A stretch of DNA of 64,000 nucleotides, from assembly GCF_001677475.2 (NCBI RefSeq), contig NZ_CP015229.1; one strand, written 5' to 3'. The notes under the pieces are model-generated. The model was not told where the DNA came from, ran no database searches, and worked only from the letters and a program-made list of their open reading frames with translations. The position numbers and the translations under genes were made by a program. Below, one piece after another: positions 1 through 64,000 of the stretch; position 1 is the first letter of the stretch, and the number at the start of each line of letters is the position of its first letter. Source of the DNA: Escherichia coli. GTDB taxonomy: Bacteria > Pseudomonadota > Gammaproteobacteria > Enterobacterales > Enterobacteriaceae.

Positions 1-9976: not shown

Positions 9977-10810
9977 GTGAAAAAAACACAGCAAAAAGAA
10001 ATCGAAAATGTGACAAATATCACAGGTGTTCGTCAAATTGAGTTATGGCGGCGTGATGATTTACAACACCCACGGTTAGATGAGGTCGCGGAAGAAGTTC
10101 CCGTTGCGCTGGTCTACAACGGCATTTCGCATGTGGTGATGATGGCGTCGCCCAAAGACCTTGAGTACTTTGCGCTCGGTTTTTCGCTTTCCGAGGGGAT
10201 AATAGAAAGTCCGCGCGATATCTTCGGCATGGATGTCGTTCCTTCCTGTAATGGTCTTGAAGTACAAATTGAGCTTTCCAGCCGCCGCTTTATGGGGTTG
10301 AAGGAGCGCCGCCGGGCGCTGGCGGGACGTACGGGCTGTGGCGTATGCGGCGTGGAGCAACTTAATGACATCGGAAAACCGGTGCAGCCGCTACCGTTCA
10401 CCCAGACGTTTGATCTCAACAAACTGGATGATGCATTACGTCATCTCAATGATTTCCAGCCAGTGGGGCAACTGACTGGTTGTACTCACGCCGCCGCCTG
10501 GATGTTGCCATCTGGCGAACTGGTCGGCGGGCATGAAGACGTGGGTCGCCATGTGGCGCTGGATAAACTGCTGGGCCGCCGGGCGCAAGAAGGGGAAGGC
10601 TGGCAGCAAGGTGCGGTACTGGTTTCCAGTCGTGCCAGTTATGAAATGGTGCAAAAGTCGGCGATGTGCGGCGTAGAGATTTTGTTTGCGGTGTCTGCCG
10701 CGACCACGCTTGCTGTAGAAGTGGCTGAGCGTTGTAATCTGACGCTGGTAGGTTTTTGTAAACCAGGTCGGGCAACCGTTTATACCCATCCGCAGCGTTT
10801 GAGCAATTAA
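9977..10810 (+). CDS. fdhD: Formate dehydrogenase accessory sulfurtransferase FdhD
   Basis: 277 aa ORF divergent from fdoG. Confidence 0.9.
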
Positions 10811-10818
10811 TTAAAATA

Positions 10819-10860
10819 AGTCCTGCGATATATATTAAATTGCAGGACTTATTCATTTTG
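10819..10860 (+). terminator. Rho-independent terminator after fdhD (aagtcctgc...gcaggactt + T-rich)
   Basis: 9-bp inverted repeat followed by attcattttg. Confidence 0.5.
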
Positions 10861-10962
10861 TGAATTTTATTATTTTATTTATAAACAAAACGCGTGTAGT
10901 GGCGTTTTCTTTTTTCATTTATTATGTTCACTCTCTTATCTATATATTTATAAGGCAATTAA

Positions 10963-12018
10963 ATGAAAAGGAATTTATTATCTTCCGCTATTATAGTCGC
11001 CATCATGGCCCTCGGTCTGACGGGTTGTGATGATAAAAAAGCCGAAACAGAAACTCCCCCGCCCGCCAATAGTCAACCTGCCGCTCCAGCTCCTGAAGCG
11101 AAACCTACTGAAGCTCCCGTTGCAAAAGCAGAAGCTAAACCTGAAACGCCTGCGCAACCGGTGGTCGATGAACAAGCGGTTTTCGACGAAAAAATGGATG
11201 TCTATATTAAGTGCTACAACAAGTTACAGATCCCTGTACAGAGCAGTCTGGCGCGTTATGCTGACTGGCTGAAAGATTTTAAACAGGGGCCTACCGGTGA
11301 AGAGCGTACTGTTTATGGCATCTACGGCATTAGTGAATCCAGCCTATCTGAGTGTGAAAAAGGCGTAAAAAGTGCTGTGGCGTTAACGCCTGCGCTGCAA
11401 CCAATTGATGGCGTGGCGGTGAGTTATATCGATGCTGCCGTGGCGTTGGGTAATACCATTAACGAAATGGATAAATATTACACCCAGGAAAATTATAAAG
11501 ACGATGCGTTTGCGAAAGGGAAAACGCTGCACCAGACATTCTTAAAAAATCTGGAAGCCTTTGAACCTGTAGCAGAATCTTATCATGCGGCGATTCAGGA
11601 AATTAATGATAAGCGTCAGCTTGCGGAACTGAAAAATATTGAACAAAGAGAAGGGAAAACATTCCACTACTACTCTCTGGCAGTCATGATTTCAGCGAAA
11701 CAAATTAATAACCTGATATCGCAAGATAAGTTTGATGTTGATGCGGCAATGAAGAAAGTCTCTGAACTGGAAACGCTGGTGGCGCAGGCCAAAGAAGCGG
11801 ATAAAGGCGGTATGAATTTCTCGTTCATTAATTCGGCAGACCAGTATCAACTCGAGGCTAAAAAATATGTTCGCCGCGTCAGAGATAAAGTTCCGTACTC
11901 TGACTGGGATAAAGAGCAACTTCAGGATGCAAACACAAGCTGGATGGTCGACGACTCTTTCCCGAGAGCATTACGCGAGTACAACGAAATGGTCGATGAT
12001 TATAATCGCCTGCGTTAA
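10963..12018 (+). CDS. yiiG: Lipoprotein YiiG (DUF3829 family)
   Basis: 351 aa ORF with lipobox LGLTGC and Pro/Ala/Glu-rich linker. Confidence 0.85.
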   Translation: MKRNLLSSAIIVAIMALGLTGCDDKKAETETPPPANSQPAAPAPEAKPTEAPVAKAEAKPETPAQPVVDEQAVFDEKMDVYIKCYNKLQIPVQSSLARYADWLKDFKQGPTGEERTVYGIYGISESSLSECEKGVKSAVALTPALQPIDGVAVSYIDAAVALGNTINEMDKYYTQENYKDDAFAKGKTLHQTFLKNLEAFEPVAESYHAAIQEINDKRQLAELKNIEQREGKTFHYYSLAVMISAKQINNLISQDKFDVDAAMKKVSELETLVAQAKEADKGGMNFSFINSADQYQLEAKKYVRRVRDKVPYSDWDKEQLQDANTSWMVDDSFPRALREYNEMVDDYNRLR

Positions 12019-12044
12019 ACGTTTTTGTTTTTGCTGTGAAATAC

Positions 12045-12082
12045 AAGGTCGGATGTGGCGTAAACGCCTTATCCGACCTACA
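12045..12082. repeat. REP (repetitive extragenic palindrome) element
   Basis: ggatgtggcgtaaacgccttatccgacctac matches the REP family seen repeatedly in this window. Confidence 0.7.
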
Positions 12083-12119
12083 CGTCATTAAGCCGTGTCA
12101 GCTGTGGATCCGACAACAT

Positions 12120-12631
12120 TCACCCCTCGCGAAGTAACGCCATAAACCCTTCATACCCCGTTAGCCCGACAATAGTTTCCGCCGAATGCTGACACAGGAC
12201 GCTGGCAAGATAGCTGAATATTTTTAACTCGTGACGCGCATCGGCGGCGGCGCAGGCGATCAAGACATGGTTAATGACTTCGTTATTCACCTCAACTGGT
12301 TGGGCGAGGGTAATAAAAAATCCACGAAAACGTCGCTCCTGTTCGCTCCAGCAATTTCGCCATCGCTGGCTTTCCAGTCAATGGCCTGCGCTTTGCGGGC
12401 GAACAACACAAAGGGCTGTTTTACGCAGGCGCTTTTACCGTGCGGCACGGCGATGCCGGAACCAAATCCCGTGGAGTGCATTTTTTCGCGCAGCAGCAGG
12501 GTTTGCAGGAACTGGTGTTAGTCGGTGATAAAACCGTTTTGTAACGCCATTGTCGCCAACTGCTTCAGAATGGAATAAGCGCCATTGCCCTGAATATTCA
12601 GGTCAATACAGCTTGCAGTAAGAGCTGCCAT
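12120..12631 (-). pseudogene. frvA: frvA (PTS EIIA fructose-like) pseudogene: in-frame TAA after codon 37 plus a downstream frameshift
   Basis: Minus-strand reading MAALTASCIDLNIQGNGAYSILKQLATMALQNGFITD*HQFLQTLLLREKMHSTGFGSGIAVPHGKSAC... with EIIA motif GIAVPHG; C-terminal part continues in another frame. Confidence 0.7.
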
Positions 12632-13108
12632 TAATCGAACTCCATGAAAAAATATTTCAGTTAATTGTAACGGCGGGGCGGGTTTGTGATGAGCGCGGAT
12701 ATGTCGTGAAGTCGTGACAATATAAAGCAGAGTGAAGGATAAATTTTGCGGGGTAAGGCACATAGTGATTGGTAAAATAAATGTTGTGAATAAAAATTAA
12801 TTCTTTAATGATTTTATGAATGTTTAACTGTCGCGGATATTTTGCTGCAACGTTATTTATATTTGTGGCTTATGAGTCAGCGTGAATCATATCTAATATT
12901 TTTTACGATATTTAGTTAAAAACGGCACTATTGTTATATTCCTCACGTTCCAGGAAATCAGCGGATTTACTCATATTATGCAGCGGGATACTATCCATCG
13001 GCCTGCTGAAGTTGGATTAAAAATTCGAAAGTGCACACCTTATATTTCTCTATATGCGTATTCCTTTTGGAAAGCGTAGGGTCTCTTTTATTTCAGGGAA
13101 CGTAAATA

Positions 13109-14503
13109 ATGAAAAAATCGACATTATCTTTAGCCATCGGTTTATTATTGGCATGTAGTACCGGAATGGCAAAAACACAGCATTTAACGCTGGAACAACG
13201 CATGGCATTGCTGGAAGAACGCCTGGAAGCGGCAGAAATGCGGGCAGCAAAAGCAGAGAGCCAGGTTAAACAGCTGCAGACACAACAAGCCGCTGAGATC
13301 CGCGAAATTAAGACTGCCCAGGGCAATACGCCGGTAAATGGACAGGCAACGGCGGAATCTGCAAAGAAAAATTCCACCTCACCTAATCTTTTGCTCTCAG
13401 GTTATGGCGATTTAAAAATCTACGGCGACGTAGAATTTAATATGGATGCGGAAAGTAATCATGGCCTGCTGGCAATGACCAACGCTGATGTGAATAGCGA
13501 TCCCACTAATGAACAGTGGAATCTCAATGGTCGTATTCTGTTAGGTTTTGATGGTATGCGAAAACTGGATAATGGTTATTTCGCCGGGTTCTCCGCACAA
13601 CCGCTGGGGGACATGCACGGTTCAGTAAATATCGATGATGCGGTATTCTTCTTTGGCAAAGAAAACGACTGGAAGGTCAAAGTAGGCCGTTTTGAAGCCT
13701 ACGATATGTTCCCGCTGAATCAGGATACCTTTGTTGAACATTCCGGTAATACTGCGAACGATCTTTATGACGATGGCAGCGGTTATATCTATATGATGAA
13801 AGAGGGCCGCGGGCGCTCTAACGCTGGCGGTAATTTCCTCGTCAGCAAACAACTTGATAACTGGTATTTTGAATTAAACACGTTACTTGAAGACGGAACA
13901 TCTTTATATAATGATGGTAATTATCATGGACGCGATATGGAGCAGCAGAAAAATGTTGCTTATCTGCGTCCGGTAATTGCCTGGTCGCCGACGGAAGAAT
14001 TCACCGTTTCCGCAGCGATGGAAGCGAACGTGGTAAATAATGCTTATGGTTATACCGATAGCAAGGGTAATTTTGTCGATCAGTCCGATCGTACCGGCTA
14101 TGGTATGAGCATGACCTGGAATGGCCTGAAAACGGATCCGGAAAATGGTGTCGTGGTTAATCTTAATACCGCCTATTTAGATGCTAATAATGAGAAAGAC
14201 TTCACTGCCGGGATTAACGCGCTGTGGAAACGTTTCGAGCTGGGTTATATCTACGCGCACAATAAGATTGATGAATTCAGCGGTGTAGTTTGTGATAACG
14301 ACTGCTGGATTGATGATGAAGGGACGTACACCATTCACACCATTCATGCGTCTTATCAGTTCGCTAATGTGATGGATATGGAGAACTTTAATATTTACCT
14401 CGGGACGTATTACTCCATTCTGGATAGCGACGGTGATAAAAAACACGGTGATGATACTGATGACCGTTACGGCGCACGCGTTCGCTTTAAATACTTCTTC
14501 TGA
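13109..14503 (+). CDS. Putative outer-membrane beta-barrel porin with N-terminal coiled coil (BglH/ScrY-like or OprB-like carbohydrate porin)
   Basis: 464 aa ORF: signal peptide MKKSTLSLAIGLLLACSTGMA, heptad-rich LTLEQRMALLEERLEAAEMRAAKAESQVKQLQ, aromatic-rich body with alternating residues, C-terminal RFKYFF. Confidence 0.6.
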   Translation: MKKSTLSLAIGLLLACSTGMAKTQHLTLEQRMALLEERLEAAEMRAAKAESQVKQLQTQQAAEIREIKTAQGNTPVNGQATAESAKKNSTSPNLLLSGYGDLKIYGDVEFNMDAESNHGLLAMTNADVNSDPTNEQWNLNGRILLGFDGMRKLDNGYFAGFSAQPLGDMHGSVNIDDAVFFFGKENDWKVKVGRFEAYDMFPLNQDTFVEHSGNTANDLYDDGSGYIYMMKEGRGRSNAGGNFLVSKQLDNWYFELNTLLEDGTSLYNDGNYHGRDMEQQKNVAYLRPVIAWSPTEEFTVSAAMEANVVNNAYGYTDSKGNFVDQSDRTGYGMSMTWNGLKTDPENGVVVNLNTAYLDANNEKDFTAGINALWKRFELGYIYAHNKIDEFSGVVCDNDCWIDDEGTYTIHTIHASYQFANVMDMENFNIYLGTYYSILDSDGDKKHGDDTDDRYGARVRFKYFF

Positions 14504-14508
14504 TGAAG

Positions 14509-14540
14509 TCGCGGTGCTGGATATTTTCCGGCACCGCAAC
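14509..14540. terminator. Hairpin between convergent porin gene and rhaM (gcggtgc...gcaccgc)
   Basis: 7-bp inverted repeat; no strong T-run, so weak call. Confidence 0.3.
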
Positions 14541-14543
14541 TCA

Positions 14544-14858
14544 TTAAGGCAGGTAAAACACTTCTTGCAGCTCGCTACTGACTGGGCTGTTATCCGGGTT
14601 AGCTGGCATAACGTCGGTCATATATTTCCACCAACGTTGGCAAACATCAGTACTGGCTACCGCATTCCACCGTTCTTCAGATTCAATCTCTACCGTGGCA
14701 AACAGCAGATTACGCGCTTTGTCGAGGTAAATGGTGTAGTTATGCGCACCGTGAGATTTCAACACTGCTTCCAGTTCCGGCCAGATGGGATTATGCCGAC
14801 GCTGATACTCTTCGTGGGCGTCGGGGTTAACCTGCATGACAAAGGCTTTGCGGATCAT
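14544..14858 (-). CDS. rhaM: L-rhamnose mutarotase
   Basis: 104 aa ORF, position downstream of rhaD. Confidence 0.9.
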
Positions 14859-14867
14859 GTTTGCTCC

Positions 14868-15692
14868 TTACAGCGCCAGCGCACTGGCTAGTGGTGTAAC
14901 GCCGAAGCGCTTGCCGAGCGCTATCAACTCTTCACGGTTGATGGTCTGTTTCATGCCGCCCATCGAATAAACCTTCACTAATACTTGTGCTGATTTTTCT
15001 GCGGTGTCGATTAAACCGAATGTTTCATCCAGCGTCGGCCCGCTGCCGAAGACGCCGTGGAAGGGCCACAACACCAGCGAATGTTTTTGCATTTCTTGTG
15101 CGGTCGCCTGGCCGATTTCGTCCGTGCCGGGCACCATCCACGGCAGAATGCCAACGCCATCCGGGAACACTACCAGACACTCGGTGCTGCCTTCCCACAG
15201 TTGGCGAGTAAAGACCGCGGTGTCGTTTTCCAGTACGTAGGTAAGGGCGATCAGGTTGGTGGCGTGGCAGTGCATGATCACCCGATCTTTACCGTTGGTG
15301 GCTTTAATGCGCTCGCAGTGGGAAAGGAAGTGAGCCGGAAGTTCGGAAGTGGGGACGGCTTCGTTGGTTAATCCCCAGAGAATATGGTAGCCCGCGCCGT
15401 CGCTGTCGACTTTTACGACGCCTAAGTTAGCCGCAGGATCAAGCTGGACGTTACGGAAGAATTTGCCGGAGCCGGTGACAATAAACGGTGTATTTGCCAG
15501 TAAAGGCATGGGCTGGCTGAGCGGAATATAGCGTGGTTGTGGGTGGAAGTTGTCGTGATAAAGCGCGATATCGGCGTCATCCAGGCGCAGCGTCAGGTTG
15601 CCGCCGTTGCGCTCGTCCCAGCCTTTCAGCCAGGCATCGGTGGTGGCTTTGATCATTCCCTGGACAAACCAGGACTGGGTAATGTTTTGCAT
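14868..15692 (-). CDS. rhaD: Rhamnulose-1-phosphate aldolase
   Basis: ORF trimmed to [13 protein letters not shown]... (274 aa). Confidence 0.9.
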
Positions 15693-15735
15693 GTTCTGTG
15701 TTCCTGTAAATTCGGTGTTGTCAGATGCACGACCC

Positions 15736-15771
15736 GTAGGCCGGATAAGGCGCTCGCGCCGCATCCGGCAG
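15736..15771. repeat. REP element between rhaD and rhaA
   Basis: gtaggccggataaggcgctcgcgccgcatccggcag. Confidence 0.7.
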
Positions 15772-15774
15772 TGT

Positions 15775-18787
<3,013 letters not shown>

Positions 18788-19624
18788 ATGGCCGTATTAC
18801 ATAGTGTGGATTTTTTTCCGTCTGGTAACGCGTCCGTGGCGATAGAACCCCGGCTCCCGCAAGCGGATTTTCCTGAACATCATCATGATTTTCATGAAAT
18901 TGTGATTGTTGAACATGGCACGGGTATTCATGTGTTTAATGGGCAGCCCTATACCATCACCGGTGGCACGGTCTGTTTTGTGCGCGACCATGATCGGCAT
19001 CTGTATGAACATACCGATAATCTGTGTCTGACCAATGTGCTATATCGCTCGCCGGATCGATTTCAGTTTCTCGCCGGGCTGAATCAGTTGCTGCCACAAG
19101 AGCAGGATGGGCAGTATCCGTCTCACTGGCGAGTTAACCACAGTGTATTGCAGCAGGTGCGACAGCTGGTTGCACAGATGGAACAGCAGGATGGGGAAAA
19201 TGATTTACCCTCGACCGCCAGTCGCGAGATCTTGTTTATGCAATTACTGCTCTTGCTGCGTAAAAGCAGTTTGCAGGAGAACCTGGAAAACAGCGCATCA
19301 CGTCTCAACTTGCTTCTGGCCTGGCTGGAGGACCATTTTGCCGATGAGGTGAATTGGGATGCTGTGGCGGATCAATTTTCTCTTTCGCTGCGTACGCTAC
19401 ATCGGCAGCTTAAGCAGCAAACGGGACTGACGCCTCAGCGTTACCTGAACCGCCTGCGACTGATGAAAGCCCGACATCTGCTACGCCACAGTGAGGCCAG
19501 CGTTACTGACATCGCCTATCATTGCGGATTCAGCGACAGTAACCACTTTTCGACGCTTTTTCGCCGAGAGTTTAACTGGTCTCCGCGTGATATTCGCCAG
19601 GGACGGGATGGCTTTCTGCAATAA
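18788..19624 (+). CDS. rhaS: AraC-family activator RhaS
   Basis: 278 aa ORF with C-terminal HTH. Confidence 0.9.
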
Positions 19625-19697
19625 CGCGAATCTTCTCAACGTATTTGTACGCCATATTGCGAATAATCAACTTCGTTCTCTGGCCGAGGTAGCCACG

Positions 19698-20546
19698 GTG
19701 GCGCATCAGTTAAAACTTCTCAAAGATGATTTTTTTGCCAGCGACCAGCAGGCAGTCGCTGTGGCTGACCGTTATCCGCAAGATGTCTTTGCCGAACATA
19801 CACATGATTTTTGTGAGCTGGTGATTGTCTGGCGCGGTAATGGTCTGCATGTACTCAACGATCGCCCTTATCGCATTACCCGTGGCGATCTCTTTTACAT
19901 TCATGCTGACGATAAACACTCCTACGCTTCCGTTAACGATCTGGTTTTGCAGAATATTATTTATTGCCCGGAGCGGCTGAAGCTGAATCTTGACTGGCAG
20001 GGGGCGATTCCGGGATTTAGTGCCAGCGCAGGGCAACCACACTGGCGCTTAGGTAGCGTGGGGATGGCGCAGGCGCGGCAGGTTATCGGTCAACTTGAGC
20101 ATGAAAGTAGTCAGCATGTGCCGTTTGCTAACGAAATGGCAGAGTTGCTGTTCGGGCAGTTGGTGATGTTGCTGAATCGCCATCGTTACACCAGCGATTC
20201 GTTGCCGCCAACATCCAGCGAAACATTGCTGGATAAGCTGATTACCCGGCTGGCGGCCAGCCTGAAAAGTCCCTTTGCGCTGGATAAATTTTGTGATGAG
20301 GCATCGTGCAGTGAGCGCGTTTTGCGTCAGCAATTTCGCCAGCAGACTGGCATGACCATCAATCAATATCTGCGGCAGGTCAGAGTGTGTCATGCGCAAT
20401 ATCTTCTCCAGCATAGCCGCCTGTTAATCAGTGATATTTCAACCGAATGTGGCTTTGAAGATAGTAACTATTTTTCGGTGGTGTTTACCCGGGAAACCGG
20501 GATGACGCCCAGCCAGTGGCGTCATCTCAATTCGCAGAAAGATTAA
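19698..20546 (+). CDS. rhaR: AraC-family activator RhaR (GTG start at 19698; upstream in-frame ATG at 19608 would overlap rhaS)
   Basis: ORF in frame from 19491; 282-aa form from [13 protein letters not shown]... Confidence 0.85.
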
Positions 20547-21577
20547 TTCGCCATGCCCATGCCGACGATGTTGGCGGCGACAATAATCACCACACAACCG
20601 AGGCTCAACACCGTTACCGGACGGCGACCTGCATTGTTCCACTCTTTCAGCACCAACCCGACGATACCGCCGCACAATACATAGAAGCTCATATGCAGCA
20701 TCCAGCTGATGTAGTCATACTGCGCCGGAATACGCGCGTGGCCCCAGGCATAGAAAAAGAATTGTAGATACCACATCAACCCGCCCAGTGCTGAGAGTAA
20801 CACATTGTGAATGATCAGCGGTTTTGCCAGCGAGAAGTCGGCTTTTAGCGACAAATCCTTCATTTTTGCCAGACGAATAAAACAGAAACCGAGGTTGATG
20901 ATCGCGCCGCCGCCCATGATGACAACATAGCTTGGCAGAGCGACATACAGTGGATCGACGCCTAGTGCGACAGCGGCTTCATGCATCGGTTTTGCGGCGT
21001 TCATCGCAAAGGACATCCCGGCAGAGAAAATGCCGCACATCACCGCCAGCACCAGCCCTTTTTTCAGATTGAACTCTTCGGCTTTAATGCCCATCTTGCG
21101 CTCTTTCAACTGCCCGGCTCGAGTTACAATCCCTACGCCAATCAGCGCCACCAGAACGCCGAGCAACGTCATGCGTCCGCCTTCGGTATTAATCAGCACA
21201 TCGAAATTGCCGTTGATAATTGGCGTCATCAGCGTACCGACAATCAACGTAATGCCAATGGCGATGCCAATTCCCATCGACATGCCGAGATAACGCATGG
21301 TCAGGCCGTAGTTGATATTACCGATCCCCCACATAGCGCCGAACAGAAAAACAGGCAGCAGCGTAGAGAGACTAAACGAGCTGTAATACGCCCAGAAATT
21401 CGGCAGTAACAGGGCGCTGATGGCCCACGGCAGAATAATCCACGAAACAATCCCACCAACTGACCACATGGTTTCCCATGACCATTTTTTTACTTTTTTG
21501 AACGGAGCGTAAAAACAGGCTGCACTGGCCGCGCCGATCAAATGCCAAAATATCCCCATCGTAATCGCGTTACTCAT
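20543..21577 (-). CDS. rhaT: L-rhamnose-proton symporter
   Basis: 344 aa polytopic membrane ORF. Confidence 0.9.
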
Positions 21578-21861
21578 CTTCTTATCCTCATCATTTTTCG
21601 TCGCGTCACATCTCCGACGAGATGAGTGTAAAAATCGTGCTGTCGATTAACCTTTCGCCTGTTGCCGCCGTTGTCGATTTACTGGCAATCACGGCATTAA
21701 GTGGGTGATTTGCTTCACATCTCGGGCATTTTCCTGCAAAACCATACCCTTACGAAAAGTACGGCATTGATAATCATTTTCAATATCATTTAATTAACTA
21801 TAATGAACCAACTGCTTACGCGGCATTAACAATCGGCCGCCCGACAATACTGGAGATGAAT

Positions 21862-22482
21862 ATGAGCTATACCCTGCCATCCCTGCCGTATGCTTACGAT
21901 GCCCTGGAACCGCACTTCGATAAGCAGACCATGGAAATCCACCACACCAAACACCATCAGACCTACGTCAACAACGCCAACGCGGCGCTGGAAAGCCTGC
22001 CAGAATTTGCCAACCTGCCGGTTGAAGAGCTGATCACCAAACTGGACCAGCTGCCAGCAGACAAGAAAACCGTACTGCGCAACAACGCTGGCGGTCACGC
22101 TAACCACAGCCTGTTCTGGAAAGGTCTGAAAAAAGACACCACCCTGCAGGGTGACCTGAAAGCGGCTATCGAACGTGACTTCGGCTCCGTTGATAACTTC
22201 AAAGCAGAATTTGAAAAAGCGGCAGCTTCCCGCTTTGGTTCCGGCTGGGCATGGCTGGTGCTGAAAGGCGATAAACTGGCGGTGGTTTCTACTGCTAACC
22301 AGGACTCCCCGCTGATGGGTGAAGCTATTTCTGGCGCTTCCGGCTTCCCGATTCTGGGCCTGGATGTGTGGGAACATGCTTACTACCTGAAATTCCAGAA
22401 CCGCCGTCCGGACTACATCAAAGAGTTCTGGAACGTGGTGAACTGGGACGAAGCAGCGGCACGTTTCGCGGCGAAAAAATAA
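21862..22482 (+). CDS. sodA: Manganese superoxide dismutase
   Basis: [36 protein letters not shown]... (206 aa). Confidence 0.95.
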
Positions 22483-22741
22483 TCATTTGCCGCCTGCTGC
22501 AATGAGGCGTTTACGCCGCATATCAGCTTAAAAAATGAACCATCGCCAACGGCGGTGGTTTTTTTGTGATCAATTTCAAAATAAAAACAATAATCCGATA
22601 AAAATAAAACAGTGTTTCAATTGATGTGGTTTTGATCACTTTTATTGATTAAATGAATGTCTATCTTCGTTTCCATCAACACTGATGCTCCATTGAGGAA
22701 TTACGCATCAGCCCTTAAAAATATGCCGACAGGTGATGGAA

Positions 22742-23725
22742 ATGCAGATAAAACGCTCGATTGAGAAAATCCCGGGGGGGATGATGCTCGTCCCGCTATT
22801 CCTTGGCGCACTGTGCCACACCTTCTCGCCGGAGGCGGGGAAATATTTTGGATCATTCACCAACGGGATGATTACCGGTACGGTGCCCATTCTGGCGGTG
22901 TGGTTTTTTTGCATGGGGGCGTCAATAAAATTAAGCGCGACGGGAACGGTATTGCGTAAATCCGGTACGCTGGTGGTAACAAAAATTGCCGTCGCGTGGG
23001 TGGTTGCGGCAATTGCCTCGCGCATTATTCCGGAACATGGTGTTGAAGTTGGATTCTTTGCCGGACTTTCAACGCTGGCGCTGGTGGCGGCGATGGATAT
23101 GACAAACGGCGGACTTTACGCTTCCATCATGCAGCAGTACGGCACAAAAGAAGAAGCTGGGGCATTTGTGTTGATGTCGTTGGAGTCCGGGCCGCTCATG
23201 ACGATGATTATTTTGGGCACTGCCGGGATTGCCTCGTTTGAACCGCATGTTTTCGTCGGCGCAGTATTACCGTTCCTGGTGGGCTTTGCCCTGGGGAACC
23301 TTGACCCTGAATTGCGAGAATTTTTCAGCAAAGCGGTGCAAACGCTGATTCCGTTCTTTGCCTTCGCGCTGGGCAATACCATTGATTTGACTGTGATTGC
23401 CCAGACAGGTTTGCTGGGGATCCTGTTGGGTGTGGCAGTAATCATCGTGACCGGTATTCCGTTGATTATCGCCGATAAATTGATTGGCGGTGGCGATGGT
23501 ACAGCCGGAATCGCGGCTTCCAGTTCCGCAGGGGCCGCGGTAGCGACACCTGTGCTGATTGCAGAAATGGTGCCTGCGTTTAAACCGATGGCTCCGGCAG
23601 CAACTTCGCTGGTAGCGACGGCGGTCATTGTGACTTCGATTCTGGTGCCAATTCTTACCTCTATCTGGTCACGTAAAGTCAAAGCCAGAGCGGCGAAAAT
23701 CGAAATTTTAGGTACGGTGAAATAA
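22742..23725 (+). CDS. kdgT: 2-keto-3-deoxygluconate permease
   Basis: 327 aa membrane ORF. Confidence 0.85.
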
Positions 23726-23873
23726 ACCTGCTTCCTTAATCTCCACAGCCGGATGAACTAACGTTCGTCCGGTTTGCTATTGAGTTCCTGCCTGGATACT
23801 TACCGCGAAAACAGCACGCCTGACATAAAATAAATATGGTCTAATGGGGAAATTTCTCGTGGAGAGGGAACAG

Positions 23874-24548
23874 ATGCGATATCCGGTTGATGTATACACA
23901 GGCAAGATTCAGGCTTATCCCGAAGGCAAACCCAGCGCAATTGCCAAAATCCAGGTTGATGGTGAGTTGATGCTGACGGAGCTGGGGCTGGAAGGTGACG
24001 AGCAGGCGGAGAAAAAGGTTCACGGCGGGCCAGACAGAGCGCTGTGTCATTATCCTCGTGAGCATTATCTCTACTGGGCGCGGGAATTTCCGGAACAGGC
24101 GGAGTTGTTTGTTGCGCCTGCGTTTGGCGAAAACCTCTCAACCGATGGCCTGACGGAAAGTAATGTTTATATTGGCGATATTTTCCGCTGGGGAGAGGCA
24201 TTAATTCAGGTCAGCCAGCCACGCTCACCTTGCTATAAACTTAATTACCATTTTGATATCAGCGATATAGCGCAGTTGATGCAAAACACGGGTAAAGTGG
24301 GGTGGTTGTATAGCGTGATAGCGCCAGGGAAAGTGTCTGCGGACGCGCCGCTGGAGTTGGTTTCCCGTGTCAGCGATGTGACCGTGCAGGAGGCTGCCGC
24401 CATCGCATGGCATATGCCGTTTGATGACGATCAATATCACCGTTTACTCTCCGCCGCCGGGTTATCGAAAAGCTGGACGCGGACGATGCAAAAGCGCCGA
24501 CTGAGCGGCAAGATCGAAGATTTTTCCCGCCGGTTGTGGGGAAAATAA
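23874..24548 (+). CDS. yiiM: MOSC-domain protein YiiM
   Basis: 224 aa from MRYPVDVYTGKIQ... Confidence 0.85.
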   Translation: MRYPVDVYTGKIQAYPEGKPSAIAKIQVDGELMLTELGLEGDEQAEKKVHGGPDRALCHYPREHYLYWAREFPEQAELFVAPAFGENLSTDGLTESNVYIGDIFRWGEALIQVSQPRSPCYKLNYHFDISDIAQLMQNTGKVGWLYSVIAPGKVSADAPLELVSRVSDVTVQEAAAIAWHMPFDDDQYHRLLSAAGLSKSWTRTMQKRRLSGKIEDFSRRLWGK

Positions 24549-24551
24549 CCC

Positions 24552-24648
24552 CCCGGAGTGTAGGCCTGATAAGACGCTATCAGCGTCGCATCAGGCATCC
24601 TGCTCAAATGCCGGATGCGGCGTAAACGCCTTATCCTGCCTACAAATG
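24552..24648. repeat. Pair of REP elements (BIME-like)
   Basis: gtaggcctgataagacgctatcagcgtcgcatcaggc and gccggatgcggcgtaaacgccttatcctgcctac. Confidence 0.7.
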
Positions 24649-24654
24649 CGGAGT

Positions 24655-26028
24655 TTAACTCCGCTTATACAGCGGCAACCAAATTACCAGCCGTAAACCG
24701 CCCAGCGGGCTGTCTTCTGCCTTCACCCAGCCACGATGCTGCTGAATGGCGGTTTCAACAATCGCCAGCCCCAAACCTGTACCGCCAGATTCACGATCGC
24801 GTGCTTCATCGGTACGATAGAACGGACGGAAAATCTGTTCGCGATCTTCCGGGCTAACGCCAGGACCATCGTCGTCCACCGTAATGGTGATACCGTCTTT
24901 ATCTACCGCAAAGCCCACTTCAATCTTCGTATGGGAATAACGCAGGGCATTACGAACAATGTTTTCCAGCGCACTCTCCAGGGCGTTCGGGTTGCCGTAC
25001 AGCGGCCACGGCCCAGGCGGGAAGTTAACCGTCAACGACTTGCCCATCTGCTCGGCTTCGAACGCCGCGTTATCCAGCACTTCACTCCACAACTGGTTGG
25101 CTTTGATGGTCTCGCTAACCAGCGCATTTTTCTGCTGATTACGTGACATCACCAACAGATCGTTGATCATGCTGTCCAGACGTTGCGCTTCGGTTTCAAT
25201 ACGCTCCAGTTCCTTGCTTTCACCGCTACGACGGCGCAGTAACGCCGTACCCAGTTGCAGACGCGTCAGCGGGGTGCGCAGTTCGTGAGAGATATCAGAA
25301 AGTAGACGCTGCTGAGAGGTCATCATGCGCTCCAGCGCGGTGACCATCTGGTTAAAACTGGCACCGGCGGCAAGGAATTCCTGTGGCCCCGCTTCCAGTT
25401 CCGGGTGCTGGCGTAAGTTTCCCTGGGCAACTTCATCTGCAGCGTTTTTCAGCTTACGCGCCGGTTTTGCCAGACTCCAGGCCAACCACAACAGCAGCGG
25501 CGTACTGACCAGCATGGTGACAATCAGCAGTAATAGCGGGCGGTCAAACAGTAAGTTAATGAAATCGGATTGAGAACTGCTGGCCGGACGAATCAGATAA
25601 AGTTGGTAATTATCTTCGCCATCACGCACGGAGAACGGACCGACCAGTTCCACGCGGCCATACTTTTTCTTCTGCGGATGATCGGCGTTATCAGCCTGAC
25701 CAATAAAGTTACGAATGATCTGCATTTCGCTGCGTTCAGCGCCGATCACGCGGCCTTCGGTGGTCACCAATAACAAACGCTGTCCTGGCGGTGCCCACTT
25801 ATCAATCGCCCGGAACAGACGCCGCCACCACATTAAATCGTTGGGCGGATCGTTCGCCAGCTCCGCTTCAACATGCTGCTCAATCATCAGCCCCTGACGC
25901 TGTTCGCTATCCAGAAGCTCGGTCATCTGGCGTGAATCGAGCTTGGGTAACATCAAAACCAACATCAACACCAGCGCCAGCGTCAGCCAGAAGATGGCGA
26001 AGATGCGCGCGGTTAAGCTGCCTATCAT
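24655..26028 (-). CDS. cpxA: Envelope-stress sensor histidine kinase CpxA
   Basis: 457 aa ORF with HAMP/H-box (SHELRTPLT). Confidence 0.95.
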   Translation of the reverse strand: MIGSLTARIFAIFWLTLALVLMLVLMLPKLDSRQMTELLDSEQRQGLMIEQHVEAELANDPPNDLMWWRRLFRAIDKWAPPGQRLLLVTTEGRVIGAERSEMQIIRNFIGQADNADHPQKKKYGRVELVGPFSVRDGEDNYQLYLIRPASSSQSDFINLLFDRPLLLLIVTMLVSTPLLLWLAWSLAKPARKLKNAADEVAQGNLRQHPELEAGPQEFLAAGASFNQMVTALERMMTSQQRLLSDISHELRTPLTRLQLGTALLRRRSGESKELERIETEAQRLDSMINDLLVMSRNQQKNALVSETIKANQLWSEVLDNAAFEAEQMGKSLTVNFPPGPWPLYGNPNALESALENIVRNALRYSHTKIEVGFAVDKDGITITVDDDGPGVSPEDREQIFRPFYRTDEARDRESGGTGLGLAIVETAIQQHRGWVKAEDSPLGGLRLVIWLPLYKRS

Positions 26029-26723
26029 GAAGCAGAAACCATCAGATAGCCGCGACCACGCAAGGTTTTAAACCACGGGTGACCATCTTTACGATCCGGC
26101 AGTTTACGACGCAGGTTGGAAATGTGCATATCGATAGCGCGGTCGAAAGGCGTCAGGCGTTTGCCCAGCACTTCCTGGCTTAAATGTTCACGGGAAACCA
26201 CCTGACCCAGATGCTGTGCCAGCAAATAGAGCAGGGTAAACTCAGTGCCGGTTAACTCCAGCGTTTGCCCGTCGAAGCTGGCTTCCTGACGGCCTGGATT
26301 CAGCACTAAGGCATCAACCTCAAGTGTCGGTGAACCGTTGTCGTTGTTTTGCTGTTGCTCGCTCCAGTGCGAACGGCGCAGGATCGCGCGAATACGTGCC
26401 ACCAGCTCACGATCATTAAACGGTTTCGGGAGATAGTCATCTGCGCCCAGCTCAAGGCCGAGAACGCGATCAAGTTCACTGCCGCGCGCCGTCAACATAA
26501 TGACAGGCGTCTGGTGTGTCTGGCGAAGTGCTTTTAATGTGTCGATACCATTTTTCTTTGGCATCATTACATCAAGCAAAAGTAAATCAATGCTGTCGTC
26601 CAGAAGATCAAGCGCCTGTTCCCCATCGTGGGCAACAATCACGTTGAAGCCTTCCATCTCGAGCAGCTCCTTTAATAGGGAAGTCAGCTCTCGGTCATCA
26701 TCAACTAACAGGATTTTATTCAT
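26025..26723 (-). CDS. cpxR: Response regulator CpxR
   Basis: 232 aa OmpR-family ORF, overlaps cpxA start. Confidence 0.95.
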   Translation of the reverse strand: MNKILLVDDDRELTSLLKELLEMEGFNVIVAHDGEQALDLLDDSIDLLLLDVMMPKKNGIDTLKALRQTHQTPVIMLTARGSELDRVLGLELGADDYLPKPFNDRELVARIRAILRRSHWSEQQQNNDNGSPTLEVDALVLNPGRQEASFDGQTLELTGTEFTLLYLLAQHLGQVVSREHLSQEVLGKRLTPFDRAIDMHISNLRRKLPDRKDGHPWFKTLRGRGYLMVSAS

Positions 26724-26777
26724 TGTTTAAATACCTCCGAGGCAGAAATTACGTCATCAGACGTCGCTAATCCATGA

Positions 26778-26793
26778 CTTTACGTTGTTTTAC
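26778..26793 (-). promoter_or_regulatory. CpxR box (GTAAA-N5-GTAAA) in cpxR/cpxP divergent promoter region
   Basis: Minus-strand reading GTAAAACAACGTAAAG. Confidence 0.6.
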
Positions 26794-26872
26794 ACCCCCT
26801 GACGCATGTTTGCAGCCTGAATCGTAAACTCTCTATCGTTGAATCGCGACAGAAAGATTTTGGGAGCAAATG

Positions 26873-27373
26873 ATGCGCATAGTTACCGCTGCCGTCATGG
26901 CCTCAACGCTGGCAGTCAGTTCATTAAGCCACGCTGCTGAAGTCGGTTCAGGCGATAACTGGCATCCGGGTGAAGAACTTACGCAGCGCAGTACGCAGAG
27001 CCATATGTTCGACGGCATAAGTTTAACCGAACATCAGCGTCAGCAGATGCGAGATCTTATGCAACAGGCCCGGCACGAACAGCCTCCTGTTAATGTTAGC
27101 GAACTGGAGACAATGCATCGCCTTGTCACCGCAGAAAATTTTGATGAAAACGCTGTGCGCGCACAGGCAGAAAAAATGGCGAATGAGCAAATTGCTCGTC
27201 AGGTTGAGATGGCAAAAGTCCGCAACCAAATGTATCGCCTGTTAACGCCGGAGCAGCAAGCGGTTTTAAACGAGAAACATCAACAACGAATGGAGCAGTT
27301 GCGCGACGTGACGCAATGGCAAAAAAGTTCATTGTTGAAGCTATTGAGTAGTAGCAACTCACGTTCCCAGTAG
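26873..27373 (+). CDS. cpxP: Periplasmic Cpx pathway inhibitor/chaperone CpxP
   Basis: 166 aa from [21 protein letters not shown]... Confidence 0.9.
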
Positions 27374-27375
27374 TA

Positions 27376-27439
27376 AACCCTGTTTTCCTTGCCATAGACA
27401 CCATCCCTGTCTTCCCCCACATGATGTGGGGGTTTTTTT
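27376..27439 (+). ncRNA. cpxQ: cpxP 3'UTR-derived sRNA region (CpxQ) ending at the cpxP intrinsic terminator
   Basis: Position directly after cpxP stop; terminator hairpin cccccacatgatgtggggg + T8 at 27413-27439; exact 5' end not determinable from sequence. Confidence 0.5.
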
Positions 27440-27521
27440 TATCCTCAATTTGCCTGCTGCTTAATGCATTGCAGATGATTTGCTTCCGTTATACTAGCGT
27501 CAGTTGATAGCGGGAGTATTT

Positions 27522-28424
27522 ATGAATCAATCTTATGGACGGCTGGTCAGTCGGGCGGCGATTGCTGCGACGGCGATGGCTTCGCTGCTATTGCTGATTA
27601 AAATTTTTGCATGGTGGTATACCGGGTCGGTGAGTATTCTCGCCGCGCTGGTGGATTCGCTGGTGGATATCGGCGCGTCGTTGACGAATTTACTGGTGGT
27701 GCGATATTCCCTGCAACCTGCCGACGATAATCACTCGTTTGGTCACGGTAAAGCTGAGTCCCTCGCGGCGCTGGCGCAAAGTATGTTTATCTCCGGTTCA
27801 GCACTATTCCTGTTTTTGACGGGTATTCAACATCTGATATCTCCAACACCGATGACAGATCCAGGCGTCGGGGTTATCGTGACAATTGTGGCGCTAATTT
27901 GTACGATTATCCTTGTCTCGTTTCAGCGTTGGGTGGTGCGCCGGACGCAAAGCCAGGCGGTGCGGGCTGATATGCTACATTACCAGTCTGATGTTATGAT
28001 GAACGGCGCAATTCTGCTGGCGCTGGGGTTGTCCTGGTACGGCTGGCATCGCGCCGATGCTCTGTTTGCATTGGGAATCGGCATCTATATTTTATATAGC
28101 GCGTTACGCATGGGATATGAGGCGGTACAGTCATTACTGGATCGCGCATTGCCTGATGAGGAACGGCAAGAAATTATTGATATCGTGACTTCCTGGCCGG
28201 GTGTTAGCGGCGCTCACGATCTTCGCACGCGGCAGTCAGGGCCGACCCGCTTTATTCAGATTCATTTGGAAATGGAAGACTCTCTGCCTTTGGTTCAGGC
28301 ACATATGGTGGCGGATCAGGTAGAGCAGGCTATTTTACGGCGTTTTCCGGGATCGGATGTGATTATCCATCAGGACCCCTGTTCCGTCGTACCCAGGGAG
28401 GGTAAACGGTCTATGCTTTCATAA
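27522..28424 (+). CDS. fieF: Cation-diffusion facilitator (ferrous iron/zinc efflux) FieF
   Basis: 300 aa from [13 protein letters not shown]... Confidence 0.9.
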
Positions 28425-28604
28425 TCAGTATAAAAGAGAGCCAGACCCGCATTTTGTGTATAAAATACCGCCATTTGGCCTGACCTGAATCAATTCAGCA
28501 GGAAGTGATTGTTATACTATTTGCACATTCGTTGGATCACTTCGATGTGTAAGAAGACTTCCGGCAACAGATTTCATTTTGCATTCCAAAGTTCAGAGGT
28601 AGTC

Positions 28605-29567
28605 ATGATTAAGAAAATCGGTGTGTTGACAAGCGGCGGTGATGCGCCAGGCATGAACGCCGCAATTCGCGGGGTTGTTCGTTCTGCGCTGACAGAAGGT
28701 CTGGAAGTAATGGGCATTTATGACGGCTATCTGGGTCTGTATGAAGACCGTATGGTACAGCTAGACCGTTACAGCGTTTCTGACATGATCAACCGTGGCG
28801 GTACGTTTCTCGGTTCTGCGCGTTTCCCGGAATTCCGCGACGAGAACATCCGCGCCGTGGCTATCGAAAACCTGAAAAAACGTGGTATCGACGCGCTGGT
28901 GGTTATCGGCGGTGACGGTTCCTACATGGGTGCAATGCGTCTGACCGAAATGGGCTTCCCGTGCATCGGCCTGCCGGGCACTATCGACAACGATATCAAA
29001 GGCACTGACTACACTATCGGTTTCTTCACTGCGCTGAGCACCGTTGTAGAAGCGATCGACCGTCTGCGTGACACCTCTTCTTCTCACCAGCGTATTTCCG
29101 TGGTGGAAGTGATGGGCCGTTATTGTGGCGATCTGACGTTGGCTGCGGCCATTGCCGGTGGCTGTGAATTCGTTGTGGTTCCGGAAGTTGAATTCAGCCG
29201 TGAAGACCTGGTAAACGAAATCAAAGCGGGTATCGCGAAAGGTAAAAAACACGCGATCGTGGCGATTACCGAACATATGTGTGATGTTGACGAACTGGCG
29301 CATTTCATCGAGAAAGAAACCGGTCGTGAAACCCGCGCAACTGTGCTGGGCCACATCCAGCGCGGTGGTTCTCCGGTGCCTTACGACCGTATTCTGGCTT
29401 CCCGTATGGGCGCTTACGCTATCGATCTGCTGCTGGCAGGTTACGGCGGTCGTTGCGTAGGTATCCAGAACGAACAGCTGGTTCACCACGACATCATCGA
29501 CGCTATCGAAAACATGAAGCGTCCGTTCAAAGGCGACTGGCTGGACTGCGCGAAAAAACTGTATTAA
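28605..29567 (+). CDS. pfkA: 6-phosphofructokinase I
   Basis: [23 protein letters not shown]... (320 aa). Confidence 0.95.
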
Positions 29568-29624
29568 TGATTTCGGAAAAAGGCAGATTCCTTTAGCCTG
29601 AAACCGATGACAGAAGCAAAAATG

Positions 29625-29725
29625 CCTGATGCGCTTCGCTTATCAGGCCTACATGAATTCTGCAATTTATTGAATTTGCGAACTTTTGTAGGCCGGATAA
29701 GGCGTTCGCGCCGCATCCGGCATGG
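29625..29725. repeat. REP element cluster downstream of pfkA
   Basis: gcctgatgcgcttcgcttatcaggcctac ... gtaggccggataaggcgttcgcgccgcatccggca. Confidence 0.7.
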
Positions 29726-29886
29726 ACAAAGCGCACTTTGTCAGCAATATGAGGCGGATTTCTTCCGCCTTTTTAATCCCCCAACATATACCCGCAAGTT
29801 ATAGCCAATCTTTTTTTATTCTTTAATGTTTGGTTAACCTTCTGGCACGCTTTGCTCATCACAACACAACATAAGAGAGTCGGGCG

Positions 29887-30876
29887 ATGAACAAGTGGGG
29901 CGTAGGGTTAACATTTTTGCTGGCGGCAACCAGCGTTATGGCAAAGGATATTCAGCTTCTTAACGTTTCATATGATCCAACACGCGAATTGTACGAACAG
30001 TACAACAAGGCATTCAGCGCCCACTGGAAACAGCAAACTGGCGATAACGTGGTGATCCGTCAGTCCCACGGTGGTTCAGGCAAACAAGCGACGTCGGTAA
30101 TCAACGGTATTGAAGCTGATGTTGTCACGCTGGCTCTGGCCTATGACGTGGACGCAATTGCGGAACGCGGGCGGATTGATAAAGAGTGGATCAAACGTCT
30201 GCCGGATAACTCCGCACCGTACACTTCCACCATTGTTTTCCTGGTACGTAAGGGCAATCCGAAGCAGATCCATGACTGGAACGATCTGATTAAACCGGGT
30301 GTTTCGGTGATCACGCCTAATCCGAAAAGCTCTGGTGGCGCGCGCTGGAACTACCTGGCAGCCTGGGGCTACGCGCTGCATCACAACAACAACGATCAGG
30401 CAAAAGCACAGGATTTTGTTCGGGCACTGTATAAAAACGTCGAAGTTCTGGATTCTGGCGCGCGCGGCTCCACTAACACTTTTGTCGACCGCGGAATTGG
30501 CGATGTACTGATTGCCTGGGAAAACGAAGCTCTGCTGGCAGCAAATGAACTGGGGAAAGATAAATTCGAAATCGTCACGCCGAGTGAGTCTATCCTCGCA
30601 GAGCCAACCGTGTCGGTGGTCGATAAAGTGGTCGAGAAAAAAGGTACCAAAGAGGTGGCGGAAGCCTACCTGAAATATCTCTACTCGCCAGAAGGTCAGG
30701 AAATTGCCGCGAAAAACTACTACCGTCCGCGCGACGCTGAGGTAGCGAAAAAGTACGAAAATGCGTTTCCAAAGCTGAAGTTATTCACCATTGATGAAGA
30801 GTTCGGCGGCTGGACGAAAGCGCAAAAAGAGCATTTTGCTAACGGCGGTACGTTCGATCAGATCAGCAAACGCTGA
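29887..30876 (+). CDS. sbp: Periplasmic sulfate-binding protein
   Basis: 329 aa ORF with signal peptide. Confidence 0.9.
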
Positions 30877-30982
30877 TTTCCCCAGGATAATTATCAAACC
30901 CGGTGGTTTCTCGCGACCGGGTTTTTTATTTGTCACGATTTTGCGTTACCCTTGCATCTCTTTGAGGTACAGGGAAAAAAAG

Positions 30983-31738
30983 ATGAAAAAAGCGGGTCTT
31001 CTTTTTTTGGTGATGATAGTTATCGCCGTTGTGGCTGCCGGTATTGGTTACTGGAAATTAACCGGTGAAGAGTCGGATACATTACGTAAGATTGTCCTTG
31101 AGGAATGTTTGCCCAATCAGCAGCAAAATCAAAATCCTTCGCCATGTGCGGAAGTCAAACCTAATGCCGGATACGTGGTTTTAAAAGATCTTAATGGCCC
31201 ACTGCAATATCTGTTGATGCCAACGTATCGTATTAACGGTACTGAAAGTCCTTTGTTGACCGATCCTTCAACGCCGAACTTTTTTTGGTTGGCCTGGCAG
31301 GCGCGTGATTTTATGAGCAAAAAATACGGCCAGCCGGTTCCCGATCGCGCGGTTTCTTTGGCGATCAACTCCCGCACCGGGCGTACGCAAAACCATTTTC
31401 ATATTCATATCTCTTGTATTCGTCCTGATGTGCGCGAACAGCTGGATAACAATCTGGCGAACATCAGCAGCCGCTGGTTGCCACTGCCAGGTGGTTTGCG
31501 CGGGCATGAATACCTGGCGCGTCGGGTAACGGAAAGCGAACTGGTACAACGCAGCCCATTTATGATGCTGGCGGAAGAAGTGCCTGAGGCGCGGGAACAT
31601 ATGGGAAGCTACGGGCTGGCGATGGTACGGCAGAGTGATAACTCATTTGTATTGCTGGCGACACAACGAAATCTACTGACGCTTAACCGTGCTTCAGCCG
31701 AAGAAATTCAGGATCATCAGTGTGAGATTTTGCGTTAA
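30983..31738 (+). CDS. cdh: CDP-diacylglycerol pyrophosphatase
   Basis: 251 aa from [16 protein letters not shown]...; longer track ORF start rejected. Confidence 0.85.
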
Positions 31739-31757
31739 GGCGAAGAGTTAAGGAAAG

Positions 31758-31786
31758 TAAGTGCCGGATATGAAATCCGGCACCTG
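31758..31786. terminator. Bidirectional hairpin terminator between cdh and tpiA (gtgccggat...atccggcac)
   Basis: 9-bp perfect inverted repeat between convergent genes. Confidence 0.5.
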
Positions 31787-31792
31787 TCAGAC

Positions 31793-32560
31793 TTAAGCCT
31801 GTTTAGCCGCTTCTGCAGCTTTAACGATTACTGCGAAAGCGTCAGCTTTCAGAGAAGCACCGCCAACCAGCGCGCCGTCGATGTCTGGTTGAGCAAACAG
31901 TTCTGCAGCGTTAGACGCGTTTACAGAGCCGCCGTACTGAATGATCACTTGTTCAGCGATGTTAGCGTCAACTTTAGCGATGTGGTCACGGATGAATTTG
32001 TGAACAGCCTGTGCCTGAGCCGGAGTTGCAGATTTGCCAGTACCGATTGCCCATACAGGTTCGTAAGCGATAACCGCACCTTCGAATGCCGCAGCACCCT
32101 GAGTTTTCAGTACCGCGTCGATCTGACGTGCGCAAACTTCTTCAGTTTTTCCCGCTTCGTTTTCAGCTTCGGTTTCACCGATGCACAGAACCGGAGTCAG
32201 ACCCTGCTCTTTCAGCACCGCGAATTTTTTCGCGATCAGTTCGTCAGACTCGTTGTGGTAAGTACGACGTTCAGAGTGGCCGATGATGATGTACTGTGCG
32301 CCGATGTCTTTCAGCATAGCAGCAGAGGTTTCACCGGTGAATGCGCCGGACAGGTTCAGGTCCACGTTTTGCGCACCCAGCATGATGTGGCTGCCTTCAG
32401 CTTCGCGCTTCGCCATATCGATGTACATTTCCGGTGGTGCGATTGCAACCGCACAGCCAGCAACACCTGCCAGCTCTTTACGCAGGTTAGAAACCAGCTC
32501 GTGAACCATGTGGCGGCTGCCGTTCAGTTTCCAGTTACCCATCACTAAAGGATGTCGCAT
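31793..32560 (-). CDS. tpiA: Triosephosphate isomerase
   Basis: 255 aa [17 protein letters not shown]... Confidence 0.95.
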
Positions 32561-32667
32561 TTTAATTCTCCACGCTTATAAGCGAATAAAGGAAGATGGC
32601 CGCCCCGCAGGGCAGCAGGTCTGTGAAACAGTATAGAGATTCATCGGCACAAAGGCTTTGCTTTTTG

Positions 32668-33267
32668 TCATTTATTCAAACCTTCAAGCGATTCAGATAG
32701 CGCCAGCTTAATCGGTTCAACAGCGAAGGTCAGCCCCTTTTCGCCGTTGTCCGCGACAACATAACGCAGTGCACCTTCTGTCTCGGTGTAATAACGTTTG
32801 TTTTTCCCCGCCGTTAGTAGCGACTGCAGTTTTTTCTGGCTTTGTGTTTTGGTCATTAATGGGGTGAGTGTGCGGATCACTGCTGCCATGTATTCCTGAG
32901 CTTTCGCTTTCGCTGCTTTTTGCTCTGGCCCCTGGATGGGTAGCCAGGTCATTTGAATGCTTTTGATTTTTAAGGTACCGCGCTCCAGCGCAGTAGACGC
33001 ATACAAATTCTCGTTAATTTTACTTGCAGCACGAGTGAGATTGGCTTTGTCGGGACTGCTGTCGATGGCACGAAATTCGTTCAGTGGCAGGCTGGGATTC
33101 TGGCTGTTAAAGTCTTCTCGAAACTGGCTGATGGAGAGATCGAAAGTAGGGGCTCCAGCCAGCAGATAAGGCGCGGTCGTTGCCGTATCTGGTGTTTGTG
33201 CATGCGCCGTTGTTGTAACGGTTAATGCAGAACATAAGAGAAAAAACAGCGTACACCCTGGCTTCAT
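32668..33267 (-). CDS. yiiQ: Periplasmic protein YiiQ (DUF1454)
   Basis: 199 aa ORF with signal peptide. Confidence 0.8.
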   Translation of the reverse strand: MKPGCTLFFLLCSALTVTTTAHAQTPDTATTAPYLLAGAPTFDLSISQFREDFNSQNPSLPLNEFRAIDSSPDKANLTRAASKINENLYASTALERGTLKIKSIQMTWLPIQGPEQKAAKAKAQEYMAAVIRTLTPLMTKTQSQKKLQSLLTAGKNKRYYTETEGALRYVVADNGEKGLTFAVEPIKLALSESLEGLNK

Positions 33268-33367
33268 TGACAGTACCTTTTGTTATGACTGGCTCCGATT
33301 AAAACGATATCTGTCGCCCTTGTCAAAAGGGTAGAATCCTGGAAAAGACAACCATCAAGGAACTTAC

Positions 33368-33808
33368 ATGACCATACAGCAATGGTTATTCTCATTTAAA
33401 GGGCGTATTGGACGCCGTGATTTCTGGATTTGGATAGGCCTGTGGTTCGCAGGCATGCTGGTGCTTTTCTCACTGGCGGGTAAAAATTTACTCGATATTC
33501 AGACCGCGGCGTTTTGCCTTGTGTGCTTGCTTTGGCCAACAGCGGCAGTAACCGTTAAGCGCTTGCATGATCGCGGGCGTTCCGGCGCATGGGCATTTCT
33601 GATGATTGTGGCGTGGATGCTGCTGGCGGGTAACTGGGCGATTTTACCGGGTGTCTGGCAATGGGCGGTGGGGCGTTTTGTCCCGACGTTGATTCTGGTG
33701 ATGATGCTTATCGATCTTGGTGCGTTTGTTGGCACACAAGGCGAAAATAAATATGGTAAAGATACCCAGGATGTGAAGTATAAAGCCGACAATAAATCAA
33801 GTAATTAA
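33368..33808 (+). CDS. yiiR: Inner-membrane protein YiiR (DUF805)
   Basis: 146 aa hydrophobic ORF. Confidence 0.8.
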   Translation: MTIQQWLFSFKGRIGRRDFWIWIGLWFAGMLVLFSLAGKNLLDIQTAAFCLVCLLWPTAAVTVKRLHDRGRSGAWAFLMIVAWMLLAGNWAILPGVWQWAVGRFVPTLILVMMLIDLGAFVGTQGENKYGKDTQDVKYKADNKSSN

Positions 33809-34019
33809 CCTTTAATATATCTCTTACTGCTATTTTTTTCCGGGATTGTTATTTCCACGATGCAAATGACAATGCCCGGAAAATCCTTCTGAACTCTTCA
33901 CCTTAAGCAATATCAAAAAAAATGGTAATCCATAAGATCATTACTTGTTTGTTCTTCCCTTAACGGCGCATTATTCTTAAGTCGTAATCGACAGAGAGGC
34001 GAATATACAGAGGTGCCCT

Positions 34020-34319
34020 ATGAAAGATGTCGTAGATAAATGCAGTACTAAAGGATGTGCGATTGATATCGGTACGGTGATTGATAACGACAACTGTACC
34101 AGTAAGTTTTCGCGCTTTTTTGCCACCCGCGAAGAAGCAGAGTCCTTTATGACCAAACTGAAAGAGCTTGCCGCCGCTGCATCCTCTGCAGATGAAGGGG
34201 CCAGCGTGGCCTATAAGATTAAGGATCTGGAGGGGCAAGTTGAGCTTGATGCGGCCTTCACCTTCTCATGCCAGGCCGAGATGATTATTTTTGAGTTATC
34301 ACTGCGTTCGTTAGCTTGA
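34020..34319 (+). CDS. yiiS: YiiS (UPF0381)
   Basis: 99 aa ORF upstream of uspD. Confidence 0.8.
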
Positions 34320-34345
34320 TGGAGTTGCTTTAGAAGGAGTTAAAC

Positions 34346-34774
34346 ATGGCTTATAAACACATTGGCGTGGCAATTTCCGGGAATGAAGAAGATGCCTTAC
34401 TGGTGAATAAAGCCCTGGAGCTCGCCAGACATAATGACGCTCACCTGACGTTAATTCATATTGATGATGGCTTAAGCGAGTTGTATCCGGGTATCTACTT
34501 CCCTGCAACAGAAGATATTCTTCAATTGTTGAAGAATAAGTCGGATAACAAGCTGTATAAACTGACGAAAAATATTCAATGGCCGAAGACAAAACTGCGT
34601 ATTGAACGCGGAGAAATGCCGGAAACACTGCTGGAAATTATGCAAAAAGAGCAGTGCGACCTCCTTGTCTGTGGTCATCATCACTCATTTATCAACCGTT
34701 TGATGCCGGCATATCGCGGGATGATCAATAAGTTGAGTGCGGATTTGCTCATCGTGCCGTTTATCGATAAGTAA
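34346..34774 (+). CDS. uspD: Universal stress protein D
   Basis: 142 aa ORF. Confidence 0.85.
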
Positions 34775-34778
34775 CCGC

Positions 34779-35525
34779 TTACCAGTAATGCTCCGCTGTC
34801 ATATGGCCCGGTCGGCGACGTAAATGTTTCGTCATCTGCCGGGTCTCTTTTAGCAACTGTTGTGTATCGCGCACCATCTGTGGATTGCCGCACAGCATCA
34901 CATGGCTGGTTTCTTTATTCATCGGCAGGCCAATCGCGCTTTCCAGTTCACCACTTTCAATTAACGCCGGTATCCGCCCGGTGAGTGATCCCGCCGCCGT
35001 TTCCCGACTGACCACCGTCTGAATGCGCAGTTTCCCTTCGTAGCGTTTTTCCAGTTCTTGCATCAGTGGCAAATAGCTTAAGTCGGCGGCATAACGTGCG
35101 GCGTGAACCAGGACCAGATTTTTGAAGCGATCTAAATCTTTGCCTAGTTGCAGAATCGATAAATAAGGGCCAATCGCTGTACCGGTTGCCAGCATCCATA
35201 GCGTTTCGCAATCTGGTACTTCCTCCAGAACAAAGAAACCAGCTGCTTCGCTAACTACCTGCACTTCATCGCCCGGTTTCAGTGCCGCCAGTCGTGGGCT
35301 TAATTTGCCATCGGGGACGGTGACCAGGTAAAACTCCAGATCGGGATTATCGGGCGAGTTAACATAGGAGTAGGCGCGCTGGACGCGTTCGCCGTCGATT
35401 TCAAGGCCAAGCTTGGTGAATTGCCCGGCGGTAAACGGAAGCACGGGGGCGTGAACGGTGAGACTAAACAGGGCGTCGGTCCAGTTCTGCACTTTAGTGA
35501 CTTTGCCTGTTACCCAATCAGCCAT
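34779..35525 (-). CDS. fpr: Ferredoxin/flavodoxin-NADP+ reductase
   Basis: 248 aa ORF. Confidence 0.9.
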   Translation of the reverse strand: MADWVTGKVTKVQNWTDALFSLTVHAPVLPFTAGQFTKLGLEIDGERVQRAYSYVNSPDNPDLEFYLVTVPDGKLSPRLAALKPGDEVQVVSEAAGFFVLEEVPDCETLWMLATGTAIGPYLSILQLGKDLDRFKNLVLVHAARYAADLSYLPLMQELEKRYEGKLRIQTVVSRETAAGSLTGRIPALIESGELESAIGLPMNKETSHVMLCGNPQMVRDTQQLLKETRQMTKHLRRRPGHMTAEHYW

Positions 35526-35571
35526 GTTTTTCTCCTATTTTGATTGACTTGCCTTATCTTCGTTCTCCGAA

Positions 35572-35600
35572 CAAAAAAATTCCAGTCCCGAAGGACTGGA
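35572..35600 (-). terminator. Rho-independent terminator of glpX (ccagtcc...ggactgg with T-run on minus strand)
   Basis: Hairpin plus A7 on plus strand (T7 on minus). Confidence 0.6.
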
Positions 35601-35621
35601 AGGCTCAATCGATCAAATCAA

Positions 35622-36632
35622 TCAGAGGATGTGCACCTGCATTTCCGGGTCTTTGCGATCCAGATAGTGGATAGACTGAATGCGGCGAATGGTGCGTGAC
35701 TTGCCGCGGATCAGCAGAGTTTCGGTAGTCGCGATATTGCCTTTGCGGCTAATGCCTTCCAGCAGATCGCCTTTGGTAATACCGGTGGCAGAGAAGATGA
35801 CGTTATCGCTGCGCGCCATATCGCCCAGACGCAATACTTTACCGGCTTCGATGCCCATCGCTTTGCAGCGTGCCAGCTCCTGCTCGCCAATGCGACGATT
35901 CTCTTCGTTGTCGCCTTTGACGTCATGACGCGCCAGCAGACGACCATTCATGTCGCCATCTAATGCGCGGATCACCGCCGCAGAAACTACGCCTTCCGGC
36001 GCGCCACCAATACCGTACAGCACGTCAACTTCGCTGTCTGGCATACAGGTGAGAATTGAGGCCGCAACGTCGCCATCCGGAATAGCAAATACGCGTACGC
36101 CGAGTTGCTGCATTTCAGCGATAACGGCATCGTGGCGTGGTTTAGCCAGAATCGTTACCGTCAGTTCGCTCAACGGTTTGCCGAGCGCCGCCGCAACATT
36201 GCGCAGGTTATCCGCCAGCGGCAGGTTCAGATCAATGGTGCCTTTGGCTCCCGGCCCGACAATCAGCTTCTCCATATACATATCCGGCGCATTGAGGAAG
36301 CAGCCTTTATCGCCTACTGCCAGCACCGCCAGCGCGTTAGCCTGGCCCATCGCCGTCATGCGCGTGCCTTCAATCGGATCAACAGCAATATCTACCGCGT
36401 CGCCGCGACCAGTACCGACTTTTTCACCAATGTAGAGCATCGGTGCTTCGTCGATTTCACCTTCACCAATGACGATGGTGCCGTCAATGTTGACCTGGTT
36501 GAGCATAATACGCATGGCGTTTACCGCCGCGCCGTCCGCGGTGTTTTTATCGCCGCGTCCTAACCATTTGTAGCCAGCCAGCGCCGCTGATTCGGTGACG
36601 CGGGAAAATTCGATGGCAAGTTCTCGTCTCAT
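35622..36632 (-). CDS. glpX: Fructose-1,6-bisphosphatase class II
   Basis: 336 aa ORF. Confidence 0.9.
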   Translation of the reverse strand: MRRELAIEFSRVTESAALAGYKWLGRGDKNTADGAAVNAMRIMLNQVNIDGTIVIGEGEIDEAPMLYIGEKVGTGRGDAVDIAVDPIEGTRMTAMGQANALAVLAVGDKGCFLNAPDMYMEKLIVGPGAKGTIDLNLPLADNLRNVAAALGKPLSELTVTILAKPRHDAVIAEMQQLGVRVFAIPDGDVAASILTCMPDSEVDVLYGIGGAPEGVVSAAVIRALDGDMNGRLLARHDVKGDNEENRRIGEQELARCKAMGIEAGKVLRLGDMARSDNVIFSATGITKGDLLEGISRKGNIATTETLLIRGKSRTIRRIQSIHYLDRKDPEMQVHIL

Positions 36633-36719
36633 AGCAAACTCTAAGCAGTAAGGAATGGCGCGAAGTGTAGCACAGGGGAAGGGAGGGATTATTGATGTGT
36701 GCGGGGTTGCCCCCGCACG

Positions 36720-36765
36720 GTTTCAGGACTACCGGATGCGGCATAAACGCTTCATCCGGCATTTA
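36720..36765. repeat. REP element between glpX and glpK
   Basis: ccggatgcggcataaacgcttcatccggca. Confidence 0.6.
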
Positions 36766-36767
36766 CA

Positions 36768-39144
<2,377 letters not shown>

Positions 39145-39506
39145 AATCGGATCCTGAAGAGTTAATGTTTGTTGTATGCGTGAAAGTCACGGACCTCCAC
39201 GATGCTTGTAGGCATGCTGTAAACTTATCGTTAACGAGCAAAAACGAGAAATATCGAACTTAAAATGTGTGTGCTTCGTCATAAAATGAGCGTTATCGCG
39301 CCATTTATTCCATCTGATTGTACATGATGCATGTTTGTTAGATCATTCGCGCAACAAATTTATTAACATTTTCGATTGGTGTGGATTATGTCACCAGGAG
39401 AAGGATGAAAAGTGTGGCAAACCGTAATCTGCAAGGCGTGCCGCTGGACAGCGATGGCGCGGCTTCATACAATCGGAGCTAACTAAAGTGCGCTCGTATT
39501 TATTAA

Positions 39507-39815
<309 letters not shown>

Positions 39816-39868
39816 TTACGCTTCATCTTTCGCGTAATTTCTTTACTGTGTAGGCCAACAGGTAACGC

Positions 39869-39900
39869 AAAAAAAAGGCACCTTGCGGTGCCTTTCTTAT
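39869..39900. terminator. Bidirectional terminator between zapB and rraA (ggcacc ttgc ggtgcc flanked by A-run/T-run)
   Basis: Hairpin with A8 upstream and T-rich downstream. Confidence 0.6.
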
Positions 39901-40385
39901 CATTCAATATCCAGCGGATCTTCTGAAAGAATAATCCCAGTATTGTCGGCATAAAGATGGTCGCCGGAGAAGAAGGTGACACCGCCAAAATTGACGCGGA
40001 CATCGCTTTCGCCAATGCCTTCGCCAGCGGCACCAACCGGAATTGCGGCCATTGCCTGGATGCCGATATCCAGCTCTTCCAGGTCATCTACCTGACGCAC
40101 CGCGCCGTAAATGACCAGACCTTCCCATTCATTTTGTACTGCCAGACGCGCCAGTTCAGCATCGACCAGTGCGCGACGAACAGAACCACCGCCATCGACG
40201 ACAAGAACACGACCACGGCCATTCTGTTCGAGCAGATCGTACAGCAACCCGTTGTCCTCGAAACATTTTACCGTGATTATTTGTCCGCCAAACGACGCCC
40301 GTCCGCCAAAGTTGGAGAACAGCGGTTCCACGACGTTAACATCTTCTTGATAGATGTCACAAAGCTCGGAAGTATCGTATTTCAT
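39900..40385 (-). CDS. rraA: Regulator of RNase E activity A
   Basis: 161 aa ORF. Confidence 0.9.
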
Positions 40386-40477
40386 AGGCTTAACATTCAG
40401 TTGCTGCGAGAATTTTCAGTATATCGCGCTATGTGGGCTGTTGGCAAAATCATCAATTGTTAATTGATATTTGTCAG

Positions 40478-41404
40478 TTATGCTGCCCACTGGCTTAGGA
40501 ATATCCCTAAAACAAACAGCAGGTTAGTCAGTAACGCTCCCTTGACAGTGCGTTCCAGCATCGGTCGCATCGCCACCGGGTCCATTTCCCGCATCACATA
40601 ACGGGCTTGCTTCACCAGTAATGGTGCCGCCAGCAGGAACAGCCAGCCCCACAGGCTATGCAGCGAAAAGAGATTAAACAGCGCCAGGCACACCAGAGAG
40701 CCCATCAGCAGGCAGGCATGATAACGACGCGCGTTCACTTCACCTAAGCGCACCACCAGCGTGTTTTTGCCATTTTCGCGGTCGCTATTGATATCACGCA
40801 GGTTATTAATGTTCAGTACTGCCGTTGCCAGCAGGCCGCATGCGGTCGCCGGAAGGATCAGTGCCGGAATCAATGTATGAGCCTGTAAATACCAGCTCCC
40901 CATGACGCTTAACCAGCCAAAGAAAACCAGTACGGAAATATCACCCAGACCGATATAACCATAAGGACGATTGCCCACGGTGTAGGTGATAGCGGCAATG
41001 ATCGACAACCCGCCAAGAATCAGGAAGCCGACAAAATCGGCCAGCGTATGGCACGCCACTGCAACCAGTGCCAGCCCGGAGAGACAGATGAGCACGACGG
41101 TAATAATGAGCGCCCGTTTCATCTCTTGCTGGGTAATGACCCCTTTTTGCATGCCGCGTAGCGGTCCGATCCGGTCAGGTTTATCGCTGCCTTTTACCGC
41201 ATCGCCGTAATCATTGGCGAGGTTAGAAAGGATCTGTAATAGCCCGGCGGTAATCAGAGCCAGCAGGGCGACCAGCGGATCAAAATGACCTTGCCACCAT
41301 GCCAGCGCCGTCCCGACGATAATTGCAGCAAAGGCGAGGGGGAGGGTTTTAGGTCGTAAACTTTCCAGCCACGCCTGAGTTCGGCTAATTTGTTGTTCAG
41401 TCAT
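40478..41404 (-). CDS. menA: 1,4-dihydroxy-2-naphthoate octaprenyltransferase
   Basis: 308 aa from MTEQQISRTQAWLESLRPKTLP... Confidence 0.9.
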   Translation of the reverse strand: MTEQQISRTQAWLESLRPKTLPLAFAAIIVGTALAWWQGHFDPLVALLALITAGLLQILSNLANDYGDAVKGSDKPDRIGPLRGMQKGVITQQEMKRALIITVVLICLSGLALVAVACHTLADFVGFLILGGLSIIAAITYTVGNRPYGYIGLGDISVLVFFGWLSVMGSWYLQAHTLIPALILPATACGLLATAVLNINNLRDINSDRENGKNTLVVRLGEVNARRYHACLLMGSLVCLALFNLFSLHSLWGWLFLLAAPLLVKQARYVMREMDPVAMRPMLERTVKGALLTNLLFVLGIFLSQWAA

Positions 41405-41412
41405 AATACGCG

Positions 41413-41441
41413 CCAATAAAAATGGGGCCTTTCAGCCCCAT
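41413..41441 (-). terminator. Terminator of hslVU operon
   Basis: tggggc ctttca gcccca with T-run on minus strand. Confidence 0.55.
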
Positions 41442-41470
41442 CAAACAATGATGAAAATGATTGAACGCGA

Positions 41471-42802
41471 TTATAGGATAAAACGGCTCAGATCTTCATC
41501 TGCCACCAACGCATCCAGATGTTTGCTCACATAATCTGCGTCAATAGTGATATTTTGACCGCTTAAATCGCTGGCGTCGTAGGAAATCTCTTCCATTAAA
41601 CGCTCCAGAACAGTGTGTAAACGACGAGCACCGATGTTTTCGGTAGATTCGTTCACCTGCCATGCCGCTTCCGCGATGCGCTTAATACCGGAGTCGGTAA
41701 ACTCGATATTTACGCCCTCAGTCGCCATCAGTGCTTTGTACTGCACGGTGATAGAGGCATTCGGCTCGGTCAGAATACGCTCGAAGTCGCTGGTGGTCAG
41801 TGCCTGCAGTTCAACGCGGATTGGCAGACGACCTTGCAGTTCCGGGATCAGGTCAGACGGTTTCGCAATCTGGAACGCGCCAGAAGCGATAAACAGAATG
41901 TGGTCAGTTTTGACCATCCCGTGTTTGGTGGAAACGGTGCAACCTTCTACCAGCGGCAGCAGGTCACGCTGAACACCTTCACGAGAAACATCCGGACCGG
42001 AAGACTCGCCGCGCTTACAGATTTTGTCGATTTCGTCGATAAACACGATCCCGTGCTGCTCAACAGCGTCGATAGCGTCTTGCTTCAGCTCTTCCGGATT
42101 CACCAGTTTCGCCGCTTCTTCTTCAATCAGCAGCTTCATGGCGTCTTTGATTTTCAGCTTACGTGCTTTTTGCTTCTGGCCGCCCAGGTTCTGGAACATG
42201 GACTGCAGCTGGCTGGTCATCTCTTCCATTCCCGGAGGAGCCATAATTTCAACGCCCATCGGTGCTGCGGCAAGATCGATCTCGATTTCTTTGTCATCAA
42301 GCTGGCCTTCACGCAGTTTCTTGCGGAATGCCTGACGAGCAGCGGACGGTTCCTGCTGCTGTTCGGTCTGTCCCCAGTTGTTTTTAGCAGGTGGGATCAG
42401 CACGTCGAGAATACGTTCTTCTGCCAGTTCTTCAGCGCGATAACGGTTTTTCTCGATAGCCTGGACGCGTACCATTTTCACGGCGGCATCGGTCAGATCG
42501 CGAATAATAGAATCCACTTCCTTACCGACATAGCCCACTTCGGTGAATTTGGTCGCTTCAACTTTGATGAACGGCGCATTCGCCAGCTTAGCCAGACGAC
42601 GGGCGATTTCAGTTTTACCGACACCGGTCGGGCCGATCATCAGGATATTTTTCGGGGTCACTTCATGGCGCAGCTCTTCGTTGAGCTGCATGCGACGCCA
42701 GCGGTTACGCAGAGCAATCGCCACGGAACGCTTGGCGTTGTCCTGGCCGATGATGTGCTTATCCAGTTCGCTGACGATTTCGCGTGGGGTCATTTCAGAC
42801 AT
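41471..42802 (-). CDS. hslU: ATP-dependent protease ATPase subunit HslU
   Basis: 443 aa ORF, Walker A GPTGVGKT. Confidence 0.95.
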
Positions 42803-42811
42803 GGGAGATCC

Positions 42812-43342
42812 TTACGCTTTGTAGCTTAATTCTTCGATGGTGTGGAAATGGTTGGTATAGATGCAAATGTCGCCTGCAATATCCAACGCCTTTTCAGCAA
42901 TTTCACGGGCGCTAAGTTCAGTGTTTTCTAACAGCGCGCGCGCCGCAGCCTGGGCGTAAGGGCCGCCGGAGCCGATAGCAATAAGATCGTTTTCTGGCTG
43001 CACCACGTCACCGTTACCGGTGATGATAAGCGATGCAGTTTCATCCGCGACTGCCAGCAGTGCTTCAAGTTTGCGCAACATGCGATCGGTACGCCAGTCT
43101 TTTGCCAGCTCAACGGCGGCTTTGACCAGATGGCCCTGATGCATTTCCAGTTTGCGTTCAAACAGTTCGAACAGCGTAAAAGCATCCGCAGTACCGCCCG
43201 CAAAGCCCGCGATGACTTTGTCGTTGTACAGACGGCGGACCTTTTTCACGTTGCCTTTCATTACGGTATTGCCCAACGTGGCCTGACCATCACCAGCGAT
43301 GACCACATGGCCGTTACGGCGTACGCTTACTATAGTTGTCAC
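42812..43342 (-). CDS. hslV: ATP-dependent protease peptidase subunit HslV
   Basis: 176 aa [23 protein letters not shown]... Confidence 0.95.
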
Positions 43343-43434
43343 GAGCTGACCCCTTGGTTACGAATACAGAGTACAAACCCCGTACAAAAGTACGGGGCAT
43401 AATGCAATTATAGATGGGGGGGATTTTGAGGGTT

Positions 43435-44394
43435 TCAACCCCCGGCGGCGAGCCGAATGCAGTTTGTATGACCCGCCATCTTCAACCGATTGAGAGTGCT
43501 GTCTGCGTTCTCTTTGCCTTTCACCGGGCCAATCACCACTCGATTCCAGCCATTGTTGGTGGTGATTTTCGAGTCAAATCCTTCGAACGCCAGCTGAGCA
43601 CGTACCGTCTCTGCCTGTTCCGCGCCTCTGAACGAACCGCACTGCACCATCCAGCGGCGTTCGTCTTTTTTCTCCGCCGTCGGTTTTGGCGCGTCAGCGG
43701 CACGAGTAACCGGCGCAGCTTGCTGCGGCTTCGACTGCGCGGTCGTGTGCGCAGGGGTTTGCAGCAGATCCTGGTACGGCTGCTGAGTAGACGCCGGTTT
43801 AGACTGGCGCGGTTGCGCCTGTACCGGCGCGGCTTGCGACGTACGCGTCTGCTGCTGCCAGCTTTGTTCAGTCGTACGCGACTGCTGAGCCAGGCGTTGC
43901 TGTTCCGCTAATTGCTGCGCCTGACGTTGGCGCTGTAGCGTTTGCTGACGCTGTTCCGGCGTCTGTTCATTCCACGGAACCTCAACCAGCTGCGTTGGCT
44001 GCTGGCGCATATCAGCCTGCATTTGTTCAAGAAGCTGACGTTGTTCTGGTGTCAGTTGCTCCGGCGTTTTCACTTCACCACCAGCAGAAGGTTCTGTGGG
44101 CGCACGCACACCCGGCTGGCGACTTTCCAGCTCTTTGATGTAGCGCCAGCGTTCTTCTGGTTTTGGTGGTAGTCCGTTTCCGGTCACTTTCTGGCTTTGC
44201 AGCGTCTCGGACTCTTCTTTCTTGTGATGCGTAATGAAGTACAGACCACCGATAAAGGTCACAAGAACGGCGGCAGCAATAGCGACCATAGCGGGAGAAA
44301 CCGCAGGCAGATTTCGTTGCTTTTTCCGTGAGGTGCTCTTTTTTCGCCGCGAAGGTGCCGGTTGGCTGCGGCGTACATAATCTCGTTGTGCCAC
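43435..44394 (-). CDS. ftsN: Cell division protein FtsN
   Basis: 319 aa ORF, Gln/Pro-rich with C-terminal SPOR region. Confidence 0.9.
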   Translation of the reverse strand: MAQRDYVRRSQPAPSRRKKSTSRKKQRNLPAVSPAMVAIAAAVLVTFIGGLYFITHHKKEESETLQSQKVTGNGLPPKPEERWRYIKELESRQPGVRAPTEPSAGGEVKTPEQLTPEQRQLLEQMQADMRQQPTQLVEVPWNEQTPEQRQQTLQRQRQAQQLAEQQRLAQQSRTTEQSWQQQTRTSQAAPVQAQPRQSKPASTQQPYQDLLQTPAHTTAQSKPQQAAPVTRAADAPKPTAEKKDERRWMVQCGSFRGAEQAETVRAQLAFEGFDSKITTNNGWNRVVIGPVKGKENADSTLNRLKMAGHTNCIRLAAGG

Positions 44395-44485
44395 TATCGT
44401 TTCGCTGTATTTATTCGTTCGTCAGCCCGCCATGTTACTTAAGCGGCGGGCCTTTGACCAGTCACGGCAGTCTTAAAGGTTTACT

Positions 44486-45511
44486 TTAAGGTAACGCGCG
44501 TGTTGATCCCCGGATGATAAGTTCGCAGTCCATTAAACGAGAGCCACTGCCAACGTGTTGCCCCTGCATTTGATCAAGCAATAACAGCATAGCTTCCCGA
44601 CCGATTTCGTAACGCGGCTGCGCGATGGTTGTCAGCGGCGGATCACAAAATTGCGTCAGGTCGATGTTATCAAAACCGATTATGGAAAGGTCTTCCGGTA
44701 CTTTTAGCCCCTGGCGTTTTGCCTGCGAAAGTGCGCCGAGCGCCATCACATCACTATGGCAGAAGACAGCAGTAGGCGGTTGTGGAAGATCAAGCAGCTG
44801 TTGCATTGCTTTGCTTCCGGCTTCGAAGGTGAAGTCGCCACGGGCGATGTATTGCGGATCAATCATAATGCCGCAGCGACGCAGCGCCTGAATGTAGCCT
44901 TGCAGGCGGTAGTGACACAGCGGCATCTCTTCGGGACCGGCTATACAGCCAATCCGTTTATGCCCTTGCTCATATAAATAATTTACTGCATCAAATGCGG
45001 CGGTCAGATTGTCGATATGAACTGTAGGCAGCTCCAGTTCCGGTGCAAATTCGTTCGCCATCACCATCGGCGGCAGATTACGCTGTTCCTCAATGCTGGC
45101 ATCAAACGGCAGCCTTGAACCCAGCAGCAACATGCCATCAATTTGCTTGGTGATGATCAAATCGATAAAGGTTTTTTCCTGCTGATTTTGATGCGCACAG
45201 TCGCCAATCAGCACCAGATATCCGTGATTTGCCGCCGTAACTTCGATACCGCGAATAATTTCGCTAAAGAAGGGATCGCAGATATCCGGGACAATCACCA
45301 GAATGGTACGGGATTCATTACGCTTGACGTTGCGCCCCATAGGCTGAGGTAAATAACCCACTTCCCGGGCCGCTTTTTCAACCCGATTACGGGTGGCCTG
45401 GGAGACTTTATCGGGATTCATTAATGCTCGGGAGACGGTCGCTGTAGAGACTTTTGCCTTGAGGGCAACGTCTTTCATGGTCGCGGCAGTTTCCTGCTTC
45501 TTCGCTTTCAC
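44486..45511 (-). CDS. cytR: LacI-family repressor CytR (probable GTG start)
   Basis: 341 aa from (V)KAKKQETAATMKDVALKAKVSTATVSRAL... Confidence 0.9.
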   Translation of the reverse strand: MKAKKQETAATMKDVALKAKVSTATVSRALMNPDKVSQATRNRVEKAAREVGYLPQPMGRNVKRNESRTILVIVPDICDPFFSEIIRGIEVTAANHGYLVLIGDCAHQNQQEKTFIDLIITKQIDGMLLLGSRLPFDASIEEQRNLPPMVMANEFAPELELPTVHIDNLTAAFDAVNYLYEQGHKRIGCIAGPEEMPLCHYRLQGYIQALRRCGIMIDPQYIARGDFTFEAGSKAMQQLLDLPQPPTAVFCHSDVMALGALSQAKRQGLKVPEDLSIIGFDNIDLTQFCDPPLTTIAQPRYEIGREAMLLLLDQMQGQHVGSGSRLMDCELIIRGSTRALP

Positions 45512-45666
45512 ACTCACTCCTCGCCTGGCACGGCAGGCGTACTACTTCCATGTTTACTTCACATCGGCAACATTTTTAGCAGATAGCGCGTGAAAACGGT
45601 TACAGAATTTTCATGAAAAGTGTGATGAATATTGAATTTTTCGATCCGCCTCGCATCGTTTGCGCA

Positions 45667-48024
<2,358 letters not shown>

Positions 48025-48028
48025 TTAG

Positions 48029-48280
<252 letters not shown>

Positions 48281-48298
48281 GACCGGATTTCCGAAAAA

Positions 48299-48321
48299 AG
48301 CGCCGCACGGCGCTTTTTTTG
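48299..48321 (+). terminator. rpmE intrinsic terminator (agcgccg cac ggcgct + T7)
   Basis: Perfect hairpin and T-run. Confidence 0.7.
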
Positions 48322-48340
48322 TGCCTGAATTTTGGTCGTA

Positions 48341-48949
48341 TTACCAGGAAAACAGCGGCCATTCTTTGGCGACCGTGGTGAGTTGTGGCGCGTCGAAAAC
48401 GGCTTGTGGTGAAACTACCGTTTCCTCAAGCGGAATATTTTTGCCGTAGCGTTCTTTGAGCTTTGCCTGAACTAGCGGGTTACTCAGATCGAACTCTTTC
48501 AGCTTCTGCTGTTTGCCCACACGCATTCCCAGCGCATTCTGGTAAACCTTCCACACCACTTCCGAACAGTACTGGTGATCGTCGCTCCACGAGAAGCTGG
48601 AGTCATACGGTTTACCGAGATAACGTTTTGCCGTTTGCGCCAGTTTTTGCTGTTGTTCAACACTCAGTCCGCCTTCAACGCGGCGAACAACGTATTTGCC
48701 CTTTTCACCATGCGCGATCCACTGCTTGAGTGGGGTGTATTTTACCGGGCCGACCGCTTCAAAAACGTAGGGCTTTTTGTTGCGTATCACCAGCATACCG
48801 GTGTGGCTGTAATCGGAATGGGTCGCCAGTTGGATCGCTTTACTTTGCGATGAGCGAGAGATCTGAAAGATGATGTCGCCGGTTTGTGGTTGCCAGGCAA
48901 ATGCAGGCACAGAAACCAGCAGGCTGAGGATCAGTAGCCTGATTTTCAT
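48341..48949 (-). CDS. yiiX: YiiX (DUF830, putative lipid-binding hydrolase)
   Basis: 202 aa ORF with signal peptide. Confidence 0.8.
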   Translation of the reverse strand: MKIRLLILSLLVSVPAFAWQPQTGDIIFQISRSSQSKAIQLATHSDYSHTGMLVIRNKKPYVFEAVGPVKYTPLKQWIAHGEKGKYVVRRVEGGLSVEQQQKLAQTAKRYLGKPYDSSFSWSDDHQYCSEVVWKVYQNALGMRVGKQQKLKEFDLSNPLVQAKLKERYGKNIPLEETVVSPQAVFDAPQLTTVAKEWPLFSW

Positions 48950-49008
48950 CGTTAAACGTCCATGTATGAAAAAAGCGGCTGGTTAACTCCGCGCCGCTCT
49001 TTTCCGCT

Positions 49009-49326
49009 TTAGTATTCCCACGTCTCCGGGTTAATCCCCATCTCACGCATGATCTCTTTTGCCGCCTCCGGGATTTCGTCGCTGCGCTCTTTACGCAGGT
49101 CGGCATCATCCGGCAAAGGTTGCCCGGTAAAGGCATGCAGAAACGCTTCGCACAGCAGCTCGCTGTTGGTAGCGTGACGCAGGTTGTTCACCTGACGACG
49201 CGTGCGTTCATCGGTGAGGATTTTTAACACCTTAAGAGGAATGGAAACCGTAATCTTTTTGACTTGTTCACTCTTCTTGCCGTGCTCAGCGTATGGGCTG
49301 ATATATTCGCCGCTCCATTCAGCCAT
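49009..49326 (-). CDS. metJ: Methionine repressor MetJ
   Basis: 105 aa from [35 protein letters not shown]... Confidence 0.95.
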
Positions 49327-49516
49327 GAGATACTTAATCCTCTTCGTCAATAAATTGAGACCAGACCACACAATTTATGTGGGTACTGACCGTAAACCCG
49401 CATAGTTTACCGTACAGGCGTTACCGTGACATCGTGTAATGCACCTGTCGGCGTGATAATGCATATAATTTTAACGGCTATTTGAGATTTGCTCAATCTA
49501 TACGCAAAGAAGTTTA

Positions 49517-49548
49517 GATGTCCAGGTGTATTGACGTCCATTAACACA
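49517..49548 (+). promoter_or_regulatory. Tandem MetJ boxes upstream of metB (agatgtcc aggtgtat tgacgtcc attaacac)
   Basis: Four consecutive 8-bp units resembling AGACGTCT. Confidence 0.6.
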
Positions 49549-49602
49549 ATGTTTACTCTGGTGCCTGACATTTCACCGACCAAGCCCAGGGAACTTCATC
49601 AC

Positions 49603-50763
49603 ATGACGCGTAAACAGGCCACCATCGCAGTGCGTAGCGGGTTAAATGACGACGAACAGTATGGTTGCGTTGTCCCGCCTATTCATCTTTCCAGCACCTA
49701 TAACTTTACCGGATTTAATGAACCACGCGCGCATGATTACTCGCGTCGCGGCAACCCAACGCGCGATGTGGTTCAGCGTGCGCTGGCAGAACTGGAAGGC
49801 GGTGCAGGTGCGGTGCTAACCAATACCGGCATGTCAGCTATTCACCTGGTCACGACTGTCTTTTTGAAACCCGGCGATCTGCTGGTTGCGCCGCACGACT
49901 GCTACGGCGGCAGCTATCGCCTGTTCGACAGCCTGGCGAAACGCGGTTGCTATCGCGTGTTGTTTGTTGATCAGGGCGATGAGCAGGCATTACGGGCGGC
50001 ACTGGCAGAAAAACCTAAACTGGTGCTGGTAGAAAGCCCAAGTAATCCATTGTTACGCGTCGTGGATATTGCGAAAATCTGCCATCTGGCAAGGGAAGTC
50101 GGGGCGGTGAGCGTGGTGGATAACACCTTCTTAAGCCCGGCATTACAAAATCCACTGGCATTAGGTGCCGATCTGGTGTTGCATTCATGTACGAAATATC
50201 TGAACGGTCACTCAGACGTGGTGGCGGGCGTGGTGATTGCTAAAGATCCAGATGTTGTCACCGAACTGGCCTGGTGGGCAAACAATATTGGCGTAACGGG
50301 CGGCGCGTTTGACAGCTATCTGCTGCTACGTGGGTTGCGAACGCTGGTGCCGCGTATGGAGCTGGCGCAGCGCAACGCGCAGGCGATTGTGAAATATCTG
50401 CAAACCCAGCCGTTGGTGAAAAAACTTTATCACCCATCGCTGCCGGAAAATCAGGGGCATGAAATTGCCGTGCGCCAGCAAAAAGGCTTTGGCGCAATGT
50501 TGAGTTTTGAGCTGGATGGCGATGAGCAAACGCTGCGTCGTTTCCTGGGAGGGCTGTCGTTGTTTACGCTGGCGGAATCGTTAGGGGGAGTGGAAAGTTT
50601 AATCTCTCACGCCGCAACCATGACACATGCAGGCATGGCGCCAGAAGCGCGTGCTGCCGCCGGGATCTCCGAGACGCTGTTGCGTATCTCCACCGGTATA
50701 GAAGATGGCGAAGATTTAATTGCCGACCTGGAAAATGGCTTCCGGGCTGCAAACAAGGGGTAA
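49603..50763 (+). CDS. metB: Cystathionine gamma-synthase
   Basis: 386 aa from MTRKQATIAVRSGLNDDEQYG... Confidence 0.95.
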   Translation: MTRKQATIAVRSGLNDDEQYGCVVPPIHLSSTYNFTGFNEPRAHDYSRRGNPTRDVVQRALAELEGGAGAVLTNTGMSAIHLVTTVFLKPGDLLVAPHDCYGGSYRLFDSLAKRGCYRVLFVDQGDEQALRAALAEKPKLVLVESPSNPLLRVVDIAKICHLAREVGAVSVVDNTFLSPALQNPLALGADLVLHSCTKYLNGHSDVVAGVVIAKDPDVVTELAWWANNIGVTGGAFDSYLLLRGLRTLVPRMELAQRNAQAIVKYLQTQPLVKKLYHPSLPENQGHEIAVRQQKGFGAMLSFELDGDEQTLRRFLGGLSLFTLAESLGGVESLISHAATMTHAGMAPEARAAAGISETLLRISTGIEDGEDLIADLENGFRAANKG

Positions 50764-50765
50764 AA

Positions 50766-64000: not shown

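Follow-up and report, generated by a model that had tools for sequence, protein, structure and literature searches.

In the 64-kb stretch of Escherichia coli DNA analysed here (the window), a minus-strand block of frv sequence (12120-12631, with its start ATG at 12631-12629) lies between yiiG and a porin gene. On its left, yiiG (10963..12018, plus strand) is an intact 351-aa ORF for a DUF3829 lipoprotein, 97.3% identical to K-12 yiiG. The exact YiiG protein of the window is deposited as 'YiiG family protein [Escherichia coli]' and is present on 35 contigs; together with the porin of the same lineage it forms the adjacent accessions ANO91855.1 and ANO91856.1, whose source records label the lineage E. 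coli. The yiiG gene and the frv block converge on a normal intergenic spacer of 101 nt (12019..12119). On the right, 477 nt of intergenic DNA (12632..13108) separate the frvA start from a divergently oriented and intact carbohydrate porin gene (Pfam Porin_8, 464 aa, 13109..14503, plus strand), beyond which come rhaM, rhaD, rhaA and rhaB on the minus strand. K-12 MG1655 has no porin gene here, just 300 bp separating frvA from rhaM, but the gene is found between frvA and rhaM in many other E. coli and in Escherichia sp. MOD1-EC7003 (EC7003). A promoter and terminator scan of 11900-13200 gave no signal exceeding shuffle expectation. Further to the left, Rfam SECIS_3 (84 bits) matches 9143-9201 on the minus strand, inside fdoG, and the split ORF of the formate dehydrogenase alpha subunit (9196-9783 and 6733-9147) reflects the known in-frame TGA selenocysteine codon and is no pseudogene.

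The right-hand part of the block is the 5' end of frvA. The earlier note on this DNA had described a minus-strand EIIA reading frame with a GIAVPHG motif, and this frame is indeed FrvA, read from the ATG at 12631-12629: positions 12356..12631 (minus strand) hold frvA nt 1-276, i.e. codons 1-92 of 148 (tblastn, FrvA 1-92, 95.7% identity), and retain the active-site motif GSGIAVPHGKS. Translation of the block from the ATG gives MAALTASCIDLNIQGNGAYSILKQLATMALQNGFITD, a stop, then HQFLQTLLLREKMHSTGFGSGIAVPHGKS and further residues. The stop, correctly reported before as an in-frame TAA after codon 37, occupies codon 38 (12518..12520, minus strand; 'TTA' on the plus strand), where all other alleles examined have TCA (Ser) or CCT (Pro), those of E. 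coli having TCA. No complete 148-codon ORF exists, frvA being cut at codon 92 and stopped at codon 38. Two close relatives bear on the order of events. One (L004) matches 13 kb of the window at 100% identity, TAA included, while in the other (L005; 99.99% identity over 11.3 kb) the sole difference is base 12519, giving TCA (Ser). Since L005 carries the deletion junction described below together with TCA, the deletion came first and the nonsense mutation later, and the TAA is a recent secondary mutation that is still polymorphic within the window lineage. Gene calls for the truncated product of 37 aa exist on 7 contigs, and this lineage's Ser38 hybrid ORF is called on 2.

To the left of codon 92 the homology switches to frvR. 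Positions 12120..12355 (minus strand) carry the last 236 nt of that gene, namely 2 nt of codon 505, codons 506-582 and the native stop, a TGA at 12120-12122 that lies 101 nt from the yiiG stop (12016-12018). FrvR 505-582 aligns at 88.5% identity without an indel (tblastn), and the remnant is collinear with frvR of K-12, O157:H7, strain Z1323CEC0005 (L002) and EC7003. By blastn, window 12108-12355 matches K-12 4088095-4088342 and L002 2548-2795, which comprise the frvR 3' end and some downstream bases. Pfam places HTH_11 at residues 5-60 of FrvR and PTS_EIIA_2 at residues 455-560; the remnant encodes only the C-terminal half of the latter EIIA-like domain, and FrvR residues 1-504, HTH_11 included, have no match anywhere in the 64-kb window (tblastn). 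The downstream frame had looked EIIA-like because FrvR ends in a PTS_EIIA_2 domain.

Alignment to the frv-intact reference loci of strain Z1323CEC0005 (L002), K-12 MG1655 (L006) and O157:H7 (L007) places a deletion junction at 12355..12356, spanned by the sequence GCTCCAGCAATTTCGCCATCGC. Compared with the intact loci 4,205 bp are missing (K-12 NC_000913.3 4088343-4092547; L002 2796-7000), comprising frvA codons 93-148, all of frvB, all of frvX and frvR codons 1-504, and both breakpoints fall inside coding sequence (frvR nt 1513/1514, frvA nt 276/277). Consistent with this, tblastn with the four Frv proteins put FrvA 1-92 directly next to FrvR 505-582. Neither frvB nor frvX has a match anywhere in the 64-kb window by tblastn or blastn, and the deleted 4.2 kb gave no blastn match there either. 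The join is out of frame, because 276 nt make 92 codons but 236 nt make 78 codons plus 2 nt, and read-through ends at a TGA 22 codons past the junction (12287..12289, minus strand). In relatives without the TAA this leaves a 114-aa hybrid ORF, which is found in public collections and whose 22 post-junction residues are unrelated to either parent. The frame change near the 3' third of frvA that the earlier note had reported is thus real, coming after codon 92 of 148, but it marks the deletion junction and not an indel inside frvA: past codon 92 there is no FrvA homology, and collinearity with frvR instead. Similarly, frvBXR had been thought absent; this holds for frvB and frvX throughout the window, but the last 78 codons of frvR and its stop remain.

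We are highly confident that the interval records one 4,205-bp deletion within frvABXR, which joined frvA codon 92 to a point within frvR codon 505. The deletion removed the 3' third of frvA, frvB (the EIIBC transporter), frvX (an M42 peptidase) and 87% of frvR, and a later C-to-A change in the window sublineage turned codon 38 into TAA and cut the product to 37 aa. Since no transporter or regulator is left the locus is presumably dead, and from its sequence the frv locus appears to be non-functional in this lineage. The earlier idea of a PTS operon lost by deletion and decay is borne out, with only a dead stub left.

A short direct repeat lies at both breakpoints. The frvR copy of this 9-bp sequence, TCCAGCAAT (12347..12355), ends at the frvR breakpoint, and the frvA copy, together with 7 bp (TGACGTC), lies just inside the deleted DNA at the frvA breakpoint. 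The copies are 4,198 bp apart, both encode xAT-TGC-TGG-A (Cys-Trp) in the same codon phase, and they are found at the breakpoints in four of four intact alleles (K-12, L002, O157 and EC7003). For 200,000 random breakpoint pairs in the same locus, the probability of a repeat of at least 9 bp within 10 bp was 1.65e-4, in a test devised after the repeat had been seen. The 9-bp direct repeat thus probably mediated the deletion. Microhomology-mediated deletions between short direct repeats, which are illegitimate and RecA-independent, are established among the spontaneous deletions of E. coli. The scar resembles such a textbook deletion in the repeat beside both breakpoints and in the few-kb length, but the junction (0 bp overlap) is not the one-copy-retained product: the frvA repeat copy ends 7 bp from the breakpoint. 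With this 7-bp offset, the microhomology route needs an extra step or an imprecise event. Illegitimate recombination at the microhomology, or replication slippage between the 9-bp repeats, would delete 4,198 bp, and a repeat-exact event would by itself leave an in-frame FrvA(1-97)::FrvR(508-582) fusion as a predicted intermediate (sequence GCTCCAGCAATTGACGTCTTCGCC). If TGACGTC (7 bp) was lost as well, whether at once or subsequently, the present out-of-frame junction would be the result; restoring these 7 bp to the junction in silico does give the in-frame fusion. The intermediate, 7 bp longer than the final junction, was found neither in the 5,426 complete E. coli genomes nor, using a variable-gap pattern, in the JGI metagenomes, and the same pattern search of the metagenomes returned 0 matches to the final junction. 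We also considered breakpoints at equivalent EIIA positions, which would form a proper hybrid domain. This is ruled out by their placement, as the FrvR breakpoint directly follows the AIPH active-site motif and the FrvA breakpoint lies ~30 residues past its own PH motif. Because the breakpoints are non-equivalent, any fusion duplicates a domain segment, and the in-frame product would be no proper EIIA domain.

The junction is rare. Only one of the 5,426 complete RefSeq E. coli genomes, GF43 (NZ_CP172127.1), has it, while frvR or frvA sequence is present in 4,060 of them, and the exact junction pattern has 0 matches when searched against one genome per GTDB species. It is base-identical in GF43, L004, L005 and L034-L037, and the 114-aa hybrid ORF of the GF43 type is called on 103 contigs (NCBI, ENA and Logan), with four sampled loci 100% identical to GF43. 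The earlier note had proposed checking whether related strains share the nonsense codon and the frame change; the junction does occur in related and unrelated strains, but the TAA is unfixed even within the window lineage. A scan of GTDB species representatives based on FrvR found MOD1-EC7003 as the only Escherichia genome, the other loci belonging to Citrobacter, Kluyvera, Trabulsiella, Buttiauxella and others.

The deletion exists as two haplotypes, that of the window and the GF43-type, which near the junction differ at 20 of 387 nt and in the distal frvR tail at 24 of 125; divergence is 5-19% across the remnant (3.6-7% in the flanks). Among six alleles compared, FrvA codon 60 ATC and codon 83 GCC (the shared sites being 12454 T and 12383 G) occur only in the two deletion alleles, the four intact ones being without them. 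Because the junction is identical and these two codon states are common to deletion alleles only, we infer that the deletion arose once and reached two diverged E. coli backgrounds either through old age or through transfer by homologous recombination. The haplotype divergence is high for a single origin, short of an ancient event or of flanks replaced by recombination; given a single origin, then, the event would be old or have been moved by recombination. Lineage-specific changes, counted as synonymous to non-synonymous, number 8:5 and 6:6, which is not enough to demonstrate neutral decay. Compared with the 5,426 complete E. coli genomes, the best identity is 96.8% to the left of the scar (1-12020) and 98.5% to the right (13100-33000). 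Such values might point to Shigella or a non-coli Escherichia as the source, but this is rejected because the exact YiiG and porin proteins are both deposited under E. coli. Complete RefSeq genomes cover the source lineage poorly, and the DNA on either side of the frv scar may differ in history.

Within the frvR remnant, the distal tail (12120-12244) differs from E. coli alleles at 20-24 of 125 sites and from EC7003 at 12 of 125, and the adjoining 111 nt, which reach the junction, show no difference from K-12 and O157. The distal tail is a mosaic patch with a sharp boundary inside the remnant. Both 12120-12244 and the spacer segment 12028-12107 are closer to Escherichia sp. MOD1-EC7003. Read in the FrvR frame, most changes in the tail are synonymous, suggesting that this allele diverged, or was brought in, before frvR lost its function.

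The spacer next to the remnant holds the REP element that the earlier note had seen abutting a frvA pseudogene. The REP is genuine, and it does lie in the ~100 nt from yiiG, but the frvR tail stands between it and frvA. It forms a hairpin (12046..12079) between the convergent yiiG and frvR, agrees with the consensus at 25 of 26 positions (12050-12075), and is part of a 110-nt stretch folding at -35.7 kcal/mol (z = -3.77); consensus matches number 7 in the window and 0 in 100 shuffles. Consensus, palindrome, extragenic position and multiple copies all mark it as a REP element. The spacer measures 101 nt in the window and 49 nt in K-12; those of K-12, O157, L002 and GF43 carry a 25-nt hairpin and are shorter by the 46-47 nt at 12061-12107. 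(The short K-12 hairpin cannot be explained as a deletion between two ATCCGAC repeats of the REP spacer, as the coordinates do not fit.) The position of the REP between yiiG and the remnant, and the EIIA-like downstream frame, could be taken to mean that frvA is a pseudogene of full length, disabled by a nonsense codon and by a frameshift within the gene, and that frvBXR was removed separately by REP/BIME recombination. That reading is highly improbable, and the alignments refute it. The downstream frame is FrvR 505-582, and frvA codons 93-148 cannot be aligned to 12120-12355. Both endpoints are in the coding DNA of frvR and frvA, the nearer one ~280 bp from the REP, whereas REP/BIME-mediated deletion would be expected to end at the elements. 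Furthermore, the long REP-bearing spacer aligns gap-free to Escherichia sp. MOD1-EC7003, where yiiG lies on one side of it and an intact frvR-frvX-frvB-frvA on the other and where the 4,205 bp lacking from the window are present, and GF43 has the identical junction with a short spacer and no full REP. Since GF43 combines the two latter features, the REP polymorphism and the deletion are unlinked events. The REP is an ordinary occupant of the yiiG-frvR spacer with no part in the deletion, and REP/BIME recombination has to be given up as its cause.

Every intact allele keeps the 9-bp repeat, and thus the substrate is available everywhere; a recurrent hotspot acting independently in the window lineage and the GF43-type lineage would also account for haplotypes that differ by 5-19% across the remnant and by 3.6-7% in the flanks. 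We nevertheless consider separate origins very unlikely, as the junction is base-identical down to the unexplained 7-bp offset, the two derived codon states are common to the deletion alleles only, and just two haplotypes are seen among thousands of genomes. Persistence of the scar in two diverged backgrounds, and a 114-aa hybrid ORF with a PTS_EIIA_2 match on more than 100 contigs, might instead speak for a functional new gene, with selection keeping either a FrvA-FrvR chimera of EIIA type or a small peptide. This too is hard to believe, as no sign of function was found: the fusion is out of frame with 22 residues resembling neither parent, the EIIA domain lacks its C-terminal third and has no cognate EIIBC, the window sublineage tolerates a stop at codon 38, and both pieces are pseudogenes in the PGAP annotation. 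A collapse in the assembly, or a miscalled base behind the TAA, is next to impossible, the junction recurring in independent NCBI, ENA and Logan assemblies and the TAA in L004, with the 37-aa product on 7 contigs. A different proposal, to which we give little credence, is that the scar is an old polymorphism in two backgrounds which perhaps began as the in-frame FrvA(1-97)::FrvR(508-582) chimera, made at the Cys-Trp codons common to both genes, and which, instead of being erased completely as one might expect, was kept for a role in cis; candidates for that role could be the promoter-proximal DNA of frvA acting on the porin gene, and the frvR tail with the hairpin serving as a yiiG terminator.

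The deletion inside frvABXR is ordinary gene loss, and its fragments are already flagged as pseudogenes in the public GF43 annotation; in the literature we found no relevant report of an frv deletion or pseudogene. The correct labels are 'frvA 5' fragment' and 'frvR 3' fragment', not frameshifted frvA, and the REP should not be named as the cause. The case also carries a caution for annotation, since a deletion between operon genes whose domains are paralogous, as are the EIIA domains of FrvA and FrvR, can mimic a frameshift in a single gene. As a lineage marker, the exact junction conveniently identifies the two rare haplotypes. More broadly, E. coli can do without the frv PTS and has lost it on more than one occasion, another and complete deletion being carried by about one in five complete genomes. 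Beyond annotation accuracy the finding has little importance. Elsewhere in the window a paralogous EIIA-type domain (63041-63469, minus strand; 29% identical to FrvA) presumably belongs to the frw/ptsA PTS cluster, and this lineage therefore keeps other fructose-like PTS components.

The natural reference is E. coli K-12 frvABXR (b3900-b3897), an operon for a cryptic PTS of the fructose-like kind, an M42 peptidase and the regulator FrvR. The window has its remnants at the same chromosomal site, from yiiG to the rha genes, with 95% nucleotide identity for the frvA head and 91% for the frvR tail. Unlike K-12, it lacks frvB, frvX and the HTH domain of FrvR, its frvA is shortened and interrupted by a stop, and it has the additional porin gene. 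GF43 is much closer, sharing the base-identical junction and the order yiiG, frvR', 'frvA, porin, rhaM. In its PGAP annotation the scar is a pair of adjoining partial pseudogenes, ACHP5S_RS15495 ('hypothetical protein, missing N-terminus') and ACHP5S_RS15490 ('PTS fructose transporter subunit IIA, missing C-terminus'). It differs from the window in having TCA (Ser) at codon 38, a short hairpin like that of K-12 where the window has the full REP, and a 4.5-kb insertion between fdhD and yiiG. An insertion of ~4.5 kb at this place is seen in GF43-type genomes, in EC7003 and in strains such as SCU-301 (related loci L001 1-2969; L034 7818-11961; L008 about 10042-14533), whereas the window has no such DNA between 10810 and 10963. 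Its products are an HSP90-like/HATPase_c_3 ATPase of 611 aa and a protein of 768 aa with a faint match to TPR; PADLOC gave only a weak TmtA match (E = 1e-5), and the insertion could be an uncharacterised defence-like island.

Finally, the different and complete frv deletion, present in 1,165 of the 5,426 complete genomes (e.g. E01 and ATCC 25922), resembles the scar of the window in that the same operon is lost at the same site and the upstream region of the porin gene is kept; in the alignments, sequence from 12650 rightwards is untouched by both deletion types. It differs in extent, taking the 3' end of yiiG, the spacer and all frv sequence: the equivalent of 12000-12649 is gone, and a truncated yiiG is joined to the porin upstream region, where the window retains an intact yiiG, the spacer and the two frv fragments.

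Follow-up and report, generated by a model that had tools for sequence, protein, structure and literature searches.

We find that the 464-amino-acid open reading frame (ORF) at 13109..14503 (+) of the window, a 64,000-nucleotide stretch of Escherichia coli DNA (NZ_CP015229.1), in all likelihood encodes a chromosomal glycoporin of the RafY family that probably forms a wide, weakly selective channel for oligosaccharides (Table 1). The gene is already known and little of this is new, as it belongs to a catalogued family with a characterised founding member, RafY. An earlier note on this DNA had allowed that the gene might already be assigned, which largely turned out to be so: RefSeq annotates the ORF as a "carbohydrate porin", a label that the gene bears in thousands of genomes, and the chromosomal gene of E. 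coli O157 has been named rafY2 (PMC4809568). In the literature searched, PMC4809568 and PMC12987596 were the only studies to deal with the chromosomal copy, and our searches returned no experiment on it.

Table 1. Coordinates of the porin gene, its control regions and its neighbours in the window
Feature	Coordinates	Strand	Basis
frvA'-'frvR fusion from an internal frv operon deletion (context)	12123..12631	-	tblastn
Non-coding upstream region, likely promoter and 5' leader	12782..13108	+	AT-rich; found only in porin-carrying genomes
Weak CRP-like site TGTTATATTCCTCACG, 2 mismatches (a lead only)	12932..12947	+	pattern match
Leader stem-loop UGCGU.UUCC-UUUU-GGAA.GCGUA, ~54 to 31 nt before ATG	13055..13078	+	predicted fold
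Signal peptide MKKSTLSLAIGLLLACSTGMA, aa 1-21	13109..13171	+	Cys16 in lipobox-like LLAC; A↓K site
Heptad helix, periplasmic, Sugarporin_N-like, aa 27-70	13187..13318	+	AlphaFold2, heptad register
Linker, disordered, low-complexity, aa 71-97	13319..13399	+	pLDDT <50 over 71-97
Beta-barrel domain, Porin_8 / RafY family, plus stop codon	13400..14503	+	16 predicted strands, C-terminal Phe
Strong hairpin occupying the space from the porin stop codon to that of rhaM	14501..14546	.	fold and shuffles
rhaM (L-rhamnose mutarotase), convergent neighbour (context)	14544..14858	-	convergent with the porin ORF

Family membership was established by a Pfam search, which the earlier note had proposed. The PF16966 profile (Porin_8 / RafY glycoporin; TCDB 1.B.15) matched residues 104-464 over its full length (model positions 1-372 of 372; E = 3.7e-154, 513.7 bits) and also matched all 48 aligned homologues, whereas the LamB-family profile PF02264 gave no match to the porin at E <= 10. 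The raf-operon porin of an IncF raf plasmid, on which the gene order is LacI, GH36 alpha-galactosidase, MFS permease, GH32 and then the porin, is 79% identical over 450 amino acids; this plasmid is not pRSD2, and the equivalence of its porin to published RafY is assumed from operon structure. NCBIfam and PDB sequence searches returned only noise, with no porin from the PDB, and the RafY family (PF16966) has neither an equivalog model nor a solved structure.

The ORF begins with ATG and ends in RVRFKYFF, and the ORF call together with an AlphaFold2 prediction upheld the layout that had been read from the sequence, namely a signal peptide, a helical segment and a barrel with an RFKYFF end. The prediction places strands from residue 99 to residue 463 and forms from them a barrel of 16 transmembrane strands, nearest to porins of the OprP/OmpF class. 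The protein is thus predicted to be a secreted, approximately 16-stranded outer-membrane beta-barrel with a C-terminal aromatic residue, and the PF16966 match and predicted structure together support the earlier description of an outer-membrane porin with a signal peptide and an N-terminal coiled coil. In front of the barrel, residues 28-70 are predicted to form a single helix (block pLDDT ~86), in which the a/d positions of residues 27-55 follow one register (L/M/L/L/A/A/A/V/L). The linker behind it varies more among alleles than any other segment.

The resemblance to ScrY and BglH that had been proposed for this protein appears to hold for the N-terminal coiled coil and failed for the barrel. 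The Sugarporin_N profile (PF11471) reached only E = 0.06 with the chromosomal porin alone; among 48 homologues, it matched 8 at E <= 1e-3 and 21 at E <= 0.1, with a best value of 5.9e-7. By these profile matches, the coiled coil appears related to the Sugarporin_N extension of the ScrY/BglH type. For the barrel, LamB and ScrY have 18 strands compared with the 16 predicted here, and with no PF02264 match we rejected membership in the LamB family. The expected fold is corrected accordingly from an 18-stranded LamB/ScrY-like barrel to a 16-stranded one.

The N terminus is signal-peptide-like (MKKSTLSLAIGLLLACSTGMA followed by KTQ), and a cleavage-like site of the form G(F/M)A↓K(T/S) is kept in closer orthologues. 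Ahead of this signal peptidase I-type site, residues 13-16 (LLAC) agree with a permissively defined lipobox. Unlike that of other genera, the Escherichia porin might be a lipoprotein, cut by signal peptidase II before Cys16 (LLA↓C), with a lipid at its coiled-coil N terminus anchoring it in the inner leaflet of the outer membrane. A lipobox of the PROSITE type accommodates residues 6-16, with uncharged residues at -10 to -5, L-L-L-A at -4 to -1, Cys16 itself and Lys2/Lys3 near the start; furthermore, Cys16 is invariant in all seven Escherichia alleles examined, and Ser at +2 is compatible with outer-membrane sorting. However, Cys16 is confined to Escherichia, as the other genera all read LLLVAN or LLLAAN at this place, and conservation falls on G-(F/M)-A↓K, the signal peptidase I-type motif that lies five residues beyond Cys16. 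Leu at -2 is also unusual in lipoboxes, and the Cys of plasmid RafY lies elsewhere (EYNAC) without fitting a lipobox. We consider a lipid anchor improbable on this evidence.

Our genome comparisons indicate that the porin gene is an ancestral accessory gene that was lost in K-12, correcting the earlier description of it as strain-specific. We observed a match in 2857 of 5426 complete E. coli genomes and coverage of at least 80% of the gene in 2557 (~47%), with BL21(DE3), strain C and O157:H7 among the carriers. Orthologues convergent with rhaM were present in at least eight further named enterobacterial genera. A recent, strain-specific horizontal insertion was rejected, as the same slot is occupied by orthologues in many genera. 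In K-12, homology ends at window position 12781 and restarts at 14543, so that the segment 12782-14542 is missing and 150 unrelated bp stand in its place. This gap bears out the earlier note in that K-12 has no gene here, and the interval it marked, 12761-14540, is nearly the exact K-12 indel. In strain HS30-1, an IS1-associated deletion has reduced the gene to a 75-bp remnant adjoining IS1. Having been lost repeatedly, in K-12 and in HS30-1, the gene is dispensable.

Upstream of the gene, the AT-richness that had been noticed was verified, with a GC fraction of 0.34-0.35 in 300-bp windows over 12650-13099 compared with 0.51-0.57 in the flanks. The ~220 bp next to the ATG are partly conserved with Citrobacter. 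We observed one sigma-70-like match at 13017-13046, with promoter-like matches overall not above shuffles (3 sites in the consensus scan versus 5.5 expected). Similarly, matches to the CRP-like pattern are about as common in the window as chance predicts (24 against an expected 26.8); Citrobacter has kept the motif, as TGTTAGATTCCTCACG. A leader stem-loop in the same place, with different stem sequences, was predicted in most of 33 orthologue leaders, with a mean z of -1.78 compared with -0.67 for a control segment by dinucleotide shuffles, in which related leaders do not count as independent tests. MAFFT and RNAalifold predicted no consensus structure for 28 leaders because stems of differing sequence fail to align, and the leader hairpin is thus based on per-sequence folds and shuffles only. 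An Rfam search of 12700-13200 found nothing.

The gene might also be a functionless relic, the tail of a chromosomal rafRAB-Y cluster that is silent and decaying after loss of the catabolic genes. Consistent with such an origin, rafR-rafA-rafB lie directly upstream of the orthologue in several Klebsiella, Raoultella and Enterobacter chromosomes and are absent there in E. coli, Citrobacter and Kluyvera. The deletion in K-12-type genomes and the remnant next to IS1 in HS30-1 point the same way, and the AT-rich upstream region would be compatible with putative silencing by H-NS. Decay is nevertheless difficult to reconcile with the state of the gene itself, as none of the seven Escherichia alleles examined has a disrupted ORF and matches are full length in the 2557 genomes. 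The allele in the window differs from that of O157 by 6 non-synonymous and 25 synonymous changes (dN/dS 0.06), and dN/dS is 0.04-0.06 within E. coli and 0.14 against plasmid RafY. A dN/dS of ~0.05 indicates that the gene is maintained by selection. In addition, conservation across genera without raf genes extends to the promoter-proximal region, the leader stem-loop and the Shine-Dalgarno context, and the allele of strain Seattle 1946 lacks exactly one heptad, MALLEER, an in-frame loss that keeps the coiled-coil register. We therefore give a relic only a small chance. Purifying selection keeps this orphan porin, probably a wide-channel one, in about half of E. coli, with BL21, O157:H7 and ST131-like strains among them.

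To one side of the gene, tblastn resolved the frvA remnant mentioned in the earlier note as a fusion of frvA codons 1-92 (12631..12356, -) to frvR codons 505-582 (12356..12123), and strain GF43 has the identical arrangement, annotated as pseudogenes. A tblastn search of 12000-13150 for raf, HTH-cupin and other remnants returned only these frvA and frvR pieces, and within the window the porin gene has neither a cognate permease gene nor a hydrolase gene beside it. A glycoside catabolic operon alongside the porin, which is typical of the RafY family and not defining for it, is thus absent from the window and present beside the Klebsiella, Raoultella and Enterobacter orthologues and the distant paralogues. 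The distant paralogues form the 3' end of LacY-like and GH32, GPH-transporter, or ABC, GH13 and GH130 operons. In 34 orthologue loci from different species, rafA/rafB occurred within 8 kb in nine, and a convergent rhaM occurred within 800 bp in 24 and within 6 kb in five more.

To the other side, the ORF is convergent with rhaM as had been described, and the hairpin in the gap between them folds with a dG of -28.2 kcal/mol on the + strand and -25.6 on the - strand (z = -7.5 and -7.4; none of 200 shuffles equally stable). This hairpin has no T-run and for that reason is missing from the consensus scan list; it is probably a bidirectional terminator.

The conserved convergent junction is what speaks for the idea that the porin serves rhamnose metabolism by importing rhamnose-containing oligosaccharides or rhamnosides to feed the adjacent rhaBADM. 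In the 24 of 34 loci that keep it, the gap is mostly ~40-60 bp; the junction is found in Escherichia, Citrobacter, Kluyvera, Klebsiella, Raoultella, Enterobacter, Trabulsiella, Pseudocitrobacter and Superficieibacter, and it is conserved while the gene on the other side of the porin varies. However, co-transcription is ruled out by the convergent orientation and the -28 kcal/mol hairpin, and the upstream region has only chance-level 8-10-mers in common with the rhaBAD, rhaSR and rhaT control regions. Sequence comparison accordingly revealed no membership in the L-rhamnose regulon (rhaBADM, rhaT, rhaSR), co-transcription with it or shared RhaS/RhaR control. The neighbourhoods examined held no rhamnosidase or rhamnoside transporter; orthologues instead neighbour rafRAB, GntR with PTS IIC and GH4, LacI with GPH, GH32 and a beta-helix protein, or none of these. 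K-12 grows on rhamnose, and its rha genes are intact although the porin gene is absent. Because rhaM is near none of 46 more distant family members retrieved, the adjacency is a property of one vertically inherited lineage, and the position of the porin beside rhaM is inherited gene order. A role in rhamnose uptake is thus very improbable, and our analysis removes this speculation of the earlier note, for which we found nothing beyond adjacency; the modules beside orthologues concern alpha-galactosides or other glycosides.

Returning to a RafY-family glycoporin, we infer the following for its channel properties, trimer formation, substrates and mode of expression. The Sec pathway would export the porin, with the signal peptide most likely cut after Ala21, and the BAM machinery would then assemble its 16-stranded beta-barrel in the outer membrane. 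The heptad helix at the N terminus would project into the periplasm, where, by extrapolation, a three-stranded coiled coil probably holds the trimer. By homology with plasmid RafY, the channel would be wide and weakly selective, a pore size that is likewise extrapolated, so that di- and oligosaccharides such as raffinose-family sugars, sucrose and maltodextrins may reach the periplasm faster than through OmpF/OmpC. As an orphan gene, it would have its own AT-rich promoter region and leader stem-loop, with the 3' hairpin separating it from rhaM, and glycoside modules (rafRAB, GntR-PTS-GH4 and LacI-GPH-GH32) have been gained or lost around a resident porin in different enterobacteria.

One possible but doubtful extension of this scheme would make the orphan a "spare" wide-channel porin, self-contained and normally kept repressed, whose own control element is formed by the AT-rich promoter region and leader stem-loop; a lipid anchor at Cys16 could be an Escherichia-specific addition. 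If so, a porin switched on by a signal or by mutation would admit oligosaccharides and bulky solutes through the outer membrane, and gut competitiveness, and possibly antibiotic entry, would be changed in the roughly half of E. coli lineages with the gene, similar to what is reported for GlyP of Klebsiella pneumoniae.

The closest named system is RafY of raffinose plasmids (the pRSD2-type raf operon), which belongs to the same Pfam family over its full length and has the same size of 464 amino acids. Both proteins have a layout of signal peptide, LEQRxxLLEERL coiled coil, linker and a barrel ending in RFKYFF, and a C-x3-C loop motif is conserved in both. Ulmke and colleagues reportedly observed in 1997 that RafY complements lamB and scrY mutants. 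Unlike plasmid RafY, the chromosomal porin is an orphan without rafR, rafA, rafB or rafD nearby, its signal peptide has Cys16 in a lipobox-like context, and its upstream control region bears no sequence relationship to the rafD-rafY spacer of the plasmid. The 16 strands predicted here equal the number given for the RafY family in PMC4827864. ScrY, BglH and LamB (PF02264 and PF11471; TCDB 1.B.3) likewise serve oligosaccharide entry through the outer membrane; RafY differs in being a general diffusion pore that lacks a sugar-binding site, to judge from the title under which PMC4827864 cites Andersen et al. (1998).

Porins of the 16-stranded trimeric DcaP / OprP type are only 11-12% identical in sequence to the chromosomal porin, have different substrates (phosphate, dicarboxylates) and have no family-level Pfam sequence relationship to it. 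DcaP of Acinetobacter baumannii also has an N-terminal periplasmic coiled coil before a 16-stranded trimeric barrel.

GlyP of K. pneumoniae is a RafY-family porin according to its authors, is repressed by the LacI-type GlyR and, when derepressed, compensates for loss of OmpK35/36 as an alternative wide porin that gives major-porin-deficient strains better nutrient access (bioRxiv 10.64898/2026.03.29.715108). It resembles those distant paralogues that we observed to follow genes for a LacI regulator, LacY-like permease and GH32. The operon of GlyP also encodes a regulator, a permease and a hydrolase; the E. coli porin gene, by contrast, is solitary and has no regulator next to it. Given the example of GlyP, the E. 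coli porin could matter for how cells scavenge oligosaccharides in the gut and for how permeable the outer membrane is once the major porins are lost.

The 464-aa ORF between the frvA remnant and rhaM encodes an already annotated member of an established porin family, a real but ordinary finding. The Pfam search that the earlier note had proposed matched residues 104-464 of the protein to positions 1-372/372 of Porin_8 (PF16966, "porin-like glycoporin RafY"; E = 3.7e-154) and, weakly, residues 27-54 to Sugarporin_N (PF11471; E = 0.06); searches of NCBIfam and a PDB sequence set gave no meaningful match. RefSeq names the protein "carbohydrate porin" in all E. coli genomes inspected. On IncF plasmids, a LacI-type regulator, a GH36 alpha-galactosidase, an MFS permease, and a GH32 hydrolase are followed by a 464-aa porin, which is the classic rafR-A-B-D-Y arrangement, and the window porin is 79% identical to this plasmid RafY over 450 residues. 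In a comparative study of O157:H7, strains lacking rafRABD were noted to have a "rafY homolog annotated as rafY2" on the chromosome (PMC4809568), and a 2026 GWAS paper found rafABD in only 23 of 45 rafY-carrying E. coli isolates (PMC12987596).

Coordinates of the porin locus, its leader stem-loop, and features of the predicted protein
Feature	Position	Strand	Details
Porin ORF	13109..14503	+	ATG start, 464 aa, C-terminus ...RVRFKYFF
rhaM	14544..14858	-	Downstream neighbour, convergent with porin ORF
frvA'-'frvR fusion	12631..12123	-	frvA codons 1-92 (12631..12356) + frvR codons 505-582 (12356..12123)
Leader stem-loop	13055-13078		54-31 nt upstream of ATG; UGCGU.UUCC/GGAA.GCGUA
Stem, Kluyvera			GAGATCTC/GAGATTTC
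Stem, Klebsiella			CAGGTGAG/CTCACCTG
Stem, C. braakii			CGTCTTCCG/CGGAAGACG
Stem, Enterobacter			GGTGGATT/AATCCAGTC
Single helix (AlphaFold2)	aa 28-70
Linker (AlphaFold2)	aa 71-97		pLDDT below 50
16 long beta-strands (AlphaFold2)	between aa 99 and 463
Long loop (AlphaFold2)	aa 195-240		Behind strand 5
Small hairpin (AlphaFold2)	aa 313-324		Within another loop

The AlphaFold2 model (mean pLDDT 81.4, pTM 0.71) was built from an alignment of 48 sequences from two protein searches, down to 24% identity to the query. Porins set beside it were Omp-Pst1 (23.2), Omp32 (23.1), V. cholerae OmpT (22.8), PorB (22.6), VhChiP (22.3), OmpU (22.3), and DcaP (22.2), and a Foldseek search of AFDB50 returned family members called carbohydrate porin, raffinose porin, glycoporin, or sucrose porin. 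The full-length PF16966 match and the predicted helix and strands support the porin class and the architecture of signal peptide, coiled coil, and barrel proposed in the earlier note, whose descriptions of the signal peptide, the heptad helix, and the ...RFKYFF ending all held. The N-terminal helix resembles the ScrY/BglH type, but the predicted barrel differs from the ScrY/BglH-like one expected there: because the model is 16-stranded and TCDB-based statistics give 16 strands for the RafY family and 18 for the sugar-porin family (PMC4827864), the predicted barrel is not of the LamB/ScrY type. We also observed cysteines at residues 395 and 399 in a C-D-N-D-C motif (nt 14291-14305), within an unstructured stretch (aa 388-404) that separates the predicted strands 376-387 and 405-418. 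Closer orthologues retain the motif, which reads C-N-N-G-C in plasmid RafY, and the pair probably forms a loop disulfide.

Within residues 27-55, L, M, L, L, A, A, A, V, and L occupy heptad a/d positions in one register. Sugarporin_N was detected in 8 of 48 individually scanned sequences at E <= 1e-3 and in 21 of 48 at E <= 0.1; the N-terminal extension is missing from roughly half of the 48 aligned sequences, and many distant family members are just 350-390 aa long, with the barrel from the start. The otherwise intact allele of Seattle 1946 (locus L096, 3001-4374) lacks exactly seven codons (MALLEER), or one heptad, which reads as natural variation in coil length with the coiled-coil register kept.

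The N-terminus, MKKSTLSLAIGLLLACSTGMA|KTQ, resembles a Sec signal peptide, and cleavage after Ala21 is the better bet, since a signal peptidase I-like site, G-(F/M)-A|K, is kept in closer orthologues five residues past LLAC (residues 13-16). That LLAC is compatible with a permissive lipobox pattern, and its Cys16 is invariant in the seven Escherichia alleles examined, raising the alternative that the Escherichia porin is a lipoprotein lipidated at Cys16. We consider this improbable, because LLAC is confined to Escherichia, all other genera having LLLVAN or LLLAAN at this position, and because plasmid RafY, unlike the window porin, has its Cys elsewhere (EYNAC).

K-12 lacks the porin gene, as the earlier note had suggested. 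Its homology to the window stops at 12781 and restarts at 14543, so that the interval delimited in that note (12761-14540) is approximately the indel itself. In a K-12 derivative, frvA and rhaM lie just 300 bp apart, and 150 bp of unrelated sequence (L003 3426-3575) replaces the 1.76-kb porin segment of other strains; the difference is a replacement and not a clean deletion. This K-12 spacer carries its own GC-rich hairpin, GTGCCGGAGGCATCTCTGGCAC. The frvA remnant upstream of the porin is confirmed as a frvA-frvR junction: the frv operon has lost its interior, from the end of frvA through all of frvB and frvX into frvR, most of which is gone, and strain GF43 has the identical scar. The intervening region is indeed AT-rich, with GC of 0.34-0.35 in 300-bp windows over 12650-13099 versus 0.51-0.57 in the flanking genes.

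To call the gene strain-specific, as the earlier note did, overstates the case: the porin occurs in about half of E. coli. With only the gene as query, megablast found a match in 2857 of 5426 complete genomes, 2557 with at least 80% gene coverage, including BL21(DE3), strain C, O157:H7, Seattle 1946, and isolate "131", which we take to be ST131-like. By record, identity was at least 99% in 590, 95-99% in 1888, 90-95% in 77, and 80-90% in 352; the last group includes plasmid-type rafY (sampled rows at ~86%: two plasmid, one chromosomal). In CP057400.1, a 97-kb record classed as an E. coli plasmid, the porin has 99.8% identity to the chromosomal allele. The frv-porin-rhaM region has at least five local configurations in E. 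coli: frvRXBA without the porin (K-12), frvRXBA with it (O157), porin with the frv operon absent and yiiG truncated (ST131-like, Seattle 1946), porin with an internal frv deletion (window, GF43), and IS1 beside a 75-bp 3' porin remnant (HS30-1). The window and O157 alleles differ by 6 non-synonymous and 25 synonymous changes (dN/dS = 0.06), and dN/dS was 0.04 against GF43 and 0.14 against plasmid RafY, so the gene is under purifying selection.

We scanned one genome per species for the porin, obtaining 80 loci whose neighbours were marked by tblastn with reference proteins from annotated loci. Of 34 orthologues (at least 67% identity), 24 had rhaM in convergent orientation no more than 800 bp away, usually at ~50 bp, and 5 more had it at 0.8-6 kb. 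These rhaM-linked loci came from Escherichia, Citrobacter, Kluyvera, Klebsiella, Raoultella, Enterobacter, Pseudocitrobacter, Trabulsiella, Superficieibacter, and further Enterobacteriaceae. The other flank is frvA in Escherichia and Trabulsiella and an HTH/cupin regulator with azlCD in Citrobacter and Kluyvera. In Klebsiella sp. B345, K. spallanzanii, K. grimontii, Raoultella terrigena, and Enterobacter sp. JUb54, rafR-rafA-rafB lies immediately before the porin; in K. michiganensis the porin comes after a LacI-GPH-GH32-like-beta-helix set. Inserts between porin and rhaM comprise either a GntR regulator, a cellobiose-type PTS IIC, and a GH4 glycosidase or a LacI regulator, a GPH-family symporter, and a beta-helix protein. 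More distant family loci (<=66% identity) had rhaM nearby in 0 of 46 cases; there the porin follows LacY-like and GH32 genes, GPH-type transporters, or an ABC+GH13+GH130+DUF1861 operon. On these gene orders, rhaM adjacency is inherited synteny of one lineage and not a family property, and the porin is a resident of the rha cluster's edge, with glycoside-utilisation modules gained and lost around it. In the slot from azlCD/HTH-cupin (or frvA) to rhaM, seen in L008, L010, L019, L024-L031, and L036, the modules vary and the porin is constant; the 454-aa beta-helix protein of a slot module had no NCBIfam match. Because L036 (CACSKA010000012.1), labelled Chryseobacterium sp. 18061, holds a typical Enterobacteriaceae azlC-HTH-porin-rhaM locus, this assembly is probably mislabelled or contaminated.

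Adjacency to rhaM was the sole support for the role in rhamnose-oligosaccharide uptake suggested in the earlier note. A 46-nt hairpin (dG = -28.2 kcal/mol, z = -7.5) lies where the two genes converge, so no shared transcript is possible, and the rha genes of K-12, which lacks the porin, are intact. The porin upstream region shared only 8-10-nt matches, with chance E-values, with 18401-23000, a segment that opens with the rhaBAD/rhaSR control region and presumably includes that of rhaT. No rhamnosidase-like or rhamnoside-transport genes occurred in the porin neighbourhoods examined.

Approximately 220 bp preceding the porin ATG are partly conserved between E. coli and Citrobacter and include a weak CRP-like motif at 12932-12947; a consensus promoter scan of the upstream region was uninformative. 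Separately, the divergent fdoG-fdhD region contains a perfect CRP consensus palindrome, TGTGACAAATATCACA, at 10009-10024, at the beginning of the fdhD ORF if GTG 9977 is taken as its start codon. The leader stem-loop of the porin has a counterpart at the same place in most orthologue leaders, with stem sequences differing by genus; it is followed by a conserved TTCTTTATTTCAAGGAA motif that contains the Shine-Dalgarno sequence. Across 33 distinct leaders, segment -66..-21 had a mean z of -1.78 versus dinucleotide shuffles (p <= 0.05 in 16 of 33), compared with -0.67 for control segment -140..-95 (paired Wilcoxon p = 0.004), which is suggestive rather than conclusive because the leaders are related to one another. 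The stems were not alignable with MAFFT and RNAalifold, and the stem-loop had no Rfam match. Possible roles are those of a leader or stabiliser element or of an attenuator.

We propose that the porin would be exported by Sec and then inserted by BAM as a 16-stranded outer-membrane channel, with the periplasmic heptad helix probably forming a trimeric coiled coil. By homology to RafY, the channel may be wide and poorly selective, speeding entry of di- to oligosaccharides. Ulmke and colleagues reportedly found in 1997 that RafY complements lamB and scrY mutants and lets stachyose and maltoheptaose pass. The title of Andersen et al. 1998, as cited in PMC4827864, presents RafY as a general diffusion pore. 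In K. pneumoniae, the RafY-family porin GlyP is repressed by a LacI-type regulator, and derepressed GlyP alone gives OmpK35/36-deficient cells their competitiveness back (bioRxiv 10.64898/2026.03.29.715108). By analogy, GlyP is a plausible model for a possible role of the orphan E. coli porin.

Follow-up and report, generated by a model that had tools for sequence, protein, structure and literature searches.

The junction between rhaS and rhaR raises the question of where translation of rhaR begins, and with it whether the two cistrons are coupled. The genes are co-transcribed from psr, and older genetic work numbered RhaR residues on a form of 312 amino acids; how residues are numbered, how expression constructs are designed and whether rhaS and rhaR are regarded as coupled by overlap all depend on the start that is assigned. 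The junction is considered here in a 64,000 nt stretch of Escherichia coli DNA (contig NZ_CP015229.1), referred to throughout as the window, whose open reading frames identify 17031–22482 as an E. coli-type rhamnose regulatory locus.

The rhaS–rhaR locus and its candidate start codons

The expected context, with rhaBAD reading leftwards, rhaS and rhaR reading rightwards and rhaT converging on rhaR, is present both in the ORF list of the window and in the RefSeq annotation of matching loci. The features needed for what follows are these (rhaB, rhaS, rhaT and sodA as given by the ORF list).

17031–18500, minus strand: rhaB
18788–19624, plus strand: rhaS coding sequence, 278 aa, ATG start, TAA stop at 19622–19624
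19467–19607, plus strand: stretch open in the rhaR frame within rhaS, containing GTG 19491 and GTG 19587
19608–19697, plus strand: in-frame extension from ATG 19608, 30 codons, the historical 312-aa form
19625–19697, plus strand: rhaS–rhaR intercistronic spacer, non-coding, 73 nt
19686–19689, plus strand: Shine–Dalgarno (SD) sequence GAGG, 8 nt before GTG 19698
19698–20546, plus strand: rhaR coding sequence, conserved form, 282 aa, GTG start, stop at 20544–20546
20543–21577, minus strand: rhaT
21856–22482: sodA

The NCBIfam RhaS equivalog NF010028 matches residues 1–278 of the 278 in the rhaS product (E = 5e-164), and the gene is supported too by the RefSeq annotation of near-identical E. coli loci. 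Over the rha region the DNA is 98.0% identical to that of K-12 MG1655, where ATG 19608 and GTG 19698 correspond to 4,098,556 and 4,098,646, and a junction query of 701 nt (19300–20000) found matches in 5,418 of 5,426 complete E. coli genomes. At the far end of rhaR there is a 4 nt overlap with the 3′ end of the convergent rhaT (20543–20546).

A sequence-only reading of the window had described the rhaR frame as open from 19491, with an ATG at 19608 overlapping the end of rhaS and a GTG at 19698 giving a product of 282 aa, and in these particulars it was right. The nearest upstream stop in the frame is a TGA at 19464–19466, so that the frame is open already from 19467; the first start-type codon in it is GTG 19491, which would give 351 aa, and a second GTG, at 19587, shares the frame. 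Initiation at the ATG (19608–19610) would give 312 aa and a 17 nt overlap with rhaS (19608–19624), and the frame from the GTG (19698–19700) to the stop at 20544–20546 encodes 282 aa.

Conservation of the rhaR start codon and its ribosome-binding site

The comparison set consisted of 38 orthologous rhaS–rhaR loci from about 15 genera. Most were taken from one-genome-per-species contigs (Escherichia, Citrobacter, Kluyvera, Leclercia, Silvania, Buttiauxella, Atlantibacter, Cedecea, Budvicia, Limnobaculum and other Enterobacteriaceae), and Salmonella, Enterobacter, Superficieibacter and one more locus were added by exact-protein look-ups. A start codon is present at the equivalent of 19698 in every one of the 38: GTG in 31, TTG in the four of the Atlantibacter group and, in three Budviciaceae, an ATG displaced downstream by one codon. 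The sequence-only reading had posed the choice of start as open, and this comparative evidence strongly favours GTG 19698. The rhaR start is thus non-ATG (GTG or TTG) in 35 of 38 loci, while that of rhaS is ATG in all 32 loci read for that codon (the window and 31 orthologues). Retention of a non-ATG start in so many loci suggests selection for modest output of RhaR, low relative to RhaS.

All 33 of the Enterobacteriaceae loci that were read for this feature have a G-rich SD sequence a few nucleotides ahead of the conserved start, mostly GAGG, with GGGG, GGAG, GGGA and AGGA as variants. In the window, the predicted pairing of GTG 19698 with the 3′ end of 16S rRNA is −7.2 kcal/mol, which places it in the top 2.5% of the 279 NTG codons of the region; the rhaS ATG has a strong SD (−10.3 kcal/mol). 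GTG 19491 and GTG 19587 were considered as starts and rejected, as they show no SD-like pairing (+0.4 and −2.4 kcal/mol respectively), are situated inside rhaS and fall outside all of the family models.

For initiation ATG is the stronger of the two codons, which counts against a GTG start, and ATG 19608 is itself preceded by a G-rich SD-like stretch (AGGGACGGG). Its pairing of −7.8 kcal/mol ranks among the best 2.2% of the region’s NTG codons, although this pairing abuts the codon and so has poor geometry. The pairing, and the fact that ATG 19608 adjoins the rhaS stop, speak for dual initiation, in which most RhaR would be made from GTG 19698 and a minor 312-aa isoform from ATG 19608, in the E. 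coli lineage only. As a possible route, ribosomes that terminate at the rhaS stop, 14 nt downstream of ATG 19608, would perhaps move back to it. Expression as two isoforms is found elsewhere in the AraC family, in VirF of Shigella. What such a scheme predicts for the sequence between the two starts is taken up in the next section.

One observation on gene calling belongs with the start codons. In an Enterobacteriaceae contig (L048, 2501–2509) the called start is an ATG that precedes the conserved GTG by two codons and stands only 1 nt past GAGG, a further case in which preference for ATG has moved a called start.

Lack of conservation of the upstream extension

ATG 19608 arises from the Asp-Gly codons GAT GGC of rhaS, and a homologous ATG appears wherever rhaS has Asp encoded by GAT before a codon that begins with G. 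This is the case in 11 of 36 loci, and only in the window and in one other Escherichia locus (L003, 95% identical) is the ATG in frame with rhaR and free of an intervening stop. In a divergent Escherichia record (L004, 89% identical) the spacer is 1 nt shorter and the homologous ATG is out of frame, and in Salmonella the reading frame from the homologous ATG is two codons long. Outside Escherichia, all but two loci have an in-frame stop 1–25 codons upstream of the conserved start, and the longer open stretch of the remaining two contains only a TTG. Spacer length ranges from 71 to 158 nt, with lengths distributed 16/14/6 modulo 3, and REP-like palindromic insertions are present in the spacers of 14 of 35 orthologous Enterobacteriaceae loci (Salmonella, Citrobacter (amalonaticus), several Buttiauxella and Atlantibacter). 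As a matter of record, REP-like GC-rich elements occur in L005, L010, L017, L020–L025, L030, L034 and L042, where the spacers are 128–158 nt long. Judged from the sequences, the stops, length changes and REP-like insertions are incompatible with an extension that is translated and under selection. Conservation of the upstream extension had been named by the sequence-only reading as a means of deciding the matter, and by that measure the extension shows no conservation of a coding sequence.

The openness of the extension in E. coli carries little weight. If codons are used uniformly, a run without a stop has a probability of 0.32 over the 24 codons of the spacer and of 0.24 over all 30; chance alone would leave such a frame open about once in every three or four cases, and its being open is no evidence of coding. 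The frame through the extension is uninterrupted in K-12, the window and L003, and essentially all of 5,415 E. coli genomes keep it intact. Of 5,417 E. coli genomes, 4,965 share at least 99% identity over the junction, and the sampled variants keep the frame; because the junction is so nearly invariant, the intactness of the extension within the species says little about selection.

These results bear directly on dual initiation. In a functional two-isoform arrangement both starts and the frame between them would be conserved; an in-frame link exists in 2 of 36 loci. The uninterrupted frame in the window, K-12 and L003 is in its favour, but loci beyond the E. coli clade lack the link and the 1 nt indel in L004 breaks it, so that a long isoform, if there is one, would be without conserved function. 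No experimental report of two forms was found in the accessible literature and, as described below, the N-terminal domain was crystallised without the extension. Taking both sides together we consider dual initiation improbable.

They bear also on coupling. The sequence-only reading had held that the choice of start affects coupling between the two activators; it does alter the geometry of the junction, which has a 17 nt overlap with one start and a 73 nt untranslated spacer with the other, but coupling by overlap is unsupported as a conserved mechanism, because the orthologues do not preserve the extension as a coding sequence and the reference annotation, family models and crystallised constructs use the 282-aa form.

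Family models, structures and reference annotation

When the 312-aa form was used as a search query, the orthologues from Citrobacter, Salmonella, Enterobacter and others were 282 aa long and covered only 88–90% of it, the 312-aa form being confined to Escherichia clusters. The NCBIfam models for RhaR, NF010025 and NF010027, both have 282 positions and nothing in them aligns to the extension. NF010025, an equivalog for this L-rhamnose activator of the AraC/XylS family, gives a whole-protein score of 573.4 bits, above its curated cut-off of 525, and its positions 2–281 of 282 align to residues 71–350 of the open frame, that is, from the codon after GTG 19698. Residue 3 of RhaS, the tandem paralogue, aligns with position 6 of the RhaR profile. 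The chains of the two structures of the RhaR N-terminal domain (PDB 5U93 and 5U9E) begin at MAHQLKLL, as 5U93 does, or two residues later, corresponding to residues 1 and 3 of the 282-aa form, from which it follows that the domain was crystallised without the extension.

In RefSeq the K-12 gene (b3906) is 849 nt long and its protein carries the version NP_418342.2; the annotation of the nearest E. coli genome is the same. The version suffix.2 indicates that the 312-aa reading has been replaced in the reference annotation. The alternative rhaR starts are already known from the history of the annotation, in which a length of 312 aa gave way to one of 282 aa, and the current reference contains the answer that the comparative data support. 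The original 312-aa reading, with ATG 19608 as the sole true start, a 17 nt overlap with rhaS and translational coupling, has the ATG codon and the longer open reading frame to recommend it, and it is the choice of automatic gene callers (cluster P0002: 312 aa, 99% identical, 7,172 member sequences, ENA-type gene calls). The comparative, family-model, structural and reference-annotation evidence is all against it, and we regard it as barely credible. The 312-aa E. coli calls are a reminder that the longest ATG-started open reading frame can be wrong.

Longer RhaR-containing products also occur in public collections (P0001, 511 aa; P0019, 535 aa; P0003 and P0004, 397–399 aa); these may be rhaS–rhaR read-through or frameshift fusions, or artefacts of gene calling.

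Overall, the GTG start and its SD are conserved, the extension is not, and the reference annotation, family models and solved structures agree with this. In the explanation that we favour, rhaR would be translated independently from GTG 19698 by means of its own SD (GAGG, 19686–19689) to give the 282-residue activator; a 73 nt untranslated spacer would separate the cistrons, leaving rhaS and rhaR uncoupled by overlap; ATG 19608 would be a by-product of the rhaS codons GAT GGC, with a 30-codon extension open in the E. coli lineage by chance; and the 312-residue reading would be an over-extension still reproduced by gene calling that prefers ATG and the longest open reading frame. We put the probability of this joint explanation at roughly 0.88, and infer that in E. 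coli the GTG is the only, or at least the predominant, start used by ribosomes. In the accessible literature on the rhaR start codon, Ribo-RET, TetRP and N-terminal or other proteomic evidence, nothing on the start of rhaR was found.

A conserved motif in the rhaS–rhaR spacer

The spacer, non-coding in the reading just given, holds two further elements.

19625–19647, no strand assigned: bipartite motif, CGCGA (19625–19629), N6, TCAAC (19636–19640), then GTATTTG; weakly CRP-like
19662–19667, plus strand: −10-like hexamer AATAAT, 29 nt after the motif centre; implied transcription start at about 19674

Across loci the pattern is CGCGA-N6-TCA(C/A)C-GTTTT followed by the hexamer [A/G]ATA[A/C]T. 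Constraint is clear over the 5′ two-thirds of the spacer, where several blocks are at least 90% conserved when 32 loci are aligned without bias, compared with only about 0.66–0.69 at the third codon positions of the flanking genes. CGCGA begins at the first base past the rhaS stop, or one base later in Buttiauxella and Cedecea, and motif and hexamer occur together at fixed spacing in 32 of 34 Enterobacteriaceae loci, with N6 variable. Mean majority-base frequencies, taken from 17 lineage representatives and to some extent circular, since a pattern was used to place the motifs, are 0.98 for CGCGA, 0.65 for N6, 0.94 for TCAnn, 0.98 for the next five bases, 0.93 for the hexamer and 0.57 for the ten bases after it. 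The right half is the weaker TCAAC in the E. coli, Salmonella and Citrobacter lineage. The REP-like elements lie between the conserved hexamer and the rhaR SD, always at least 13 nt downstream of the hexamer, and as all of them are on this side the distance from hexamer to rhaR start varies from 28 to 114 nt.

A structured RNA element in the spacer could be discounted: the single-sequence fold is no better than that of shuffled sequences (z = 0.12), the consensus fold of 14 junction sequences is negligible (−4.1 kcal/mol, one pair with a compensatory change) and an Rfam search of the junction gave no match at E ≤ 1. The idea that the spacer is a relic of the RhaR half-sites of psr or of the RhaS half-site of PrhaBAD was also rejected; local alignments against each locus’s own rhaB–rhaS intergenic region were no better than shuffles and were inconsistent in position. 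A match of 14 out of 17 between TTCAGTAACGCGAAGGC and rhaI2 is largely due to the Leu-Gln-stop codons of rhaS, its AAGG part is unconserved, and it is at most a weak lead.

In E. coli NCTC9064 (L044, 1440–1560) an IS1 element abuts the spacer at the base equivalent to 19660 of the window, with fdhD beyond the IS1. Here rhaBAD and rhaS are deleted, and the native sequence upstream of rhaR consists only of the hexamer, SD and GTG.

The spacer motif as a possible promoter or regulator binding site

We regard the motif as a conserved element of undescribed role, no description of it having been found in the accessible literature, for which an internal promoter or regulator binding site is the leading guess, and a tentative one. 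Put more fully, motif and hexamer together would form an internal promoter, possibly CRP-assisted in the manner of class II, or else a binding site for a regulator; at present we think this rather doubtful. Class II CRP-dependent promoters, for example galP1, have the CRP site centred near −41.5. Provided that the hexamer is a −10 element, the spacer motif has that placement, its centre lying at −41.5 in 26 of the 32 loci, at −42.5 in five and at −40.5 in one, despite the 28–114 nt range downstream. Also in favour are the invariance of the motif while N6 varies and the position of the REP-like insertions, always downstream of the hexamer. When the block is compared with the rhaB–rhaS intergenic region of its own locus, its best match in Enterobacter, and in Salmonella on the opposite strand, falls at the place taken in the window by the site that scored as the CRP site of rhaBAD (z = 3.2–3.9).

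Against this stands a weak CRP score. With a CRP matrix built from 16 classical sites, the spacer site reaches only 5.5 bits, which ranks it 96th among the 63,979 positions of the window, and 4.7–10.0 bits in the orthologues. The three sites that we take to be the CRP sites of the rha locus score 11.9–14.8 bits and hold ranks 3, 6 and 8. The rhaSR promoter served as an internal control for the matrix; its phylogenetic footprint (18641–18662, 18606–18627 and approximately 18750–18756) comprises a conserved TACTAT −10 element and two CRP-type sites, together with an inverted half-site pair, TAyCTTrAAwwwTCGAC, which is presumably the RhaR site. A simple consensus scan of 19300–19900 for sigma-70 promoters and intrinsic terminators found neither in the E. 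coli sequence, and the weaker right half TCAAC in the E. coli, Salmonella and Citrobacter lineage also counts against the proposal. The accessible parts of the Cappable-seq, CRP SELEX, ChIP-exo and promoter-library literature contained no record of a start site or of CRP binding at the spacer; neither the CRP SELEX main text nor the accessible ChIP-exo supplements gave a match to rhaR, and a promoter library lists only rhaSR.

If the proposal were true, RhaR would be supplied independently of RhaS, on a transcript holding only the GTG start, which would explain the basal RhaR available to start the rhamnose cascade. Conservation of both the non-ATG start and the spacer motif suggests that RhaR output is set independently of RhaS. 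Expression systems based on rhaSR are widely used, and given that use the motif is the only part of the junction possibly worth an experiment.

Comparison with known systems

In overlap-coupled cistrons of the ATGA or TAATG type the downstream start lies at the end of the upstream gene, and a start at ATG 19608, with its 17 nt overlap with rhaS, would give an arrangement of this kind. Unlike such pairs, the conserved rhaR start has its own SD and is situated 71–158 nt beyond the rhaS stop in the orthologues.

Like class II CRP promoters such as galP1, the spacer shows the order nGnGA-N6-TCAnn, T-rich sequence 3′ to it and a −10-like hexamer, with the motif centred at −41.5. It differs from CRP sites in its left half, which is CGCGA and not TGTGA, and in its weak matrix score, and it is at most a candidate member of the class.

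The historical 312-aa RhaR, in the first version of the K-12 protein record, corresponds exactly to the ATG 19608 form, a reading without support from conservation, family models or structures. The closest known system is K-12 RhaR as now annotated (b3906). It is the same gene in the same locus order (rhaB leftwards, rhaS and rhaR rightwards, convergent rhaT, then sodA), with an identical 73 nt spacer and, as in the window, a 282-aa product from GTG; the two proteins differ at few amino acids, for example S/N and V/M in the alignment of the N-terminal domain, and the junction is unchanged.

Follow-up and report, generated by a model that had tools for sequence, protein, structure and literature searches.

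The closest described system is CpxQ itself, the 3'UTR-derived small RNA (sRNA) that Chao and Vogel reportedly described in 2016 in E. coli K-12 and Salmonella. Two seed regions of CpxQ and an in-vitro reconstitution with RNase E and Hfq are reported as well. On Northern blots of E. coli, CpxQ is seen as a 58-nt RNA that is made either from the processing site or from longer cpxP-derived transcripts, and its seed for nhaB and cfa is the 5' end; in E. coli K-12, the mutation C11G in CpxQ ends the repression of cfa and the compensatory mutation G135C restores it partly (PMC6755755). CpxQ naturally carries a 5' monophosphate, has a half-life of more than 16 min, and represses E. coli nhaB via a site in the coding sequence, where U7 is part of a G:U pair (PMC10250213). 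The cleavage by RNase E near the stop codon of cpxP and the dual role of Hfq have been reviewed, and the targets given in the reviews are nhaB, skp, agp, ydjN, fimA and cfa (PMC9438474; PMC5736990), with the repression of skp in E. coli going back to Grabowicz et al. 2016 (PMC4817254).

CpxQ has company among the Hfq-dependent sRNAs. In SdhX, SroC, NarS, GlnZ and MicL-S, which are also derived from 3'UTRs, the terminator of the mRNA likewise provides the 3' end of the sRNA, RNase E cleavage close to the stop codon sets the 5' end, and the seed belongs to an unpaired stretch that is conserved; unlike CpxQ, they have their own parental genes, seeds and regulons. A second relevant RNA is Hrs1 of Erwinia amylovora (Rfam family RF02628; Zeng & Sundin 2014), which was described as a 74-nt, Hfq-dependent RNA with a Rho-independent terminator, conserved only within Erwinia and encoded between cpxP and fieF in the same orientation as both genes ('> > >') (PMC4070566). 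The third relevant class is formed by sRNA, tRNA and tmRNA genes whose 3' ends serve as phage attachment sites (attB), such as the P2-type site at cyaR (PMC3032704) and the site at ssrA: the attP core of the phage is a copy of the 3' portion of the RNA gene, so that integration restores a complete gene.

Here we describe the region downstream of cpxP in a window of the E. coli chromosome, the window being the whole stretch of 64,000 nucleotides that was analysed; all positions are given in its coordinates.

Identity of the RNA encoded downstream of cpxP

Around the site, the minus strand carries cpxA and cpxR, and the plus strand carries cpxP, fieF and pfkA. The cpxP coding sequence, which gives the parental mRNA of CpxQ (RefSeq 'cell-envelope stress modulator CpxP'), extends over 26873..27373 (+) in the open reading frame list and in the mapped MG1655 annotation, and the same list places its TAG stop codon at 27371-27373. 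The 67 nt 3' of the stop codon (27374-27440) close with a GC-rich hairpin and T8. The first-pass annotation had noticed here a region of ~60 nt after the cpxP stop with a GC-rich hairpin and T8, which agrees with the 67 nt, the 8-bp hairpin and the T8 that we find. Two open reading frames on the minus strand (27126..27422 and 27280..27420) were set aside as mechanical, being antisense to cpxP and without annotation support.

In MG1655 (NC_000913.3), the ncRNA gene cpxQ (b4716) is annotated at 4106330-4106387; it is 58 nt long and starts 10 nt past the final base of cpxP. In the alignment, b4716 maps base for base to 27383-27440 (+) of the window with one substitution, and the mature RNA as annotated in K-12 begins at 27383, 9 nt inside the interval of the first-pass annotation, which had begun at 27374. 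Over 181 nt around CpxQ, the window and K-12 differ in a single base, position 27424 (+), the middle base of the 3-nt terminator loop, which is A here and C in MG1655. The A at 27424 predominates in E. coli, in other genera of the Enterobacterales and in phage attP cores, and the C of K-12 is the minor allele. Most complete E. coli genomes, O157:H7 and REL606 among them, match a 101-nt query around CpxQ at 100% identity, and K-12 derivatives have the one mismatch.

The region had been proposed to be the CpxQ sRNA locus, and the match of 57/58 bases to the annotated cpxQ, in the 3'UTR of cpxP and on the same strand, bears this out. Alignment with CpxQ had been suggested as the check, with divergence of the seed region as the result that would speak against the proposal; the alignment to b4716 leaves a sole change, in the terminator loop, and the 5' seed is the same as in K-12. 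The RNA thus shares with CpxQ of E. coli K-12 and Salmonella the locus (cpxP 3'UTR, upstream of fieF), the 58-nt length, 57/58 bases, an identical 5' seed, terminator stem and U8 tail, and a predicted CpxR-controlled promoter region upstream; unlike K-12, it has A at the terminator-loop base. The CpxQ call stands above chance because of the position and the 57/58 identity to the annotated cpxQ; the terminator alone is not rare. We conclude that 27383-27440 is almost certainly the cpxQ gene, encoding the 3'UTR-derived sRNA CpxQ. The finding is already known and the identification is an ordinary one: the strain has a standard, intact cpxQ locus. A cpxQ feature is absent at this site in PGAP-annotated E. 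coli genomes.

Terminator and predicted structure of CpxQ

The terminator scan, the RNA fold and the covariation all place a Rho-independent terminator at 27414..27440 (+). Its hairpin, CCCCCACA-UGA-UGUGGGGG (27414-27432), has a stem of 8 bp, six of which are G-C, and a loop of 3 nt, and it is followed by T8 at 27433-27440 (U8 in the RNA). A terminator with its U-tail is the Hfq-binding 3' module typical of the class of sRNAs to which CpxQ belongs. The RNA folds with -17.4 kcal/mol (z = -2.35), and 5 of 200 shuffled sequences folded equally well. The minimum-free-energy fold further predicts a small stem-loop 1 of 5 bp (AGACA/UGUCU) at 27396..27412 (+); all five pairs are invariant, so that covariation speaks neither for nor against it.

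The terminator stem, on the other hand, covaries. In an alignment of 115 sequences, 101 cells were altered on both sides of the stem, as against 29.8 +/- 4.2 in shuffled alignments, none of which reached this value (0/500), and at most 28 cells were changed on both sides in slid controls. The stem variants include CCCCCACA/UGUGGGGG, CCCCCUCA/UGAGGGGG, CCCCGCC/GGCGGGG and GCCCUCC/GGAGGGC, among others.

Conservation of the CpxQ locus across Enterobacterales

A scan of one genome per species with the pattern CTGTTTNCCTTGCCA-N6-9-ATCCCTGTCT found the CpxQ core in at least 120 species genomes of Enterobacteriaceae, Erwiniaceae, Pectobacteriaceae and Yersiniaceae. Among the matches listed, 115 of 120 loci have a co-oriented cpxP homologue (46-98% amino-acid identity) immediately upstream, the upstream DNA of the other five being too short to judge cpxP; also among the matches listed, a co-oriented fieF comes next in 73 of the 84 loci with enough downstream DNA. 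The pattern missed more divergent orthologues, for example that of E. amylovora.

Because the pattern fixes 24 columns, invariance in those columns is circular. The pattern-free positions 27386 and 27395-27402 nevertheless show no variation except that a few Pantoea-group sequences lack one base, while the 12 nt upstream and all positions past the T-run diverge freely. The 5' seed, CpxQ nt 1-22 at 27383..27404 (+), which includes U7 (27389) and C11 (27393), is identical to that of K-12 and invariant in 115 sequences, the pattern-free positions included. In the pattern-collected loci, with 24 bases fixed by the search, conservation is higher in the 3'UTR than in the cpxP coding sequence: the identity of CpxP falls to 46-55% and the RNA core is invariant.

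Promoter, processing site and target pairing

The divergent region between cpxR and cpxP contains a CpxR-P box, GTAAA-N5-GTAAA (GTAAAACAACGTAAA), at 26779..26793 (-), 77-91 nt upstream of the cpxP start. An exact-match scan found it as the sole match in the 64-kb window, with 0.11 expected by chance. The consensus of the box is established knowledge of the Cpx regulon, and this perfect upstream copy argues that transcription of cpxP and CpxQ would depend on CpxR. No sigma-70-like promoter turned up in a consensus scan of 26600-27700, consistent with the production of CpxQ by processing rather than by separate transcription.

The context of the processing site, CCCUG/UUUU, is at 27378..27386 (+): the 5' end of b4716 maps to U27383, and U is present at +2 and +3. 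The alignment shows the cleavage context to be the same as in K-12, and conservation across species sets in abruptly at ~27378. The consensus for RNase E, reportedly given by Chao et al. in 2017, has a purine at -2; the -2 base of the CpxQ cleavage context is U, not the consensus purine, which counts against cleavage by RNase E.

From the K-12 and Salmonella literature, we infer that CpxQ of the present strain would be cleaved, bound by Hfq and active in regulation as follows. Envelope stress would activate CpxR, which would bind the box upstream of cpxP and give one transcript that stops at the hairpin-U8 terminator (27414-27440). RNase E, aided by Hfq, would cleave this transcript between 27382 and 27383, just past the stop codon of cpxP, to give a 58-nt RNA that is stable and carries a 5' monophosphate. 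While Hfq occupies the terminator/U-tail module, the conserved single-stranded 5' end of CpxQ would pair with mRNAs such as those of nhaB, skp and cfa and repress these targets by translation block or by RNase E decay.

The pairing of the seed with two published targets was compared with the K-12 data. In the K-12 cfa leader, GGCAAGG at -135 is the complement of CpxQ nt 5-11 (CCUUGCC), in line with the published C11/G135 pair; in the duplex scan of the cfa leader, 9 of 300 shuffles do equally well. In a local check of the nhaB coding sequence (CDS 280-340), CpxQ 6-13 pairs with CDS 307-314 with G:U pairs at U7 and U8, as published, and the extended pairing of nt 3-22 at CDS 295-315 reaches -17.0 kcal/mol. 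When CpxQ 1-22 was scanned against the full nhaB mRNA, the published site was not at the top and the result was not significant, with 56 of 300 shuffles equal; thus, complementarity alone would not have picked out nhaB.

Beyond the seed, RNAduplex with CpxQ 1-40 paired the second conserved block of CpxQ (~nt 22-31, UCCCUGUCUU) with GGGGACAGGA in the long 5'UTR of MG1655 cfa. The GGGGACAGGA site is ~-185 to -175 from the cfa ATG, upstream of the validated GGCAAGG, and this pairing may be a matter of chance.

Relation of CpxQ to Hrs1

A search of the whole window with Rfam 15 at the gathering threshold did not find a CpxQ family. The model RF02628 (Hrs1) matches the minus strand at 27440..27368 with 44.5 bits (E = 1.4e-7), under its gathering score of 56.4. 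On loci of Erwinia and Pantoea, the same covariance model reaches 61-69 bits, above the gathering score, and does so on the strand opposite cpxP (L054 1373-1446, L056 3606-3679 and L014 360-430). Because hrs1 lies between cpxP and fieF in the same orientation and its RNA is Hfq-dependent with a terminator, Hrs1 is a positional orthologue of CpxQ. It has in common with CpxQ the position, the strand of cpxP and the conserved blocks CCUUGCCA and AUCCCUGUCU. The RF02628 model appears to be reverse-complemented, and Rfam misses CpxQ on the correct strand because the only related model is inverted and narrowly trained. The restriction of Hrs1 to Erwinia (PMC4070566) does not hold at the level of the locus.

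Plus-strand matches to NsiR1, RyhB and OmrA-B in 27200-27560, obtained in the E-value search, are weak and driven by the terminator, and were rejected as chance. Elsewhere in the window, the matches above the gathering score are SECIS_3 at 9143-9201 (-), the REP-type element naRNA4 at 24563-24640 (-), just past cpxA, ES036 at 29645-29686 (-), the ClpQY (hslVU) promoter element at 43340-43397 (-) and the L31 (rpmE) leader at 48009-48061 (+), all of which are expected in this region of E. coli.

Overlap of CpxQ with a phage attachment site

The segment 27397..27443 is an empty attB core of 47 bp for Wphi-type P2-like phages, and it covers CpxQ nt 15-58 plus the 3 nt ATC. The core matches Wphi 22550-22596 in 47/47 bases; in the Wphi genome, this segment is situated between ogr and int, the usual place of attP in P2. 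A total of 62 phage records share 27397-27443 at 100%, including Wphi, L-413C, fiAA91-ss, FSLSP004 and several P2-like phages of Yersinia and Escherichia. The window itself carries no prophage here, since fieF directly follows. In E. coli EM22-18-53, a P2-like prophage sits between cpxP and fieF, flanked by two exact copies of the core, with CpxQ intact on the cpxP side. Of 5425 complete E. coli genomes, 793 (14.6%) contain the attL junction, and the cpxP-fieF segment is interrupted in 833 genomes, which agrees with the count of attL.

The core holds the 3' three-quarters of CpxQ, with the terminator, the U-tail and the larger part of stem-loop 1. As at other sRNA, tRNA and tmRNA genes used as attB, the attP core repeats the 3' portion of the gene, and the gene is made whole again upon integration. 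Since the core is shared with the phage, CpxQ in the ~15% of E. coli genomes that are lysogenic is a host-phage chimera, regenerated at attL. Lysogens have a second, promoterless copy of the Hfq module at attR before fieF, and the free phage has another downstream of ogr. The E. coli W genome paper gives 'cpxP-fieF' as the site of prophage Wphi1 (PMC3032704). Unlike the other attB sites in RNA genes, the CpxQ site is recorded in the searchable literature only under this name, and we found no text tying the cpxP-fieF phage site to CpxQ in the literature outside subscription papers.

Integrase genes or fragments are found past CpxQ in Trabulsiella odontotermitis, Pantoea ananatis, Erwinia sp. 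OLFS4 and Yersinia pestis. Those integrases (L048, L089, L096 and L111) have 55-76% amino-acid identity to the Wphi integrase and lie ~0.2-1.1 kb after CpxQ. Such Wphi-Int-related integrases after CpxQ in other genera indicate that the attachment site is used well beyond E. coli. A separate observation concerns NZ_JBQJRQ010000002.1, a circular record of 32,330 bp named 'plasmid unnamed3', which is a complete P2-like phage with tail genes, ogr, integrase, cox and an att core derived from CpxQ; rather than a plasmid, it probably represents a prophage that was excised or circularised.

Alternative explanations

A hairpin with a T-run right after a gene is the default arrangement of a transcription unit, and terminator-like sites in the 1.1 kb scanned are not above chance (2 seen against 1.0 +/- 0.9 expected), as if the region were only the terminator of cpxP with an untranslated tail and no trans-acting RNA. 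Such a bare terminator has no need for a conserved single-stranded leader, yet ~31 nt upstream of the terminator are invariant where CpxP is only ~50% identical, while the stem covaries. Published genetics also place the regulation at C11, with compensatory seed and target mutations for cfa in K-12 (PMC6755755), and we regard this explanation as very improbable. A functional RNA on the minus strand, as the Rfam model of Hrs1 suggests, would account for the match there and for the matches above the gathering score opposite cpxP in Erwinia and Pantoea. In the paper that defined hrs1, however, the gene is co-oriented with cpxP and fieF and ends in a Rho-independent terminator (PMC4070566). Read on the minus strand of the window, the hairpin comes after A8 and lacks a U-tail, and the terminator scan did not find a minus-strand terminator. 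An inverted Rfam seed explains the match best, the score in the window is under the gathering score, and a minus-strand RNA is extremely improbable.

The extreme conservation could, in another explanation, be due to the use of the site by phages and not to the function of the RNA. The 47 bp of 27397-27443 are indeed identical to the Wphi-type attP core, and ~15% of E. coli genomes have a prophage in the site. Positions 27380-27396, however, are outside the att core and equally invariant, the terminator stem inside the core varies and covaries between genera, and a host has no reason to keep a site for a phage. Phages typically pick sites that are already conserved, such as the 3' ends of tRNA, tmRNA and sRNA genes. 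Conservation for the sake of the phage is extremely improbable, and CpxQ as a conserved plus-strand sRNA is the reading that we retain.

Implications

CpxQ serves as the RNA component of the Cpx response to inner-membrane stress, in which it helps to protect that membrane, and is a textbook example of an sRNA derived from a 3'UTR. The overlap with attB might be the sole element of this locus worth a short follow-up. It is unlikely that the overlap has a functional consequence, either through RNA read through from ogr or through homogenisation of the terminator allele by phage traffic. If it had, read-through from ogr could give a CpxQ-like RNA without the first seed, which would titrate Hfq or use the second conserved block, or phage traffic could homogenise the terminator allele across strains and genera. 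For the engineering or deletion of cpxQ, the overlap with an often-used prophage attachment site matters.
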